Of a stretch of 64,000 nt of DNA, positions 1 through 64,000 are shown piece after piece (position 1 is the first letter of the stretch; each line of letters begins with the position of its first letter). Under the pieces are notes generated by a model. The model made no database searches, was not told the origin of the DNA, and saw only the letters and a program-made list of their open reading frames with translations. The stretch covers positions 1 to 64,000 of the forward strand of contig JBQTHX010000018.1 in NCBI GenBank assembly GCA_052389415.1, in the 5' to 3' direction. Source of the stretch: Nitrosopumilaceae archaeon. Lineage in GTDB: Archaea > Thermoproteota > Nitrososphaeria > Nitrososphaerales > Nitrosopumilaceae. Both the position numbers and the translations under genes were made by a program.

Positions 1-1
1 A

Positions 2-1138
2 CTAGCAGACATTACAGTAACAAACGGCGTGGCAAGCAATCTTGCAGGCGGTCCAAGTGTATACACATTTGATGTCACTCCAGCAGGTCAAGGATTAGTA
101 TCAGTAGATGTAGGTGCAGGTGTTGCAGAGGATTCTACAGGAAATGGCAACAATGCAGCTGCGACACTTAACAGAACATATGATACTACAACACCAACAG
201 TATCAAGTGTTTCGTCTCCAACGGCAAACGGCACATACGGTGTAGGATCCACTATTCCAGTAACTGTGACCTTTACTGAAGCAGTTTTCGTTACAGGAAC
301 TCCACAACTTCAGCTTGAAACAGGTACTGTTGACAGACAAGCAAACTATGCTAGCGGTTCTGGTACTACCGTTCTCACTTTTAATTATGTAGTACAAACA
401 GGTGACTCTTCGTTAGATCTTGATTATGTTTCCACCACATCGCTTGCACTAAACGGTGGTACAGTCAGAGATACTGCATCAAATAACGCAGTCCTTACTC
501 TTCCAGCAACAGGTTCTGCAGGCTCACTTGGTGGAAGCAACGCAATAGTGATTGATACAACAATACCGACACCGACTGCTAATAATCAATCAGTAAACAC
601 AAATGAAAATAATGCTGTGTTGATCACATTGTCAGGTTCTGATCCGGAAGGAGATCCACTATCCTTCTACACTGTATCAGAACCCTCTAATGGCGTTCTA
701 AGTCTTATCAATCCTGTCAATAATCAAATATGGTATACTCCTTGGGATTACTTCGATGGTCCAGATAGCTTTACTTTTATTGTAAGTGATGGTGAAACAG
801 ACAGTGCACCTGCAACAGTGAGCATTAACGTTGTTAATACTACTACAGATACCACAAACAGATTGCTTGTAATCAGCATTCTAGAGAATTGGGACACTGT
901 TACTGGATACTTTACTAATTTGTTACAAGGCGGTGTAAGTATCGAATTTGGTTTCACACCTGCAGAGTTTGATCTTAACAATGGACAACAATATACAGTT
1001 GAAGTTTCAGATTTTGGTAATGTATGCTTTGACCATTGGTTAGATACAGGTTCAACTAGTCCTACTAGAGACATTACTACAACAGGTGATACTTTGCTTA
1101 CCGCAGTCTACAGAGAAGATCCTGTTCCATGTCCTTGA
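2..1138 (+). CDS. 3' part of a large surface protein with tandem Ig-like/cadherin-like domains (5'-truncated by window)
   Basis: The frame is open from position 2. T/S/G/V-rich beta-sandwich repeats (TTPTVSSVSS...VTVTFTEAV.VTGTPQLQLETG; TANNQSVNTNENNAVLITLSGSDPEGDPL...GPDSFTF). Confidence 0.75.
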   Translation, partial: LADITVTNGVASNLAGGPSVYTFDVTPAGQGLVSVDVGAGVAEDSTGNGNNAAATLNRTYDTTTPTVSSVSSPTANGTYGVGSTIPVTVTFTEAVFVTGTPQLQLETGTVDRQANYASGSGTTVLTFNYVVQTGDSSLDLDYVSTTSLALNGGTVRDTASNNAVLTLPATGSAGSLGGSNAIVIDTTIPTPTANNQSVNTNENNAVLITLSGSDPEGDPLSFYTVSEPSNGVLSLINPVNNQIWYTPWDYFDGPDSFTFIVSDGETDSAPATVSINVVNTTTDTTNRLLVISILENWDTVTGYFTNLLQGGVSIEFGFTPAEFDLNNGQQYTVEVSDFGNVCFDHWLDTGSTSPTRDITTTGDTLLTAVYREDPVPCP

Positions 1139-1385
1139 CTTTACACTAGTTCCTAAAGAAGAAAAATTTGAATATGAATATCTCATCATTAGAAATAATT
1201 AATACTTGCAATACGATTGGTACGTATGCAAAACAAGTTTGAAACCAATCGATTAGAAATTAACGATCAATTGTTTCCAAAATTGAAACAATAGGATAAA
1301 TATGATTTGAAACTTTTAGCTTTGCGGAGAATGAAAAGATGTGGACAGAACTTTTTAATCTAGTGTTCATAAACTTACAATAGAA

Positions 1386-2384
1386 GTGCTTTCAGTAGAA
1401 AAAAAAGATAATAGTCAAAAAACTCAATGGAGGATCGAAGACATACTCGAAGGAGTCTCAGAAGATGAGTTTTTTGTAGACGGTAACTTGGATAAGAAAA
1501 TAACTGACATTGCGTCGCTAGGTGAAGCCACTGATACAGATCTGGCATTTTGTTCTTCCAACAACACAGAAGCAATCAAAAAAATCACAGAATCAAAGGC
1601 AGGTATAATACTGTGCAACAAGAGTCTACGACTTCACGTTTATCCAAAAGAAGGTTCGCAGCTAGTATTCTTGGATAATCCTAGGCTTAGTTTTGTGTCA
1701 TTTGCAAATAGAATGCAGGTTACACAAAAAAATTTCAGACAAGAAACAACAATTTCACAATCATCGATTATTGCAAAGGATGCCATCATTGGTCCGAATT
1801 GCTACATCGGCAATTTCGTTTCTATAGGAAATAACTGTATTATTGGTGAGAACACTGTAATACATGACAGAGTAACTTTATCTCATAATGTAAAAATTGG
1901 AAAAAATTGTGTTCTCCAATCGGGAGTTACATTGGGCGAAGACGGATTCGCATATGAAAGACATGAGAACAATAAACTGGAAAAATTCCCTCATAAAGGA
2001 GGAGTCATAATTGGAGACAGCGTTGAGATTTGTGCTAACACGGACATTGCACGGGGATCGTTATCAGACACCGTGATATCTGATGGTACAAAAATCGATG
2101 CCATGGTACACATTGCTCATAATGTGAAAATTGGAAAAAATTGTATGATAACAGGTGGAACAGTGATCGGTGGGAGCGCGGTATTAGGTGATTCGTGCTG
2201 GACAGGATTGAATTGTACAATAAAAAACAAAATTACTATTGGTAACAACGTGCTTGTTGGAGCAGGTGCATGTGTCATATGTAATGTACCTGATGGAGAT
2301 ATAGTGGCTGGGGTTCCAGCAAAATCAATCAAAGGCAAAGTTTCTAGTAACGAAATCTTTTTGATGTCAGGACAAAAAATGTAG
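1386..2384 (+). CDS. LpxD-like hexapeptide-repeat acyl/acetyltransferase
   Basis: N-terminal LpxD-like domain (IASLGEA..TDLAF; DNPRLSF), hexapeptide repeats, GEDGFAY and KIDAMVHIAHNV motifs. Confidence 0.8.
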   Translation: MLSVEKKDNSQKTQWRIEDILEGVSEDEFFVDGNLDKKITDIASLGEATDTDLAFCSSNNTEAIKKITESKAGIILCNKSLRLHVYPKEGSQLVFLDNPRLSFVSFANRMQVTQKNFRQETTISQSSIIAKDAIIGPNCYIGNFVSIGNNCIIGENTVIHDRVTLSHNVKIGKNCVLQSGVTLGEDGFAYERHENNKLEKFPHKGGVIIGDSVEICANTDIARGSLSDTVISDGTKIDAMVHIAHNVKIGKNCMITGGTVIGGSAVLGDSCWTGLNCTIKNKITIGNNVLVGAGACVICNVPDGDIVAGVPAKSIKGKVSSNEIFLMSGQKM

Positions 2385-2410
2385 AAAACCCATGAGATGA
2401 TAACATTCCT

Positions 2411-3121
2411 TTGCAAATAAAAACTGAAATTAATTTTTCTAAAACTGGAATCTATATACCGCTATATGTATACCCTGCAAATACTGGTTGGCATCAGTGG
2501 GAGATCCTAATCAGATCCAAGCTTGCACATCCATCAGTTCCTTTTGTTGTAGTCATAAATCCATCTAATGGTGCCGGTATAAACAAAGACAACAATTACG
2601 TCATTGGAATTAACAATCTAAAATCTGCTGGAATAACTGTTATTGGTTACGTGTATACAGGCTATGGAACTAGAGATATGGATGATGTAAAGTCAGAAAT
2701 AGAAAAATACAGAGATTGGTACAATGTGGATGGAATAATGTTTGATGAAATGTCAAACAAGCCTGGATACGAAACATATTATGAGATTTTAGCGAGACAT
2801 GCTAAATCTAATGGAATGAGATTGACAAAGGGAAACCCAGGCACCTTAATGCCACCAAGTTATACTAGTACAGTAGATAATTTTGTAATCTATGAAAATT
2901 CTGGGTATCCAGATCTGATTAGAATAAAAGAATTGCACACAGACTATAACAAAAAAAATTTATCTTTTGTTTCATACGGGATAACAAGACTTGATACACA
3001 ATATGTGATTAAGGCATCCAATTATGTAGGATTGATGTATATTACAGACAGTGTTTTACCCAATCCATACGATTCTATTCCAAGCTATTTTGAAAACTTG
3101 GTTTCAATATTGGATACTTGA
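2411..3121 (+). CDS. Spherulation-specific family 4 / GH135 (Sph3-like) glycoside hydrolase
   Basis: IPLYVYP, VINPSNG.G, IGYVYTGYG.R, DGIMFDE and NPG motifs. Confidence 0.85.
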   Translation: MQIKTEINFSKTGIYIPLYVYPANTGWHQWEILIRSKLAHPSVPFVVVINPSNGAGINKDNNYVIGINNLKSAGITVIGYVYTGYGTRDMDDVKSEIEKYRDWYNVDGIMFDEMSNKPGYETYYEILARHAKSNGMRLTKGNPGTLMPPSYTSTVDNFVIYENSGYPDLIRIKELHTDYNKKNLSFVSYGITRLDTQYVIKASNYVGLMYITDSVLPNPYDSIPSYFENLVSILDT

Positions 3122-3128
3122 CAATTTC

Positions 3129-4145
3129 TTAGTTTGTTTGAAGCAATAGATTTTTTGTAAAATAGTTTTTAAAAATTGTCAATCCTGATTCTAAGTCAAC
3201 ATTAGCTTTGAATCCAAGTACCTCTCTTATCTTAGAAATGTTTGCCGAACCATCTTTGATTTCTCCAACCCGCTCGTTCTCAAAGATTGGTGGCAAATTC
3301 TTGTCAAAAATTTTCATCATCATTAACACAAGTTCAATTATGTTAACCGATTTTCCAGTTGCCACATTGAATGTTTGGTAACCATGGGTAACTTCTTTTG
3401 ATTGTGCGGCCAACATTAGTGCTTGAACAATATCTCCTACATATACAAAATCTCTTGTCTGTTTTCCATCTCCATAAATTAGTGGTGGCAATCCCTTTGA
3501 TAGTCTCTCTGCAAATTTGGTAATGACCCCGGCATATTGTGGGTTCTGACCTTCTCCGTAAACGTTGAAAAATCGTAAGGACACGCCTTTATTTATCTTG
3601 CCAGAAAAAACATATGAGCATAATAGTGCTTCCCCCGACACCTTACTTGCCCCATACGGAGATATGGGCTCTAAAACATGATCCTCTCTAATAGGGAGTA
3701 ATTTAGGTTCACCATAAACAGCCCCACTTGAGGCAAAAACAAATGTTTCCACTAGATTCTCCGCACATCCATCAAGTACATTAAGCGTGCCATATTCGTT
3801 AGTAGCGAATGTTTCTTCTGGATTTGAGATTGAATCAACTACGCTAACTTTTGCTGCAAGATGGATGCAAGTATCAAACTGTTCCTTCTCAAAAATTTTT
3901 AAGACGATTTCCCGGTCCCTAATATCTCCAGAGATAAAGGTGATCTGGTTATTCTCCGAAAAAAAATCAACTGCATTTTCAAAATTGGAATTAACAGACA
4001 AATCATTAAACCCAAAAATGGTTTTGACATTTTCAATTGGTTTTATGTCTAACACAGTAATTTTCAAATTGCTTTGTGTTGATAATTTTTTGACCATGTG
4101 ATGCCCAATAAATCCCAATCCTCCCGTTACCAAAACATTTTTCAT
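3129..4145 (-). CDS. NAD-dependent nucleotide-sugar epimerase (UDP-Glc/GlcNAc 4-epimerase-like)
   Basis: VTGGLGFIG, HLAA, SSGAVYG, YGASK, RFFNVYG and GKQTRDFVYV motifs. Confidence 0.9.
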   Translation of the reverse strand: MKNVLVTGGLGFIGHHMVKKLSTQSNLKITVLDIKPIENVKTIFGFNDLSVNSNFENAVDFFSENNQITFISGDIRDREIVLKIFEKEQFDTCIHLAAKVSVVDSISNPEETFATNEYGTLNVLDGCAENLVETFVFASSGAVYGEPKLLPIREDHVLEPISPYGASKVSGEALLCSYVFSGKINKGVSLRFFNVYGEGQNPQYAGVITKFAERLSKGLPPLIYGDGKQTRDFVYVGDIVQALMLAAQSKEVTHGYQTFNVATGKSVNIIELVLMMMKIFDKNLPPIFENERVGEIKDGSANISKIREVLGFKANVDLESGLTIFKNYFTKNLLLQTN

Positions 4146-4266
4146 AAAATAAATTTAAAAAAGACTGATAAAAGCGTTCTTCCCAAATTTGGAATTAAGA
4201 ATTTATTCGATCTGATATGTTATGACAATGATTTAATACCAGAAAAAAGTATACAAAATTACAATT

Positions 4267-4995
4267 ATGCAAGAAAAAAAAATTGAACCAGCTGATCATG
4301 ATTGGTATCATAGAATAGCTGATCAATCAAATTCATGGCTTATTGCAACAAATCTTGAAGAAGAAGGAAATCTTGAAGAAGCAATAAAAATTTACCTAAA
4401 AGATGCTACACAGTGTTGGGGAAAAGGTTCACTTGTAAAAGCTGGGTTGTCTTGTGCATGTGCAGCAAACTGTCTAGAAAAGATAGGCTTTGCAAAGATT
4501 GCCCGAGCACTTTACTTGGAATCTGCCACGATATTTGAAAAGAACGCTCATGATGTAATAGATTTTTCAATAAGAGAAGCACTTTGGTCTTTGCAACGAG
4601 CCTATGAAAGCTACATTCTATCAGACTCGATAAAGAAAGCCGAAGAATTGCTCAAAAATTACAGATCATTATTATTGAAGACTAGTCCGTTCATGGGAAT
4701 CGAGGAACAAAACAACGCTCTCTCAATAGGTGAAATAGATTGGAATTCTGCCAAATTTAGGTTAGATTATATCGAGAATATACCAAAAATAAAACAATCC
4801 AGTAATTCAAGTCCGATACCACCCGATCTGTCCATTTCACTTGACACCTTTCTGCAAGCTAGGGCATCAAACATACGCGTAAATGATCTTACCAGTGAAG
4901 CAAAATCGCCCTCGCCAGATGAGGGAGAGCATGATAAGATGCCCATTAGTTTAAAGAAAGGAGAAGAAAAACGTGAAAACAATTCTGATGATTAA
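4267..4995 (+). CDS. Hypothetical helical-repeat (TPR/SNAP-like) protein
   Basis: 242-aa ORF with repeated helical patterns (A..YL..A, A..LY.ESA..FE). Overlaps the GT4 start. Confidence 0.55.
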   Translation: MQEKKIEPADHDWYHRIADQSNSWLIATNLEEEGNLEEAIKIYLKDATQCWGKGSLVKAGLSCACAANCLEKIGFAKIARALYLESATIFEKNAHDVIDFSIREALWSLQRAYESYILSDSIKKAEELLKNYRSLLLKTSPFMGIEEQNNALSIGEIDWNSAKFRLDYIENIPKIKQSSNSSPIPPDLSISLDTFLQARASNIRVNDLTSEAKSPSPDEGEHDKMPISLKKGEEKRENNSDD

Positions 4996-6493
4996 CTGGG
5001 ATAACTATCCCAATATCGCATCCGGAGGAGTCTATGAATGGGCAAAATCTCTCATCGATGGGTTGACTGATTATCAATTCGTAGTTGTAAATTGTCTGTC
5101 TAATCCAAATGTAAGTGGTAAATATAAAATTCCTGACCATGTTATCAAGGTAATTGAACTTCCTTTGTTTGGATGCCAAAGGTATGAGGAATTTTACAGA
5201 CACGAGGATTCCACATTGCTTTCAAAAATAATGAAAACCCACAAATCATTTATTGAAAATGAATTCATTTCTGCATATAAAGAATTTATTTCAGAATTAA
5301 TCTCTGACACTTGTGATTCCAGCAGATTGGAATCAATAATTTTCAAATTACATCAAATGTTAGTTGATCATGATAGTAAAAAGTGTCTAGAAGATCCACT
5401 GGTCTTTAAAACCTTCATTGATTATCTTCAACAAGATTATTTGTATAAACATGTTCCATTAAAAGACGCAGAAGCATTTTTTCAATTTATTCAAAGAATC
5501 ATACAAATTTTATCGATAAAACTTCCTCATGTAGATTTAATTCATTCATCAAACGCCTGGTTCCCATCTATGATAGGTATGTGTGCAAAAATTGAGAACA
5601 ACTGCCCTATGGTTGTCACAGAACATGGAATAGCCTACAAGGACTTGTTGTTAAACCAATGGAGATACATGGATAACGGCGCATCAAGTATTTTATGGAA
5701 GACTCTTCTTGGCAATATTTCAAAAACTGTGTGTAAAAGCGCGGATGTCCTGGCGCCTGTGTGCTATGCTAACTCATACTTTGAACAATCTTTGGGTCTG
5801 GATAAATCCAGAATTAAAGTCATCCATAACGGAGTTGATACCAAAAGATTCAAACCTATAGATGAATCGCAACAAAAAGAAAACGATGAAAAAACAATTA
5901 GCGAGTATCATAAATCACCTTTGAGTCTTGCATCTACGTCACAACATCGTCGACCAACTGTAGTTTATGTCGGAAGAATTGAATTACTAAAGGATGTAGG
6001 GAACTTGATAGAGGCAATAAAATTCGTAAAACAGAGAATCACAGATGTTCTTTGTTTGATTTATGGAACGTCCAATGATCTAGAGTATGCTAAACATTGT
6101 TATCAACTTGTTAAGGATTTCCAATTAGAAGAAAACATCAAATTCATGGGAAAAACCAATCAGCCAGAGGTTGCTTACAACTCTGCAGACGTTGTTGTAC
6201 TAAGCAGTATCAGAGAAGGTTTTCCTTTTTCAGTGCTTGAAGGTATGGCTTGCGGCAAACCTATCGTCTCTACAGACTGTGGAGGAATTAGAGAGGCAAT
6301 GGAAAATTATGGTTTACTTGTAAAACCTCGGCATGCTAGTGAGCTAGGATGGGCAATTTCCAAATTACTAAAAGATAGCAACCTGCGAACACAAATGGGG
6401 GTTGGTGCAAAAGATAGCTCTCAAATGGACTTCTCAATGGAACATTTCCTAAATAACTACAGGAATCTGTATGTGGAATTAGTTTCAAGATAG
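4973..6493 (+). CDS. PelF-like GT4 glycosyltransferase (DUF3492-type N-terminus)
   Basis: YP...GGVYEW...LI N-terminal motif, TEHGI, NGVD..RF, GRI...KDV, SS.REGFP.SVLEGMACG. Confidence 0.85.
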   Translation: MKTILMINWDNYPNIASGGVYEWAKSLIDGLTDYQFVVVNCLSNPNVSGKYKIPDHVIKVIELPLFGCQRYEEFYRHEDSTLLSKIMKTHKSFIENEFISAYKEFISELISDTCDSSRLESIIFKLHQMLVDHDSKKCLEDPLVFKTFIDYLQQDYLYKHVPLKDAEAFFQFIQRIIQILSIKLPHVDLIHSSNAWFPSMIGMCAKIENNCPMVVTEHGIAYKDLLLNQWRYMDNGASSILWKTLLGNISKTVCKSADVLAPVCYANSYFEQSLGLDKSRIKVIHNGVDTKRFKPIDESQQKENDEKTISEYHKSPLSLASTSQHRRPTVVYVGRIELLKDVGNLIEAIKFVKQRITDVLCLIYGTSNDLEYAKHCYQLVKDFQLEENIKFMGKTNQPEVAYNSADVVVLSSIREGFPFSVLEGMACGKPIVSTDCGGIREAMENYGLLVKPRHASELGWAISKLLKDSNLRTQMGVGAKDSSQMDFSMEHFLNNYRNLYVELVSR

Positions 6494-6605
6494 GATTGAA
6501 TTTTGGTGATAAGGATGAAACAGTTTGTTTATTCAAAGGTTCGCATGCTTTCCTTTTCTATTTTAGAGTATCAAATCATGCCAGCTAGAGTGGAGAAACC
6601 AGAAA

Positions 6606-8345
6606 TTGGATAAAATAATTTCTCCAGTTGATGAAAAGAATCAGCTTTCGTCAGACATGCTATTGTTTATTGGCAAAACAGCTCGCTCTGTTTCAGAAAT
6701 TCAAGAGGGCGTTAACAATGTTGCTGACGTTGTATCATTTTTGGAGCTTTTGGGAATCTCTGAAAGGGTTGCAAAGGAAAAAGGATTTGCAAGTCTACTA
6801 GAACTTTCTCGATATGTCTATAATTTTGTAGAATTTTATGATGAAAAAAAATATTCTAACGTTAGCCGTACACAATTGATATCTAAAACCCAAAATCAAA
6901 CAGATTCTAACATTCAAGATGATGAGAAAATAAAGCCAAATAATTCTTTTGTAAAACTTCCTAGTCTGGGAGAGAAACTCACAGAGGCTCTCAGTTTCTA
7001 TTCTCCGTGGCTTACTGCAATAATTCTGCTAAACATTACGGGCTCTTCACTTTGGATGGTCACTACTCTTCCTGCAGGATTCAATACTTTTTTTATTTCA
7101 GGAGTTTTCTTGGGAATAGTACTGACCGAAGGTATAATGCAAATGTTTGGTAGAATACTCTCATCTTCCTTCGGGCAAAAGAATCTGTCTGAGTTTAAGA
7201 GAGCTCTCTTCAGAACTTATGTGTTAACTGGAGTTATTCTTGCTGCCGCCTCTGGCATAATTGCTCTTGTAGGCCTAGCTGCGAATTTCCCTGCTTCCCT
7301 TACTATGATACTTATCGGTGCCGCGGCATCAATATCGCTTCATAGAGCAAGCTTCCTGATAATGTACGCACTAAAGAAATTCAAGAGTCTTTTAGCATCT
7401 TATACAGGCGGATTCATATCGCTTTTGAGTATTTACTATCTGATCCCATTAGAGATGATTCCAGATGTAACTACGCGTTATTTCTTAGCCCTTGGTACTG
7501 CCTTTGGTGTACTAAGCAGTTTTTCATTATATTATCACTATAAAATTCTCAAAGGAATAGGTCCTTCTCTATTAAGTGAAGAAAACCCACCAAATTTCTA
7601 CAACCCACCAGCTGAAATTAAAAATACCATTAAATCAAAATTCAAAGTTCAATTCTGGGAGTCGCTACCTTATTTTATCTTTGGAACATTTTACTTTGTT
7701 CTAATCTTTGTAGACAGAGTGTTATCTTGGATTTTCAATGATTTCCTTTACGTTGCCTCCAACGGGACAGCACTTCCATTTGTTTTTAATTCAAATTATC
7801 ACGCAGGTGCTGATTGGGCACTGATAATTCTGATCCCTACTATAATAATTCAACATGTAGTAATGGCTCCAATTCATCATACTGCAAGTAACAAATTGGC
7901 TACGCTAAAAATTTCGGAAACTGACAAGCTAAGTATATTCTTGAAACGAAAATACTTTGAACTAATAATAATCTCTTTGGTCGCATCTTCAATACCTGCG
8001 ATACTTCTAAACGTTTTTGGTGAAGAATTAATGAATTTAGCACAGGGTTCGGAAACAAGTCTTAGGATAATGCAATATGCATCAATTGCAAACGTATTGC
8101 TATCGATATTTATGGCTAATAGCCTGTTCATTAACTTCTTAAACAAAGCCAAGATTTCCGCATTGATTGTATGCATAGGAGCTGGTGTTGTAATTGTTAG
8201 TGGTTGGATATTTGGTGAACAAGGATTTGAAAACATAATCTATGCGTATCTTCTTGGTGCAGCAATAGCAACAATAGCGTCAACTCTGTTTGTAATTAAA
8301 TACATTCAAAACTCCGCAATGCGTTTCTTAGGAAGATATAGTTAA
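6606..8345 (+). CDS. PelG-like multi-pass polysaccharide export membrane protein
   Basis: About 12 hydrophobic segments, F.DR..SW motif, directly follows the PelF-like GT4. Confidence 0.65.
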   Translation: MDKIISPVDEKNQLSSDMLLFIGKTARSVSEIQEGVNNVADVVSFLELLGISERVAKEKGFASLLELSRYVYNFVEFYDEKKYSNVSRTQLISKTQNQTDSNIQDDEKIKPNNSFVKLPSLGEKLTEALSFYSPWLTAIILLNITGSSLWMVTTLPAGFNTFFISGVFLGIVLTEGIMQMFGRILSSSFGQKNLSEFKRALFRTYVLTGVILAAASGIIALVGLAANFPASLTMILIGAAASISLHRASFLIMYALKKFKSLLASYTGGFISLLSIYYLIPLEMIPDVTTRYFLALGTAFGVLSSFSLYYHYKILKGIGPSLLSEENPPNFYNPPAEIKNTIKSKFKVQFWESLPYFIFGTFYFVLIFVDRVLSWIFNDFLYVASNGTALPFVFNSNYHAGADWALIILIPTIIIQHVVMAPIHHTASNKLATLKISETDKLSIFLKRKYFELIIISLVASSIPAILLNVFGEELMNLAQGSETSLRIMQYASIANVLLSIFMANSLFINFLNKAKISALIVCIGAGVVIVSGWIFGEQGFENIIYAYLLGAAIATIASTLFVIKYIQNSAMRFLGRYS

Positions 8346-8470
8346 TTTTTTTGTAACTCTAATCTTGGAAAAATTTTTTGTAAACCAATAAATAGAATAA
8401 ATGGTTAAACAATCTAACTTTACAAGTGATATTGTAAAAATATTATCAATCTCAATGGTTTATTTTATGC

Positions 8471-9439
8471 TCAAGTCTTTTTATCAAGAGAAGCACTAGG
8501 AATTTTTTTATACATACTTAGCTCTTCTTTTAACATGCTTATTTCATCTTTGTACTTTGTTATGGCATTTTTTATCTCACTTAGTTCATTTTTAAACGCT
8601 TTTGTCTTTCTTGAATTGTTCCCGATTCTCCTGATATTGTTAGAACTTAAGGACATATCATAACTTATCTGTGGAGCTATAGAATCAAAATTTGTCATTT
8701 TTTCGTTAGAAAGTCCAGCATTTACGGCATACAACTTGTTTTTGTATATCTCATTTTCTGCGGTTAAGGCAGAAACTGAATTCTTGTATTGTCGAATCTG
8801 ATTTTTTAATCCTATTACTTCCTTATGGTAAGGAGAGCTTCCATTCTTGAAAACCCTAAGAATCTCAAACGCTTCACACAGTCTGCCTGATAGGCGACAT
8901 TGAGATGCTCTAAACTTGGCTATGCCTTCTAGTCCCTCGATAAACGTCCTGTCTGCCTGAGATTTGTGCTTCTTTAGTGCTGACATCTTCACATGAAATG
9001 TTTTAGTTACATCCACAAAAAGCTGAGGATTAAAGGATGAAATGAGACTAAGATCCTCATAACTGTATAGCTCTCTTACGGTACGAGCTGCAGACATGCT
9101 TGCTCTTGCTATCGCCCTATGATCTTGATGTCTGTCATTTTGTGAATGAGTATATACGATATCGATGTCGTTCTTTTTTATGATATTATCTAAGAATGTG
9201 ACAAGAGACGCATTTTCTCTTACATCTCCATCTGGAAAATTTCCATAATGTAGTTTCATATCTATTTCTTTTGCTGTAGCTTCCTGTTCTAGACGTCTTG
9301 TGCCCACGTCACCACCTAATTCTCCATTTGTAATCATAGCCCCAAAAATTTCATCACCTTCAAGATAATGTTTTGCCAAAGTAGCAAAGCAGCCAATCTC
9401 AATGTCATCAGGATGAGCTCCTATTGCTAAAATATTCAT
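8471..9439 (-). CDS. PIG-L/LmbE-family N-acetylhexosamine deacetylase with C-terminal coiled coils
   Basis: AHPDD.E.G and D.HQDH motifs. C-terminal ~120 aa are heptad-rich. Confidence 0.85.
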   Translation of the reverse strand: MNILAIGAHPDDIEIGCFATLAKHYLEGDEIFGAMITNGELGGDVGTRRLEQEATAKEIDMKLHYGNFPDGDVRENASLVTFLDNIIKKNDIDIVYTHSQNDRHQDHRAIARASMSAARTVRELYSYEDLSLISSFNPQLFVDVTKTFHVKMSALKKHKSQADRTFIEGLEGIAKFRASQCRLSGRLCEAFEILRVFKNGSSPYHKEVIGLKNQIRQYKNSVSALTAENEIYKNKLYAVNAGLSNEKMTNFDSIAPQISYDMSLSSNNIRRIGNNSRKTKAFKNELSEIKNAITKYKDEISMLKEELSMYKKIPSASLDKKT

Positions 9440-9910
9440 TCATTTGACCATCAACAAAGCTGGGAAATAAATAATTCCTCCCAAAAATGGGAAATTCTAA
9501 AATTACCATATAATGATCCTGTTAATTTTCCTTTTTTAGAAAATTTTTTACAAAAATTAGATAAATATGTAAACTTTAAAATTGTATTTTCAAACAAATA
9601 TTCCGAAATTTTTTCTAGTTGTCGTTGTGAGAAAAAAATTCCAGCTTTTGGTAATGACATGTTGACACACTAAATGGAGATTAAAATAAAAACTATCTTG
9701 CCTAATTTTTTGACTAACCTTTTTTCGATCCGATTTGATAGACACTTCTTTTCTCTAAAACCAATATCAAATAATTTTCAAGAACTTGTGTCATAACTGT
9801 CTACTTTGTATGTTACCTGCTTGGCCTGTGATCGAGAAAAACATGCACTAATTTTATGATTTCTTCACAAAATCCAAGGAAAGTTTATTCATCTAAACGG
9901 AAGACTATCG

Positions 9911-10777
9911 ATGTTGACCAGTACCGTATTGAAACCCGCTTTGATAAAAAAATTCATTCCTTCAAGAAAATTTGCTTCAAGAAAGGGTGATAATGGCAAA
10001 GTATTGGTACTTGGAGGAAGTTACATTTATCATGGTGCTCCAATCCTCGCTTCAATTGCTGCCTTGCGATGTGGGACAGATCTCGTTTACACATGTGTCC
10101 CAAAAATTAATGTAAGTTCAACACGATCATTTAGTCCTAATCTTATTGTTATACCGCTTGTTGATGCAAAACTTACACGTGGAGCGGTAAACAAACTTCT
10201 AGGAATAATTCCTAAAGATCTTGATTCTGCAACCATTGGAATGGGACTACGGATACAGGACATCAATGCATTAACTCTCCTTGTAAAATCCTTATTAGAA
10301 TTGGATCTCAGATTGTCACTTGATGCTAGTGCTCTAGTTCCAGAAGTTCTACCTGTAATTAAAAATAAAAATGTCATAGTTACTCCACATGGAGGAGAGT
10401 TCAAGAGACTTTTTGGTGAACTTCCTCCTGATTCTAGAAAGGAAAGAATTTCACTAGTTGAAAAACATGCAAAAGAAAATTCAGTGACAGTCTTGTTAAA
10501 AGGACCAACAGATATCATATCAGATGGCAACAAGACATTTCTAAACGTGAAAAAAACTCCGGCAATGACTGTGGGTGGAACAGGAGATGTACTGTCTGGA
10601 ATTGTTGGAGGAATGCTATCAAAAAATAAAAATCTAATAGAATCTGCTGCAACAGCAGTATTTATCAACGGAAGAGCAGGAGCAATGGCACAAAGAAAGT
10701 ATGGTTTACATATTGTAGCAACTGATCTCTTAGAATTTATTTCAGCAGCGATGAAACCATTTGATAGAGTAAAATGA
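9911..10777 (+). CDS. nnrD: ADP/ATP-dependent NAD(P)H-hydrate dehydratase
   Basis: RKGDNGKVLVLGGS..Y.GAP, TPH.GEF, GGTGDVLSG. Confidence 0.92.
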   Translation: MLTSTVLKPALIKKFIPSRKFASRKGDNGKVLVLGGSYIYHGAPILASIAALRCGTDLVYTCVPKINVSSTRSFSPNLIVIPLVDAKLTRGAVNKLLGIIPKDLDSATIGMGLRIQDINALTLLVKSLLELDLRLSLDASALVPEVLPVIKNKNVIVTPHGGEFKRLFGELPPDSRKERISLVEKHAKENSVTVLLKGPTDIISDGNKTFLNVKKTPAMTVGGTGDVLSGIVGGMLSKNKNLIESAATAVFINGRAGAMAQRKYGLHIVATDLLEFISAAMKPFDRVK

Positions 10778-12132
10778 CACCAGTCAAAGTGCTAAAACAT
10801 GTAGACCAGAACATGATGGGGCTTGTCTCTGATTTGCAAACTTTGATCAGACAACCAAGCGTCTCCGCAAAAAATGAAGGCCTAGAAGAATGTGCCAAGC
10901 TGGTTTCAAAAACAATGCGTTGTTCTGGAATTAAATCAGAAATACTTCGCATTAGTAAAAAAGTTCCACCGATTGTTTATGGCGAAGTAAAATCAAAACA
11001 AAATCCATCAAAAACAATCTTATTTTATAATCATTATGACGTGCAGCCTGCAGAACCATTTGATCTATGGGATGATAAACCATTTAGCGGAAAAATTAAA
11101 GGAAACAAGATCTTTGGAAGAGGATCTGCAGATGACAAAGGAGAATTAATCACCAGAATAAAAGCAGTAGAATCCTATCTGAAAGTTCATGGGGATGTTC
11201 CTTGTAACGTAAAATTTCTTGTTGAGGGTGAAGAAGAAATCGGCAGCTTGCATGTTGAAGACTATCTTAAAAAATACAGGAAAAAACTTGCCTGCGATGG
11301 CGTGATATGGGAATTTGGATATGTCGATCAAAAAGATCGGCCAATAATCAGTCTTGGCATGAAAGGATTACTTTACGTTGAGCTTAGTGTTACCGAGTCC
11401 ATTCGTGATGCCCATTCTAGTCTTGCAGTCTTGATCAAAAACCCATCTTGGAGACTAATAGAAGCTCTTAAGACTCTTAGTGGCTCTGATGGAAAAATAC
11501 TCATTAAAGATTGGTACAAAGAAGTAGAACCATTCACAAAAAAAGAGCTTGAGCTGATAGACTTGGAACCATTTGATGAAAGATCATTCAAAAGAGAATA
11601 TGGCATAAGCCAATTTGTCGCAAACAAGAAGGGATTCGACGCTAAGAAGGCCTTAGTTGGTGAACCTACGTGTAATATTGCAGGTTTTGTTTCAGGATAT
11701 GTTGAAAAAGGAGCAAAAACTGTATTGCCTGCTAAGGCACTTGCTAAGATCGATTTCAGACTTGTACCAAAGATGGATCCAAAGAAACAATTTGCAAGGC
11801 TAGGACAACATTTAAGATCAAAAGGTTTTGGTGATGTTAACCTGACAATGATTCATGGAGAGGCTGCATCCAGAACAAAAATCACAGACCGATTTGTCAC
11901 TCAAGTAAAAAAAGCTGCTGAAGATTCGTTTGGCAAATCAATAATTAGTGTGTCTTCTGCAGGAACTGGACCAATGTACTCTTTTTCCAAAATATTGTCT
12001 GTGCCATGCATATCAGTAGGAAGCACATACGTGTTCTCTAGGATCCATTCTCCAAATGAATTCGCAAGAATTGATCTTTTAAAGAAAACCACAAAATGTA
12101 TCTGTCTGATTATGAACACATTTTCTTCATAG
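10774..12132 (+). CDS. M20 family metallopeptidase/dipeptidase
   Basis: HYDVQP, GRGSADDKG, EGEEE, AHS, HSPNE. Confidence 0.9.
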   Translation: MTPVKVLKHVDQNMMGLVSDLQTLIRQPSVSAKNEGLEECAKLVSKTMRCSGIKSEILRISKKVPPIVYGEVKSKQNPSKTILFYNHYDVQPAEPFDLWDDKPFSGKIKGNKIFGRGSADDKGELITRIKAVESYLKVHGDVPCNVKFLVEGEEEIGSLHVEDYLKKYRKKLACDGVIWEFGYVDQKDRPIISLGMKGLLYVELSVTESIRDAHSSLAVLIKNPSWRLIEALKTLSGSDGKILIKDWYKEVEPFTKKELELIDLEPFDERSFKREYGISQFVANKKGFDAKKALVGEPTCNIAGFVSGYVEKGAKTVLPAKALAKIDFRLVPKMDPKKQFARLGQHLRSKGFGDVNLTMIHGEAASRTKITDRFVTQVKKAAEDSFGKSIISVSSAGTGPMYSFSKILSVPCISVGSTYVFSRIHSPNEFARIDLLKKTTKCICLIMNTFSS

Positions 12133-12167
12133 AAAGGCCTTTATTGTCCTCGTCGTGAAATGCATTT

Positions 12168-12761
12168 ATGGCCTATGTGTACATGCCAGGTGCAACAGCA
12201 GTCGGTATAACCTATGATGAAGGCGTAGTTATGGCAAGCGAAAAAAGAGTTGCCTATGGGAACTTCCTTGTAAGCAAGACCACCAAAAAGACATTCAAGA
12301 TCACTGATTTTGTGGGAGCTTGCTGTGCAGGATTGGTGGCAGACATGCAGGTCTTGGCAATGCAGATGAGAGCACTTACAAAAATTAGAAAAATGGAACT
12401 TAAACGTGAGATCCCACCAAACTCAGTAGCAAAGATGATGTCTTCTTTAATGTATGAACGACGTTACTATCCTTTACTTACCCAAGTTATAGTTGGTGGA
12501 GTTGACGGTAATCCTGCAATCTATACGCTTGATCCACTGGGATCTGTACTTCCAGATGATTATGCAGCTGTAGGAACCGGAGCCGAAATGGCCTTGGGAG
12601 TTTTGGATCAAGAATTCAAACAAGGCATGAAAGAAAAGGATGCAGTTGCCTTGGCAATAAAATCTATAAAATCTGCTATCATGAGGGACGCAGCAAGCGG
12701 TGATGGAATAGATGTCCTAGTTGCTGACAAAACTGGAATAAGAGAATTTATTGAACAATAA
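12168..12761 (+). CDS. psmB: Proteasome subunit beta
   Basis: GATAVG, LDPLGS, AVGTG, RDAASGDG. Confidence 0.92.
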   Translation: MAYVYMPGATAVGITYDEGVVMASEKRVAYGNFLVSKTTKKTFKITDFVGACCAGLVADMQVLAMQMRALTKIRKMELKREIPPNSVAKMMSSLMYERRYYPLLTQVIVGGVDGNPAIYTLDPLGSVLPDDYAAVGTGAEMALGVLDQEFKQGMKEKDAVALAIKSIKSAIMRDAASGDGIDVLVADKTGIREFIEQ

Positions 12762-12816
12762 ATTACAAATAATTTCTAAGACAGACTTATCTACCATTTG
12801 TGTTTCAAGCTGAATA

Positions 12817-13605
12817 TTGAAATTTCTGGCAATAATATTATTGGGATTAATATTTTCGTCTGTCACTTTCCCTGCTAGTGCTACGATTAGAAATGGTGCA
12901 TTGACTGAGAACGATATTGAATTTTGTCACGAGGTCTACCCGCAATACAAGGCGCTAGGATTAAGCTGGTTTGTCAAAAATTACCATTACAGCATAGAGG
13001 CCAGAGTTTGTGCTAGCTTGTACGAAGATCCTGTATGGAAATACGAAGGAGATGACAGAGTAGACAAACTCATCCGACAAAGTAAATATTTTGTGCAACT
13101 AGAAATCGAGGAAAGTGAAGATGAGGCTCAATCAGGACAAGTAGATCCAACACCTGCGGGCATTTCTGAAAAATCAAACTCCATAATGAAAGTTTCCTCT
13201 GACGGAACAATTTTTGTCATAATAGAAACAACCGATGCTACTGCAGGAGAATACATGGGAGTAGACATTATTTTTGAAGATTCTGAAGAAAATCCAATTC
13301 AACACGTAAACTATGATTTGGAAGTAAGACAAAACCAGCAAGAGTTCTTGATTGTAAAATCTCAGCATGCAGAAAATGGTAAGGCCGAGCATTGGACAAG
13401 GCCATTGTTTTCAGATGATCCTGTTGATATTCAGGCAAAAATACTAGGAATTGGATTACCTAAAGAAAGAGCAAACTGGAGTGGCCCAAACGATGAATCA
13501 TTAACCTTTCAGGCTGTTCCAGAATTTGGCCTTCTTACATTGACCATACTCATGATGTCGTTGATGCTGCTTGTTCCAATACAAAAATTTAGGCAGATTC
13601 AATAA
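12817..13605 (+). CDS. Secreted PEFG-CTERM sorting-domain protein
   Basis: N-terminal signal peptide. C-terminal VPEFG, TM helix and basic tail. Confidence 0.85.
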   Translation: MKFLAIILLGLIFSSVTFPASATIRNGALTENDIEFCHEVYPQYKALGLSWFVKNYHYSIEARVCASLYEDPVWKYEGDDRVDKLIRQSKYFVQLEIEESEDEAQSGQVDPTPAGISEKSNSIMKVSSDGTIFVIIETTDATAGEYMGVDIIFEDSEENPIQHVNYDLEVRQNQQEFLIVKSQHAENGKAEHWTRPLFSDDPVDIQAKILGIGLPKERANWSGPNDESLTFQAVPEFGLLTLTILMMSLMLLVPIQKFRQIQ

Positions 13606-13611
13606 TGCTGT

Positions 13612-14088
13612 CTATCGCTTAATCTCTTTTGCGGCTTCCCAAAACCTATCTGAAACATAATGCAAATTTTTTAATACCTCGCCTTTTGCCATGTTTTTCA
13701 TTTCTTTGCTTGATACAAGCGTTCTGCCAACTGCCAGAAATTTGTTACGAGATTCTTCTACAACACATGCTATCTGATCCTTTTCAAACTCGGAATAGCT
13801 TTTAACACCTGGTCTCATTACTGTTGCTCCATCACAAACAAACTTTACTGCTCCCATGTCAACTACAATTTTAGGAAATTTTTCAAGTAATGCTGTTTCA
13901 GATAAAAATGGGATATAAGAATCGTTTAATTGTATTGCTGAAAATCCCTCTCCGGTTAATATGCTTACATTATCATCAATTTCGTGAATTGTAAGAGTTT
14001 TTACTTTAGGTAATTCTATATTCCACTGCAAAGCGATTTTAGAAAAAGTATCAGAAGTACTACTCTTTGATAACAAATTTGACTTCAA
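13612..14088 (-). CDS. PUA-domain RNA-binding protein (MCT-1/Tma20-like)
   Basis: VVDMGAVKFVCDGATVMRPG...HYVSD.FW. Confidence 0.88.
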   Translation of the reverse strand: MKSNLLSKSSTSDTFSKIALQWNIELPKVKTLTIHEIDDNVSILTGEGFSAIQLNDSYIPFLSETALLEKFPKIVVDMGAVKFVCDGATVMRPGVKSYSEFEKDQIACVVEESRNKFLAVGRTLVSSKEMKNMAKGEVLKNLHYVSDRFWEAAKEIKR

Positions 14089-15095
14089 TTTCTTGACATT
14101 TCCTGTTTGATGTCTAAGAGGTCTCGTAGTATGGAACTTGCTGTCTCCATCCCGCCAGCACCACGGCCTATTATTGTTTGTTGGCCCGAGTGCTCCGAAT
14201 TGAAGGTGATTGCATTTAAAGTTCCATTAACACACAGTGGGTCATCAAGTGAAATAGCCTTTGGTGCAACAACTAGATCTCTGTTACAAGACGCAATCAA
14301 CTTTATTGCACTTTTTTTTGCAGCGGCCTTTCTGACATCCACAGTTGTTACGTCGCTTATTCCCTTTCTTTCAATATCCTTCATAGTGACTTTCATATCC
14401 ATAACCCAATTTGCAAGTATGACAAGCTTAGCAGCAGCATCAAAACCATCGATATCAAGAGAGGGATCAGCTTCGACATATCCCCTTGATTTTGCATCTG
14501 CAAGTGCCGCCTTGAAAGTCATTCCCTTTGCCATGTTTGTCAAAATATAATTTGTTGTGCCATTTAGTATTCCTTCAAATGAAACTATTCTTTCACCTCT
14601 CAAACTATTTTTTGCATAGTCTAAAATTGGCGTACCTCCGCCCACAGTTCCACTAAACCGTAGTAATACCTGATTGTATATTGCAAGTTCCATCAAGGAT
14701 GGAAAAGCAAGAGCAAGGGGTCCCTTATTTACAGTAATTACGTGTAGGCCATTTTTCATTGCATTAACTATATGTGACATTCCGGGTTCAGCATCTTTGT
14801 AATTGCTAGTGGTAGTCTCTACGAGAACTTCCGCCTCCAGACCGCCTATCATGTCAAGCCCATTTGCGTCCTTTTCCTTGTTATGAAATTTTTTTATGCT
14901 TCCGTATTTTTTTTTCATTTCAAGCAATCTGTTTATATCAAGACCTGCTGATGACGCAGCTGAACCTTTGCTATCAAATACTCCAACAATCCGTGGCTTT
15001 AGTCCGTGTTTGGCATAAAGATCTTCTGATCTTGACAGCAATAACTTTGCAAAATTTTGGCCTACCACACCAAATCCACATAATATTATTCGCAA
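14085..15095 (-). CDS. hom: Homoserine dehydrogenase
   Basis: GFGVVG, NKGP, GILNGTTNYIL, EADPSLDIDG.DAAAK, GRGAG..ETAS. Confidence 0.95.
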   Translation of the reverse strand: MRIILCGFGVVGQNFAKLLLSRSEDLYAKHGLKPRIVGVFDSKGSAASSAGLDINRLLEMKKKYGSIKKFHNKEKDANGLDMIGGLEAEVLVETTTSNYKDAEPGMSHIVNAMKNGLHVITVNKGPLALAFPSLMELAIYNQVLLRFSGTVGGGTPILDYAKNSLRGERIVSFEGILNGTTNYILTNMAKGMTFKAALADAKSRGYVEADPSLDIDGFDAAAKLVILANWVMDMKVTMKDIERKGISDVTTVDVRKAAAKKSAIKLIASCNRDLVVAPKAISLDDPLCVNGTLNAITFNSEHSGQQTIIGRGAGGMETASSILRDLLDIKQEMSRN

Positions 15096-15191
15096 CAGGA
15101 GACTGAAATCATACGGTATTAATTAAGATTGACTGGTATTTTGTGGCTGATCCGAGATTGCTTTATTAAAGAATAAAAAAATTCACCGATT

Positions 15192-15833
15192 ATGAAATAT
15201 GCAAAACATCTCTTTCTTGGCATTGGAATCGCAACAATGGCAATTATCATCGCCTTAACATTGTACAATGAGAAAACTGAAATTCAAAAAATAGATACGC
15301 TCTCACTTGATTTTACGTATGATGATGCTAATACTCTATTAAAACAAAGCTTACAATCTCAAGGAATTCTAGTGTCTTCACCTCTGCAATTTCAAAAACA
15401 GCAAGATATAGAAAGGTGGTGTAAATTCTTTAGCAGTCAAGAAAAACAAAAACTAGTAGAATATTGTACCTCTACTGAAATCAAAGATTCAAGTGGAAAT
15501 TTTCTTGGAAACATCCACATCGTAGGGTCTCCTGAGGCTCCCAAATTAGTTCTTGTTGCATTGCAATCCAATCCTTTTTTTGAAAACATGAGTCAAATAA
15601 AGACTATTTTTGGCGCAGCTACAAAAGAACTTGTGTGCGATTGTTGGGAAACCGTAAAACCTGATGGATATGACACGCTGGATAACTGGATAGACGCTTT
15701 AGGTGATTTTCATACTGGCGGAAACAAGCCACACAGTGAATCAAAATCGATTCCTCTTGCGTTAAAACACGTACAAATTCAATTAACGACTACAACAGAA
15801 GGATTCGTTTGGGAAATGTTGATTGCAAAATGA
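15192..15833 (+). CDS. Hypothetical membrane-anchored protein
   Basis: N-terminal TM helix, conserved-looking Cys residues, 213 aa. Confidence 0.6.
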   Translation: MKYAKHLFLGIGIATMAIIIALTLYNEKTEIQKIDTLSLDFTYDDANTLLKQSLQSQGILVSSPLQFQKQQDIERWCKFFSSQEKQKLVEYCTSTEIKDSSGNFLGNIHIVGSPEAPKLVLVALQSNPFFENMSQIKTIFGAATKELVCDCWETVKPDGYDTLDNWIDALGDFHTGGNKPHSESKSIPLALKHVQIQLTTTTEGFVWEMLIAK

Positions 15834-15915
15834 TTTGTAAAATATTTTACCAAATTAACAGGTTCATTAAGGTTGACGTAACCATTAATCCATATCTTAC
15901 TCCTTTGTGTGACTG

Positions 15916-16677
15916 TTGTTAGAAATCTGGTTATTGCTGTTAGGTTTTGCGGCAGGCATACTTGGATCGATGATAGGGCTTGGTGGTGGAATTGTAATAG
16001 TGCCTGTCTTGACATTTTTTGGATTTTCCCCTGCGCTGGCTGCAAGCAACAGTCTTTTTGCAGCCTTTAGTAACGCTGTGGCATCTACATCCTCTTATGC
16101 AAAACAAAAAAGGATAGAATATTCAATTGGTTTGAAATTTGGATTACTCGCAATTCCTGGAACGGTACTTGGTGCATTTATCTCACATGATATTACACCA
16201 TCATTGTTTAAGATATTGTTTGGAATTGTGTTAATTGTTTCAGGTGCATACATTTTTTTAAGAAGAAAGATCGAACCAAAAGAAAGAAACTTGTCAAAAC
16301 AAGTTATTGTACTGTCAATCGGGGCAAGTTTCTTTGCAGGAATAATTTCTAGCTTATTTGGTATAGGTGGCGGTATTGTATTTGTCCCTCTAATGGTGAT
16401 TGCAGTTGGACTCTCGATGAAGATTGCCGCTCCTACATCACAATTTATCTTACTATTTGTTTCTGCGTCAGGAATGGCTGCTCACTCTATTCTTGGTCAT
16501 CCTGATTACTATGAAGCACTCTTGCTTGCCATAGGTGCGTTTGTTGGTGGGTTGGTAGGAAGCAGACTCTCAGTAGAGGTAGAAGAAAAAAAACTACGAA
16601 TCCTTGTAACAATAGTGATGATCGCTGCTGCAATCAAACTTTTTATTGATTCAGTAATTGGTACTGGTCCTTTTTGA
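15916..16677 (+). CDS. TauE/SafE (TSUP) family permease
   Basis: Duplicated G.GGG..VP motif, 8 TM helices. Confidence 0.9.
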   Translation: MLEIWLLLLGFAAGILGSMIGLGGGIVIVPVLTFFGFSPALAASNSLFAAFSNAVASTSSYAKQKRIEYSIGLKFGLLAIPGTVLGAFISHDITPSLFKILFGIVLIVSGAYIFLRRKIEPKERNLSKQVIVLSIGASFFAGIISSLFGIGGGIVFVPLMVIAVGLSMKIAAPTSQFILLFVSASGMAAHSILGHPDYYEALLLAIGAFVGGLVGSRLSVEVEEKKLRILVTIVMIAAAIKLFIDSVIGTGPF

Positions 16678-17101
16678 TCTGGTAAAGGTTACGTTTTGCA
16701 AGTACAACCAAGTCGCCATCTTCTTTGGTAGCTTCAAAATCAATTGCTAAAAGACCAAAATTATCGTTAAGATCTGTTTTTTCTGATATTCTAAATTTCA
16801 TTTTTAAAATTTCATCCGTGTAAAGCGGTTTTAAAAATCTAGCATGTCTATTTTTCCATGAAGGCTCTCCATCCATCCCATAAAATATCAACAAATTGCC
16901 GTACATCTCCTCTAGTTTAGTAAATTCACCTTCCATTCTTCCCAAAATTGCTCTTCCAGAAACGATTTTCTTTTGCTCATTGTCTTTGTACAATACATTT
17001 TTTATTCCAGAAAATACCAGATAACTTTCAAGCTCTTGTAATGTAATTTTTCCTTGGGAAAAAAACTCATCGCCAACATTTAGTTCTGAAAACTTTTTCA
17101 T
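16643..17101 (-). CDS. MaoC-like hot-dog fold protein
   Basis: F.EL.VGD, RFLKPLY..E.L. Abuts the SDR gene. Confidence 0.65.
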   Translation of the reverse strand: MKKFSELNVGDEFFSQGKITLQELESYLVFSGIKNVLYKDNEQKKIVSGRAILGRMEGEFTKLEEMYGNLLIFYGMDGEPSWKNRHARFLKPLYTDEILKMKFRISEKTDLNDNFGLLAIDFEATKEDGDLVVLAKRNLYQIKKDQYQLLNQ

Positions 17102-18888
17102 TACTGTCGTACTTCATCAGGATAGAATATTACTTCAGAACTCGAAATTGCTTTTCCCGACGCAAAATACTTTAAGGCATTAAAAATTCGTTCATTGTTT
17201 GGCTCCACCCCATCTACGCTTCCTGGAAGGATCAAAAAGATTCTCACATTAGATTTTAAAACATCGCTTAATTCTTGATTTACTGTAGTTGTAAACGGTC
17301 TCAGTGCACCACGAAAGACATCCACTTTGGCTCGTTCTGCACCAGTTACTTTTGGGCCTATAGGAAAATCAGGACCTATTATGACCATGGTTCCAGATTT
17401 GCCCTTGAAAAGAGGTGGATTCTTGGATCCATCTGGTACAAATGTGCTAAGAGATTCCTGTCCGACAATTGCAGGAGTCAGTATGAACTTGTCTACAACT
17501 GAATCCCATTGAGATCTTGAAAGTTCAGTTATCTTTGGGAATGAAGGTACTTTACCTGTTACATGGATGGTCATTGATATAGGACCTACTTTTTCTGTAG
17601 CTGTGGCAAACCATCTCTTGATCTCTTCTTGATCTGAAAGATCGATTGCATGTGAATGAAATTTTGCTAGTCTGTCTTGGTTTTGTTTTGGAAGGTTTTT
17701 TGCAAATAAAATGACAATTTTTGCTCCCGCCTTTTCTAAATTCTGAGCAAGGAACTCTACTCTTGAAATATCAGAATCTTCTGAGGCGTCAACTGTAAAA
17801 ACTATTACTTTGGAATCAAAGCCTGCCTCAGTTTCTGGTATTGTGGATGTAATATGCGGTTTTACTGGATAAAATACTCTGTCCCCTGGTATCACCTTTC
17901 CATTTAGAATCTTTGAAATTTCATTATCACATAGAGCAAGAACAGTTTCAGCAACTTGAGGTTGAGATAAGAATTGTTCATCCGCAATCATCTTGCTTGT
18001 GTTAAGTTGTACCTTTTCTGCTATTTGCTGAATCTTTGAAAGCAATGAAGCAATTGTTGTATTTAGTTTCTGTATTTCAATATCGGAAATTATTCCTTTT
18101 ATTTTTGCCATCTTGTTGGCTGCATTTTCTATTCCTTTCTTGACGGTTTCTTCATTTTCACCCATGAGAGGTAAAATATCATTATTTACTTGTTCGACTT
18201 CTGGAGGAGTCAAAGTTTCAAAACCACTCACTCGCATAAACTCAGCAGCGGCCTTTGGATATACAGTTTTGTAAATTCTGTCAGAATGGACAGGACCAGG
18301 ATTTGTTGCAATTGAGATTATGCCTTTCTGTGTTAGCTCCCATGACATTGCTTCCGCTAATCTATTCTTAGCTCCTTGTGATGCGGTGTAAGGGCTTCTG
18401 AATCTGTAAGGTCTCTGTTCAAGTGGTCTCTCTTCTGCAAAGAAAGTTGATATTGTTATGATCTTTGATCCAGGTTTCATGGCTTTTAATGCCTGAACTG
18501 AGGTCCAAAAAGTTCCTGTAAGGTGAATTGCAACTGTGCTTTTAAATTCAGTCATTGGCGAGTTTGCAAAACATGTGACTGGTCCTGAAACACCAGCATT
18601 GTTTACTACTATATCTACGGCACCGACTGATTTTTTTAGCTCATCAAACATTGATGATATTCCAACTTCATCGCTGACATCCACTCCTGCGAAAATTTTA
18701 ACAAATCCATTGCTTTTTGCTTTGTTAATTATTTCTTGTAACTCCTTTGCAGCCTCTTCAAGTGGTTCTTTTCTTCTTCCTAAAATGACAACACTTGCTC
18801 CATTTTCTGCAAATTTTGATGCAATGGCTTTACCAATACCAGTCCCGCTGCCTGTAATTACTGCTATCTTACCTTGAAATTTTAACAT
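17101..18888 (-). CDS. Two-domain SDR oxidoreductase
   Basis: ITGSGTGIG, NNAG, atypical YTASQ catalytic motif, PGPV.SDR, and a second degenerate SDR domain. Confidence 0.85.
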   Translation of the reverse strand: MLKFQGKIAVITGSGTGIGKAIASKFAENGASVVILGRRKEPLEEAAKELQEIINKAKSNGFVKIFAGVDVSDEVGISSMFDELKKSVGAVDIVVNNAGVSGPVTCFANSPMTEFKSTVAIHLTGTFWTSVQALKAMKPGSKIITISTFFAEERPLEQRPYRFRSPYTASQGAKNRLAEAMSWELTQKGIISIATNPGPVHSDRIYKTVYPKAAAEFMRVSGFETLTPPEVEQVNNDILPLMGENEETVKKGIENAANKMAKIKGIISDIEIQKLNTTIASLLSKIQQIAEKVQLNTSKMIADEQFLSQPQVAETVLALCDNEISKILNGKVIPGDRVFYPVKPHITSTIPETEAGFDSKVIVFTVDASEDSDISRVEFLAQNLEKAGAKIVILFAKNLPKQNQDRLAKFHSHAIDLSDQEEIKRWFATATEKVGPISMTIHVTGKVPSFPKITELSRSQWDSVVDKFILTPAIVGQESLSTFVPDGSKNPPLFKGKSGTMVIIGPDFPIGPKVTGAERAKVDVFRGALRPFTTTVNQELSDVLKSNVRIFLILPGSVDGVEPNNERIFNALKYFASGKAISSSEVIFYPDEVRQ

Positions 18889-19288
18889 TGATAGATGATG
18901 AACTTTTTCTGATATTTATTCCGATTGATCCGTTATGTGGAAAACTGATATGGTATTTATTACAAAAGCTAGTTTTGAGTACATGAATTTTGAGTAAACA
19001 CCAATACTTTTTTGGTTTTTCACGTTTTTTTAAAAAAAAGGGAATCTGTTATGATTTCCGAAAAAACTTCCCATGTAGGGTGTCACATAAATTGCTCCTT
19101 TAAAATGACCCTTTGAATATTTGAATAGATGAACTATCCCGATGCTAGCAGATCCTGAGAGACATGATTTTATTTAGATGGTTATTTCGAGAAAAATCTA
19201 TTTAACAGATTGGAAAGATACAAGAACCTATTGTCTTTCCTGGAAATTACAATACAAGATAATTAAAGTTCTTTCGCTATTGGGAATT

Positions 19289-19747
19289 ATGAGTAAACAA
19301 GTTTGCTTTTTATGTGAACAAGAACTAGGAGTGCTAAATATAAAATGGTCTGCAAAGGGTTTTCTTTCTTCAAGAGTTCCTATTCCAGAAGGGATGGGTG
19401 AAGAGGACAGAGTTTGTAACGAGTGTTACAACGTAGAAAAAAAGCAAGTCAAAGAAGAACTAAAGGAAGCAAAAGAGGAATTTAAAGAGATAACTGTGGA
19501 TCTACTCAAAAGAACGCCTGAATACAAAAAACTCTGGAACAAGGATGGTGTTATTCAGTTCAAGAACGAAAGAGTAGCTATTCTTCAAAGAGCGCTAGGC
19601 AAGCAAGTGGAATTTATCATTGCGTTTGACGATCTAACAAAGGAAGGATACAAACTCATGGCAATACAGGAGATTCAAAGCACAGATGGTAAATCTGTAG
19701 GAGGAATTAATTCCAACTACTTTTTCCAGAAAATGCAAAGCCTGTAG
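19289..19747 (+). CDS. Hypothetical protein with N-terminal Zn ribbon
   Basis: CFLC...CNEC. The ATG at 19289 is preferred over the track start at 19178. Confidence 0.6.
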   Translation: MSKQVCFLCEQELGVLNIKWSAKGFLSSRVPIPEGMGEEDRVCNECYNVEKKQVKEELKEAKEEFKEITVDLLKRTPEYKKLWNKDGVIQFKNERVAILQRALGKQVEFIIAFDDLTKEGYKLMAIQEIQSTDGKSVGGINSNYFFQKMQSL

Positions 19748-19847
19748 TTATGTAGTTCAATTCTAAAATAATAAAACGAATCTTTATTTTTAATCCATTT
19801 TAAAACTGCCCAGAATATTTATTTGAGGGAGAAATTCTCATTCATGC

Positions 19848-20084
19848 ATGCACGATTCAGAACCGGATACCTTTCCGCTAAAAACTAGACCTGAGCAATT
19901 TTGTGATCTATTAAAAGAAATAGGCATCACTGCACAAGCAAAGGAAATTGCTTCTGACGAAGTTGAAAAAGGTGATTATTATAGTAGATATTTTTCGGTG
20001 ACTCCAAGAATGGTTACAAACAAGGGGTGTCTTGAGGTAAAAGACACTAATATTGATATCATACAGATAATTCAAAAGGGATAG
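19848..20084 (+). CDS. Hypothetical protein
   Basis: 78-aa ORF with a TATA-like element upstream, 2 nt from the next ORF. Confidence 0.55.
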   Translation: MHDSEPDTFPLKTRPEQFCDLLKEIGITAQAKEIASDEVEKGDYYSRYFSVTPRMVTNKGCLEVKDTNIDIIQIIQKG

Positions 20085-20086
20085 AA

Positions 20087-20461
20087 TTGCAAGATCCAAA
20101 CCCGTTGCCATGGGGCGCACAAGACCGTTTTCAGGCTCATTTCATAGTAAGGAGAAACCTTTCTGAAGATGACAAGGGATTTGTAGCTGAAACAAAACAA
20201 ACAACCAAAGGATTCTTTGGGTCAAATAAGCTGATTAATGTAGAATGGATAGGTGGAAGTATTGCTGACATACTAAACAACGACTCTGACCTTACCAAAA
20301 TGATTCTAAAACAGTCTATCAAAGATGCTCAAATTAGGATAGATCCAACAAAGAATGGAGTGAGAATTTATGGAAAATGGAAAAGCGAAAACGAGTTTGG
20401 AATCTCAAAAGAACTGTTTGCTATATACGACAGAATAGCATCTCACATAAAAAATCTCTAA
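20087..20461 (+). CDS. Hypothetical protein
   Basis: 124-aa ORF converging on endA. Confidence 0.6.
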   Translation: MQDPNPLPWGAQDRFQAHFIVRRNLSEDDKGFVAETKQTTKGFFGSNKLINVEWIGGSIADILNNDSDLTKMILKQSIKDAQIRIDPTKNGVRIYGKWKSENEFGISKELFAIYDRIASHIKNL

Positions 20462-20994
20462 GCTCGCCACCAATCTAGTGCTATACAATCTACCTTATCT
20501 TTGCCCCGTGGTATAGCTAAGATAAATTGCTTCTTGACTGTAGTGGCAAGCCTCCCAGCCAGAACCACTCCTGTAGCAGTAATTGTATCACTGGTGTTAT
20601 AGACCTGAACTAAATAGGGAGCATGATCAATTCCAGGTCCTTTTTGATATACTGCAAAATCACAACCAAATTTTATTCCGGGATTTACTATGTATCCCTT
20701 TTCTCTGAAATCTTTGTAGACTGAATATTTTTTATCAAAGTTATGGTATTCTGACCTTGCTATTTGCAATAACTCCTTTTCTGAAATTTGTTTTTTTGCT
20801 TTGTAAACTTTAATTTTTGATTTTTGTATTAGGTAATATCCTTCTATTAAATCCAAAATCAGAGGTACGTTTATCTCATCTAGTTTTGGTTTTGATATTC
20901 CAACTGGTTTTCCATAATATCCCTGCACAAAAAGAGAACGCGAATCTTGGATGTTCCAGATTACGATTCTATTTTCTATTAGTTCGCCTTTCAA
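20458..20994 (-). CDS. endA: tRNA-splicing endonuclease, catalytic subunit
   Basis: G.KFG.DFAVY..GPG.DHA and R.A..VKK catalytic Y/H/K motifs. TTG start at 20994 (MKGELIENR) is inferred from the att duplication. Confidence 0.9.
   Translation of the reverse strand: MKGELIENRIVIWNIQDSRSLFVQGYYGKPVGISKPKLDEINVPLILDLIEGYYLIQKSKIKVYKAKKQISEKELLQIARSEYHNFDKKYSVYKDFREKGYIVNPGIKFGCDFAVYQKGPGIDHAPYLVQVYNTSDTITATGVVLAGRLATTVKKQFILAIPRGKDKVDCIALDWWRA
20982..20994. repeat. attL core (GTTCGCCTTTCAA)
   Basis: Identical to 32671-32683. Reverse complement TTGAAAGGCGAAC is the first 13 nt of endA. Confidence 0.85.
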
Positions 20995-21040
20995 TTTAGG
21001 ATTATTGTCACTTAAATGCCAGTAATTAACGTTATAGACC
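20995..21040. promoter_or_regulatory. Compact divergent promoter region between endA and the integrase
   Basis: 46 bp. TTAAAT at 21012-21017 lies 24-29 nt before the integrase ATG. TAATTAA at 21023-21029 lies ~30 nt before the endA TTG on the minus strand. Confidence 0.45.
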
Positions 21041-22297
21041 ATGCAACGAAGTCTACTGCGATTCGAAAATGCCATAAAGAGTGAATCTACAAGAAAGTCA
21101 TACAGGTATCAGCTACAAAAGTTTCTGGGATGGGCAAAAGTTCCTGAAGCTGATGGACTGTTGAAACTTAGTGATTCTGACTTGGAATTGTTGCTTGAGG
21201 ATTACCTGTTCTATAAAAAAACTAGAATCAGTCCTAATAGCATTCCTTTGATCTTTTCTCCACTTGAATTATTCTTTGGTATGAACGACAAAAATGTTAA
21301 TTTTAAAAAATTAAGAAAAATGTTTCCTGCTAAAGTGAAGAGAAGTGGTTATGCTGCTTGGAGTAATGAAGATGCTCGAAAAATACTTGATGGTGCGAAA
21401 GGTTATCGTAACAAAGCACTAGTTCACGTTCTTGCAAGTACTGGATGTCGACTAGGGGCTATTCCTACATTGAAAGTAGGTCATGTTTCAGACATGCAAG
21501 GTGGATGCAAAGCAATCCTTCTCTATGAAGGATCAAACGAAGAATACTACGGTTTCTTAACCCCTGAAGCAAGTAAGGCACTGGATGAATATTTGGAGAG
21601 ACGAAAACAGGACGGCGAAAAAGTAGGGATTGAATCTCCACTTTTCCGTTTACATTACAGGATAGGTTCAGCAAAGGTGGAACCGCTTAACATGATTGCC
21701 CTGCAAGCCACGATGGTGAACATCATGAAATATGCAAGACCTAAGAGACACAAGGTTGGAATACGATACAACATTCAGCTTGATCACGGTTTTAGAAAGA
21801 GATTTGCCACAATTATCAAAATGGATAAAAAGATCAGTTGGGCAGTAGGGGAAAAACTACTTGGTCATAAAACATATCTTGATGCGGAATATTTCAATCC
21901 TACAAAAGAAAACCTTTTTGCAGAATTTCAAAAGGTTGTTTTTAATCTTACAATCGACGATTCTGAAAGAAACAAAATAACCATTCATGATCTAAAACAG
22001 CATAATTCTACTCTTCAAGTCAAGACTGCAGAAATTCCTGAAATGAAGAAGCAGATTGAACATGATCACTTGATAGTTCAGGTATTGGCAAAAACTATGA
22101 AGGAGATTGGAATAAATTTTGAATATCCTGACGGCACGCCATATAAGATTGATGAAAATCTCAAAATCCCTGCTGAATACCTTCCTGAAACTGTTGCATA
22201 CGATAAACCTCTAGTTGCACATAGCGAAGAAATTTTTCGTAAGATGCGTGAAAAAAATAGTACTAATTTTTTTAATGGGGAAAAAAGGTCCTACTAA
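21041..22297 (+). CDS. Tyrosine recombinase/integrase
   Basis: TGCRLG (R), HGFRK (HxxR), LLGH and AEYF (Y) catalytic motifs. N-terminal T.KSY...L..F core-binding region and a C-terminal coiled-coil extension. Confidence 0.93.
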   Translation: MQRSLLRFENAIKSESTRKSYRYQLQKFLGWAKVPEADGLLKLSDSDLELLLEDYLFYKKTRISPNSIPLIFSPLELFFGMNDKNVNFKKLRKMFPAKVKRSGYAAWSNEDARKILDGAKGYRNKALVHVLASTGCRLGAIPTLKVGHVSDMQGGCKAILLYEGSNEEYYGFLTPEASKALDEYLERRKQDGEKVGIESPLFRLHYRIGSAKVEPLNMIALQATMVNIMKYARPKRHKVGIRYNIQLDHGFRKRFATIIKMDKKISWAVGEKLLGHKTYLDAEYFNPTKENLFAEFQKVVFNLTIDDSERNKITIHDLKQHNSTLQVKTAEIPEMKKQIEHDHLIVQVLAKTMKEIGINFEYPDGTPYKIDENLKIPAEYLPETVAYDKPLVAHSEEIFRKMREKNSTNFFNGEKRSY

Positions 22298-22489
22298 ATT
22301 TTAGAGAATTTTTTCTTGTTTTAATTACTTAGTAAAATAAATTCATCACACTTTATACATTTCCAGAAACCTATGATTACGCCTAAAACCTCACACTAAG
22401 CGTGATATGATGTGTGATATTATAAAAAATGTGAAAATAGCCATAATGTTAGGCATAACAAAATCACATTTTGATAGCTACCACAGGCA

Positions 22490-22975
22490 TAACGTTTTCA
22501 GTACCGCATATTTTTTATGTTCACATAATTTTTTAAAATCACATAATTACACATTTTAGGCACATAATTAACATCTAGATATTCACATAAAAAATTGCCA
22601 AAAGTTTTTTTTGACCCGATACAGCTTGTTTGACACATCTTATGATTTGAATCTTTTAGGTCCATAAGAAAATCTTAGGAATAAGATTTTGAAATATTCT
22701 AAGATCAGGCATTTTATTCCTAAGATTCCTTCTATCTTGTTCCTAAGAAAAAAGGTATTGTAATAACATTTAGCATATTTGCTTGTAATACCATATGACT
22801 CGTTGCAGGAAACGTCATAATATGGGACGAGTGAGTTCTTATAGGCTCATATTAAAATCATGTGCACATGATTTTATGATATCACATGATCTGGTTTTTT
22901 GTTCACATGATCATTCACAAGCTACGCACATGAAAAAGAGGTCTATTCAAATGAAAAAAGCTTGTATGACAAAAG
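22490..22975. repeat. Non-coding array of three homologous units with unit-specific heptamer repeats
   Basis: Heptamer starts: CACATAA 22522/22540/22561/22584; nnTAAGA 22680/22698/22719/22742; CACATGA 22865/22883/22904/22927. All are spaced 18/21/23 and each set begins within a 22-bp palindrome. Confidence 0.9.
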
Positions 22976-23035
22976 CCTCGACATAAGCTTGATTATTTTG
23001 TACAAAAAGATGCGAATTTATCCATTTATGCAACA

Positions 23036-23061
23036 ATTGCGTAATCATTGTATAGATTACG
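23036..23061. repeat. Symmetric 26-bp site, copy 1 (ATTGCGTAATC-N8-GATTACG)
   Basis: 23/26 identical to 24014-24039. Contains the stop codon of the nfo-like gene. Confidence 0.75.
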
Positions 23062-23902
23062 CGGATAATTCCTTTACTTTTTTTATGTTTCCAAAGTCAT
23101 CGCGTCTATCATCTATTGGCGTTTCCAAAATGATTGGAATCTTCTTAGAACTAGCAAATTTAATCACGTGTCTGAGTCCTTCTTCTCCTATCTTGCCTAA
23201 TCCAATGTGCTCATGTCTGTTTACGTTGCACCCTATTTCTCCCTTCGAATCATTTAGATGAATTAGTTTGAGGTGCTCAAATCCTATGGATTCATCAAAT
23301 TTTTTAAGCGTTGTTGAAACTGATGTTTCAGTTCGTAAATCATATCCTGCTGCAAATGCATGGCAAGTGTCAAAGCAGATGCCAAACCTATTTGCAGGTT
23401 TGAGTTGCCGCAAAATGGAAGCTAGCTGCTCAAAATCAGAACCTACGCTGTTTTTGAATCCAGCCGTGTTCTGAAGAAGAATCATAACATCGTTTTGGTT
23501 TTCTGAAGTAGCTTTTGTAAACGCTTCAACAAGCTTTTCTATTGCCCTCTCGTCACCCGCTCCCATGTGGCTTCCTAGCTTAGATATGAGGTATGGAATG
23601 CCTAGTTGACCAGCTCTTCTTGTCTCATCAATTAAGCTGTTCAAAGATCTTACAAAAAAATCTCCATGTGGAGATGATAGATTTGACAGAATTGGCATTT
23701 TAGCAAACGTTGCAAACCTGTCAATTTTACTTGCAGCAAGTTTTTCTCTAAAATTAGTTATAACATCATTTGAAAGTGGTTTTGCTTTCCACCCACGTGG
23801 ATTTCTTGTAAAAATTTGAAAAGCAGTGCAACCAAGAGTTAGTGCGTTATCTACTGCTCTATCGATGGAACCACTGATGGATACATGCATTCCAAGCTGC
23901 AT
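23057..23902 (-). CDS. Endonuclease IV (Nfo)-like paralog with substituted metal ligands
   Basis: GMHVSI.G, QIFTRNPRGW, CFDTCH, HLNDSK and ILETP are intact, but K68, I71, K108, Q144 and N228 replace canonical H, Y, H, E and D. Confidence 0.9.
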   Translation of the reverse strand: MQLGMHVSISGSIDRAVDNALTLGCTAFQIFTRNPRGWKAKPLSNDVITNFREKLAASKIDRFATFAKMPILSNLSSPHGDFFVRSLNSLIDETRRAGQLGIPYLISKLGSHMGAGDERAIEKLVEAFTKATSENQNDVMILLQNTAGFKNSVGSDFEQLASILRQLKPANRFGICFDTCHAFAAGYDLRTETSVSTTLKKFDESIGFEHLKLIHLNDSKGEIGCNVNRHEHIGLGKIGEEGLRHVIKFASSKKIPIILETPIDDRRDDFGNIKKVKELSA

Positions 23903-24013
23903 CGTCTTTCATCTATAACAAGTCGGTGATTTAGATAAACTGGATCGTCTCATATACGAATAAAATTTTAATTTCATGTGAGAATTAGATTTACCGTCGT
24001 AATCCTAAACAAG

Positions 24014-24039
24014 ATTGCGTAATCTTAGTAGAGATTACG
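24014..24039. repeat. Symmetric 26-bp site, copy 2
   Basis: ATTGCGTAATCTTAGTAGAGATTACG, preceded by an overlapping similar unit at 23998-24019. Confidence 0.75.
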
Positions 24040-24278
24040 AAATAAAATCAAATCATACGCAAGAACAGAAACGCAGATAGATCCTAATCTATGCTGGATC
24101 TCAACAGACTAGAACCAATATTGTAGTTTGAACAAAGATTCAATCGATATACATGGAAGTGTCAAAAAGACACCTGCTGAACAAGATGAAATAAAGCTAA
24201 TTTTGGTCAGAATAAGATAATCGTTTGTCGAAAAACTTTAGGCTTTATATATTTATTTTATAAAATGTACAAATATTT

Positions 24279-24301
24279 TATCTTTACAACAAGTAAAGAT
24301 A
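24279..24301. promoter_or_regulatory. Inverted repeat (candidate operator) upstream of the Lamassu operon
   Basis: TATCTTTAC-aacaa-GTAAAGATA, a perfect 9-bp stem abutting the TATA-like ATATTAA ~26 nt before the GTG at 24330. Confidence 0.45.
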
Positions 24302-24329
24302 TTAACTAATCACAAATGATGATCAAGAA

Positions 24330-25549
24330 GTGGGAAAATTTTCTGCAGCTTCGTCTGCTCTCGGATACCTATTTCAGGCAAGGGAAGGATTACTCCTATT
24401 ACTAAATTCAGAACCAAAAACTGTCATGTATTTAGAACGTTTTGATGACATAGAATTTGAAAAAGATGGTTCACCAACGGAACTAATACAGTTAAAACAC
24501 AAACCAAGGTCGGCAACATCTCTGTCGGATACTAGCCCGGACATATGGAAAACACTACGAATTTGGATTGAAGCGCATAAGAGCCGCCATGTTAACTTAG
24601 ATAACACAATTTTCACCATAATTACTACAAATAAGGCAGAACATAATTCTGTAGCAAGTGTATTAGGATTAGATCAATCTAAACGGGATGTCAAATACGC
24701 TGTGGAGACTCTAACAACAGTGGCTAAAACTTCAGTTAGTAAGACTAACGAAGTAGCATACAAAGTCTTCTTAAATCTAGAATACGGCGAACAATACAAA
24801 TTATTAGATAGCACAAGAATCATAGATTCAGCTTCAACTATAGTAAATTTGCAAGAGGCATTCTACAAAAAATTAAGAATAGCCATTGACCAGAACACCT
24901 CAAATCCTTCCTCGAACGATTAGAGGGGTGGTGGTTTGGCGTTGTCATTAGTCATTTATCCGGTGACTCTTCAGAACCAATTCATTATGAGGAGTTAGAA
25001 GCAAAGATTCATGATCTAAGTGACCAGTATCGAGTTGAAGATCTGCCAATAGATTACAGAAACCTGATTCCTACAGAGGAAGCAGAATTAACAGCAAAAC
25101 AACAAATTTTTGTAAATCAACTAAACATCATCATGTTAAGACAACCCAGAATAAAAAAAGCTATTACCGATTATTACAAAGCGTATAATCAACGGTCAAG
25201 ATGGGTAAGAGAAAAGCTTGTTTTTCTCAACGAACTAAGTGAATATGAATCACAGTTAATTGATGAATGGGAACGTTATTTCTTTAAAGTTGATGAAGGT
25301 CTTCGTTCTACCCCCACCGAAGGCGAGTTAGTGAGTGCAGGAAGAACAATTTTTGACTGGATGGATACTCAAGCCGATTTCTGCATAAGAAAGTATTGTA
25401 CGGAACCATACGTTATGAGAGGCACGTATCATATTCTTGCAAATAAACTTCGTGTAGGCTGGCATCCAAAATTCCTAGAGCGTCTACAAGAATTACTTTC
25501 ACCAGATTCGGAGAAACATTATGGAACAACAGAAAGAGCGTCCAATTGA
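24330..25549 (+). pseudogene. Frameshifted Lamassu/ABC-3C effector (LmuA-like; Cap4-type PD-(D/E)xK nuclease plus C-terminal domain)
   Basis: The N-part has GY.FQ and E.FDDIEF...IQLKH. The -1 frame from 24890 is open to 25549 (EHLKSFLERLEGWW...LP.D...QRSRW...RGTYH.LAN..VGWHP). The joined product is ~406 aa. Confidence 0.8.
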
Positions 25550-26006
25550 AATAGCGTCCCTTCTTAATCCAGCATTTTGTGGTCAGACTATATTGCATTG
25601 TATTTACAAATTTGAAAAAGTTGCTTCAGATGGATTCCCATACCCGTTGGTTTTTCTAGTATTGCCATTAATACTACATCAGGAAACAAGAGCAAAGGTT
25701 CCTTCTTTTACCCGCATCCCGTTTCATGTTTGGCTCCATAAAAATCAGAATCTGTTAATTGGCTTCGCAGAACGTGCAAAACAATTGGTCACAATTACGA
25801 AAGAAGCCATTGCATTCTTGGCGAGTTATGACGTACTTAAATTAGAAGATGGAAAATTCAGAGTTAGTAACTTTGAACCAAAATATGATGCTGCTATCTC
25901 ACTGGATGTAAAGGATTGCTTTGCGAAGGCGGAAGTATTAGGAAAGTGGTTTGCAAGAACGGGTACTACAGCGACAATATATTCTATGTTAGGAGTGCAA
26001 CCCTAG
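25521..26006 (+). CDS. ABC-three-component middle component (LmuC-like, DUF6521-type)
   Basis: LLNPAFCG, FLVLPLILH..TR, LGKWF motifs. Lies between the effector and the ATPase. Confidence 0.85.
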   Translation: MEQQKERPIEIASLLNPAFCGQTILHCIYKFEKVASDGFPYPLVFLVLPLILHQETRAKVPSFTRIPFHVWLHKNQNLLIGFAERAKQLVTITKEAIAFLASYDVLKLEDGKFRVSNFEPKYDAAISLDVKDCFAKAEVLGKWFARTGTTATIYSMLGVQP

Positions 26007-26007
26007 T

Positions 26008-27924
26008 TTGCAAATTTTGCAAGTAATTCTATATGGTTATAATAACAAAGTACGTACGTTATCGTTTAAACTAGGCTCAGTAAACATAATCACTGGTAAT
26101 TCTGCAACAGGCAAATCCGCCATACTAGAAATTGTTGATTATTGTTTAGGTAAATCGGAATGTTCGGTACCAGCTGGCGTCATCCGTGATTCAGTAAGAT
26201 GGTTCGGAATTGTTCTACAACTGAAAAATAGTCAAATGTTTATTGCAAGGAAAAATCCTCCAGCTGGTAGCACATCTTCAGAAGTGTACATAGAGGAAGC
26301 TAAAGAGATTCGTATTCCGTCCTCTCCAATGCCAAGTAATAGTAATGTTGATGCATTAATTGAGACTCTGAGTAATAAAGTCGGAATATCTCCTAATCTT
26401 TACATTCCACCGAGAGGTCAAACGCGAGAAAAGTTATCCGCGACGATACGTCATACTACATTCTTCTGTTTTCAAAAGCAGGATGAAATTGCGACCAACA
26501 GATATCTATTCCATCGTCAAGCAGATGGTTTTATCGCGCAATCGATTAAGGATTCTTTAGAATATTTTTTGGGCGCGATTAGGGAAGACAGATTAGCATT
26601 ACTACAGAAATTAACTCTAGAAAAGAGGAATTTAAGCAAAGCAGAACGAGAACTGGTCGAGGCAGAAGCAATTAGAGGGGAAGGAATAAGCAAAGCTGTA
26701 GGATTAATAATACAAGCCAAAGAAGTTGGACTTGCTTCTCAGGAAGTTAACACACAAACACCGGAAGAATATCTAAAAGTGCTCCAAAATATTTCAAAAT
26801 GGAGACCTCGCGATCTAAAGGTTCCAAAAGCAAATCTTTTAGAAAAACTACAAGATGACCTGCTGACACTAAAAGAAGAATTAAGAAGGAAAAATGAAGA
26901 AATAAATTCAGCAGTTACATTCTCTCAAGAGGCAGAAGGATTTACGGATGAGATACAATATCAAGAACACCGTCTCGAATCTATAGGGCTATTTGATGAA
27001 CACAGTGAATCCGATTGCCCCATGTGTTCGCAGCCTATTAAGGAAAGGAGTGATAAAGCTAAAGAAATTCAAAAGATGATTCATGAACTAAAAAATAATC
27101 TTGAGGGCTCACTGAGAACAAGATCGAATATTAGAGATTACATAGCAAAATCTGACGAAGAAGCAGAATCGATCAGAAAGAAAATCGACGAAAAAACCAT
27201 TGAAATTTCATCGTTAATACAAGAACATGAATCATCAAGCAAGTTACGTGATGAGAATATCCGGCAAAGCCAGATCATTGGCAAGATAAAATTTTGGCTC
27301 GAGAGTGTTGCTCTTACAGACGAAACGTCAGAATTGCGGTTGGCTGTTGAAAAAGCTAAGAAGAAAGTGAAGGAACTAGAATCATTAATTTCTGATGAGG
27401 AGAGAATAATGCGTCTAACTAGGATTTTGAACATTATCGGAAGGCAAATGTCTATTTGGACAGAAGAATTAGAATTAGAGCATAGTGGATATCCTGTTTA
27501 TTTTGATATTCACAAATTAACAGTTGGAGTAGAAAAAGATGAACAATATATTCCTCTAATAGAAATGGGGAGTGGCGAGAATTGGTTAGGCTATCATATA
27601 ATAGTAAATTTTGCTCTGCATTTGTATTTCCATCGGCATAATAGACCAGTACCAAGTTTTCTCTTCTTAGATCAACCGTCTCAAGTCTATTTCCCGCCAG
27701 ATTTAGCAGATGAGTCGAAGGGTTCAATAGCTAAACTGAAAGATCGAGATAGAGATGCGATTAAAAGGATATACAATTTCATTTTCAAAGTTACAGAATC
27801 AATGGCGCCAAACTTTCAGGTAATAGTAACGGATCATGCAAAGTTGGACGATCCTAAATTCCTTAAAAGTATTAGAGAAGAATGGAGAGACGGTAAAGCT
27901 TTGATTCCTCAAGATTGGCAATAG
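26008..27924 (+). CDS. SMC/Rad50-like ABC ATPase (LmuB-like, DUF3732-type)
   Basis: Walker A GNSATGKS, coiled coils, CPMC Zn hook, GSGENW signature, FLFLDQPSQ Walker B, TDHA. Confidence 0.9.
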   Translation: MQILQVILYGYNNKVRTLSFKLGSVNIITGNSATGKSAILEIVDYCLGKSECSVPAGVIRDSVRWFGIVLQLKNSQMFIARKNPPAGSTSSEVYIEEAKEIRIPSSPMPSNSNVDALIETLSNKVGISPNLYIPPRGQTREKLSATIRHTTFFCFQKQDEIATNRYLFHRQADGFIAQSIKDSLEYFLGAIREDRLALLQKLTLEKRNLSKAERELVEAEAIRGEGISKAVGLIIQAKEVGLASQEVNTQTPEEYLKVLQNISKWRPRDLKVPKANLLEKLQDDLLTLKEELRRKNEEINSAVTFSQEAEGFTDEIQYQEHRLESIGLFDEHSESDCPMCSQPIKERSDKAKEIQKMIHELKNNLEGSLRTRSNIRDYIAKSDEEAESIRKKIDEKTIEISSLIQEHESSSKLRDENIRQSQIIGKIKFWLESVALTDETSELRLAVEKAKKKVKELESLISDEERIMRLTRILNIIGRQMSIWTEELELEHSGYPVYFDIHKLTVGVEKDEQYIPLIEMGSGENWLGYHIIVNFALHLYFHRHNRPVPSFLFLDQPSQVYFPPDLADESKGSIAKLKDRDRDAIKRIYNFIFKVTESMAPNFQVIVTDHAKLDDPKFLKSIREEWRDGKALIPQDWQ

Positions 27925-28387
27925 GCGGTGACAAATTAATGACAGGACGATTCATGGAGTCTTTTCCAGATGTTGAAATTATAACTTGAATCTTATTTCA
28001 ACTTAAAATATCACTTTCAGGAACAACTGATGCCTTTGGATGTTAAGATTGTAGTAGATCCTGCCAAACAAATAGGATGATACATGTCTTGCATTGATAA
28101 TGTTGTATTGGCTGCTTTTGCGTTTTACTATCAATGAAAACTATGACTAAATTCAATGGAAATAAGATTAATTTTGTTAATTAATGAATGACGTGGCAAT
28201 AAATTTCTAAACAATAATCTTTTCGTGCAAATTTTCTAAACGATTAAAATTTCCAGTTTAGGAAATGTGAAACTGATGAATTCTACTTAAAGTTTAATAA
28301 AATCGACTATACGACCACGGTATGAATGTATTTTTGAATCATGACATCCATTCAGGCATATATTTCGAAAGGGATATGATGTAATAG

Positions 28388-29452
28388 ATGTATCCACTGA
28401 TTGACGCCGCACGACTTTACGATGAACTTGCTTTGTCGTCGGAGAGAATTAAATGGTCTTGGGCTTGCAGAATTTTAGATAAATCCAACCTTAAGATTGA
28501 TACTTCACTGCCAACGACGCCAAGAGCTGGTGATATTGTTCTTGTAAGAGTGGAACAAATTGGTTATCATAAATCAATCATAGCTTCTAGCAATAAAAAA
28601 CTCCGTATATATGATGGCGATCTTATCATGGGAATTTTTGGGAACCGATATGCCACAAACGCACTTGAAGGTGTAGTCGAAGGATTTGAAAACCTCAGCA
28701 TTTTGACTGCAGGTGGAATGATTGGAACGGTAAAATCCAAACATCAAGACTTTGGGAAAACTACCAACGTCTCATTTATTGGGTTTCTAAATGACAAGAG
28801 TAACCATAGGGTTAACCTAAAAGAACTGAAATTTCACAAATCGAAACCAGTCAGCGATACAAAAAATCTAATAGTTTTAGTTGGAACAGGAATGAATACA
28901 GGCAAAACAACATCTGTTAGAATGCTAATTAGAGGACTTTCAAAAAGGGATCTAAAAATAGCTGCATGCAAACTTACAGGTAGTGTGTCAAATAGAGACG
29001 CAGACGAAATGAGGTCCGCATCAGCTAGCTGTACAATTGATTTTAGCGATTATGGATTTCCTTCAACATATCTGTGTGACAAAGAAGAGTTACTTGATCT
29101 CTTCAATAATATGTTATCTGATGTGGAAAAGTTAAATCCAGACGCAACGGTGATGGAAATTGCTGATGGTATTCTTCAAAGAGAAACCATGATGCTTCTT
29201 GAGGATCCATCAATTAAAAAAAGAGTCAAAGGCATTATACTAACAGCGGAAAGTGCACCATCTGCGCTTTATGGTGTTGACAAACTCAAAAAATTAGGTT
29301 ACAATATAATCGGGGTATCGGGTGCAATGACATCGTCACCATTATTTGTAAAAGAATTCAGGCAAAACTGCGAAGTCAGAGTAGCGTCATCTGTTGATTC
29401 GGCGGATGAATTGGTCGAAATTGTTCACAAGGCTATTACTATGGAAAACTAG
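28388..29452 (+). CDS. DUF1611-like P-loop NTPase (BioD/SIMIBI-type)
   Basis: GNRYAT, GTGMNTGKTT, KLTG....D, DF.D.GFPSTY, EIADGILQRET. Confidence 0.7.
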   Translation: MYPLIDAARLYDELALSSERIKWSWACRILDKSNLKIDTSLPTTPRAGDIVLVRVEQIGYHKSIIASSNKKLRIYDGDLIMGIFGNRYATNALEGVVEGFENLSILTAGGMIGTVKSKHQDFGKTTNVSFIGFLNDKSNHRVNLKELKFHKSKPVSDTKNLIVLVGTGMNTGKTTSVRMLIRGLSKRDLKIAACKLTGSVSNRDADEMRSASASCTIDFSDYGFPSTYLCDKEELLDLFNNMLSDVEKLNPDATVMEIADGILQRETMMLLEDPSIKKRVKGIILTAESAPSALYGVDKLKKLGYNIIGVSGAMTSSPLFVKEFRQNCEVRVASSVDSADELVEIVHKAITMEN

Positions 29453-29468
29453 AAGACATTGTTGAAGA

Positions 29469-31241
29469 ATGAGCTCACAGCAGATATCTCCAGTAAAATA
29501 TGCACTTAAGCATCTTAAAAAATATAAGCTAAAATTAGCAGCTGCCATCTTCTGGTCTATTCTTTTTGTAATAATTCCTATGCAGGTGCCTATTCTTACT
29601 GGAGCTTTAATTGATGGCATACATGGAAAGAGTGTAAAATTATACGGACTTGTAGAATTAAATCAATCACAGGAACAAATTCTCAATCTTGCTGTTATAG
29701 GTCTAGTTCTAGTTGCCGCAATTTATGGTGTCACTGCGTATTTTCGTACAACTGCAAGAGCAAAGATAAGTCGGCACTTCATATTTGAGCTTCAAAAAGC
29801 ACTGATTCAAAAATTAGAATTTCTATCCTTAGATATACACGCAAAATACGGATCTGGAGAACTACTAAACAGAACAATAGTTGATACTGGTTCAGTAAGA
29901 CCGTTTGTTGAAGGCACTATAATCAAAGCGTGCACCAACGTTGTTAGAATAACATATCCATTTCTAATACTGTTCATTATGGATCCAATTCTTGCTGCAA
30001 TGTCTTCGTCAATCTTGCCCGTTCAATTCTTACTTACTAGAACTCTACAAAAAAAAGTTCGTAAAGCGTCAAGACATTCTAGAAAAAACAGATCAAAGTT
30101 AACCACCTTCGTAAAGGAAAGTCTTGATGGCATAGAAACAATTCAAACTTCAAATGCCGAAAGATATTCAATTGAGAAAATTTCCCGACAAGCAGAAATG
30201 GTGGAAACCCATCAATTACATACTCAGAAATATTTTGGACTGATGACTGGTCTTGCATGGTCTCTAACTAGTTTAGGACTAGCAATAACATGGTGGCAAG
30301 GTGGACTCAAGGTCATATCAGGAGAAATGACAATAGGCAATCTAATAGTTTTCACAGGGTTTGTACTCTTTATTTATGCCCCCCTGCGCAGATTTACGGA
30401 AGTAATGAAGGATTACCATAAAAGTATAACAGCAGTTGAGAATATTCAAGAAATTCTGGATACACCTTCATCAATTCAGGAATCTCCAGATGCGGTACAA
30501 TTAACAGCGCCACATGGAAAAATAGAACTCCAGAACGTCAGTTTTTCATATGCTGAACGCAAAGTATTGAACAATCTTAACATTACTATCGAAAAAAATA
30601 GCATTACAGCCATAGTAGGTAAAAGTGGTTCAGGGAAGAGCTCTCTTTTAAAATTGATTACAAGACTGTATGATCCCTCGGAGGGACAAATTCTGATTGA
30701 TGGACAGGATATCAAAAAAATCACTCTTCTATCCCTTAGAAAGGCTATCGCAGTTGTTCCTCAGACACCTGTGATCTTTAATGGAACAATACTGGAAAAT
30801 GTCAGATTAGCAAGACCAGAGGCAACAGATCAAGAAGTAATAGAAGCATGCAAATCAGCTGACGCGTTGGAATTTATTCTTAAACTTGATAGGGGATTCA
30901 ACGCAGTTCTAGGAACTGGTGGAACCAATCTTTCTGGAGGACAAGTCCAACGAGTAGCCATAGCAAGAGCCTTACTTAAGAAACCAAGAATACTTTTGCT
31001 GGATGAACCCAGCTCCGCCTTAGATGCTAAATCAGAATCAGCTGTGATAGCAACGTTAGAACATCTAAAAAATAATATGACAATCATATTGGTTGGGCAT
31101 CATCTTAAAGCAATTAGCAGTGCAGACAGATTAATCGTATTAGATGACGGAAAAGTAGTGCAAGAAGGAACTCATAAAGAACTTGTTTCTTCACAGGGAG
31201 TTTACAGTCTCTTGTATTCTTGGGAGGAAAATAAAAATTGA
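29469..31241 (+). CDS. ABC exporter, fused permease/ATP-binding protein
   Basis: Six-TM domain plus GKSGSGKS, LSGGQ and LLLDE. Confidence 0.93.
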   Translation: MSSQQISPVKYALKHLKKYKLKLAAAIFWSILFVIIPMQVPILTGALIDGIHGKSVKLYGLVELNQSQEQILNLAVIGLVLVAAIYGVTAYFRTTARAKISRHFIFELQKALIQKLEFLSLDIHAKYGSGELLNRTIVDTGSVRPFVEGTIIKACTNVVRITYPFLILFIMDPILAAMSSSILPVQFLLTRTLQKKVRKASRHSRKNRSKLTTFVKESLDGIETIQTSNAERYSIEKISRQAEMVETHQLHTQKYFGLMTGLAWSLTSLGLAITWWQGGLKVISGEMTIGNLIVFTGFVLFIYAPLRRFTEVMKDYHKSITAVENIQEILDTPSSIQESPDAVQLTAPHGKIELQNVSFSYAERKVLNNLNITIEKNSITAIVGKSGSGKSSLLKLITRLYDPSEGQILIDGQDIKKITLLSLRKAIAVVPQTPVIFNGTILENVRLARPEATDQEVIEACKSADALEFILKLDRGFNAVLGTGGTNLSGGQVQRVAIARALLKKPRILLLDEPSSALDAKSESAVIATLEHLKNNMTIILVGHHLKAISSADRLIVLDDGKVVQEGTHKELVSSQGVYSLLYSWEENKN

Positions 31242-32575
31242 TTCAACTAGATTCTGTTCTGAAACCTATAGAAAATCACAACTCATCTGAATCTGAAATT
31301 ATTGGTTTTTCAGAAGAGGATAGGCCATTAACCGTTACATACCATGGTAGAAACATAAAATCATCACTTAGGGTTTTTATTATTGCGGGTCAACATGGAG
31401 ACGAAAGATATGGACGTAAAGCCATTGATCGTTTTATTACTTACATGACAGATGGAAAACTAAATTTTCCACTAATGCAGTTTGCAATTTTGTCTAACGC
31501 AAATCCAGACGGTGCGTCAGTAAGGAAACGAGAAAACGCACAGGGGATAGATTTGAATAGAGATCATCAACGTTTGGACAGTAAGGAGAACCGCTGTGTA
31601 CATTCCTTCGTAAGACGATGGAATCCACACATGATTATTGATGTACACAACTACCCTTCAAAAAGGAAACATCTACTAGAAAAAGACATCATGCTATATT
31701 ATGATGTACTTGTAGACGTTCCAACAAATCCAGCTGCCTATTGTATTAAAGAAAAAAGCAAAGCAGAATTCATAAAAAATATTCGTTCAGATCTACGATC
31801 TCATAACATTAATTGTGAAAGATACTTTATTGTAAAGCCATCGGGGAGAGTCAGACATGGTAGCCCTGACATAGTAGACGCTAGAAATTCGCTTTCATTA
31901 AGGTACAACACTTTGACTTTTCTAGTAGAGGGACGAACTTCCACACGAGGAGAAGATAAATCCTACAGGGAACATCTTGTTTCTTCCCAATGCGAAGCGA
32001 TTGCATCAATACTGCGATGGACCCAAACGCAAAGAAGTTCTTTAATGGAAAATCAAAACTCCATTCCTAAAAAAGGAGACAATGTCGCAATTAGTTCGAG
32101 ATATGTAGGAGCTACTCAACCATTTGAAATAAGTTTTAAGAATTTACAAACAAGAAAATTGGACGTTGTTTCACTTGTAAAGTATACGCCCAGCATAAAA
32201 GTTACAAAATATGCTACTTTACCAACTTGTTACGCTATTCCATCAGGTAAGTCCAAGGTCATTGAAATGCTACATAGACATGGATTCGTGTCTGCGCTTT
32301 CTGACTCCCATAAGTTTGAAAATATTCAATATTATAGTATTCAGTCTGTAAAATATTCAACACGCGAAAATAGAGCGCCAAGGAAAATCACTATGTTGAC
32401 AAAATCAGAACAAAGAAGATTAGATAAATTCTTTATTTTCCCCACATCTCAAAGAGGAGGTCACTCGCTTGCAGTCTTTTTGGAGCCTGACTCGAAGTAC
32501 GGACTTCATAGATACGCCGATCTAGATCTGCCAATTATTCCAGATTCACATTATCATATCTTACGAATTATGTGA
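31238..32575 (+). CDS. M14 family zinc carboxypeptidase
   Basis: GQHGDE (HxxE), NPDG, RENAQGIDLNRD, IDVH. No signal peptide. Confidence 0.88.
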   Translation: MIQLDSVLKPIENHNSSESEIIGFSEEDRPLTVTYHGRNIKSSLRVFIIAGQHGDERYGRKAIDRFITYMTDGKLNFPLMQFAILSNANPDGASVRKRENAQGIDLNRDHQRLDSKENRCVHSFVRRWNPHMIIDVHNYPSKRKHLLEKDIMLYYDVLVDVPTNPAAYCIKEKSKAEFIKNIRSDLRSHNINCERYFIVKPSGRVRHGSPDIVDARNSLSLRYNTLTFLVEGRTSTRGEDKSYREHLVSSQCEAIASILRWTQTQRSSLMENQNSIPKKGDNVAISSRYVGATQPFEISFKNLQTRKLDVVSLVKYTPSIKVTKYATLPTCYAIPSGKSKVIEMLHRHGFVSALSDSHKFENIQYYSIQSVKYSTRENRAPRKITMLTKSEQRRLDKFFIFPTSQRGGHSLAVFLEPDSKYGLHRYADLDLPIIPDSHYHILRIM

Positions 32576-32670
32576 CCATCATGTGGATACACACTTCAAG
32601 TTCAGCCTTGATGACACGTAGTCTTTAGAATTTTTGATACTATCATACAATTGAAAAAATTCGCTAATTT

Positions 32671-32683
32671 GTTCGCCTTTCAA
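32671..32683. repeat. attR core (GTTCGCCTTTCAA)
   Basis: Identical to 20982-20994. Begins 1 nt after the DUF47 stop codon on the minus strand. Confidence 0.85.
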
Positions 32684-32684
32684 G

Positions 32685-33338
32685 TTATAGGCTTAGGGCT
32701 AAAGAAATAAAGGAATCAGAGGCTTCAAGACATTTATCGGCCATTTCCTCCACTCCGCCTATGATGTCTTTTAAAAGTAACAATTCTTTGGTAATTGTAA
32801 TCTCATCTAAGACCTTGATCGTTAGGTCACGATATTTATCATCCACATTACGTTCTATTTTTTGAGTTTCATGAGCAAGCTCTATGGCTCCTGATGGATT
32901 AGTATTCAGTGCACGAACAATTTCATTCAGCTTGTAAATTTCATCTACTACTAGATCAATTAATTCTGTAATGTCTTTGTCAAGTTTACTTTTCTTCAAA
33001 GTAGAAGCCTTGATATTTGAAAGTTTGAATGCTATGCCGTTGATATATCCTGAAATTTCATCCATTGTATATGCTGTTCGCAAGATATTTTCCCTATTCA
33101 TCATCAAGCCTCCTACTTCAGCAATCTCTCTTGTTATCTTTCGGCGCAGAGCTTCTACTTCATCTTCTGTGCTGCGCATTCGTTCAAGGGATGCTTTTAT
33201 CTCGGTTTTATCTCCTTTTATAATAAGGGCAGGTAATGCAGAGAGATCTCTTACTGCGTTAAGAATTCTGTTAATTTCATCTTGCAAAACTGCAATCGCT
33301 TTTCGCTTTGCTTGAACTTCTAATTCTCCGCTGTACAT
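32685..33338 (-). CDS. DUF47/PhoU-like phosphate transport regulator
   Basis: Two helical repeats (E...E.LRR.I; IE..VDD.YR; EEMAD). Confidence 0.85.
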   Translation of the reverse strand: MYSGELEVQAKRKAIAVLQDEINRILNAVRDLSALPALIIKGDKTEIKASLERMRSTEDEVEALRRKITREIAEVGGLMMNRENILRTAYTMDEISGYINGIAFKLSNIKASTLKKSKLDKDITELIDLVVDEIYKLNEIVRALNTNPSGAIELAHETQKIERNVDDKYRDLTIKVLDEITITKELLLLKDIIGGVEEMADKCLEASDSFISLALSL

Positions 33339-33413
33339 GTAAGGCTTTAAAGTATTTGCAGAGACTAATAATCCTTACGTGGAGTTTTCCTAAATCATTT
33401 TTAGATTATTGTC

Positions 33414-35186
33414 TTAAATGTAATTCTGTCTTTCTTCTTGAATTGATCTTTTTTGTCCGTTGTAAAGTGAGATGACCTCTTCATCTGTTGTTGCATTCTC
33501 TGGAGTTTTTTCAAGCCTAATCTTGCCTGTAAATTTTGGAAATCTAAGAGCAAGACCACTCCCTTTTCTTATCCTATCTATTGCTGTTTTGTGGATAGGA
33601 CTAAGGGTTATTTCCGATGCTACAATCTCAATCACCACTTCAGGTTCAAACCATACATCAGCGTCAAGTCCGCTGTTTATTCTAGGATTTTTTTTCAAAG
33701 TTATTCTGCTAGAAAGTATCTGAAAGAATTGATCAAGATTTTCATCTGTAAATCCGGTGCCAACTTTGCAAATACTTGGATAGGTGTCAGTTTTATCATC
33801 ATACGTGGCAAGTAATAATGCACCATATCTTCCAGTCCTTCTGCCGCGTCCAAAAAACGCACCTACTACAACAAGATCTAAACTGTCTCCTAGCTCATTC
33901 CTGTATTCCCGTTTTAGCTTAAGCCAGTTATTTCCTCTGGCACCAGCTCTGTAGGGGGCATCGAGTTGCTTTAACATTAATCCCTCACATCCTGCATTAA
34001 TTGCATTTTCTAATGCATCTTCAACGTCATTATCTGATTTTACTAATGTCATTGGCATGACTTTGGCAAACTCGTCTTCTCTGACAATTTTTTCAAGTAT
34101 CTTTCGTCGCTCTTTGTATGGCAAGTCAAGACAGCTTTTACCATCAATAAATAAAATATCAAAAAAGTTTACGGTGATGGGATATTGTGAAACTGCCTTT
34201 GCAATATTGTATTTTCTTCTACGATGCATTAGTTCTTGAAACGCTAGAAACTCGCCTGTGTTATCATTGATTGCAACAGCCTCTACTTCCAATATTGCTT
34301 CATTTGCATCAAGGGATTTGCTAATCCTCTCAACTATGTCAGGGTAATAACTTGTAATATTTTCAAGACTTCGAGAATAAAGTAGAATCTTCTCTGCTTT
34401 TATGTGAATCTGCACTCGTTCTCCATCAAGCTTGTATTCTGCCGCAAACTCCTCGCCCATCTTCTCATGAGCTTCTTGTGGACTTTTTACGCGCTCTGCT
34501 AACATTGGTCTGATGGGATTAAAAACTGAAACTTGGAAATTCTTAATAGAATCAATTCCGTCTTTTGCAAGGGTTGCAGAAATTTTTCCTAAATCGCTTG
34601 ACACGTTATATGCTTGTTCAAGCAGTAGTCTATTTTCCTTTGAACCAGTAAAAGCAATTGAAAGTGAATCAAGTAGCGTGTAATCAGCAATTCCTAAACG
34701 CAGAGAATTGGTAATTATTTTGAGAATAAATCCTGCCTCTATAGGACTTGCATCATTTAACAGACTTGAAATATACTTTAATTTCATATCCTGTGAGCGT
34801 ATTCCTTTAAGTTCCGCAATTTTGAATAAAGTTTCATAAACTCTTTCCACAGTGATATCTTCTTTAACGAACGTGGTCTGTATTTTTTGTTTCAATATGT
34901 TTGCAGCAGCTTGGCCTAAATCACCACTTTCATGATACGCATTTTCAATTTTTTTGATTGGAATTCCTGCAGATTTTGATATTGCTTTTATGGCAATTTT
35001 TTCTGCAACGCCTAACTCTATTCCCTCATGATCTGGTTTTAGTTTTCCTTGCAATAGATACACAACACTTGAAATTACTTCAGGTGGAGTTTTTTTGAAT
35101 AAATCTACAAGATATTGTGTTAACTCTAGTCTTTTTGTCGTAGTCTCCATTATTTTTAGCGTTTCTGCTACAAGAGAAAACTTCAT
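33414..35186 (-). CDS. lig: ATP-dependent DNA ligase
   Basis: EYKLDGER, EGLMLK, WLKLK, LRFPKF. Confidence 0.97.
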   Translation of the reverse strand: MKFSLVAETLKIMETTTKRLELTQYLVDLFKKTPPEVISSVVYLLQGKLKPDHEGIELGVAEKIAIKAISKSAGIPIKKIENAYHESGDLGQAAANILKQKIQTTFVKEDITVERVYETLFKIAELKGIRSQDMKLKYISSLLNDASPIEAGFILKIITNSLRLGIADYTLLDSLSIAFTGSKENRLLLEQAYNVSSDLGKISATLAKDGIDSIKNFQVSVFNPIRPMLAERVKSPQEAHEKMGEEFAAEYKLDGERVQIHIKAEKILLYSRSLENITSYYPDIVERISKSLDANEAILEVEAVAINDNTGEFLAFQELMHRRRKYNIAKAVSQYPITVNFFDILFIDGKSCLDLPYKERRKILEKIVREDEFAKVMPMTLVKSDNDVEDALENAINAGCEGLMLKQLDAPYRAGARGNNWLKLKREYRNELGDSLDLVVVGAFFGRGRRTGRYGALLLATYDDKTDTYPSICKVGTGFTDENLDQFFQILSSRITLKKNPRINSGLDADVWFEPEVVIEIVASEITLSPIHKTAIDRIRKGSGLALRFPKFTGKIRLEKTPENATTDEEVISLYNGQKRSIQEERQNYI

Positions 35187-35223
35187 TGAAGAAACTCAAC
35201 AGCTTCTGGAATAAAAGCTTGAG

Positions 35224-35517
35224 TTATTTCATCTTAAGGTGAGACTTGATACTTAACCAAATCTCTGGGGTTCTGTTAAAAAGTATGGAATGAAAACCTG
35301 AAATTTCATCATCATTCAAAAATCTTTTATTTCTTCTTAAGAATCCATCAAAGAAAACTCCAGATATGTATCCAACGTATAACCCAAAGGCAAAATCTGG
35401 AAGTGTCGCACTGGTAGGAGCAAGAGGTTTTGCTTCATTTAAAACCACACGCGGGTAATCAAGGGTATACGTTATGACCTCGTTTAGATTTTTTTCCTCG
35501 ATCATGTCTAATCCCAT
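35224..35517 (-). CDS. Hypothetical protein
   Basis: 97-aa ORF codirectional with lig. Confidence 0.55.
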   Translation of the reverse strand: MGLDMIEEKNLNEVITYTLDYPRVVLNEAKPLAPTSATLPDFAFGLYVGYISGVFFDGFLRRNKRFLNDDEISGFHSILFNRTPEIWLSIKSHLKMK

Positions 35518-35597
35518 AACGAAAACCAGTGACCCAAATATTTAGGATTTTGCAGAAATTCTTGTCGTTTATAAATAGGAATTTGAAAAACTTTAGC

Positions 35598-35912
35598 ATG
35601 GGTGGAGCAAAAAAACAATCTCCTGCACAAGCAGAAAAATCACAGCAGGCAGAAGCTGCAAAAAAGGATGGTCGTCAAAAGAAAGGAGACAAGAAGGAAC
35701 AAAAATCAAAATCAGCGATATCTGTAATAATTGACGAAAACCAAGCCATGAATTTTATCAAAGGTGCGAAAGTCTTTACAGTACAGGAAATTGCGCGACA
35801 AGAAGGCGTGAAAATATCTGCGGCAAATGCATTCTTACTAAAATTATTGAAAAATGGAATTGTCAAAAGAACTGGCGGCTATAGCGGTCATCATGTCTAT
35901 ACTGCCGCTTGA
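35598..35912 (+). CDS. rps25e: 30S ribosomal protein S25e
   Basis: MGGAKK basic N-terminus plus winged-helix C-terminus. ATG at 35598. Confidence 0.8.
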   Translation: MGGAKKQSPAQAEKSQQAEAAKKDGRQKKGDKKEQKSKSAISVIIDENQAMNFIKGAKVFTVQEIARQEGVKISAANAFLLKLLKNGIVKRTGGYSGHHVYTAA

Positions 35913-36289
35913 GTTACAATAAATACATCACCAGGTTTTACATTGTTTAATTCATCTACATTGGATATGATCATGCCAATAGGAGTCAACGGTTTTGTAG
36001 AACCAATCTCATTTATAAAAAAGCAGATTGATCCTGTTGATTGCATGAAAGCAATTTCGCCTTTTTTGAATTGACTTCGCTGCCTTTCTCCACCGACATT
36101 TATCCTAGTTTCTAAGTATACAAAGCTGTTTTCAACTCTGTGTGCATTTCCTTCAAGTGGCAAGGATCTAATTATGGTTCCAACAGTCTTTGGAGCCAGA
36201 TGACGTTTTAACTCACATCTAAATTGCGATTTGTCTTTAATTTGTAAATAAATCTCAATTCTTGAAACAGATCCTGCACTCATTTTCAA
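35897..36289 (-). CDS. Cyclophilin-like fold protein
   Basis: AP.TV..I...LP, KGEIAF...GSICFF. Confidence 0.7.
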   Translation of the reverse strand: MKMSAGSVSRIEIYLQIKDKSQFRCELKRHLAPKTVGTIIRSLPLEGNAHRVENSFVYLETRINVGGERQRSQFKKGEIAFMQSTGSICFFINEIGSTKPLTPIGMIISNVDELNNVKPGDVFIVTQAAV

Positions 36290-36335
36290 GAGAGGGGTTT
36301 ATGAATTATATAACGTTTGTTTAGACCAAATACCA

Positions 36336-36845
36336 ATGTCTGAAGAACCAGAAGAGATTATTTCAGAAACTGAAGAGGTTCCCGTAGAGGTCGAACCAGA
36401 AGAGCCAGTTGTTGTAGAGGAATCGGTAGATAGTGAAGAAATACTAGAAGAAGGAGAAGAACCAACAAAGGTAAAAAAGCTCAAAAAAGGTGAACTATCT
36501 CCAGAGGAGCTTGCCGAACGACAACGACTGCAAAAAATTATTGATGCAAGAGAAATTATTGAAATTGATCCTGTCCATGAACCTATTGAATATGAAACAA
36601 CCGGTAAAGGCAAGATAATGATCGGCCCTCCCACTTTGACTAGATTCGAAAAAGCAAGAATAATGGGAGCCAGGGCTTTGCAACTTTCACTAGGAGCTCC
36701 TCCTTTCATCTCAGTCCCAAAAGAAGTAGCTACATCACTTGACTTGGCATATGCAGAACTTGAAAAACGAGTGATACCTATTACCATACGACGGGTGTTG
36801 CCAAATGGTGACTTTCAAAATATTCCAATTGATCTGTTCAACTAA
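36336..36845 (+). CDS. rpoK: DNA-directed RNA polymerase subunit K (Rpo6) with acidic N-terminal extension
   Basis: LTRFEKARIMGARALQLSLGAP...IPITIRRVLPNG. Confidence 0.95.
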   Translation: MSEEPEEIISETEEVPVEVEPEEPVVVEESVDSEEILEEGEEPTKVKKLKKGELSPEELAERQRLQKIIDAREIIEIDPVHEPIEYETTGKGKIMIGPPTLTRFEKARIMGARALQLSLGAPPFISVPKEVATSLDLAYAELEKRVIPITIRRVLPNGDFQNIPIDLFN

Positions 36846-36897
36846 TGGACCAATCATCGATAAAACTTAATAGAATGCAAAATTTTGTGTGATATGA

Positions 36898-37233
36898 TTG
36901 AGTATTGTGAGTGTGGAAGATGTCAAGACACAACTGACTAACGATGCCTCATTTTCAAATAAAGAAAGGATTTTCTTGATTCAAAGACAACCAATAATGG
37001 AATGTGCGGTAGATATTTTGACTGTACTTGGAAGCATAGGTCGTGTTGTGTTAAAGGCTAAAGGAGAGGACATTCCTACTGCAGTGGGAGTAGCAAACGT
37101 AATAACCGAAAAAATGATGAAAGGAATATCAGAAGTAAAGGATATAGTTATTGACAGCGAGAATGGTGCTGGAAAATATGGGATGACGCTTGTTTCAACG
37201 ATAGAGATTGTTCTTACAAAGAAAACAAATTAA
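36898..37233 (+). CDS. Alba-family DNA/RNA-binding protein
   Basis: VVLKAKG..I.TAV.VA...VSTIEIVL. Confidence 0.8.
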   Translation: MSIVSVEDVKTQLTNDASFSNKERIFLIQRQPIMECAVDILTVLGSIGRVVLKAKGEDIPTAVGVANVITEKMMKGISEVKDIVIDSENGAGKYGMTLVSTIEIVLTKKTN

Positions 37234-37646
37234 AAAGTTGTGCCTGGGCCTTTGAGAAGCATGTTCTCACATTCTTTGCATACTGCTTCATCGATGTTTG
37301 TCTCTAAATTGTGGTGTATGTCGCAAATCAAAAGACTTGATTTGATGTAATTACACAACCCGATGAATTTTGAAAGACTTGCAGGAGTATATGCCATATT
37401 GGTTGAAAGGTTGCTGGCGATTTCATCAATCATGTCTGATACTTCTTTAATAGAAAGAAGTTTGGTTATTAATTCTGGATTCCCTCTTGTTCCTCTAATG
37501 TAATTACTTATTGCGGCCTGTGTTACTCCAAGCATTTTTGATATGTCTTCTTCTTGGATGTTGTATAATTCCATTAATTTTTTGGCCAAGATTGCTCGCA
37601 AAGCTGGAATAAGTGTTTTAGTTTCTATCTCTGCTGGAAGCAACAT
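37230..37646 (-). CDS. HTH transcriptional regulator
   Basis: P.E......PALRA.LA, LGVTQAAISNY..G.RG, Cys/His cluster. Confidence 0.85.
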   Translation of the reverse strand: MLLPAEIETKTLIPALRAILAKKLMELYNIQEEDISKMLGVTQAAISNYIRGTRGNPELITKLLSIKEVSDMIDEIASNLSTNMAYTPASLSKFIGLCNYIKSSLLICDIHHNLETNIDEAVCKECENMLLKGPGTTF

Positions 37647-37774
37647 GAAAAAACTAGGCCTTGAAAATATTTAAACCTACCAATAAGCTTGACCTAAGTT
37701 TCTAGAATGATTTTTTCACTCACATCTGTTCCTATGTTAGATAACTTATTTTATCAACTTCATCATATCCGTGA

Positions 37775-38725
37775 ATGTTGAAAAAGATTTTTGCAGATCT
37801 AACGAAACTCATATCGGAGGAAGTATTATCATGTACGTCTGATTGTATCGCTCTTTCTGGGGGATTAGATAGTTCTATTCTTGCGAGCAATCTAAAAAAA
37901 AATACAAAGGCAATTGTGGTTGTAACTAAAGATTTTCCATCGTCAGATCTGGTTTTTTCACAGTTAGTTGCTAAAGAATTTGACTTACAACTAGTCATAA
38001 AAAAAGCAACAATTAATGATCTAATGTATTCTATCGAGGAAACAATAAAGATCTTGAAAAATTTCAACAATATAGAAATACGAAATTCTATAGTCTTGTT
38101 TATTGCAATAATGACGGCAAAAGAAAATGGATGTACAAGTATCATCACGGGTGATGGCTGCGATGAATTGTTTGCAGGCTATAGCTTTTTTTTAAAAAAA
38201 AATGACACTGAGTTACAAAAAGATTTGGAAAGGATATGGGAAATAATGCATTTTCCATCACAACAGATAGGTAATGCGTTAGGTATGGACATTGAATCTC
38301 CATTTCTCAATGAAAAAGTTGCAAATTATGCAAAATCTATAAGTGCAGATCTAAAAGTTCACAATGAAAATAATAAAAAATATGGAAAATGGATCCTAAG
38401 AAAAGCATATGAAAATATTATTCCCGAATCGATTCTTTGGAGAGAAAAATCTCCAATGCAAAACGGTTCAGGAACAAATAGTCTGACAGAATTTTTTGAA
38501 AACAGTATTAGCAATGGAACATTTGAGTCAAAAAGAAGATCATATCAGAAAAAAGACAAGGTGAAGCTAAATTCCAAGGAATCATTATACTATTATGAGA
38601 TATATAGAAAATTCTTTGATCCTCCTCATCTAACTGGATCTTCAACGTATAGGTGTCCCGATTGTCAAGCCGTTATATCAAAAAACTTTCATTTTTGCCG
38701 TATGTGCGGCAGCTTTCCCATCTAG
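37775..38725 (+). CDS. Asparagine synthase C-terminal-domain protein
   Basis: LSGGLDSS, TGDGCDELFAGY, KWILR, C-terminal Zn ribbon. Confidence 0.85.
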   Translation: MLKKIFADLTKLISEEVLSCTSDCIALSGGLDSSILASNLKKNTKAIVVVTKDFPSSDLVFSQLVAKEFDLQLVIKKATINDLMYSIEETIKILKNFNNIEIRNSIVLFIAIMTAKENGCTSIITGDGCDELFAGYSFFLKKNDTELQKDLERIWEIMHFPSQQIGNALGMDIESPFLNEKVANYAKSISADLKVHNENNKKYGKWILRKAYENIIPESILWREKSPMQNGSGTNSLTEFFENSISNGTFESKRRSYQKKDKVKLNSKESLYYYEIYRKFFDPPHLTGSSTYRCPDCQAVISKNFHFCRMCGSFPI

Positions 38726-38902
38726 TCTTTTTTCCATTTGTTTGGTTTTTTAACAAAAATTCGTTTGCATCCATGACAACAAAAATAGTATTTTTTCCCC
38801 TCAAATTCATGAACTAGTGCTAAACTCTCATCAAGCTCTATTCCACAAACGGGATCCACTGGCATACGACAATGCAATGTTGGTTTCTATTTATTCCTTG
38901 CA

Positions 38903-40006
38903 TTATGAAGTAAGCTTTGTAACAAGTTGATTAAATTCTAAATCACTCATTGGTGGAACTTTGACTAGCTCAAGGTTCTCCTCAACATGAGAATTTGATT
39001 TTTGACCAACTAGTGGAGCTATTATTCCGGGTGTTGATCTAACAAACTGAATGGCACGATGTACAGGTTTCAAACTGCCAAACTCTGGAATTACATTTGG
39101 ACCAAGAAGTTTTGTTTGCATAAGAGGTACACTTGCAAAAACCCCCACTCCAAAATATCTTGAAGCATCCAATATGGAATTTTCTTTTCCATTGGCATTT
39201 TGATTCTTCATTGTTAATGCCTGATCAAGATACATGTTATATGGAAGTTGGATGAACTTGAATCCATTTTCTTTTCCGCCTGCTACTTTTGCAAGTTGTA
39301 ATACGTCTGATAAATTTAGATACTGGGGATGTTCCTTTGGCACCCTAAAACAATCCCATGTTGCCATTCCATAATATCTGATTGTGCCTTTTTTTCTTTG
39401 TTCTTCATAAAACTCGAAAACTAGTTTGAGATTCTTAATAAACACTTCTTTTGAAATATCTTGCAATTGACCTTCAGCCGCATTATGAAGATACATCAAG
39501 TCAATACAATCAAAATCAAGATTTTTCAGACTTGTTTTAAGCTGATTTTCAAGATATGGTATAGTCATGCAGTGATATCCTGATGAGATATCCTCTGGCT
39601 TGATTGTTCCTGTTTTGATCAAGATGTTGTTGACATATTGCCAGAATTCCTCTCTTACATCGCCATCATTGGTAATGTACCCATTTTTTGTACTGACAAA
39701 CAGCTCTTCTCTTTTTATTTTGTCTTCCTCAATTAGTTCAGAAATGGCTTTTCCCACAGATCTTTCGGCTTTTTGAGCTCGATAGTTTATTGCGGTATCT
39801 ATTACATTTATCCCTGATAACACTGATTTTTTAATTGCTTCTTTTACAAGGCGATCTGTTGTATCATCTATATTTCCAAGATATGTGCCAATTCCTAAAG
39901 ATGATAAAGTTAGTCCTGCAAATTGCCGAAAGTGGTTTTCTCCTACAGCATGATTTTTGTTTGCAAAGTTTGTTGTTCCATCATCAGTTACATGCCCTGA
40001 AATCAT
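38903..40006 (-). CDS. Aldo/keto reductase
   Basis: GIGT, IDTAINY, STK, IDLMYLHN. Confidence 0.9.
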   Translation of the reverse strand: MISGHVTDDGTTNFANKNHAVGENHFRQFAGLTLSSLGIGTYLGNIDDTTDRLVKEAIKKSVLSGINVIDTAINYRAQKAERSVGKAISELIEEDKIKREELFVSTKNGYITNDGDVREEFWQYVNNILIKTGTIKPEDISSGYHCMTIPYLENQLKTSLKNLDFDCIDLMYLHNAAEGQLQDISKEVFIKNLKLVFEFYEEQRKKGTIRYYGMATWDCFRVPKEHPQYLNLSDVLQLAKVAGGKENGFKFIQLPYNMYLDQALTMKNQNANGKENSILDASRYFGVGVFASVPLMQTKLLGPNVIPEFGSLKPVHRAIQFVRSTPGIIAPLVGQKSNSHVEENLELVKVPPMSDLEFNQLVTKLTS

Positions 40007-40030
40007 GATGTGATTTTTTATTTACTCGAT

Positions 40031-40930
40031 TTAATTGTACTGTGTAATACCAAAAAGAAAACTCAACACTAGTAAAACTCCAGTTATTCTACTATACAAT
40101 ACAAATGACCTCATTACGGGAACCATTTTTTCTATATTATCAAAATTTTGTTTTAATTGCAGTCCTGATTTTATTAAAAGTGGAATCGTGCATAATGTGA
40201 TCAAAGAAAAAATTGGCAAACTATGAGAAATAATGCCTGTTATGATTACGCCATATGCTATCGAAGGAAAGATCCAGATAATACTTGAAGCTCTTTTTTT
40301 TCCAAGTAAGATGACAAGAGTTCTTCTACCGCTGGATTTGTCAGCATCAAAATCAGGAAATGAATTTACGAAAAGCACCATTGAAGATAAAACTCCCAAA
40401 ACAATGCCTCCAAGGATTGATTCTCTTACAATTTCAGGTGATTGCACAAAATATGTTCCAAGTACAATCATAGTTCCCTTTATTGTGACAAACACTTCGC
40501 CCAAACCAGAGTCAACTATACGAGTAGAATAAAAGTAAATTGAGACAACCGCAAAGGCAAGTATGACTGCAATAGTTGTTCCATTTACAAAAATGAAATA
40601 GCCTCCTATGGCAGCACCAAAAATTAGGGCAACCACTCCAGCTCGGTATACGTCTTTTGGCTTTAGCAGACCTTCTGGCAAAATACCAGTGCCACCACTA
40701 AACTTTGTTTTTGTTGTCTTTGTATCTATATTACGTTTAAAATCCCAATAATCATTGAGCAGATCAACACTTGCATGTAATGCAATTACGCCCACAAGCG
40801 TTAGAGCTGCACTGATGACATCAATTGTCTGATGTTGCCACCAATTTATGGCAAGACCAAGAGCCACTGCAATTACTGATGAAAGTAGAAATCTGATCCT
40901 AATCACTCTAAGCCAAGCAGACAGCATCAC
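40031..40930 (-). CDS. UbiA/MenA-family prenyltransferase
   Basis: NDYWD...D and N..PD.DAD...GR.TL. Confidence 0.88.
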   Translation of the reverse strand: MMLSAWLRVIRIRFLLSSVIAVALGLAINWWQHQTIDVISAALTLVGVIALHASVDLLNDYWDFKRNIDTKTTKTKFSGGTGILPEGLLKPKDVYRAGVVALIFGAAIGGYFIFVNGTTIAVILAFAVVSIYFYSTRIVDSGLGEVFVTIKGTMIVLGTYFVQSPEIVRESILGGIVLGVLSSMVLFVNSFPDFDADKSSGRRTLVILLGKKRASSIIWIFPSIAYGVIITGIISHSLPIFSLITLCTIPLLIKSGLQLKQNFDNIEKMVPVMRSFVLYSRITGVLLVLSFLFGITQYN

Positions 40931-41334
40931 ACTAAAGACTCGTCACTTACACTAAGAGGTTTTCTTCCCATGAAACCTTCTTCTTTTCCATGCCAGAATT
41001 TTATCTCGGTTTCACCTTTTTTCCAGCAAAGAAATATCTCTTCATTGAATCTGATTGATGGAAAATCTAACAAACCCTCTTCTATACTTTTTATCAAGAC
41101 TCCGGTGCTTTCTAAATCTTCAATGGCTTTGTAAAAATTTGACATCACTGTATTAAGTTCCTGTTTCTTAATTACATAATCTTTAAAGTTTGACATGTAT
41201 TTTGGGTTTGTTTCCAACTCACTTTGGATTAGTAGTGCCTGATCCTTGAGGTTTACTATATCCTTGAATTTCTTAATCACGGCTGGCAGTATCTCATTAG
41301 CATCTTTTATCGTAAAATGTGAGAACATCAGCAA
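40927..41334 (-). CDS. DUF2203 family protein
   Basis: FT..AN..LP, GLLDFP, LCWK.GE....WH...GF.GR.P. Confidence 0.85.
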   Translation of the reverse strand: MLMFSHFTIKDANEILPAVIKKFKDIVNLKDQALLIQSELETNPKYMSNFKDYVIKKQELNTVMSNFYKAIEDLESTGVLIKSIEEGLLDFPSIRFNEEIFLCWKKGETEIKFWHGKEEGFMGRKPLSVSDESLV

Positions 41335-41394
41335 TTTAGCAAAATGGCCCAGTTAAAAGCATATTGTAAAAACTAAAATCATTTTTTGCAACTT

Positions 41395-42231
41395 TTATGA
41401 AGATGAGACCACTTCACCAATCATTCTTGATGCCAGATGTGAGGTTCTATCCTTAATATCATACTCAGGGCAAACCTCCATTAAATCCATTCCTGTGATT
41501 CCTCTATGTGCCAGTGATTTTAACAAATAGACAGCTTCACTATTTCGCAATCCGATCGGGACAGGAGCCGATACTCCCGGAGCAAACGCTGGGTCAATAG
41601 CATCCATATCAAACGAAACATATACCTTTTTTCCTACTTTCTCCAATATCTTTTTCTCGGTTTCTAACAAGCCAATTTTTAATATATCAAACGGAGTAAT
41701 TACTGAAAGATTGTATTTTTTTATATTATCGATTTCTTCTTGCTCTGGGGTTCTAATTCCTATCTGTATACTTGATTTCAAATCTATGAAGGGTAGCACA
41801 TCAAAAAAAACTGAGCCATAATAGTTTCTGGTCGAACTGATAAGGTCTGGATGAGCATCAAAATATACTAAAGACAAGGATCCATGCGCTTTGGAAATGG
41901 ATTTTATTATTTCAACAGTAATGGAATGATCCCCCCCAATAGCAATTGGAATTTTGGATTTTGAAACTATTTTGTTTATCACTTCAGCAATTTGGTTCCT
42001 TGAAACGTTTCCATAGTCAAACACCTTTTTTCTTATTCCTCCATACGGGATTCCTGTTGAAATAGTGCCATTTCTAAAGTATCTGTCCCTTGTTGAGGAT
42101 ATCTCTCGAATCTTGTCTGGTGCTTCCGATGCTCCTTTTCTGAGAGCATGAGATTTTGATTCATCAGGAATACCTAGGATAACTATATCAGATTCATCAA
42201 AATCCTCAGTATTTGCCCAACAGATGCTCAA
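41395..42231 (-). CDS. Arginase/agmatinase-family ureohydrolase
   Basis: GGDHS, DAHPD, SFDMDAIDP..APG. Confidence 0.9.
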   Translation of the reverse strand: MSICWANTEDFDESDIVILGIPDESKSHALRKGASEAPDKIREISSTRDRYFRNGTISTGIPYGGIRKKVFDYGNVSRNQIAEVINKIVSKSKIPIAIGGDHSITVEIIKSISKAHGSLSLVYFDAHPDLISSTRNYYGSVFFDVLPFIDLKSSIQIGIRTPEQEEIDNIKKYNLSVITPFDILKIGLLETEKKILEKVGKKVYVSFDMDAIDPAFAPGVSAPVPIGLRNSEAVYLLKSLAHRGITGMDLMEVCPEYDIKDRTSHLASRMIGEVVSSS

Positions 42232-43220
42232 CTTACGTCGCCTACAAGAACACGCTGATTTCTTCCTTTGCTTGATATCACAAGAGCTCCTTCCTTGTCA
42301 ATTTTGATAGCTTTTCCTTTGATGGGTCCGTGCTGAGATGTGACCATTATTGTCTTTCCAATAGTGGATGATCTACTTGTCCATTGTTTTGCAATATGTT
42401 CAGAACTCCCATCTAAGAACAAAGTGTACAATCTTTCAATCTCTGATAGAAATGTCTGCACTAATTTGACAGGATTAGCTTTATTTTTTTCATTGACAAG
42501 AGAAGCTACACCGTAATAGTTTCCTGTATTTTTGATGTTCTTTTCGATTTCTAATACATCGATTTTGAAATTGATTCCTACGCCTAAAATAAGATATCCT
42601 ATGTTCCCTGACTCTATAGATACGTCAATTAGGATTCCTGCTACCTTTTTGTTATTGATGGTCAGATCATTTGGCCATTTTATCTGCGGTTTGATTTTCA
42701 AAACCTTCTCAATTGAGACTGCAAGTGCAAGTGATGATATTATAGGAAAAAATGTAGATACAGAAACATCAAATTCTGGATGTAAAATTAATGACATCCA
42801 TATGCCACCTTCTGGAGACGTCCATTTCCTACTTAATCTACCTCTGCCTTGGGTTTGTTTTTGGGCAATTACTAAAGTCCCATTTTCTTGAGGCTTTGAT
42901 GCTATCTCTGCTGCAAAATTTTGTGTTGAATTGATTGTATCAAAGTAATAGACTCTTTTTCCCAAAAGTCTTGTTTCTAATCCGTCTCTTATTTCCCATG
43001 GTAAGAGCAACTCTGTTGTTTCTGTCAATCTATATCCAATCTTGGGTCTGGAATCGATCTTGTATCCAAGTAATTGAAGCTTTTTGATATGTTTCCACAC
43101 CGCTGCACGGCTAAGTTTCAAAGATTCGCTTATGTCTTGCCCCGATAAATAGTCTGATTTGTGAGACTTGAGAAGAGTGATTATCTTAACAAGAGAGCTG
43201 TTGTCATAAGATGTATACAC
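42228..43220 (-). CDS. birA: Bifunctional biotin ligase/repressor
   Basis: N-terminal HTH, QTQGRGR, KWPND, KVAGIL. Confidence 0.95.
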   Translation of the reverse strand: MYTSYDNSSLVKIITLLKSHKSDYLSGQDISESLKLSRAAVWKHIKKLQLLGYKIDSRPKIGYRLTETTELLLPWEIRDGLETRLLGKRVYYFDTINSTQNFAAEIASKPQENGTLVIAQKQTQGRGRLSRKWTSPEGGIWMSLILHPEFDVSVSTFFPIISSLALAVSIEKVLKIKPQIKWPNDLTINNKKVAGILIDVSIESGNIGYLILGVGINFKIDVLEIEKNIKNTGNYYGVASLVNEKNKANPVKLVQTFLSEIERLYTLFLDGSSEHIAKQWTSRSSTIGKTIMVTSQHGPIKGKAIKIDKEGALVISSKGRNQRVLVGDVS

Positions 43221-43234
43221 GAATAAATTCTATA

Positions 43235-43894
43235 TTACTCATTTAATAAATTCTGTATTCTACTTTCAAGGAGCCCATTTTGGCCAAACGAAACATCACG
43301 TAGAATACCTTTCTTGTCTATGAGAATGGAGGAAGGTGTTCCCCTTAAGGTATATTCTTCAAAAGTTTCGGCAGAAAATTCTTTCGATTTCAAATATTGT
43401 TTCACGCGTTCAATTAATTCTGTTTTTTGTTCCGAGTTATACGAATCAAAATCTGGAATATTTGCATTGATGACTCCCATTATGTCTTCGTTACTAATGT
43501 TTTGCGAGCCCTTTTTCAAAGAATCCATTGCTACGGGGAAAGGAATCTTGTACAACAGCTTTGTTCCATTAAGCTGTTTGTACTGCCCAAGTGCCTTTAG
43601 CGTATCGCCTATCGTTTCCCCAGTAGAGAGTAAAAGTTCTAAATTTTCCAATGTGTTTTTGTCAAAATCTTCAAAGGCAGTTGCTACACCAAGGACAGTA
43701 AGGCCATCTTTACGATACTTGTTATAGATTTCTATTGCTTCAGGAATTCCGTACAAGAAACAGCCTGGACAATTTACTTGAAAAACCTCAACTAGGATTA
43801 CATTGTCTTTTTCTTTATCGATATTTGTATGTAGTCCTTGAACCCATTTTGAGATTTTTAAATTAGGTGCTTTCTCTCCAATTTTTGCAGTCAT
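43235..43894 (-). CDS. Thioredoxin-like redoxin (TlpA/AhpC-like)
   Basis: FQVNCPGC, GTPS.ILIDK.G. Confidence 0.85.
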   Translation of the reverse strand: MTAKIGEKAPNLKISKWVQGLHTNIDKEKDNVILVEVFQVNCPGCFLYGIPEAIEIYNKYRKDGLTVLGVATAFEDFDKNTLENLELLLSTGETIGDTLKALGQYKQLNGTKLLYKIPFPVAMDSLKKGSQNISNEDIMGVINANIPDFDSYNSEQKTELIERVKQYLKSKEFSAETFEEYTLRGTPSSILIDKKGILRDVSFGQNGLLESRIQNLLNE

Positions 43895-43968
43895 AGATTG
43901 AACACTTTGTAAATTAGTTAAAAACGTAATTATTCATGAAATATTACGTGATTAGAATTTTTTATCGG

Positions 43969-44508
43969 TTAAAATCCAATATCTATGTCAAAATCTCCGC
44001 CGCCGCCGACATCAGAACCTCCATCACTGGCATCTGATGAGGCATCAGCACCACTGTCTGTTTGAGCTGGCATCTGCTCTGTTGGAATATAGCTGGACAT
44101 TGCCATTCCCATGAAACTCATCATGGTTGAAAACATGATTATGTCCAAAATGCCCAAAAACATCAATGATGGCAGAATCGATTTGTTATTGTCCATGTAT
44201 TGTTGCAATTTTTGTTTGTCTCCACCCTTCCACATTGTGACCATTTGGTCCCAGTTTTTTTGTAGTTCGAATTTCCTTTCTTGTAATTCTCGTTGGCCTT
44301 TTTCTGTTAAGATAATCTCTTTCTTTGTGCTAAAAAATCCTTTTTTTTCTATTACTCTGATTAGTCCCTTTTTATCAAGAGTCTCAAGTATCTCGTTTAA
44401 TTCTTTGCCTTCGATTTTTGTGGATCTTTGTATCTTGTCAAACTTATTATTTCCTCTGTTGATTGCTTCTAGAATTATTACATCTTTAGGATCTGATTCA
44501 GATTCCAT
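43969..44508 (-). CDS. Winged-helix (MarR-like) protein with C-terminal TM and acidic/Gly tail
   Basis: L..KGLI...LTEKG wHTH and a hydrophobic segment. ATG at 44508 is preferred. Confidence 0.7.
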   Translation of the reverse strand: MESESDPKDVIILEAINRGNNKFDKIQRSTKIEGKELNEILETLDKKGLIRVIEKKGFFSTKKEIILTEKGQRELQERKFELQKNWDQMVTMWKGGDKQKLQQYMDNNKSILPSLMFLGILDIIMFSTMMSFMGMAMSSYIPTEQMPAQTDSGADASSDASDGGSDVGGGGDFDIDIGF

Positions 44509-44581
44509 ATTGTAGATTTCTAAAATCTTCCTATAAACTGTTTGCAAAACAGAATATTAACCCAATCTATATAGACATTGT

Positions 44582-44992
44582 GTGGAAATAGATTCGCATA
44601 CTGACGACCAAATAAGAAATTTCTATTTATTAAAAAATATTGCAGTAATTGGTATGTCAAAGCATCCAGAAAAGGCCGCACATTTTGTACCAAAATATCT
44701 TGTAGATCAAGGTTATAACATCATACCAGTAAATCCCACGGCAGATGAAATTTTAGGCAGAAAGTGCTATCGTGAAATTAATGAAGTTGACGAACCAATA
44801 GATATTGTGGACGTTTTTAGACCTTCTGATCAAGTACTAGATTTAGTTAAAGAAGCAATAAAGAAAAAACCCAAAGTGATTTGGTTACAAGAAGGAATTC
44901 ATAATAAAGAAGCTGAAGATATTGCTTGCAACGCAGGCATTGAAGTGGTCTTCAATAGATGCATGCTGGCTGAGCACGAGAGATTATTTTAG
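44582..44992 (+). CDS. CoA-binding protein (YccU-like)
   Basis: IAVIG.S, PVNP, DIVDVFR, IWLQEG. Confidence 0.9.
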   Translation: MEIDSHTDDQIRNFYLLKNIAVIGMSKHPEKAAHFVPKYLVDQGYNIIPVNPTADEILGRKCYREINEVDEPIDIVDVFRPSDQVLDLVKEAIKKKPKVIWLQEGIHNKEAEDIACNAGIEVVFNRCMLAEHERLF

Positions 44993-45359
44993 AATGACAA
45001 ACGATTCATTCACAGAATTTTACAGATCTCTTGTAGAACTCGCAAAATCATTCGAAGAAACAAACAGACTAAAAATCCAATCAGATTTGGATTCTAATGT
45101 AATCAGAATATACGGTGAGAATGCCGACTCTTTAGCTTGTGCCAAAATCGGATTGGAAGAAGTAGTTGAGTTAGCTTATACAGTTGCTGAACATCACCCC
45201 TATTGGAATCTAGTATACAATGCATCACAAATTTCAAAACTTGCCCTAGAAAAGTGGAACGAAAATCTGACTAAGGAGGATCTTGACGAAATATCATGGT
45301 GCATAGAAGAGCTCAAAAACACAAGTATTAAGCTCAAAGAAAAACAGAACCATTGCTGA
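44993..45359 (+). CDS. Hypothetical protein
   Basis: ATG immediately after the previous stop codon. AEHHPYW motif. Confidence 0.6.
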
Positions 45360-45402
45360 ATTCCTTCGGCAGAGATAAATATTCAAATTCTAAAATTAGT
45401 TC

Positions 45403-46620
45403 ATGCCAATAAAGATTGGTCTGATTGGTAAGACAAACACTGGCAAGACCACCTTCTTTAATGCCGCAACACTTTCTCAATCAGAAATCTCCACTTATCC
45501 TTTTACAACAAAAAAACCCGAAAGAGCAAAGGCTAATGCTATCACCCCATGTGTTCACACAGAATTTAATGTTCAAGATCAACCACAGAATTCAAAGTGT
45601 AGCGATGGCTGGAGATTCATCCCAATTGAACTAATTGATCTTCCAGGATTGATAAAAGATGCATGGGCAGGCAAGGGACTTGGAAACCAATTTCTTTCAA
45701 TTGCAACTCAATCTGATGCATTACTGCATGTAGTTGATGTTTCTGGAAGTGTTGATTCATCAGGAAAAATTACGGATGTAGGCAACGGTGATCCAATTTC
45801 TGATGTAGCTGATATCGAAGAAGAGCTAATGATGTGGTACCTAAAACTCTTGGAAGGAAACAGGGATAAAATTTCAAAACTAATTAATTCTGATACAGAG
45901 CAACTTGTGGCCCTAACAGATGTGTTTAGAGGAATAGGGGTAAAAGAATCACATGTAAAAGAAGCACTCAAGGTTACCAATTTGGAAGACAAACACTTTG
46001 ACAACTTTGATATGCATGACAGCAAAAAATTTTCCTCATACCTAAGGCATATCTCAAAACCTACACTCATAGTTGCAAATAAGATCGACTTGCCAGGCGC
46101 AGACAAGAACTTTGATCGTTTGAGAGAAAAATATTTTGATACTATAACTGTACCAGCTAGCGCAGACAGCGAGCTATCTCTACGAAGGGCAGAACACGCT
46201 GGTCTGATAAAATATGTGCCAGGTTCTGAACAATTTGAGATACTGCAAAAGGATAAACTAAATAAAAAGCAAACTGACGCTTTGGATTTTATCACAAAGG
46301 ACATTCTTGGTGAATACATGCGAACAGGTGTGCAGTTTGCAATCAACGTAACAGTTTTCAAATTATTAAAAATGAATTCAATTTATCCTATTGCAGTGCC
46401 AGAAAAACTTTGTGATAAAAAAGGAAGAGTGTTGCCTGATCTCATTTTAATGAAGGACGGCTCTACGGTGGAAGATCTGGCAAAGGAAATACACACCGAT
46501 TTGACAAAAGGTCTTCTATACGCCAAAGATTTACGATATGGAGTGAGATTGCCTCCAAGTTATCAGTTGCGAGACAGAGATGTAATATCGGTAATTAGTG
46601 CGGTAACAAAAAAATCTTAA
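45403..46620 (+). CDS. Obg-family translation-associated GTPase (archaeal YchF-like)
   Basis: GKTNTGKTT, YPFTT, DLPGL, G.GLGNQFL, NKID, TGS domain. Confidence 0.9.
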   Translation: MPIKIGLIGKTNTGKTTFFNAATLSQSEISTYPFTTKKPERAKANAITPCVHTEFNVQDQPQNSKCSDGWRFIPIELIDLPGLIKDAWAGKGLGNQFLSIATQSDALLHVVDVSGSVDSSGKITDVGNGDPISDVADIEEELMMWYLKLLEGNRDKISKLINSDTEQLVALTDVFRGIGVKESHVKEALKVTNLEDKHFDNFDMHDSKKFSSYLRHISKPTLIVANKIDLPGADKNFDRLREKYFDTITVPASADSELSLRRAEHAGLIKYVPGSEQFEILQKDKLNKKQTDALDFITKDILGEYMRTGVQFAINVTVFKLLKMNSIYPIAVPEKLCDKKGRVLPDLILMKDGSTVEDLAKEIHTDLTKGLLYAKDLRYGVRLPPSYQLRDRDVISVISAVTKKS

Positions 46621-48008
46621 TTGTCTATTCCAATCTTTTCTTGTTTCATCCAAAGCGTTTTATGTTTATGATCAATTAACGTTATTCCCATATCTGAGAT
46701 CTGTGTTCTTATCTTGTCTGATTCTTTGTACTGTTTTTGATCTCTGAACATATTGCGTTTCCTTATTAACTCATTTATGGTTGATTTTTCTTCTTCAGTT
46801 ATTTTAGAAATCTTTAGGCCAAATATCTCAAGCATTCTTTCAAGTTCTGGTAACGCGATTTTTGAGATTGATTGTGTGAGTAGGTCTGCTGCTGCAATCC
46901 TGTTTATTTCTTTCACAAGTTTGAAAAATGCACCTAATGCCAATGGAGTATTAAAATCTGATTCTAATCCTTCATCAAACTCTTTTTTTGCTTCTGACAT
47001 TGTCTTCTGTATCTCGTCAATAGGACCATGATTATCGGTTAAAATCAATTCAAAATAGCAGTTTTCTACTTGACGCCATTTCACAATGGTCTCCCTGAGA
47101 AGCTCTTCAGAATAATCAATTGGTTTTGAATAGTGACCAGATAGACAAAAAAGTCTGATTATGTTTGGTCCCCAATGTTCAAGGACATATTTTACAGATT
47201 TTATATTCCCCAAGGATTTTGACATCTTTTCTCCGTTTATTGTCATCATCCCAGCATGCATCCAAATCTTTGCAAATTGTTTTCCTGTGTGTGATTCGGA
47301 TTGGGCAATTTCATTTTCATGATGAGGAAAAATCAAGTCTCTGCCACCGCCATGGATCTCAAAGTTTTCACCAAGATACTTCAAACTCATCGCTGAGCAT
47401 TCAATGTGCCAACCAGGACGTCCTTCACCCCATGGGCTAGGCCATTTTGGTTCTTCATTTGTAAACTTCCATAATGCAAAGTCAAGAGGATCATTTTTGG
47501 TTTCATCTATCTCAATTCTTGCACCCGATAACAAATCATCAATTTTTTTTCTAGAAAGTTTGCCATAGTTTTTGAACTTTACTACGGAAAAATAGATCCC
47601 ATTTTTTGAAATATATGCAAAACCTTTGTCAATAAGGTCTTTTATCAAATTGATCATTTCCTGTATATGTTCCGTAGCCTTTGGATGTACGTCAGCACGT
47701 TTGATGTTTAGTTTATCAAAATCATCAAAATAACGTGATATGTATCTTGAACTGATATCATTGGCACTTAGATTTTCCTGCTTTGCACGGTTTATTATCT
47801 TGTCATCTACATCTGTAAAATTCTGAATGAATTGTATTTTTCTACCTTGCGATTCTAGAAATCTTCTAAGAGTGTCAAACAAGATTATTGTCCTTGCATG
47901 TCCTATGTGACTCTCATCATACACGGTTACCCCACAAACATAAATCCTAATGATTCCAGTCGTATCAATTTCCTTCTCTGTTTCTGTTAAAGTATCAAAA
48001 ATCTTCAA
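46617..48008 (-). CDS. cysS: Cysteine--tRNA ligase
   Basis: CGVTVY..HIGH, GWHIECS, KMSKS. Confidence 0.97.
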   Translation of the reverse strand: MKIFDTLTETEKEIDTTGIIRIYVCGVTVYDESHIGHARTIILFDTLRRFLESQGRKIQFIQNFTDVDDKIINRAKQENLSANDISSRYISRYFDDFDKLNIKRADVHPKATEHIQEMINLIKDLIDKGFAYISKNGIYFSVVKFKNYGKLSRKKIDDLLSGARIEIDETKNDPLDFALWKFTNEEPKWPSPWGEGRPGWHIECSAMSLKYLGENFEIHGGGRDLIFPHHENEIAQSESHTGKQFAKIWMHAGMMTINGEKMSKSLGNIKSVKYVLEHWGPNIIRLFCLSGHYSKPIDYSEELLRETIVKWRQVENCYFELILTDNHGPIDEIQKTMSEAKKEFDEGLESDFNTPLALGAFFKLVKEINRIAAADLLTQSISKIALPELERMLEIFGLKISKITEEEKSTINELIRKRNMFRDQKQYKESDKIRTQISDMGITLIDHKHKTLWMKQEKIGIDN

Positions 48009-48023
48009 AATTTACACCGTTTC

Positions 48024-48812
48024 TTATAACTGGCAACATGTGGCAGTTATTCGCTTGTGTTCGCTTTTTTTGTATAATTTGTGGATTTTATCAACAATTG
48101 AGAGATCAACCTGCGCAAGATCTGCGGTTTCCTGTAATGAAAGATTCTTCTCTGTCATGCAATAAAGAACTAGATCAATTTCTTCGTAACTAAATCCTAT
48201 TTCATCTTCAGCTGTGTGACCCTGCCAAAGATTTGGACTGCTCTTCTTTGATATTATTGAGTCTGGCAATCCAAGAAATTTTCCAAATTCGCGTATCTGT
48301 GTTTTGTACAATGAAACTATGGGTAAAAGATCAGACGCCCCGTCTCCAAACTTTGTAAAATATCCAATCAAATATTCGCTTTTATCGCTTGAGCCAAGTA
48401 CAAGCAAGTTTTTAGAATTTGCGTAATAATATAAAATATTTGATCTTATCCTAGCTCTAAGGTTTCCAAGTGCTAGAGAATTTGGTTCAACGTATTTCGA
48501 ATATTCTGAATGTATAAGATTAATATCGATTAATTTGTAGTCAAATCCAAACCTGTCTATAATCTTGAGGGCGTCTTCGGCATCAGTTTGTGGTGTGACT
48601 TTGGAATCTGGCATGAGAAGTGCAAGAGATTTTTCTTTTAATGATACTGCACATAATGAAGCAATGACTGCTGAATCGATCCCGCCACTGAGCCCGAAAA
48701 TAAAGCCTGATGATTGTCTTTCTGAAACTTCATTTTCGAGAAATCTTACGATTTTGTTCTGAATTGTTTGGTAGTCTTTTTTGATAATTTCCTGAAGAAG
48801 GGCCTTATTCAA
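48024..48812 (-). CDS. nadE: NH3-dependent NAD+ synthetase
   Basis: GLSGGIDS, GN.RARIR, GYFTKFGDG. Confidence 0.95.
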   Translation of the reverse strand: MNKALLQEIIKKDYQTIQNKIVRFLENEVSERQSSGFIFGLSGGIDSAVIASLCAVSLKEKSLALLMPDSKVTPQTDAEDALKIIDRFGFDYKLIDINLIHSEYSKYVEPNSLALGNLRARIRSNILYYYANSKNLLVLGSSDKSEYLIGYFTKFGDGASDLLPIVSLYKTQIREFGKFLGLPDSIISKKSSPNLWQGHTAEDEIGFSYEEIDLVLYCMTEKNLSLQETADLAQVDLSIVDKIHKLYKKSEHKRITATCCQL

Positions 48813-48846
48813 TAATTCTTCAAGCTGGTTTTATGGAATTAAACCT

Positions 48847-49149
48847 TCAGACATCCACATAAATGCCATCATTTTTTAATTCTACTCTGTAGGTTTGTAA
48901 ATTTACTCCTTTTATGTAGTCTAATAATTCTCCCGTCTTGATGTTGTAATGCCAAAAGTGTAATGGACATTCTACTATGTCTCCTTCCAACTTGCCAGCC
49001 GCAATTGAGCCATCCTGGTGGACGCATATCGAATCTAAACCGTGGTATCCATTTTGGTTAAAGATGGCAATATGTTTTCCATCTACGATAAACTCCTTTC
49101 CTTCTCCTTCTGGCACTTCATTTTTTTCCGCAATTTTTTTCCAGACCAT
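48847..49149 (-). CDS. Rieske 2Fe-2S ferredoxin
   Basis: CVH...CPLH. Confidence 0.9.
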   Translation of the reverse strand: MVWKKIAEKNEVPEGEGKEFIVDGKHIAIFNQNGYHGLDSICVHQDGSIAAGKLEGDIVECPLHFWHYNIKTGELLDYIKGVNLQTYRVELKNDGIYVDV

Positions 49150-49227
49150 GTTTCACAGACCATTCCTTGGTCAATATTTACATTTTCATTTGATAGTATT
49201 TTATACTTCTTCAAATTGAGACCATCC

Positions 49228-50469
49228 ATGAGCAAAATAAAAGATCCACGTCTTGCTGAAAAAGGCAAACTATCTTACGAGTGGGCAAAAGATCACATGA
49301 AAATTCTCACAAATACTATTAACCGTTTGAAAAAATCAAAACCGCTAAGAGATATTCGAATAGGAATATGTTTGCACATTACTAAGGAGACATCAGTTCT
49401 GATAATGGGCGCAAAAGCATTAGGTGCCAAAGTAAGTGTGTGCGCAGCAAATCCACTTTCTACACAAAATGATATTTCTGCATTTCTTGCCTCTAATGAT
49501 ATAGACATTTATGCATGGGCAGGACAGACGTCAAAAGAATATGACTGGTGCATCGAAAAAATGCTTAGTCACAAACCACAAATTGTGACTGATGATGGTT
49601 CTGACTGTCACAGCAAAGTTCACAATGACAAAAAATTTTCATCCTTGAAAATTTTGGGCGGAACAGAAGAGACGACAACAGGAGTGATCAGGTTAAAAGT
49701 ATTGGCAAAACAGAAAAAGCTTCGATATCCTGTAATTGCAGTAAATGATGCATACACAAAACATATGTTTGATAATAGATATGGAACTGGCCAGAGCACG
49801 ATAGATGGTTTTCTTAGATCTATGAATCTTCTAGTTGCCAGCAAACGTGTTGTAGTTGCTGGGTATGGATGGGTAGGAAGAGGTGTAGCAACAAGAATGA
49901 AAGGAATGGGTGCCAAAGTCTATGTCACTGAAGTAGATCCAGTTCGCGCCTTAGAAGCACACATGGATGGCTATGAAGTTTTGCCAATGGAAGATGCAGC
50001 AAAAATCGGAGATTTTTTCATTACGGCTACAGGTCAGACTGGGGTGATAAGAAAAGAACACATTATGAAGATGAAGGATGGGGCAATTTTGGGTAATGTA
50101 GGTCACTTTGATGTTGAAGTCGATGCCAAGTTCTTACTTAATGAATCAAAAACAATAAGAGAAGTAAGACCGAGTCTAGATGAATGCTTACTTAAAAATG
50201 GAAAACGTATTTATCTAATTGGAAAGGGGAGGATTGCAAATCTTGTTGCTGCAGAAGGACATCCACCTGAAGTAATGGCACAATCGTTTTCAAATCAACT
50301 ACTTTCTATGATATATATCGCAAAGAATTACAAAAAGATAGGAAAAAAAGTGATAACTGTGCCATCCGAGATTGACAGACAAATTGCAGTTGATGCGCTC
50401 AAGGCGATGGAGGTCAAAATTGATAAACCTACATCATCTCAGATAAAATACGCGCATAGCTGGGGATAG
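49228..50469 (+). CDS. ahcY: Adenosylhomocysteinase
   Basis: EETTTG, KHMFDNRYGTGQS, GHP.EVM..SF. ATG at 49228. Confidence 0.96.
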   Translation: MSKIKDPRLAEKGKLSYEWAKDHMKILTNTINRLKKSKPLRDIRIGICLHITKETSVLIMGAKALGAKVSVCAANPLSTQNDISAFLASNDIDIYAWAGQTSKEYDWCIEKMLSHKPQIVTDDGSDCHSKVHNDKKFSSLKILGGTEETTTGVIRLKVLAKQKKLRYPVIAVNDAYTKHMFDNRYGTGQSTIDGFLRSMNLLVASKRVVVAGYGWVGRGVATRMKGMGAKVYVTEVDPVRALEAHMDGYEVLPMEDAAKIGDFFITATGQTGVIRKEHIMKMKDGAILGNVGHFDVEVDAKFLLNESKTIREVRPSLDECLLKNGKRIYLIGKGRIANLVAAEGHPPEVMAQSFSNQLLSMIYIAKNYKKIGKKVITVPSEIDRQIAVDALKAMEVKIDKPTSSQIKYAHSWG

Positions 50470-50499
50470 CTTAAATTCGTCCCGCGGTTTACTCAACTA

Positions 50500-52149
50500 A
50501 TGAATGACAAGGCAATCATTACAAGCGCATTACCTTATGCCAATGGTGAAATTCATCTTGGTCATGTTGCATCGACATACCTTCCTGCTGATATAACGAC
50601 AAGATATCTAAAACTCAAGGGAGTTGAAGCGTATTATATATGTGCATCAGACGATTTTGGAACTCCGATTCTATTGCAAGCAGAAAGAGAGAAAAAAAGT
50701 CCAGAAGAGTATGTAAAATTTTGGAATAAGCGAGATTATGATGACTTCACTGCTTTTGGAATAAAATTTGATTTTTTTTATAGAACCAGTTCACCCGAAA
50801 ACAAAGAATTTGTTCAAGAAGTATTCAGAAAACTTCACAAAAATAATCATATTTACGAAAAAGAAATTGTCCAGTTTTATTGTAAATTTGATAACAAATT
50901 TCTTCCAGACAGGTATGTAATAGGAACATGTCCTTATTGTAAAGCCGAAGATCAGTACTCTGATTTGTGCGAAAAATGTGGCAGAGTGCCTGAAGAAATT
51001 GATAATCCTAGATGTTCAATGTGCAAAAATCCACCTATAAAAAAAAGCACAAAGCACTATTTTTTCAAATTAAGAAACTTTGTTACAAGCCTAAATGAGT
51101 GGCTTGAACAAAACTCACACCTGCAAAAAGACGTCAAAAAATATGTTCAAAATTGGATTGAAGACGGTCTTGTAGATTGGGACATTACAAGAGACATTAC
51201 ATGGGGGGTACCAATACCACTTGAAGCAGCAAATAACCAAGTATTTTATGGTTGGTTTGACAACCATTTGGCATACATTTCTTCTGCAATCAAATTCTTA
51301 AATGATAAGGGAATGGATGGTAAAGCATTTTGGAATTTGGCAGACATTTATCATTTTATTGGAAAAGACATTGTATACCATCATTATCTGTTTCTACCTG
51401 CTATGAGAATTGGAATCGAAAAAGAGTACAAACTTCCTGATTATATTCCAACTCGTGGACACCTCATGTTACAATCAAAAAAGATTTCAAAGAGCAGAAA
51501 TTGGTATATTGGTCTAAAAGATTTTCTTAACCTCTATCCTGCTGATTATCTGAGATTTTATCTTGCTTTAATTACGCCATACAGTCAAGATGATCTTAAT
51601 TTCGATTGGGATGAGTTTGCAATGAGAATAAATTCAGAGCTTATTGGAAATTTGGGAAACTTTGTAAATCGTGCATTGGGGTTTACTCAGAAAAGCTTTG
51701 AGGGAATTGTTCCATCCACAGACGATTTTGATTCAGTTGACAAAGAATTAGAAGCAAAGATCAAAACATTGTCAAATTCAGTAGGAGAATTATTAGATCA
51801 AAACCATATAGACAGATCTCTAAAAAAAATCCTTGAATTTTCAGCAAGTTTTAACCAATATTTCCAACACAAAGAACCATGGAAAAAAGGAAAAGGTACT
51901 GAAAATTGTGCCTATCTTTCTGTAAATGCCGTACGCAGCTTGGCAATAGTAATATGTCCATTTTTGCCAGAATCTGCTCAAAAAATATGGGATCAACTTA
52001 ACTTGAAAGAAAAAATAGATGAACAAAAGTGGAGCTCAATCTCAGATTTCGGAATTGAACCAAACCATAAACTTGGTTTAGTGTCTCCACTGTTTAAAAA
52101 AGTAGAAGAAAGTGAGATCAAGTCACACAAAACAAAGCTTGGTGCCTAA
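50500..52149 (+). CDS. metG: Methionine--tRNA ligase
   Basis: ALPYANG.IHLGH, Zn knuckles, KISKS. Confidence 0.96.
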   Translation: MNDKAIITSALPYANGEIHLGHVASTYLPADITTRYLKLKGVEAYYICASDDFGTPILLQAEREKKSPEEYVKFWNKRDYDDFTAFGIKFDFFYRTSSPENKEFVQEVFRKLHKNNHIYEKEIVQFYCKFDNKFLPDRYVIGTCPYCKAEDQYSDLCEKCGRVPEEIDNPRCSMCKNPPIKKSTKHYFFKLRNFVTSLNEWLEQNSHLQKDVKKYVQNWIEDGLVDWDITRDITWGVPIPLEAANNQVFYGWFDNHLAYISSAIKFLNDKGMDGKAFWNLADIYHFIGKDIVYHHYLFLPAMRIGIEKEYKLPDYIPTRGHLMLQSKKISKSRNWYIGLKDFLNLYPADYLRFYLALITPYSQDDLNFDWDEFAMRINSELIGNLGNFVNRALGFTQKSFEGIVPSTDDFDSVDKELEAKIKTLSNSVGELLDQNHIDRSLKKILEFSASFNQYFQHKEPWKKGKGTENCAYLSVNAVRSLAIVICPFLPESAQKIWDQLNLKEKIDEQKWSSISDFGIEPNHKLGLVSPLFKKVEESEIKSHKTKLGA

Positions 52150-52151
52150 AA

Positions 52152-52271
52152 TTGAAGAAACTGCATGCATGTCCTATCTGTCCATCATGTGGATCAAGAA
52201 AGTTTGAAAGACTAAAAGCAGAAGAAACAATAGTCAAGTGTATTAAATGCGGAAAAGTACTGAAAATCTAG
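52152..52271 (+). CDS. 39-aa Zn-ribbon microprotein (below ORF-track cutoff)
   Basis: TTG 2 nt after the metG stop: MKKLHACPICPSCGSRKFERLKAEETIVKCIKCGKVLKI, with CPSCG and CIKCG knuckles. Confidence 0.6.
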   Translation: MKKLHACPICPSCGSRKFERLKAEETIVKCIKCGKVLKI

Positions 52272-52311
52272 CTATCGAAAGATTATATTTGCATTAAATT
52301 GTCCCCCTCGT

Positions 52312-53310
52312 ATGGCTAAAACTTGGAAAGACGATCAGGTCAGCTTGGATCCTATCAAAAACCAAACGATTGCAATACTTGGTTATGGTATTCAAGGCAA
52401 TGCGCAATCAAATAACCTAAGGGATTCTGGTTTGAAAGTCATTATAGGATTAAAGGAAGGCGGTGGAAGTTGGAAAAAGGCCCAATCAGACGGTCACAAA
52501 GTAATGAAGATTTCTGATGCTTGCAAAACTGCTGACATCATACATGTTTTGGTACCAGATATGCTTCAGGCAAAGATTTACCGAGAAGAAATTGAACCAA
52601 ACCTTGGTGAAGGAAAAGCATTGTCGTTTTCCCATGGTGCCGCGATCCACTGGGAGTGGATAAAGGCTCCAAAAAATATAGATATCATAATGGTGGCACC
52701 AAAAGGTCCAGGATCCAAAGTTAGAGAAACATATCTTGAAGGATTTGGTACGCCATCTATTGTTGCCGTTTATCAAGATTATACAAAAAAAGCATGGGAC
52801 AGGACACTGGGAATCGCGAAAGGCATTGGAAGCACAAGGGCAGGAATCATCCAAACAACATTTCAAGAAGAAGTAGAAACTGACTGGTTTGGCGAGCAAG
52901 CAGATCTTTGTGGAGGATGTGCATCAATGATAATGAATGCATTTGATACACTAGTAGAAGCAGGTTACCAACCAGAAATCGCATACTTTGAGGTCTTACA
53001 CGAATTGAAACTAATTGTTGACATGATACAAAGGTACGGAATTAATGGTATGTGGCGCAGAGTCAGCGAGACGGCACGATATGGGGGTCTCACCAGAGGA
53101 CCTATGGTGATTGATAAAGAAGTCAAGGAAAAAATGAAAAAGGTTCTAAAAATGATTCAAGATGGAACATTTAATCAAGAATGGATAAGTGACTATCAGA
53201 AAAATGGAAAAAATGCATTTGACCGATACATGAGACAGATAGAAACACATCAAATAGAACAAGTTGGAAAAAAAATGCGACAGATGATGTGGCCTGATTC
53301 TAAAGAATAA
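52312..53310 (+). CDS. ilvC: Ketol-acid reductoisomerase
   Basis: GYG.QG, APKGPG, E.ETD.FGEQ..LCGG, AYFE.LHE. Confidence 0.97.
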   Translation: MAKTWKDDQVSLDPIKNQTIAILGYGIQGNAQSNNLRDSGLKVIIGLKEGGGSWKKAQSDGHKVMKISDACKTADIIHVLVPDMLQAKIYREEIEPNLGEGKALSFSHGAAIHWEWIKAPKNIDIIMVAPKGPGSKVRETYLEGFGTPSIVAVYQDYTKKAWDRTLGIAKGIGSTRAGIIQTTFQEEVETDWFGEQADLCGGCASMIMNAFDTLVEAGYQPEIAYFEVLHELKLIVDMIQRYGINGMWRRVSETARYGGLTRGPMVIDKEVKEKMKKVLKMIQDGTFNQEWISDYQKNGKNAFDRYMRQIETHQIEQVGKKMRQMMWPDSKE

Positions 53311-53733
53311 TTAAATTTTTCTAAGTTTTGAAACACCAGATGTGATGTGTTCAATTATTGTAGTTAGCGGAGTTCCTGGACCAAAATTTCCCGAGACTCC
53401 GGCTTTCTCAAGTTCGGGTTTATCGTCCTCAGGAATGACTCCTCCTCCAACAACTAACACATCTCTAATTCCCTTTTCTTTTAACGTCTTGACAACTCTT
53501 GGAAACAATGTAAGGTGAGCTCCATTTAAAAGACTTAGTGCTACTGCGTCTACATCTTCATCTTCAACTATCTTAGAAATTCTTTCTGGAGTAGCAAAAA
53601 GACCCGAATAGATTACCTCCATTCCTGCATCTCTGAATGCACGGCATAATACCAATGCTCCCCGGTCATGACCATCAAGGCCAAGTTTTGCAACGAGAAT
53701 TTTTATTCTTCTGGTAGCACTCTTTTGTGACAT
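53311..53733 (-). CDS. Methylmalonyl-CoA mutase, cobalamin-binding small subunit
   Basis: KLGLDGHDRG, GGG.IP. Confidence 0.93.
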   Translation of the reverse strand: MSQKSATRRIKILVAKLGLDGHDRGALVLCRAFRDAGMEVIYSGLFATPERISKIVEDEDVDAVALSLLNGAHLTLFPRVVKTLKEKGIRDVLVVGGGVIPEDDKPELEKAGVSGNFGPGTPLTTIIEHITSGVSKLRKI

Positions 53734-53836
53734 GTTATTAAAACTGGTTTTTGGGTTTTAAAATCTTTGTTGGAATAAAATGGTAATGTCAAAAACAAGA
53801 AGATTTTATTGTGGATAGAAGAGTTATTCTCTCTAT

Positions 53837-54751
53837 ATGAATATCATAAGTGAATTGAAACATGGTAAAAGGCATGCTATTGCAAGGGCAATATCAATCA
53901 TAGAAAACAATGAAAAAGAGGCACGTCCGTTAATAAAAAAGATATTCAAAAATTCTGGAAAATCAATTGTTATAGGAATAACAGGACCCGCAGGTGCTGG
54001 CAAAAGCTCTCTGATAGATAAGACAGCCCTTGAATTAAAAAAACTTGGTTACAAGACGGCCGTTCTTGCAATAGATCCTACAAGCCACATCACAGGTGGG
54101 GCTATACTAGGTGACAGGGTTAGAATGTCAGAATCAACTGATTCAGGGACTTATATCAGAAGCATGGCATCAAGAGGCGCAACAGGTGCCATCTCGCGTG
54201 CTGTACGAAACAGTATCAGAATATTAGAATATGCAGGATTTGATACGATTATTATTGAAAGTGTCGGAGCAGGTCAGACTGAAGTGGAAATTTCAAAAAT
54301 TGCAGATATCACTGTAGTTGTTTTTAATCCAAATACAGGTGACAACATACAAACAATAAAAGCAGGACTCACAGAAATTGGAGATATTTATCTTGTGAAC
54401 AAAAGTGATCTTACCGGAGCAAGTCAGCTGTATGATGCAGTAAGAGACTTTATAGGAATGACAGAAAAGAACCCTCCAATAATGATGACTTCCACAAAAT
54501 CAAACAAAGGAATAGTAGAGTTTGCAAAAAAATTAAAGGAGCTTATATTTATAAAAAAGAAAATAAAAAACACTGAAGAAAAATCTAGGCTTGAAATAGA
54601 ACTAAGAGACATTGTTTTAAATAATGTTAAAACCAAAGTTGACCGGATGCTTGCTAATAGTCCTACCTATGATAAATATTTAAAAAAAGTGCAATCAAAA
54701 ACACTTGATCCTTTCGAGGCCGCAGAAAAAATATCAAAGTCCATCAAGTGA
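53837..54751 (+). CDS. meaB: MeaB/ArgK GTPase chaperone of the mutase
   Basis: [33 protein letters not shown]. Confidence 0.93.
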
Positions 54752-54755
54752 TAAT

Positions 54756-56327
54756 ATGAAAGCAGAAAAAACTGATTCACAAATTCCCGTTAAACGTGTA
54801 TACAATTCTAAAATAAAACCAAGAAACAAGGATGAGGAACCAGGGAAGTATCCATTTACTCGTGGGGTGCATCCTGGAATGTATCGTGATAGATTGTGGA
54901 CTATGAGGCAATATACTGGATTTGCTACTGCAGACAAGACAAATGAGAGATTCAAGTTTTTGTTAGAAAGAGGTCAAACAGGTCTTAGCATGGCTTTTGA
55001 TCTTCCAACACAAATCGGATATGATGCAGATGATCCACATGCTGAAGGCGAGGTAGGAAAAGTTGGAGTCTCTATCACTTCACTTAAAGACATGATGTCT
55101 TGCTTTAACGGAATTCCTCTTGATAAGGTAAGTACATCTATGACAATAAACTCTACAGCTTCGACCTTACTTTCATTATACATTGCAGTTGGAGAATCGC
55201 AAGGCGTACCAAGCAATGCGTTGAGAGGAACCACGCAAAATGATATTCTAAAAGAGTACATTGCAAGAAATACCTACATCTATCCACCAAAACCATCAAT
55301 GCGATTAATTGGTGATATGATAGAATATTGTTCAAAAAAAGTTCCACAATGGTATCCTATATCAATATCTGGATATCATATGCGCGAAGCTGGTTGTAAT
55401 GCAATACAAGAAGTTGCCTTTACAATTGCAAATGCGATAGAATACATTGAAACCTGTATTGACCGTGGTCTGAAAATAGATGAATTTGCACCTAGACTGT
55501 CATTCTTTTTCTGTTGCACAAACGAATTTCTTGAGGAGGTAGCCAAATTCAGAGTAGCTAGAAGGATATACGCTAAAATAATTAAAGAGAGATTTCATGC
55601 GCGCGATCCTAAATCTATGCATCTAAGATTCCATGTACAAACCAGCGGAGAATCTCTTACTGCACAGCAACCTGATAATAACATCGTAAGAGTCGCTATA
55701 CAATCTATGGCAGCGGTGCTTGGAGGGGCACAGTCACTACATACGAATTCAAAGGATGAAGCACTAGCGCTTCCTACAGAAGCTGCCGTAAAGATAGCGC
55801 TAAGAACACAACAGATTGTTGCACATGAGAGTGGGGTTACTAAAACTGTGGATCCACTGGGAGGTTCTTACTATGTAGAATCCCTTTGTGATAGAATTGA
55901 AGACGAGGTTAACAAGTATCTCAAGAAAATAGACAGAATGGGTGGTTCACTAGTTGGAATAGAGCGTGGGTTCTTCCAATCTGAAATCCGGCAAAATGCG
56001 TATCGCCTGAAGAAAGAGATCGATAGCGGTGAAAGAATCATTGTGGGTGTTAACAAGTTTACGGATGTAAAAGAAACAAAACAGGAACTGATGAAAATAG
56101 ACAATTCAATAGAGACGCAGCAAGCCAACAATCTCAAAGAATTAAGAAGCACTCGTGACAACAAAAAAACTGAAAACCTCCTTTCAAAAATGAAAGGTGC
56201 ATCAGAAAAAGATGAAAACCTGATGCCATACATTATTGATGCAGTAAAAGGATATGCCACACTTGGTGAAATAAGTAATAATTTCAGAGAAGTTTTTGGG
56301 ATTTACCGTCCAAAGGAAATGTTCTAA
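54756..56327 (+). CDS. Methylmalonyl-CoA mutase, large subunit
   Basis: PFTRG...[29 protein letters not shown] at 54756. Confidence 0.95.
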
Positions 56328-56328
56328 A

Positions 56329-56727
56329 ATGAAAATAGATCATATTGCAATTGCTGTAAACAATGTGGAGGATGCTGCAAGACAATATCAACAAGCTCTT
56401 GGAGTAAAGGAAGTCATTTATGAAACAGTCGAATCAGAGGGTGTTAAACTTGCCATTCTTCGATTAGAAAATGGAAGAATTGAGCTAATGCAACCTACTC
56501 GTGATGACAGTCCTATTAAGAAATTTCTAGAAAAAAAGGGTGAAGGGCTTCATCACATGGCACTTGCAACAGACGAAATTGAAAAAGAATATGAGCGCAT
56601 GGAAGGGTGTGGAATCCAATTTCTTGGTAAAATAAGACCAGGTTCAGAAGGAACGAAAATAACTTTTATTCACCCAAAATCATTGCATGGAGTACTTGCA
56701 GAACTCTGTTCACATCCAAAATACTAG
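56329..56727 (+). CDS. mce: Methylmalonyl-CoA epimerase
   Basis: IDHIAIAV, IELM.P, GEGLHH.A, F.HPK...GVL.E. Confidence 0.93.
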   Translation: MKIDHIAIAVNNVEDAARQYQQALGVKEVIYETVESEGVKLAILRLENGRIELMQPTRDDSPIKKFLEKKGEGLHHMALATDEIEKEYERMEGCGIQFLGKIRPGSEGTKITFIHPKSLHGVLAELCSHPKY

Positions 56728-56729
56728 AT

Positions 56730-57308
56730 CTATTCCATCATTTTTAGAGTGTCAGAGGTAGTAATTATTCCAATTATCTTACTATGTTTTGAAACCAGAA
56801 TGCATTTTGAAAATCTGACAAGTGGAACTAAAGTCTTTGCGGGAGTATTGTATTCTACGATAGGAGGACGCGGTTCCATAACTTCGGATAATCTTATTTT
56901 TTTTCGCTGGTTTTCATCACTATCTAACACATGTTTGACTAACCCATCTTCACTTATCAAACCAACAACATCAGTTCCATCGAAAACAGGAATCTGACTA
57001 ATTGAATGTTCTTGCATCTTTTTTATAGCGTCATGCAGCGAATCGTTTGTTCTTAGTTTTGTAATTTCTTTACTGCATATGTCTCCCGCTTTCATCGAGG
57101 ATTGATTTTCCAGTGAACCAAGCACCTCGAAGATTTTCTTTGCTGTGGCATAGCTTGGTTGGCATCTTCCAGATTCTATTTGATTTATCATCGACGTGCT
57201 AACTCCTGTTAATGAGGCAAGTTTGTGCTGTGTTAAGCCAATCTTTAATCTGGCAGGTTTTATTGAATCTAATCGTGGTAACACTTCAAAATGATATACC
57301 CTTAACAA
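56730..57308 (-). CDS. HTH-CBS domain transcriptional regulator
   Basis: XRE-type HTH plus a CBS pair. Confidence 0.9.
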   Translation of the reverse strand: MLRVYHFEVLPRLDSIKPARLKIGLTQHKLASLTGVSTSMINQIESGRCQPSYATAKKIFEVLGSLENQSSMKAGDICSKEITKLRTNDSLHDAIKKMQEHSISQIPVFDGTDVVGLISEDGLVKHVLDSDENQRKKIRLSEVMEPRPPIVEYNTPAKTLVPLVRFSKCILVSKHSKIIGIITTSDTLKMME

Positions 57309-57359
57309 GATATTTCAGTTTTCTTCAATCCTTAATAGTGTGATTTTCATATTGAGAAT

Positions 57360-57983
57360 ATGTTAAAGGGCATCACAATCGCAGTTATTATTGGTGTTGC
57401 TGCTGTTGGACTATATTATCTTGCAGGTCCTCTTTTTTATGATAGAGTAATTGATGAACCATTGCCCAAAGCCTTACAAGAAATTCAGGAAGATCTAACA
57501 TATGAAAAATTTGTCAACATGGTGGATGAACAAAGAAATGAACTTGTAAAAAAGATGCCGCAGGATACTATAGATTTGATAATGGATGAAGCAAAAAAAT
57601 TCACCACTAATGTTTCAGAAAATATGCAAGAGATGATATCAAAGATAGCACCTGATTCAAAAGAGACTCCAAAATTTTCTAAACTTGGATCTTTTCAAGG
57701 ACTAAAAGGACATCAAGCAACAGGAAGGGCTGAAGTGATTACAGTAGGCGACGTATCATTTCTCAGATTTGAAGATTTTGAAGTTACCAATGGTCCCGAT
57801 CTTCACGTATACATGACAAAAAATGGTGATGTTGATACAGGAATCGATCTTGGAAAACTAAAGGGAAACAAGGGATCACAAAATTATGAACTAAGCGGAA
57901 TAAACACTGATGTTTATAATACTGTAGTGATTTACTGTCAACCTTTTCATGTTCATTTTGCCTCGGCTAAACTATTAGAATGA
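57360..57983 (+). CDS. DM13 domain protein, membrane-anchored
   Basis: GPDL.VY, LG.LKG..G.QNY, V.IYC..F...F. Confidence 0.88.
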   Translation: MLKGITIAVIIGVAAVGLYYLAGPLFYDRVIDEPLPKALQEIQEDLTYEKFVNMVDEQRNELVKKMPQDTIDLIMDEAKKFTTNVSENMQEMISKIAPDSKETPKFSKLGSFQGLKGHQATGRAEVITVGDVSFLRFEDFEVTNGPDLHVYMTKNGDVDTGIDLGKLKGNKGSQNYELSGINTDVYNTVVIYCQPFHVHFASAKLLE

Positions 57984-57989
57984 TTGAAA

Positions 57990-60689
57990 CTATCTTCTTT
58001 TTGATTTCTTTTTTATCCTGATTTTTCTTTTTGGTACATCCGCAAGTGCAATTTGAGCTGCAGCAAGAATTGCTATTGGGATTCTGTGTGAAGACGCACT
58101 TACATAGTTCAAACCAGCTTTATGGAAGAATGATATGGATTTAGGATCTCCGCCATGCTCCCCACAAATTCCTATCTCCATGCCTGGTCTGGTCTTCCTC
58201 CCTTTTGCTATTGCAATTTCCATTAGACTTCCCACTCCTTTCACATCGACAGACTGGAATGGATTTTCTTGAAGAATCTCTTTTTCCAAATACTCAGGTA
58301 AGAATTTTCCTTCTGCGTCTTCTCTACTAAAGCTAAACACTGCTTGCGTTAGGTCATTGGTACCAAAACTAAAAAACTCCGCTGTTTTAGCAAGATCGTC
58401 TCCAGTAAGACACGATCTTACCACCTCGAGCATTGTACCAAAATTAATTTTTAATTTTAGCCCCAACTTTGATTCAACAGATGATTTTATCGTATCATAA
58501 ATTTGTTTAATTTGATTGAGTTCATCAATGCTTCCTACTTGAGGTACCATTATTTGTGCACGTGCATCAACTTTTTCTTTGGATAACTCACCTGCAGCTT
58601 CACAAATTGCTCTCACCTGCATTTCATAAATTTCTGGAAATGTTATTCCTACTCTAACTCCACGGTGTCCCATCATGGGATTTATCTCAGCCAATTCTCT
58701 TGCACGTGAAAGGATTGTTTTTGTTTTTTCTAGTTCTTCTAGTGTGTTTTGATTTTCTAGTTTATGTACTTTAGTAATAAGTTCTTCAACATTGGGCAAG
58801 AATTCATGCAGTGGTGGGTCTAGTAGTCTGATTGTAACTTTATGCCCCTCCATAACCTTGAGTATTTCTTTGAAATCATTTTTCTGCAAAACCAGTAATT
58901 TTTCTAATACTTGTTTTCTTTCTTCCACACTGCGTGCCATTATCATATCAACAAAAAGCCCTAATCTGTCACGTGCATTGAACATTCTTTCAGTTCTACA
59001 AAGACCTATTCCTTTTGCACCATAACTTCTTGCTAGTTTTGCGGCTTCAGGAGTATCGGCATTTGCTCGTATGCCTAATTTTTTGAATTGTTCCGCCCAT
59101 TGTATGATAGTTTTTAGATCATCTGTTATTTCTGGTTCAACGGTAGGAATCTCGCCCAAAAAGACAATGCCTTGGCTACCATCTATAGTAATGACTTCTC
59201 CTTCCTGTACCACTTTGTTATCAACTTGAAATCTTTTTGCAGAGTAATCTATTTTCATATCTGCACAGCCAACAATACACGGTTTTCCCATGCCTCTTGC
59301 TACTACTGCCGCATGAGATGTTTTCCCCCCTCTGCTAGTTAAGATCCCCGAAGATGCAAAAAATGCGGGAACGTCTTCTGGTTTCGTTTCCTCTCTGACT
59401 AGCACTACTTTGACTCCATCTTCACCCATCTTTACTGCTTTTTTTACATCAAAGACAACAATTCCAGTAGCAGCTCCAGGTGAAGCAGGTATGCCCTTTA
59501 CAAATGGTGGGTGATTTTTTACTGCCTCTTGTTTTATGGTTTTGTGTAACAATTGTTCTAATTGATCAGGATTTAATCTTGTGATAGCTCTTTCCTTTGA
59601 AATCAACTTTTCTTTTACCATCTCGACTGAGGTTCTTATCATGCCTAAAGCATTCATTTTTGCAGAACGGGTTTGCAACATGTAGAACCTCCCCTGTTCT
59701 ACGGTAAACTCTAAATCTTGTGGTTCCTTGTAATGTTTTTCTAATTTTTCACAAGTCTTCATTAACTGAGCAAATGTTTGTGGTAGTTCTTTTTCCAAGT
59801 TGTCTATTGTCTGAGGAGTTCTGATTCCTGCAACTACGTCTTCGCCCTGTGCATTGACTAGATACTCTCCAAAAACCTTTCTTGTACCGTCACCAGGATT
59901 TCTTGTAAACACGACTCCTGTAGCACTATCTGATCCCATGTTACCAAAAACCATGGCAACAACATTTACTGCAGTGCCACTTGCAATATCTTTAGTAATT
60001 TTGTACTTTTCCCTATACACCACCGCTCTTTCCCCCATCCAACTCTTGAAAACTGCTTCAATTGCTAACTCAAGTTGCCTGTAAGGATCAGAAGGGAAAG
60101 AGTGGCCTATGTGGTTTTCACATATCTTTTTGTATCGTGAGACAATTTCCTTTAATGTATCGGCATTGAGCTCACTATCGTTTTGTACGATGAATTGACG
60201 CTTGGTTTCTTCTAATATCTCATCAAATTGTTTGTCATTAATGCCAAAAACCACTTTGCCAAAAAGCTGAATAAATCTCCGATACGAATCCCAGGCAAAT
60301 CGTTCATTATTACTTTTTTTTGCAAGACCTTTTACCGTTTCGTCATTTAATCCCAAATTTAAGATCGTGTCCATCATTCCAGGCATAGATAAAGCGGCGC
60401 CAGATCGAACTGACACAAGAAGTGGATTTTCTATTGAACCGAATTTTTTACTAGTTCTCTTTTCTAATTTAGCGATGTTTTTTCTAACTAGCCCCATAAG
60501 ATTAGGCGGTAATTTCTTGTTATTCTGATAGTACTTGTCACAAACTTCGGTAGTGATGGTGAACCCTGGAGGGACCGGAAGTCCTATCCTTGTCATCTCG
60601 CATAGCCCTGCACCTTTTCCTCCGAGCAATTTCTTATTTTTACCGTCTCCTTCGTCAAAAAAATAAATCGGTTTCATATTATAGGGCAC
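57990..60689 (-). CDS. ppdK: Pyruvate, phosphate dikinase
   Basis: LLGGKG, SVRSG..SMPGMMDT, GG.TSHAAVVARG, GIGLCRTE, CGEHGGDP. Confidence 0.97.
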   Translation of the reverse strand: MPYNMKPIYFFDEGDGKNKKLLGGKGAGLCEMTRIGLPVPPGFTITTEVCDKYYQNNKKLPPNLMGLVRKNIAKLEKRTSKKFGSIENPLLVSVRSGAALSMPGMMDTILNLGLNDETVKGLAKKSNNERFAWDSYRRFIQLFGKVVFGINDKQFDEILEETKRQFIVQNDSELNADTLKEIVSRYKKICENHIGHSFPSDPYRQLELAIEAVFKSWMGERAVVYREKYKITKDIASGTAVNVVAMVFGNMGSDSATGVVFTRNPGDGTRKVFGEYLVNAQGEDVVAGIRTPQTIDNLEKELPQTFAQLMKTCEKLEKHYKEPQDLEFTVEQGRFYMLQTRSAKMNALGMIRTSVEMVKEKLISKERAITRLNPDQLEQLLHKTIKQEAVKNHPPFVKGIPASPGAATGIVVFDVKKAVKMGEDGVKVVLVREETKPEDVPAFFASSGILTSRGGKTSHAAVVARGMGKPCIVGCADMKIDYSAKRFQVDNKVVQEGEVITIDGSQGIVFLGEIPTVEPEITDDLKTIIQWAEQFKKLGIRANADTPEAAKLARSYGAKGIGLCRTERMFNARDRLGLFVDMIMARSVEERKQVLEKLLVLQKNDFKEILKVMEGHKVTIRLLDPPLHEFLPNVEELITKVHKLENQNTLEELEKTKTILSRARELAEINPMMGHRGVRVGITFPEIYEMQVRAICEAAGELSKEKVDARAQIMVPQVGSIDELNQIKQIYDTIKSSVESKLGLKLKINFGTMLEVVRSCLTGDDLAKTAEFFSFGTNDLTQAVFSFSREDAEGKFLPEYLEKEILQENPFQSVDVKGVGSLMEIAIAKGRKTRPGMEIGICGEHGGDPKSISFFHKAGLNYVSASSHRIPIAILAAAQIALADVPKRKIRIKKKSKRR

Positions 60690-60707
60690 TTGTTATGATT
60701 TAGGTTA

Positions 60708-61379
60708 TCAACCTTTCTGGTTTTCTGATATTGCACTGGCGAATTCTTCAATTATGTTTGTCCAGTTCTTGGCTTTTACTATCCCGCTTGCTACTAGGAT
60801 ACCCTTTGCACCTAGCTGTATGGCTTTTGTAACATCATCTCCTGAGATAATGCCCGCTCCACAAAGAAGTCGTGTTGAATTTTTTGCTTTCTTAACAGCA
60901 ATGATCGATTTAGTTATGATCTCTGGTCTCTGTGTTGAAATGGATTTTCCTGTTCCTATGAGCTCAGGTGGTTCAATGGCAATATAATCTGGGTTCATCT
61001 TGGCATATTTTCTAGCTTCGTGTGTGTTTTTTACACAGACCACAGAGATCATTTTCAGTTTCTTCAGTCTAGATACTAATTCATGTATGTGACGTTCTGG
61101 AATGCGATGTTCACTATGATTGATTAATGATCCCTTTACAAAGGATTTTTTTACAATTTCAGGAACAGTAAAACCAGTAGTACTTCCTACCTTTTTAATA
61201 TCAAGATGTTGTGCAAGAACAGGTATGTTACATTTTGTTATTTCTGAAAGCAAATGCTGTGGAGGTGCAACGGCTATCTTGACTTTATGTTTTTTCGAAA
61301 TCTTTTCTGCTATTTTTGCTAGCTTGGACGCTTTTAAACCTGCTATTTCTTCATAGTTTTTAAAGTTGATAATAAACAA
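60708..61379 (-). CDS. tpiA: Triosephosphate isomerase
   Basis: INFK.Y, NHSE, IEPPELIG, CGAGI. Confidence 0.95.
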   Translation of the reverse strand: MFIINFKNYEEIAGLKASKLAKIAEKISKKHKVKIAVAPPQHLLSEITKCNIPVLAQHLDIKKVGSTTGFTVPEIVKKSFVKGSLINHSEHRIPERHIHELVSRLKKLKMISVVCVKNTHEARKYAKMNPDYIAIEPPELIGTGKSISTQRPEIITKSIIAVKKAKNSTRLLCGAGIISGDDVTKAIQLGAKGILVASGIVKAKNWTNIIEEFASAISENQKG

Positions 61380-61468
61380 ACTATGGGTACTAGAATAATC
61401 TATGATATATTGATTATCAGTTTGGATGGTAATGATAACCGTTTATGTGATTCTATTTCTGATTACGC

Positions 61469-62782
61469 TCAGATTGCTTTTCTACTGTTTTGTTTCTGAT
61501 TGATTTGGCTTTTGTTTTGGTTTGGTTTGACACTCCTCACTTTCTTTGTCTTTGGTTTTGTTGTTTTTTGTTCAGGTTTTATTGAAGGTTTTGGATGTTG
61601 TGGCGGTGTGTTCTGTTTTTGTTGATGTGATTGTGGTGTATGGGATTGTGTATGTTGCATATGTGATTTTTGATTATTATTTGTTATTTGTCTCATCTTA
61701 CTCCATACAACGTTCATTCTAGCTCTGTATCCTTCGGCGTATTCTAGCTCACTTGGCACAAGTGTTGCAGGATGGAAAAATCCTTGACTCCTCATTGCAA
61801 AGGCCCTTTTTGTAGCAAGATTTCTTACATAATCCCAATCAGCAGTTGCAAATCCGTCAACAGGTCCGACAAGTATGCCATTATGCATACTAAACACAAG
61901 ACTGCTTACTATTGGTATTGCAAAGTTAATGCTTGCAGGAGAGTTTATCTTTACAGGCATTAGCGGCATGTGGTGACTGCCTCTTGTGTTTCCTGCAACA
62001 TAATGTGGATTACTAAATGCACTTCCAACTTCTTCTGTTGCAGGAAAATCTTTTTGCGTTCTTATAATGCAGATGGGATCATCTTTCCCAACATATTTTC
62101 CAGCAATGTTGTGTAATCTGTCAGTAGATGCTGCAAGTATTGGTTGATTGTCTTTTGTAAACACTGAAGAGATAACATATCTACCAGGATACATTAAAGC
62201 AGCCTCAAGCGTTGGTTTATCTTGCCATAGGTGGAGTTCTGCAGCCTTGCCTTTCTCGACGTCCATGACGTTTATCTTGACTCCTTTTGAAAGATTTTGA
62301 TTTACAATCAGACCAGTGTTACTTAGGGTATCTACAAACATTCTATAAAATGGATAATTAAATGCGCCAGGCTCTGTCTTGTCTGCAGCATAAATTGTGA
62401 ATGCTTCGTTTGGTCTCTCCTCAAATTGCATCTCGGCAACACCTGGACCCATTCCTTTCACGTTTCCGGAAAATGAATCTTTTAACAAATCCTGTCCTGC
62501 TCCATAAAGTCCTTCATTTTTTGCAACTCGTGTTGCTGCTTCAAACGCGTTCCATGCAATCTGGTGAACATCATGATTATCAGTTCCTTTTGTGTGGGTC
62601 ATAACAATGTGAATATCATCGCCACAATACCCAATGTATGAATCAATTAAGAGTCCCTTTCCATCTTTTCTAACTTGTGGTCTTATCACATTTCTTACCG
62701 CATTTAACAAACCATCGCTAGGTCTTGTGTGTCCACCAATTCCACCAACATCAGCTTTGATAACTGTGACAGTAATTCTCAA
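61469..62782 (-). CDS. fbp: Fructose-1,6-bisphosphate aldolase/phosphatase with low-complexity C-terminal tail
   Basis: KADVG..GGH, GDD, YGAGQDLL, DKTEPGA, YVGKDDP. Confidence 0.95.
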   Translation of the reverse strand: MRITVTVIKADVGGIGGHTRPSDGLLNAVRNVIRPQVRKDGKGLLIDSYIGYCGDDIHIVMTHTKGTDNHDVHQIAWNAFEAATRVAKNEGLYGAGQDLLKDSFSGNVKGMGPGVAEMQFEERPNEAFTIYAADKTEPGAFNYPFYRMFVDTLSNTGLIVNQNLSKGVKINVMDVEKGKAAELHLWQDKPTLEAALMYPGRYVISSVFTKDNQPILAASTDRLHNIAGKYVGKDDPICIIRTQKDFPATEEVGSAFSNPHYVAGNTRGSHHMPLMPVKINSPASINFAIPIVSSLVFSMHNGILVGPVDGFATADWDYVRNLATKRAFAMRSQGFFHPATLVPSELEYAEGYRARMNVVWSKMRQITNNNQKSHMQHTQSHTPQSHQQKQNTPPQHPKPSIKPEQKTTKPKTKKVRSVKPNQNKSQINQKQNSRKAI

Positions 62783-62927
62783 TATTTTTAGTCATAAAAT
62801 ACTTTGATTTATAGTATGTGAAAAATAATTGAGGTCAAACAATAGATCACCAAATTATTCAAAATTTGTTGCAAAGAATCCCAAAAAATCGAAATGGTAA
62901 TAAAGCCCTTGCTGATGAGGATTCGTT

Positions 62928-64000
62928 ATGAGCGCTAGCAAAAAGCCACACCTGAACATGATTGTTACAGGTCACATCGATAACGGTAAATCCACTACGA
63001 TGGGTCACCTCTTGATGGATCTTGGACTTGTTGATGAAAGAACTATTGCAGCACATGCTGCAGAATCTGAAAAAACAGGAAAGGGAGACACCTTCAAGTA
63101 TGCTTGGGTTATGGACAACATTAAAGACGAAAGAGAACGTGGTATTACAATAGATCTGGCGTTTCAGAAATTTGAGAGTGCAAAATATTTCTTTACATTA
63201 ATTGACGCTCCTGGACACAGGGACTTTATCAAAAACATGATTACTGGAGCATCAGAGGCTGATTGTGCAGTTCTTGTTCTGTCTGCCAAAGAAGGTGAGA
63301 CAGATACTGCCGTGGCACCAGGAGGCCAAGCAAGAGAACATGCATTCCTTTTGAGAACCCTAGGTGTAGGGCAGCTAATAGTTGCAATTAACAAGATGGA
63401 TGATAGCAATTATTCTGAACAAGCGTTTAAGGTGGCAAAAGACAAAGCTGAAAAATTAATCAAATCAGTTGGATACAAACTGGAAACGGTTCCAATTATT
63501 CCCGTTTCTGGATGGAAAGGTGATAACCTTGTTAAAAAGTCTCCAAACATGGCTTGGTGGACAGGCAAGACTCTACTTGAAGCATTTGATGATTTCAAAC
63601 TTCCAGAAAAACCAACAGGCAAACCACTCAGAATCCCAATCCAAGATGTTTATACTATTACTGGTGTAGGCACCGTCCCAGTAGGCAGAGTTGAAACTGG
63701 AGTTGTAAAGGCAGGACAAAAAATTGTTGTCATGCCAGCAGGAGTACCAGGAGAAATCAAAACAATAGAAACTCATCATACACAAATGGAATCTGCTGAA
63801 GCAGGTGACAACATTGGATTCAACCTTAGAGGTGTAGATAAAAAAGATATCAAAAGAGGAGATGTAATTGGAACCCCAGACAGTCCTCCAAATGTTGCCA
63901 AGGAATTCAGAGCTCAAATTATTGTAATTCATCATCCGACTGCAATAGCACCAGGTTATACACCTGTGATGCATGCACATACAGCACAAGTTGCAGCTAC
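62928..64000 (+). CDS. tuf: Translation elongation factor EF-1alpha (3'-truncated by window; absent from ORF track)
   Basis: ATG at 62928: [24 protein letters not shown]...ERERGITID...DAPGHRDF...NKMD. Confidence 0.97.

Follow-up and report, generated by a model that had tools for sequence, protein, structure and literature searches.

Genomic context of the repeat array

An array of short repeat units was analysed in a 64,000-nucleotide stretch of DNA (the window) from a Nitrosopumilaceae archaeon (GCA_052389415.1, JBQTHX010000018.1:1-64000), where it occupies most of the 760-bp gap between an integrase gene on the plus strand and a convergent nfo-like gene on the minus strand. Both genes belong to an integrated element of about 11.7 kb, which was delimited by synteny with empty sites, by a flanking 13-bp direct repeat and by contig breaks in run X1. 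The features that define the element are as follows.

20982-20994, no strand: attL, left copy of the 13-bp direct repeat GTTCGCCTTTCAA
20995-32683, no strand: integrated element of ~11.7 kb
21041-22297, plus strand: tyrosine recombinase gene (418 aa), assigned by a PF00589 match and a predicted Xer/Cre-like two-domain fold
23057-23902, minus strand: nfo-like AP endonuclease gene (PF01261), a cargo paralog with three copies in the genome
32671-32683, no strand: attR, right copy of the 13-bp direct repeat GTTCGCCTTTCAA

In addition to the integrase, the nfo paralog and the non-coding array, the element carries ABC-3C defence genes, a P-loop ORF, an ABC transporter and an M14-like peptidase. The site is empty in four same-genus genomes, in which sequence up to 20998 (a tRNA-splicing endonuclease gene) is joined directly to sequence from 32667 on (a DUF47 gene, then DNA ligase). 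Contigs of run X1, which may be the source of this assembly and is not independent support for its sequence, broke exactly at the element ends, and a 47-nt contig joined the left flank straight to the right flank, so filled and empty sites coexist in one DNA run. Depth in this run was 14.6 for the 11.7-kb piece and 19.7-19.9 for the flanks. The array therefore sits on an integrated element whose presence varies within its population.

The flanking repeat was detected by short-word BLAST and synteny (a seed of 14 gave no long repeats). It bears no likeness to the heptamers of the array and lies upstream of the integrase gene; contrary to what the preliminary description of this DNA might suggest, the array itself does not lie at an att site. 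No tRNA gene was found within the window as a target, and the contigs of three runs, which drop rare variants, contained no joint of a circular form of the element. Two heptamers near the right end of the element, at 32568 and 32579, fall within the M14-like ORF or at its terminus and were put down to chance.

The catalytic residues of the integrase (R137, H249-x-x-R252, H276 and Y284) were invariant in 10 homologs, and dN/dS was 0.11-0.12 in comparison with two close relatives (L048 and L049, described below). Its AlphaFold model (mean pLDDT 82) comprises a two-domain recombinase and a 49-residue C-terminal helix (residues 307-355), with XerA, Cre and XerH as the closest solved structures; a third globular, arm-binding domain was not seen in the model, in which only the long helix follows the catalytic domain. 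Among NCBIfam models, all of which matched below cutoff, the best match was NF040815 (XerA / integron integrase; 62.8 bits, cutoff 220). Judged by its sequence and modelled fold, the neighbouring integrase looks intact and under selection for function. Genes for hsdS neighbour this integrase family in 16 of 80 loci, and a recombinase-hsdS pairing is typical of recombinases that rearrange nearby DNA.

Anatomy of the array

The gap between the integrase and nfo genes contains an integrase-proximal region (U0), three units and, at its end, an inverted-repeat site.

22346-22418, plus strand: module A of U0, TCACACT at 22346 and 22391, then inverted imperfect copies
22440-22492, plus strand: module B of U0, GCCATAA at 22440, GGCATAA at 22452 and 22486
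22505-22658, plus strand: unit 1, left arm TTATGTT at 22515, CACATAA at 22522, 22540, 22561 and 22584
22659-22844, plus strand: unit 2, left arm TCTTAGG at 22673, AATAAGA at 22680, TCTAAGA at 22698, CCTAAGA at 22719 and 22742
22845-23020, plus strand: unit 3, 24-bp perfect palindrome at 22853-22876, left arm TCATGTG at 22858, CACATGA at 22865, 22883, 22904 and 22927
23039-23062, plus strand: inverted-repeat site GCGTAATC-N8-GATTACGC, which ends the non-coding region and overlaps the nfo stop codon
24017-24040, plus strand: second inverted-repeat site GCGTAATC-N8-GATTACGA, upstream of nfo

The two 8-8-8 inverted-repeat sites bracket nfo and differ from the words of the array.

The right-arm word of each unit recurs at spacings of 18, 21 and 23 bp, and the resulting offsets (0/+18/+39/+62) are identical in units 1, 2 and 3, as the preliminary description had noted; the unit periods of 158 and 185 bp likewise follow from the heptamer positions. 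An A-run (an A5-6 tract, standing within a generally AT-rich region) follows the last copy in 3/3 units, and GCTTGT comes +40, +39 and +33 from the start of the last copy in units 1, 2 and 3 (22624, 22781 and 22960), preceded in unit 1 by a T8 run at ~22605-22612 and in unit 3 by an additional, imperfect fifth direct copy (CAAATGA at 22948, +21 from the fourth copy). The sequence TAGGnnCATA was also found before units 2 and 3. Two of the earlier claims held only in part. The 22-bp palindrome said to open each unit is perfect in unit 3 (12+12 nt) but reaches 9/11 pairs in unit 2 and 6/11 in unit 1, and the four right-hand copies of unit 2 have only the 5-mer TAAGA in common rather than a whole heptamer.

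The heptamers of the inverted pair abut, with no obvious 6- to 8-bp spacer between the arms. When the pairs were read as 8-6-8 sites, the centre was asymmetric in unit 2 (AGGAAT) and palindromic in unit 3 (GTGCAC), and the arms of unit 1 were poor. TATA-like runs (TTTTTTAAAA, TTTTGAAATA and TTTTATGATA) begin 8 bp past the unit centre in 3/3 units. With a 7-nt word, unequal spacings and units that are 44-59% identical outside the words, the array is neither a CRISPR nor a simple tandem repeat, as had been stated. A CRISPR array would show regular repeats of ~24-40 nt with unique spacers, and a simple tandem repeat head-to-tail copies; the window gave no CRISPR-DR match.

The units are non-random, diverged paralogs

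A 5-mer recurring at 0/18/39/62 on either strand was obtained in 0 of 5,000 dinucleotide shuffles of 22298-23056, compared with three observed. On both strands of the 1.43-Mb genome, the sole other place with this geometry was C68:16299, which lies within two long ORFs. Chains of four 6-mers 15-27 bp apart were absent from each of five block shuffles of the genome, and most of the inspected chains in the real genome, the array aside, had spacings that were multiples of 3; a scan for generic clusters of four 6-mers gave 309 in the genome and was too unspecific for use. The array region contains 23 repeated 7-mers (5.4 in shuffles). Outside the heptamers, ungapped identity between units was 0.44-0.59, versus 0.31-0.33 in shuffled sequence, and the observed values were reached in 0 to 57 of 5,000 shuffles; because this similarity beyond the heptamers exceeds that of shuffles, the units are diverged paralogs. 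Between paralogs every copy of the word within a unit has changed, with no departure from the exact spacing. In its general form the earlier reading was supported, since the array is a non-random bank of fixed-geometry modules, each with a unit-specific word, placed directly after an intact tyrosine recombinase gene.

Unit borders and conservation in close relatives

A scan of metagenome contigs yielded two close relatives, L048 and L049, in which the integrase is 84% and 82% identical, respectively. Homology with L048 spans the endonuclease and integrase genes and the initial 200 bp of the gap and stops at ~22503-22505, where unit 1 starts. L049 is unrelated from integrase codon ~375, and homology is regained at 22845, 8 nt ahead of the unit-3 palindrome, and extends across nfo. 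The units thus behave as discrete cassettes, since homology with L048 and L049 begins or ends at unit borders; the chance of each breakpoint falling at a unit border is, by a rough estimate, ~1 in 10. Past its breakpoint, L048 has a degenerate module (AACATCA, AACATCA, AACAATC and AACAAAA at 0/18/39/62, followed by an A-run and by AGCTTG at +40) with a score of 23/28, which was reached 102 times in 2.9 Mb (both genome strands). The tail of this module is common to L050.

Between the window and L049, the unit-3 block (22845-23056) was 87.3% identical, rising to 95% over 22900-22959 and declining after ~23020. For nfo, identity in the same comparison was 76% at codon position 1, 79% at position 2 and 49% at position 3, and non-coding DNA upstream of nfo was 66% identical; dS was 0.72 for the integrase and 1.96 for nfo. 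Measured against the third codon positions of nfo in L049, unit 3 is conserved far beyond neutral expectation. Its palindrome is unaltered in L049, and the direct copies there read CATATGA, CGCATGA, CATATGA and CATATGA, with changes at word positions 2-3 only. Over 22900-22959 there were only three differences, all of them at word positions 2-3, and the spacers were conserved like the words. Either strong purifying selection has acted over the whole length of unit 3 or one unit-sized block has recently been exchanged, and each of these would point to a functional, discrete module.

Conservation of this kind also bears on two simple explanations of the array. If unit 3 encoded a small protein, the frame through copies 1-3 would be the candidate, as it is open (MISHDLVFCSHDH..., 36 aa), lies in an ORF at 22795-22986, is open in L049 too and is in register with the 18- and 21-bp spacings, both multiples of three. 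However, that frame showed ~4 synonymous versus ~9 non-synonymous differences, next to genes with a dS of 0.7-2.0; a stop codon interrupts unit 1 between its second and third copies, unit 2 is closed in this frame, and the fourth copy is out of frame. With no synonymous excess, a coding role for unit 3 was rejected as hardly credible. A functionless array left over from tandem duplication and evolving neutrally would agree with the paralogy of the units and with an exact architecture found in one lineage only, but is very improbable in view of words that changed in all copies of a unit with exact spacing kept, of a unit 3 that is far better conserved than neighbouring third codon positions and of the excess of repeated 7-mers in the region over shuffles.

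Distribution of the architecture and the CAT[A/G]A pattern

Whether the architecture recurs near homologous integrases, as the preliminary description would predict, received a mixed answer. At a threshold score of at least 25/28, the exact geometry was found in 0 of 80 loci (465 kb) with integrase homologs at most 58% identical, and a separate scan of other integrase-homolog loci gave no 18/21/23 repeat chains. In a further 207 kb of loci, the sole place scoring at least 25 was the unit-3 ortholog in L049. Relatives of the array comprise this ortholog, the degenerate member in L048 and less strict clusters of CAT[A/G]A-type words next to several integrase homologs. Array DNA gave only chance-level matches of 17-54 nt in 60 relatives, four copies of CACATRA in this geometry (the words of units 1 and 3 only, with up to two mismatches) occurred in none of 400 other genomes of the class, and five word-and-geometry patterns had no match in IMG/VR. 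The exact architecture is so far confined to one lineage and does not generally accompany this integrase family.

Repeated 7-mers were enriched in the post-integrase gaps of L059, L062 and L067 (observed numbers reached in 0 of 200 shuffles), less strongly in that of L070 (13 of 200 shuffles) and not in seven other gaps. In 5 of 6 loci (the window, L048, L059, L062 and L070), two G[GC]CAT[AG]A words occur with a 12-bp offset, 137-173 bp past the integrase stop, and L049 has a single copy at +150. These module B words switch in concert between loci from the A to the G form or back. Module A was kept in L048 and L050, with an analogous layout in L062, and U0 was 71.5% identical with L050 although the integrase of L050 is only 36% identical.

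L059 and L070 were 86% identical over 447 non-coding bp, whereas their integrases were only 51% identical. Within those 447 bp, the three copies that are CATAAGCTCA in one locus are all CATGAGCTCA in the other, and in L049 three of the direct unit-3 copies share the form CATATGA. That the A/G toggle switches in all copies argues that the copies are read together by something of element-specific specificity. The same toggle separates unit 1 from unit 3. An accompanying change in the integrase, which the preliminary description had proposed to look for, did not emerge, in that no alignment column separated CATAA from CATGA loci perfectly among the six loci.

The units as candidate recombination sites

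We tentatively favour, at somewhat less than an even chance, the view that the units are complex tyrosine-recombinase sites, each composed of an inverted core and accessory direct repeats. The three units would be cis-acting non-coding modules in the backbone of an integrative element, and each would be an assembly site for several copies of one sequence-specific DNA-binding protein, with the inverted word pair as core and three direct copies on one side of it at 18, 21 and 23 bp. A simple Xer/Cre-type tyrosine recombinase would carry out crossover in the inverted pair, with the direct repeats in an accessory role. Exchange in or close to the core would cause whole units to be gained, lost or swapped between related elements, and the word (CACATAA, CCTAAGA or CACATGA) would set the recombinase variant or partner site with which a unit works. 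We infer that the units bind protein, that the binder is the integrase or its paralog and that crossover takes place within the core.

This interpretation is favoured because the integrase is the only DNA enzyme common to all related loci, because the units behave as exchangeable cassettes and because the integrase family often neighbours hsdS genes. Several observations run against it. The att core of the element, GTTCGCCTTTCAA, has no likeness to the heptamers, and the only site creditable to the integrase therefore differs in sequence from them; there are three word types and one integrase gene in the element; the abutting heptamers have no obvious spacer, and the inverted pair of unit 1 is weak (6/11); and no integrase column tracked CATAA/CATGA perfectly among the six loci. 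Non-coding DNA was better conserved than the adjoining integrases, a pattern that a conserved host factor or an RNA would explain no less well, and the conservation of unit-3 spacers to the level of the words is contrary to simple selection on binding sites. Unit-level rearrangement was not seen in the contigs of three runs, from which rare variants are dropped.

The layout of the units can be compared with that of known recombination sites. According to PMC7157771, the irs of Tn4430, used by TnpI, has an inverted core (IR1-IR2) and one-sided direct repeats (DR1-DR2), adjoins the recombinase gene and carries promoters. In layout, the array resembles the irs of Tn4430 and Tn5401 in that one motif is used inverted, as core, and then as same-side direct repeats near a recombinase gene. 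It differs from them in having three direct repeats (irs has two) with a shared word of 7-9 bp, in lying downstream rather than upstream of the gene, in occurring as three variants in tandem and in belonging to an archaeal integrative element with no transposase. According to PMC4618277, attI1 consists of a simple site, in which two integrase-binding sequences face each other in inverted orientation, together with DR1 and DR2; its core sites measure 7-8 bp. The array is similar to attI1 in combining an inverted pair with further direct copies (two additional binding sites in attI1) next to a tyrosine recombinase gene. An inverted motif pair, same-side direct copies and an adjacent intact tyrosine recombinase gene were thus all found, but the words do not match the att site GTTCGCCTTTCAA of the neighbouring integrase.

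A likeness to integrons extends to the cassette-sized blocks downstream of the integrase, which vary between strains. However, the 62.8 bits on the XerA / integron-integrase model are far under its cutoff, so the enzyme was not classed as IntI-type; the units have no conserved ORF and no apparent attC-like long imperfect palindrome, and the cassettes measure only 150-190 bp. A further parallel is with XerA/dif and Cre/loxP, as the integrase model is closest to XerA, Cre and XerH. Read as 8-6-8 sites, units 2 and 3 would have the arms AAAATC(T/A)T in common but not the 6 bp between them, which would resemble the spacer variants of lox or FRT, each able to recombine with its own kind alone. In contrast to such sites, the direct repeats of the array copy the inner half of the site rather than the outer arms, and unit 1 does not fit.

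Alternative functions of the units

Iteron-type sites offer a rather unlikely alternative, in which the array would be a replication origin, a copy-control locus or a partition locus and the repeats would bind an initiator or a centromere-binding protein. Iteron origins (pSC101, R6K and P1 type) combine direct repeats about two helical turns apart with an inverted word copy that serves as operator and with an A/T-rich tract, and the Rep iterons of geminiviruses and circoviruses keep a fixed arrangement while the word varies with lineage. The array has helical-phase direct repeats (18/21/23 bp) and an inverted pair built from the repeat word, which would be the operator or dimer site; the A5-6 tract after the last repeat of every unit, joined by T8 in unit 1, would be the unwinding region. 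The position in the non-coding backbone of a mobile element with defence genes is also in keeping with such a role, as is, in our judgement, the conservation of a whole module including its spacers. The three specificities would then serve, hijack or titrate three initiators, as in incompatibility or as decoys. None of the nine non-nested ORFs of at least 90 aa in 20995-32683 matched a replication initiator, a ParB/RHH-type family or a small DNA-binding regulator, which counts against this alternative, although, according to PMC6563490, a replication protein cannot be recognised in many of the cryptic elements integrated in Thaumarchaeota. Moreover, the words in this geometry were absent elsewhere in the genome, in the 400 genomes of the class (unit 1 and unit 3 words) and in IMG/VR, so no cognate replicon is in view. 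The array also differs from iteron origins and Rep iterons in having no nonanucleotide hairpin and in placing three specificities next to each other.

Each unit might instead be a promoter-operator module, possibly with a short transcript or small RNA ending at the next T-run, which we judge unlikely overall. The T-rich stretch after the first copy would be the TATA box, in agreement with the TATA-like runs 8 bp past the centre in 3/3 units, and copies 1-4 would be operators around the BRE/TATA and the transcription start; this assignment depends on general archaeal promoter geometry. Promoters are known from res and irs sites, according to PMC7157771. Unit 3 is conserved from its palindrome to ~23020, just past a T4 run at ~22993-22996, and in its predicted fold ACAAGCT (between copies 3 and 4) pairs with AGCTTGT, a pair that the single change to AGTTTGT in L049 would retain as G-U. 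No gene lies downstream of any unit, however, the next one converging on the array, and the T8 run of unit 1 would end a transcript after ~45 nt. Neither unit 1 nor unit 2 has an equivalent of the ACAAGCT/AGCTTGT stem, and fold z-scores differed between units 1, 2 and 3 (+1.2, -3.6 and -0.4 on the plus strand; +0.5, -2.6 and -2.4 on the minus strand). Rfam gave 0 matches at gathering threshold within the window and, at E up to 1 in L024, L059 and L070, one weak CRISPR-DR match elsewhere in L070 only. A cassette array of structured non-coding RNAs, which the preliminary description had entertained, found no consistent support, the folds being inconsistent between units and the consensus fold pairing the left arm with copy 3 only.

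A broader proposal, which we put forward as speculative and improbable, is that a platform after an Xer-like integrase gene in Nitrosopumilaceae elements gathers and exchanges short non-coding cassettes, each a fixed-geometry docking array with its own word, and that the bank would provide orthogonal landing pads or decoys against the recombinases or initiators of rival elements. If this were true, the array would be a defence-by-titration or helper-hijack device beside other defence genes, and concerted word switching would have been left by an arms race in which specificity was contested.

Implications for mobile elements of ammonia-oxidising archaea

In ammonia-oxidising archaea, descriptions of mobile elements have centred on their genes. 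No description of such repeat modules, nor any treatment of the cis-acting sites of these elements, came up in a literature search on archaeal iterons, integrative elements and tyrosine recombinases or in the main survey of thaumarchaeal integrated elements (PMC6563490), to which supplements may add. The array supplies a concrete set of sites with fixed geometry, three natural word variants and an intact integrase next to them, on an element that only part of the cells in a natural population carry. Going by their sequence, the units look like exchangeable candidate protein-docking sites. If the integrase or a paralog binds them, they would be a natural series for one-base shifts in specificity (CATAA versus CATGA) and might also yield orthogonal recombination sites; should the binder be a host factor instead, the units would point to an unrecognised regulator of mobile DNA in these archaea.

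The integrated element and the adjoining sequence

The integrase gene lies in an integrated element, and the site was found without it in four same-genus genomes:

Window 20995-32683: integrated element of ~11.7 kb, bounded by the 13-bp repeat GTTCGCCTTTCAA

In sequencing run X1, in which contigs show both the filled and the empty site, the depth over the element was 14.6, against 19.7 to 19.9 in the flanks, and the empty site was represented by a contig of 47 nt. At the edge of the element, orthologs of the tRNA-splicing endonuclease ORF (window 20458-21075) align only from residue ~27, which places its true start probably near 20998; the overlap of this ORF with the integrase start is probably an artefact of the longest-ORF call. 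Outside the element, a stretch of ~900 bp (window 18900-19814) has no counterpart in the syntenic DNA of the same-genus genomes used for comparison; it includes an ORF:

Window 19178-19747: ORF of 189 aa, without a Pfam match

Genes of the element and of the integrase family

An ORF of the element (window 24330-24923) matched residues 6 to 139 of solved 388-aa ABC-3C proteins (E = 2.4e-11), and the CTD7 domain lies in an ORF of its own (window 25133-25549), 210 bp further downstream. The ABC-3C effector gene may be split or organised as two genes. Among the 80 loci with more distant integrase homologs (L053-L132), the commonest neighbour was HsdS (16 loci), followed by HsdM (9 loci), and TBP, HicA and HicB were each present in 6.

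Non-coding DNA downstream of integrase homologs

At locus L062, the integrase homolog (49% identical) was followed by a 1,170-bp non-coding region harboring tandem units of a sequence type different from that of units 1 to 3 of the window:

L062 4450-4900: three tandem units of ~168 bp each, 72 to 82% identical to one another

Post-integrase non-coding DNA of L059 (1674-2120) and L070 (4228-4672) was 86% identical over 447 bp, despite a protein identity of only 51% between the adjoining integrases. The self-palindromic TAGCTA crowds the post-integrase gaps of L049, a metagenome contig with a close integrase relative (7 exact copies in 1180-1600), and of L067 (5 in 4330-4545).

An inverted-repeat site flanking nfo

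One further inverted-repeat site, (TT)GCGTARTC-N8-GAYTACGC(AA), is present on each side of the cargo gene nfo, and these are its only two copies in the whole genome:

Window 23039-23062: first copy
Window 24017-24040: second copy

The same site was found in 1 to 4 copies each in the integrase-homolog loci L055, L059, L062, L070, L081 and L083, with the first copy 0 to 830 bp downstream of the integrase stop. In L059, two copies enclose a different gene, encoding a Laminin_G_3 domain. With its conserved arms and variable 8-bp centres, the site could be a recombinase core site bounding gene cassettes.

Follow-up and report, generated by a model that had tools for sequence, protein, structure and literature searches.

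The genome of an ammonia-oxidizing archaeon of the Nitrosopumilaceae carries a third, noncanonical paralog of the endonuclease IV (EndoIV, Nfo) gene, here called nfo*, in which five functional residues have been replaced. The gene encodes 281 aa and lies at positions 23057 to 23902, on the minus strand, of the window, i.e., the 64,000-nucleotide stretch of DNA that was analyzed. It belongs among the nfo genes of the Nitrosopumilaceae, is cargo of an integrated mobile element and has evolved under purifying selection. We put at roughly one half the probability that its product is a selected Nfo with a remodeled, catalytically altered or impaired active site, serving the element or the host. The main limit is the sample, one nfo* sequence taken from one metagenome-assembled genome.

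The nfo* open reading frame (ORF) starts with ATG and contains no internal stop codon. Profile searches gave 254.8 bits against TIGR00587 (nfo; cutoff 129.65), with model positions 2 to 274 of 279 matched, and 132.8 bits against PF01261 (AP_endonuc_2; cutoff 31.1), so that the protein lies above the curated Endonuclease IV/Nfo family cutoff over its full length. It scored below the cutoffs of all four Nfo equivalog models (236.4 versus 315, 229.3 versus 376, 173.6 versus 333, and 113.3 versus 244 bits). HMMER aligned it with Thermotoga maritima EndoIV (2x7v/4hno; E value, 3.6e-52) and with Escherichia coli Nfo (1qtw and 4k1g; about 5e-49), and a net offset of +1 was maintained relative to both. 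The AlphaFold2 model (mean pLDDT, 87.8; pTM, 0.90) had EndoIV structures as all of its best PDB matches (TM score, 0.87 to 0.89), and isomerases reached 0.56 to 0.66; the protein is thus predicted to adopt the TIM-barrel fold of EndoIV. Contigs from two sequencing runs spanned positions 22900 to 25600 with no differences and no gaps, both runs coming from one study that is possibly the source of the assembly itself and so not independent support for the sequence.

EndoIV works with three metals, bound by nine ligands that are regarded as invariant, and it inserts residues R37, Y72, and L73 into DNA. The nine ligands of the E. coli enzyme were reportedly identified by Hosfield et al. in 1999 as H69, H109, E145, D179, H182, H216, D229, H231, and E261. 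Six of these positions are corroborated by a legend in a paper on Chlamydia pneumoniae EndoIV (PMC13113976). The HMMER alignments place K68, I71, K108, Q144, and N228 of nfo* opposite E. coli H69, Y72, H109, E145, and D229, and R36, D178, H181, H215, H230, and E260 opposite the identical residues R37, D179, H182, H216, H231, and E261, in agreement with the residue calls of an initial annotation of this DNA. The two lysines, K68 (codon AAA, 23699 to 23701) and K108 (AAG, 23579 to 23581), occupy the positions of Zn1 ligands. Q144 (CAG, 23471 to 23473) replaces the bridging ligand, N228 (AAC, 23219 to 23221) a ligand of the H182/H231 metal site, and I71 (ATT, 23690 to 23692) the tyrosine that wedges into DNA; all five codons are on the minus strand. 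Five of the nine ligands of the trinuclear site are therefore kept and four are altered (H69K, H109K, E145Q, and D229N), and of the DNA-inserting residues R36 and L72 are kept and Y71 has become isoleucine. The Y72 loop is the only EndoIV-specific DNA-contact motif that is altered, and FTRNPRGW, NTAG, HAFAAGYD, HLNDS, and RHEHIGLG are identical to those of the canonical paralogs.

Because the 13 type-A relatives have CAT or CAC where nfo* has AAA (K68) and AAG (K108), each His-to-Lys exchange took two base changes, as had been proposed. I71 also took two (TAT or TAC to ATT), and Q144 (GAA or GAG to CAG) and N228 (GAC or GAT to AAC) took one each, i.e., at least 8 base changes in the five functional codons together. 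All 121 comparators, made up of 119 database matches and the genome's own two paralogs, have H, Y, H, E, and D at the five positions. Among 150 diverse Nfo representatives, position Y72 is Y in 147, F in 2, and H in 1; H69 is kept by 146, and every other ligand by 148 or 149. nfo* deviates at 10 of the 132 columns that are conserved at 98% or more, and metal ligands make up 4 of these 10 (hypergeometric P = 0.0018). Of the 11 functional residues, 5 were changed, compared with 5 among the 121 remaining conserved columns (Fisher P = 0.0003). The clustering on ligands noticed at the outset is supported.

Searches of the genome returned three nfo matches, nfo* and two canonical copies; the initial annotation had suggested looking for one canonical gene elsewhere. 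Two nfo genes were present in 8 of 10 genus relatives, and a genuine third copy in none. An apparent third nfo in one relative (G006) was rejected as a contig-end duplicate, a single type-B gene split across two contig ends. The nfo* protein is 72 to 77% identical to type-A and canonical Nfo, and its best database relative (77%) is canonical at the signature positions. A tree built with the signature masked placed nfo* within the Nitrosopumilaceae clade with a support of 0.999. A first protein tree of 33 taxa set it beside the genome's own type-B copy with a bootstrap value of only 47, and this sister placement is not relied on.

The pattern K68-M-P...K108-L-G-S-H...Q144-N had no match in metagenome, genome, and viral collections. 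A looser, family-wide signature pattern gave 10 matches in genome contigs, all in short or unrelated frames and none in an Nfo, and a K108-only lineage pattern gave two metagenome matches, both chance and limited to the motif, and none in the viral collection. These patterns assume fixed spacing, and variants with insertions or deletions would escape them. As the three DNA collections yielded no signature ortholog, nfo* is a singleton, and consequently conservation of the new residues cannot be shown.

A separate, diversified Nfo clade of the Nitrososphaeraceae conserves D/Q/Q at the positions of H109/E145/E261. It comprises at least 27 sequence clusters (e.g., P0283, P0124, and G607:C16:2182-3045). 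Its members resemble nfo* in being thaumarchaeal accessory copies beside a canonical nfo, in having lost H109 and carrying Q at E145, and in keeping the fold and the remaining ligands. They differ from it in carrying D or N at H109, where nfo* has K, in their Q at E261, and in an intact D229. With its K, Q, and E at the three positions and its placement within the Nitrosopumilaceae sequences (support, 0.999), nfo* lies outside this clade. The G607 copy is located among small metabolic genes and not on an obvious mobile element, unlike nfo*. Among the papers listed by a literature search, none joined endonuclease IV with Nitrososphaera. We count the independent D/Q/Q clade in favor of our reading of nfo*, as a sign of plasticity of the Nfo metal site.

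Selection on nfo* was analyzed with codon models of our own making (F3x4, one tree, 14 taxa). The nfo* branch had an omega of 0.145 versus a background of 0.077, and omega = 1 on this branch was rejected with all parameters reoptimized (likelihood ratio test [LRT] statistic, 35.1). Separate values of 0.57 for the 11 functional residues and 0.13 for the other 269 codons were supported (LRT, 9.5; P = 0.002). The value for the 269 codons itself exceeds the background (LRT, 10.95, the other parameters being held constant), which points to some general relaxation. Under a neutral model, the five changes need about 0.2 to 0.44 synonymous substitutions per codon (probability, 0.03 to 0.21). The same time span predicts 7 to 15 stop-creating changes, the probability of the ORF remaining open being at most 1e-3 and that of all six other functional residues remaining unchanged at most 0.011. 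With neither a broken frame nor a dN/dS of about 1, nfo* is not a decaying pseudogene, and the intact ORF and the rejection of omega = 1 uphold the earlier argument for selection rather than decay. The branch omega is a time average, and taken alone it is compatible with a recent inactivation. The initial annotation had named unique substitutions together with a dN/dS near 1 as grounds for abandoning its reading; the substitutions did prove unique, the signature having been found nowhere else, but the ratio was far from 1.

nfo* is located within an integrase-borne insertion of 11.7 kb. A direct repeat of 21 nt (repeat family D6; 19 of 21 positions identical; spacing, 11689) marks its two ends, with an attL-like copy at 20978 to 20998 and an attR-like copy at 32667 to 32687, both on the plus strand. 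In five genus relatives (G001, G003, G005, G008, and G009), the sequence equivalent to position 20998 is joined directly to that equivalent to 32672, and the empty site of G009 aligns across both repeats. Thus, the integrase, the repeats at both ends, and the relatives' empty site all identify nfo* as cargo of an integrated element. The element is found at the 5′ end of a tRNA-intron endonuclease gene. A tRNA as the integration target was rejected, the window containing none. The integrase is a tyrosine recombinase of 418 aa (21041 to 22297, plus strand; PF00589; XerA-like) with homologs, at E values of 1e-30 or less, in 49 of the 151 genomes of the family, this genome and two unpublished ones counted. 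No nfo-like gene was found within 1.5 kb on either side of six related integrase loci (L113, which comes from an unpublished genome, omitted), under conditions in which the own-locus positive control was detected. No relatives of the integrase were found among viral contigs, and no orthologous island was seen in the 10 genus relatives. Other cargo (28388 to 32575, plus strand) encodes a 354-aa protein with weak, subthreshold P-loop matches, an ABC exporter (29469 to 31241), and an M14-like peptidase (31238 to 32575). Integrated elements have been described in Thaumarchaeota, and endonuclease IV is not mentioned in that description (PMC6563490).

The palindrome CGTAATC-N8-GATTACG occurs three times in the whole 1.43-Mb genome, and all three copies bracket nfo*. 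One overlaps the nfo* stop codon (23040 to 23061). The other two overlap each other (23998 to 24019, with 1 mismatch, and 24018 to 24039), 96 to 137 nt upstream of the nfo* ATG and inside the 427-nt spacer between nfo* and lmuA. This arrangement could make the palindrome a candidate operator.

On the other side of this spacer lies a Lamassu operon, transcribed divergently from nfo* on the plus strand. Its first gene, lmuA, is split into an N-terminal part closed by a stop codon (24330 to 24923; positions 5 to 182 of 373 of the PADLOC LmuA model) and a C-terminal part in another frame (24893 to 25549; CTD7 domain, PF20283; PADLOC LmuA positions 265 to 370). A single frameshift within the overlap of the two frames, 24893 to 24923, accounts for the split, and the LmuA relative in another genome, G331, is one open frame of 402 aa; the island therefore shows decay. 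LmuC (MC3; PF20131 and PADLOC LmuC) is encoded at 25521 to 26006, and LmuB, an SMC-like ATPase (DUF3732; PADLOC LmuB, 448 bits; PF12532), at 26008 to 27924. These PADLOC and Pfam matches bear out the defense island and the divergent Lamassu system that had been described from the sequence, and the repeats and the empty sites show the island to be integrated. The island resembles other Lamassu defense islands on thaumarchaeal integrative elements in its LmuA (CTD7), LmuC (MC3), LmuB (DUF3732), tyrosine integrase, and direct repeats, but Nfo is not a described Lamassu component, and here lmuA is frameshifted.

The descent, location, residue changes, and selection of nfo* are established by the results above; the DNA binding, metal content, and activity of its product are inferences. 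Relative to canonical EndoIV (E. coli 1QTW/1QUM, T. maritima 2X7V, and type-A nfo), it has equal length, an end-to-end match to TIGR00587, the predicted TIM barrel, the DNA-contact motifs, and the equivalents of D179, H182, H216, H231, E261, and R37. The five substitutions set it apart, as does its location on an integrated element, whereas the genome's own type-A copy and the canonical copy of G607 adjoin DNA-primase genes. In our reading, nfo* was copied from the type-A nfo lineage of the Nitrosopumilaceae and is now cargo of the element. One of the three metal sites was then dismantled, with both histidines changed to lysine and the bridging glutamate to glutamine. At a second metal site an aspartate changed to asparagine, and the DNA-wedging tyrosine became isoleucine. 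Purifying selection held the TIM barrel, the DNA-recognition loops, the other five ligands, and R36. The conserved loops, together with a remaining pocket of one or two metals, may let the protein dock on damaged DNA, be it an abasic site, a nick, or a blocked 3′ end, and the ammonium groups of the two lysines would substitute for the charge of Zn1. It probably still binds damaged DNA and has lost the Zn1-dependent nucleotide-incision and 3′-5′ exonuclease activities, and it would retain at best a slow or narrowed chemistry on AP sites or 3′ ends. In sum, it would be neither an ordinary repair enzyme nor the product of a dead gene.

E. coli Nfo provides a partial precedent. According to one report, Zn1 matters for the nucleotide-incision and exonuclease activities, and the mutants are normal in base excision repair (BER) (PMC2923195); PDB 4K1G is Nfo-H69A bound to cleaved DNA, according to its title and to a figure legend in another report (PMC8307549). 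Together, these sources indicate that loss of Zn1 alone need not stop AP-site cleavage. In these separation-of-function mutants (H69A, 4K1G; BER normal but deficient in nucleotide incision), a Zn1 ligand is lost at the same position, so that nfo* would be expected to lack nucleotide incision and exonuclease activity and possibly to retain AP-site incision. The mutants differ from nfo*, which is natural, has Lys rather than Ala, and combines replacement of all three Zn1 ligands with two more changes. The five changes, Y72I and D229N included, may abolish all catalysis or leave it nearly intact, which speaks against our reading in either case, and the label "non-cutting" of the initial annotation is unproven. 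We found no paper linking endonuclease IV with a pseudoenzyme in a literature search.

Other explanations were weighed against a selected Nfo with a remodeled active site. A recently inactivated duplicate heading for loss, in which the active site changed first and the low dN/dS is the memory of a functional past, would account for a singleton made redundant by two intact canonical copies, next to a frameshifted lmuA, with an omega about twice the background and no orthologous island in 10 genus relatives. We nevertheless consider it unlikely: the frame is unbroken, the test rejects omega = 1, at least 8 base changes fell in five functional codons while no more than 5 of the remaining 121 conserved columns differ, and whole-gene neutrality predicts stop codons and loss of the six other functional residues, neither of which occurred. 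Alternatively, nfo* might encode an efficient, zinc-sparing AP endonuclease that uses fewer or different metals, its lysines doing the electrostatic job of Zn1. The BER-normal phenotype of E. coli Zn1 mutants (PMC2923195) and the cleaved DNA in 4K1G would fit such an enzyme, as would the retention of five of nine ligands and R36 under apparent constraint, the existence of the conserved and presumably active D/Q/Q clade with other ligand swaps, and a unique palindrome that could serve as an operator. It is made rather improbable by Y72I, E145Q, and D229N, which add to the loss of Zn1. The legend in PMC8307549 also describes the Y72A structure (PDB 2NQ9) as "bound to THF-DNA" and H69A as "cleaved", and the title of 2NQ9 gives damaged DNA as the ligand. 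Moreover, no metal-regulator site was identified, and two canonical copies are already present in the host.

The initial annotation had linked nfo* to Lamassu as a sensor, shield, or inhibitor, which would act on the DNA ends or structures sensed by LmuB. Both are carried by the same 11.7-kb element, and nfo* is divergent from lmuA across the spacer in which two of the three palindromes lie. This link found no support and seems very unlikely. PADLOC models gave no match to nfo*, no paper treating endonuclease IV together with Lamassu was found, and lmuA is frameshifted but nfo* is intact. This Lamassu type is present in 2 of 401 phylum genomes, our own included, and in the other, G331, no nfo-like gene lies within 1.5 kb upstream; adjacency to lmuA, lmuB, or lmuC is thus not conserved, in a weak test with one comparator. 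More improbable still is a new, non-DNA substrate, by analogy with xylose-isomerase-like TIM-barrel relatives that act on sugars or phosphoesters. The remodeled metal site, the diversity of the superfamily (xylose isomerases and epimerases rank after EndoIV in the fold search), and a weak match to the CbiR phosphodiesterase (19.5 bits versus a cutoff of 105) would be in keeping with it. In contrast, the EndoIV DNA-contact motifs are unchanged except for the Y72 loop, identity to canonical Nfo is 72 to 77%, and the model is much closer to EndoIV than to isomerases in TM score.

It is possible, though we say so tentatively, that nfo* represents the first natural "lysine-for-zinc" EndoIV, kept by selection, which would grip damaged 3′ ends or abasic sites but not process them in the normal way. 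With such a protein, the mobile element might shield its DNA against the repair or defense nucleases of the host, or jam these nucleases. As a candidate natural pseudoenzyme on a mobile element, nfo* offers a natural test of which parts of the three-metal mechanism binding requires and which parts cutting requires. The many members of the D/Q/Q clade make the conservation and function of their signature testable, and with them the evolvability of Nfo metal sites directly so. Taken with that clade, such a role for nfo* would mean that the trinuclear site of Nfo is remodeled again and again in ammonia-oxidizing archaea, to serve new functions or to take new metals.

The window contains at 23057-23902, on the minus strand, an intact ORF of 281 codons, nfo*, a third and non-canonical endonuclease IV (Nfo) gene of this genome. 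Its product matched PF01261 in a Pfam search (132.8 bits) and, among NCBIfam models, the subfamily entry TIGR00587 'nfo' (254.8 bits against a cut-off of 129.65, model positions 2-274 of 279); it reached the cut-off of none of the four 'equivalog' models for Nfo. The closest solved structures were those of Thermotoga maritima EndoIV (E 3.6e-52) and Escherichia coli Nfo (E ~5e-49), and the fold predicted by AlphaFold2 (pLDDT 87.8, pTM 0.90) compared with EndoIV structures at TM values of 0.87-0.89. Contigs from two sequencing runs, at depths of 14.6 and 11, span 22900-25600 with no differences and no gaps, which rules out a one-off assembly glitch at the locus; both runs come from a single study and the assembly may have been built from them, so that their agreement is not independent confirmation.

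The genome (1.43 Mb in 94 contigs, 94% complete, with matches labelled Nitrosopumilaceae) contains three nfo genes. The canonical nfo that the initial annotation suggested seeking elsewhere is present in two copies, one at C14:49668-50504 (72% identical to nfo*), downstream of a 380-aa ORF that may, from a reading of its sequence, be primase-like, and one at C67:64701-65540 (64% identical). Two canonical paralogues, types A and B, are the normal state of the genus. Two copies were found in 8 of 10 genus relatives, with one match in G003 and none in G010; their type-A and type-B proteins are 72-77% and 63-68% identical to the nfo* protein, respectively. No true third nfo was found among these 10 relatives, a third match in G006 being rejected as a single gene split over two contig ends.

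Alignments to solved EndoIV structures and to the genome's own two copies placed K68, I71, K108, Q144 and N228 of nfo* opposite E. coli H69, Y72, H109, E145 and D229, with R36, D178, H181, H215, H230 and E260 retained. The FTRNPRGW, NTAG, HAFAAGYD, HLNDS and RHEHIGLG motifs are intact relative to the two other copies. At each of the five positions, all 121 nearest comparators carry the canonical residue. The corresponding codons are CAT/CAC, TAT/TAC, CAT/CAC, GAA/GAG and GAC/GAT in 13 type-A relatives and AAA, ATT, AAG, CAG and AAC in nfo*, a difference of at least 8 base changes. Among 132 columns conserved at ≥98%, nfo* deviates at 10 (H68K, Y71I, P73S, C97A, V106I, H108K, K113M, G120A, E144Q and D228N), four of which are among the nine metal ligands (P = 0.0018). 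As functional residues we take the nine ligands of the E. coli enzyme plus its R37 and Y72; 5 of these 11 are changed, against 5 of the 121 other conserved columns (P = 0.0003). The substitutions described in the initial annotation are thus correct and statistically non-random, and they do cluster on ligands. A legend on Chlamydia pneumoniae EndoIV assigns the equivalents of H69, H109 and E145 to one site and those of D179, H182, D229 and H231 to another (PMC13113976). In nfo*, one metal site has lost its three ligands (to K, K and Q), the H182/D229/H231 site keeps both histidines with N in place of D, and the equivalents of D179, H216 and E261 are present.

Homologues sharing the K/K/Q/N signature, which had been envisaged, were not found. 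The top match in 5.8 billion clustered proteins is canonical (77% identical), and back-translated DNA patterns for K...K...Q gave no real match in metagenome, genome and viral collections, indicating that nfo* is a singleton; all 12 raw pattern matches were chance matches.

We then weighed selection against decay. Nei-Gojobori dN/dS between nfo* and type-A genes was 0.09-0.17 (dS ~0.9-1.8), and 0.065-0.139 for the other tabulated type-A/type-B pairs. A branch codon model, run with our own maximum-likelihood script (F3x4, 14 taxa, 280 codons), gave omega values of 0.145 for the nfo* branch and 0.077 for the background, the branch value coming from a home-made model and representing a time average. 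The likelihood ratio statistic for this branch was 5.6 against one ratio and, with all parameters reoptimized, 35.1 against omega = 1. With the other parameters fixed, omega on the nfo* branch was 0.57 for the 11 functional residues, indistinguishable from 1 and far above background, and 0.13 for the remaining 269 codons, somewhat above background; separate values were favored (statistic 9.5, P = 0.002). In a neutral codon model, likewise home-made, change of all five residues has a probability of 0.03 at 0.2 synonymous substitutions per codon and of 0.21 at 0.44, the length of the whole branch. Over the same spans, neutral drift should have created ~7-15 stops in the ORF, with a probability of 1e-3 to 4e-7 of creating none, and survival of the six retained functional residues has a probability of ≤0.011. 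The intact ORF, the retained residues and the omega results do not fit pure decay, and the preference for selection in the initial annotation is upheld. The codon comparisons indicate that the fold and remaining ligands were under purifying selection while the five sites changed, the change itself reflecting either quick positive selection or slow local relaxation.

One of the 150 representatives nearest to the nfo* protein, P0124, carries N, F, D, Q and Q at the H69, Y72, H109, E145 and E261 positions. P0124 and its 119 listed relatives divide into 92 proteins with all nine canonical ligands and 28 without. In 27 of the latter, D or N replaces H109, nearly always together with Q at both E145 and E261; their H69 position is H or N, and Y72 is occupied by Y, H, F or L. 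These diversified, Nitrososphaeraceae-type paralogues represent 27 of the 120 sequence clusters around P0124 (P0124, P0271, P0273, P0276-P0278, P0281-P0283, P0286, P0288, P0289, P0292-P0294, P0298, P0300, P0308, P0309, P0311, P0313, P0315, P0316, P0322, P0327, P0342 and P0378). When the six signature columns were masked for tree building, 24 of the variants grouped in a single clade devoid of canonical members (support 0.77), and a further three, with long internal branches, lay next to it. The nfo* protein falls outside, within the Nitrosopumilaceae clade (support 0.999), and is an independent case, its metal site rebuilt differently from that of the D/Q/Q clade. A variant is present at 2 of 11 published Nitrososphaeraceae loci, a count that omits one locus from an unpublished genome: L094 (G607:C16:2182-3045) and L097 (G527:C359:2928-3788). 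G607 also has a canonical copy, adjoining the primase large subunit gene, and its variant copy is surrounded by PNPOx-, RibD_C-, SnoaL- and SDR-type genes. PDB matches were canonical enzymes or engineered mutants, none with the D/Q/Q signature, and our literature search found no paper on this clade.

The gene lies on an insertion whose borders were set by 20-kb DNA comparisons with the genus: G001, G003, G005, G008 and G009 join window position 20998 directly to 32672. Imperfect 21-nt direct repeats (20978-20998 and 32667-32687, 19/21 identical) lie 11,689 bp apart, and the empty site of G009 aligns with the left flank as far as the repeat, then with the right flank beyond it. The 11.7-kb insertion is located at the 5′ end of a tRNA-intron endonuclease gene; the window holds no tRNA gene. 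The two flanks are separated by 335 bp in G010 and by ~4.8 kb of unrelated DNA in G006 (G006:C7:20399-25201), and this 5′ end may be an integration hot spot. The insertion encodes a tyrosine integrase (21041-22297), the Lamassu operon, a 354-aa protein with weak, subthreshold P-loop matches only, an ABC exporter and an M14-like peptidase. Of 151 Nitrosopumilaceae genomes sampled, 49 encode a member of the integrase family at E ≤ 1e-30, a tally that includes this genome and two unpublished ones; a second member in this genome (C77:18049-19086) is 38% identical. The 760 non-coding nt between integrase and nfo* (22300-23057) contain many short repeats (ATCATGTG in four copies; ATTATGTG, TCACATAA and GCACATGA in three copies each), candidates for arm sites of the integrase or for replication iterons. 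The palindrome CGTAATC-N8-GATTACG occurs three times in the 1.43-Mb genome, once with a mismatch, always bracketing nfo*: at 23040-23061, overlapping its stop codon, and as overlapping copies at 23998-24019 and 24018-24039 in the upstream spacer to LmuA. It might serve as the operator of a dimeric regulator or mark a cassette boundary. Part of this spacer (24139-24218, 68-80 nt) is 80% identical to G001:C35:4484-4563 and G010:C6:622-689, around which the remainder of the island is absent. A further insertion relative to the genus, of ~870 bp (18947-19814), contains a 189-aa ORF (19178-19747) that matches no Pfam or NCBIfam family.

A functional link to Lamassu, also proposed initially, found no support beyond divergent position. 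nfo* and LmuA (24330-25549, plus strand; followed by LmuC, 25521-26006, and LmuB, 26008-27924) are divergent neighbors with a 427-nt spacer. No PADLOC model matches the nfo* protein, and none of six related integrase loci has an nfo-like gene within 1.5 kb. This Lamassu type occurs in 2 of 401 genomes of the phylum, including this one, and the other, G331, lacks an upstream nfo. Endonuclease IV and Lamassu were not found mentioned together in our literature search. LmuA is broken by one frameshift inside the frame overlap 24893-24923, seen in the contigs of both runs: the N-terminal part stops and the CTD7 part runs on in a different frame. The G331 relative is a single 402-aa frame. The defense system is probably inactive unless the frameshift is read through.

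Work described in PMC2923195 ties Zn1 of E. coli Nfo to its nucleotide-incision and 3′-5′ exonuclease activities and reports 'BER-normal/NIR-deficient' mutants. PDB 4K1G is Nfo-H69A with cleaved DNA (PMC8307549; PDB title), and the title of PDB 2NQ9 (Y72A) denotes a damaged-DNA complex. On this basis, the nfo* protein probably still recognizes damaged DNA through its intact loops and a remnant pocket holding one or two metals, with lysine amines supplying the charge of Zn1. Zn1-dependent activities would be absent, and AP-site or 3′-end chemistry would be slow or narrowed at best. This proposal goes further than the observed facts, and both a fully dead binder and a still-efficient low-metal enzyme are possible.

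We conclude that this third nfo, carried by an integrated element, is genuine and maintained by selection, and that it encodes a non-canonical member of a known enzyme family. Its singleton status limits the weight of this gene alone. It matters more when read alongside the D/Q/Q clade, which shows that rebuilt Nfo metal sites can persist in conserved form over long divergence.
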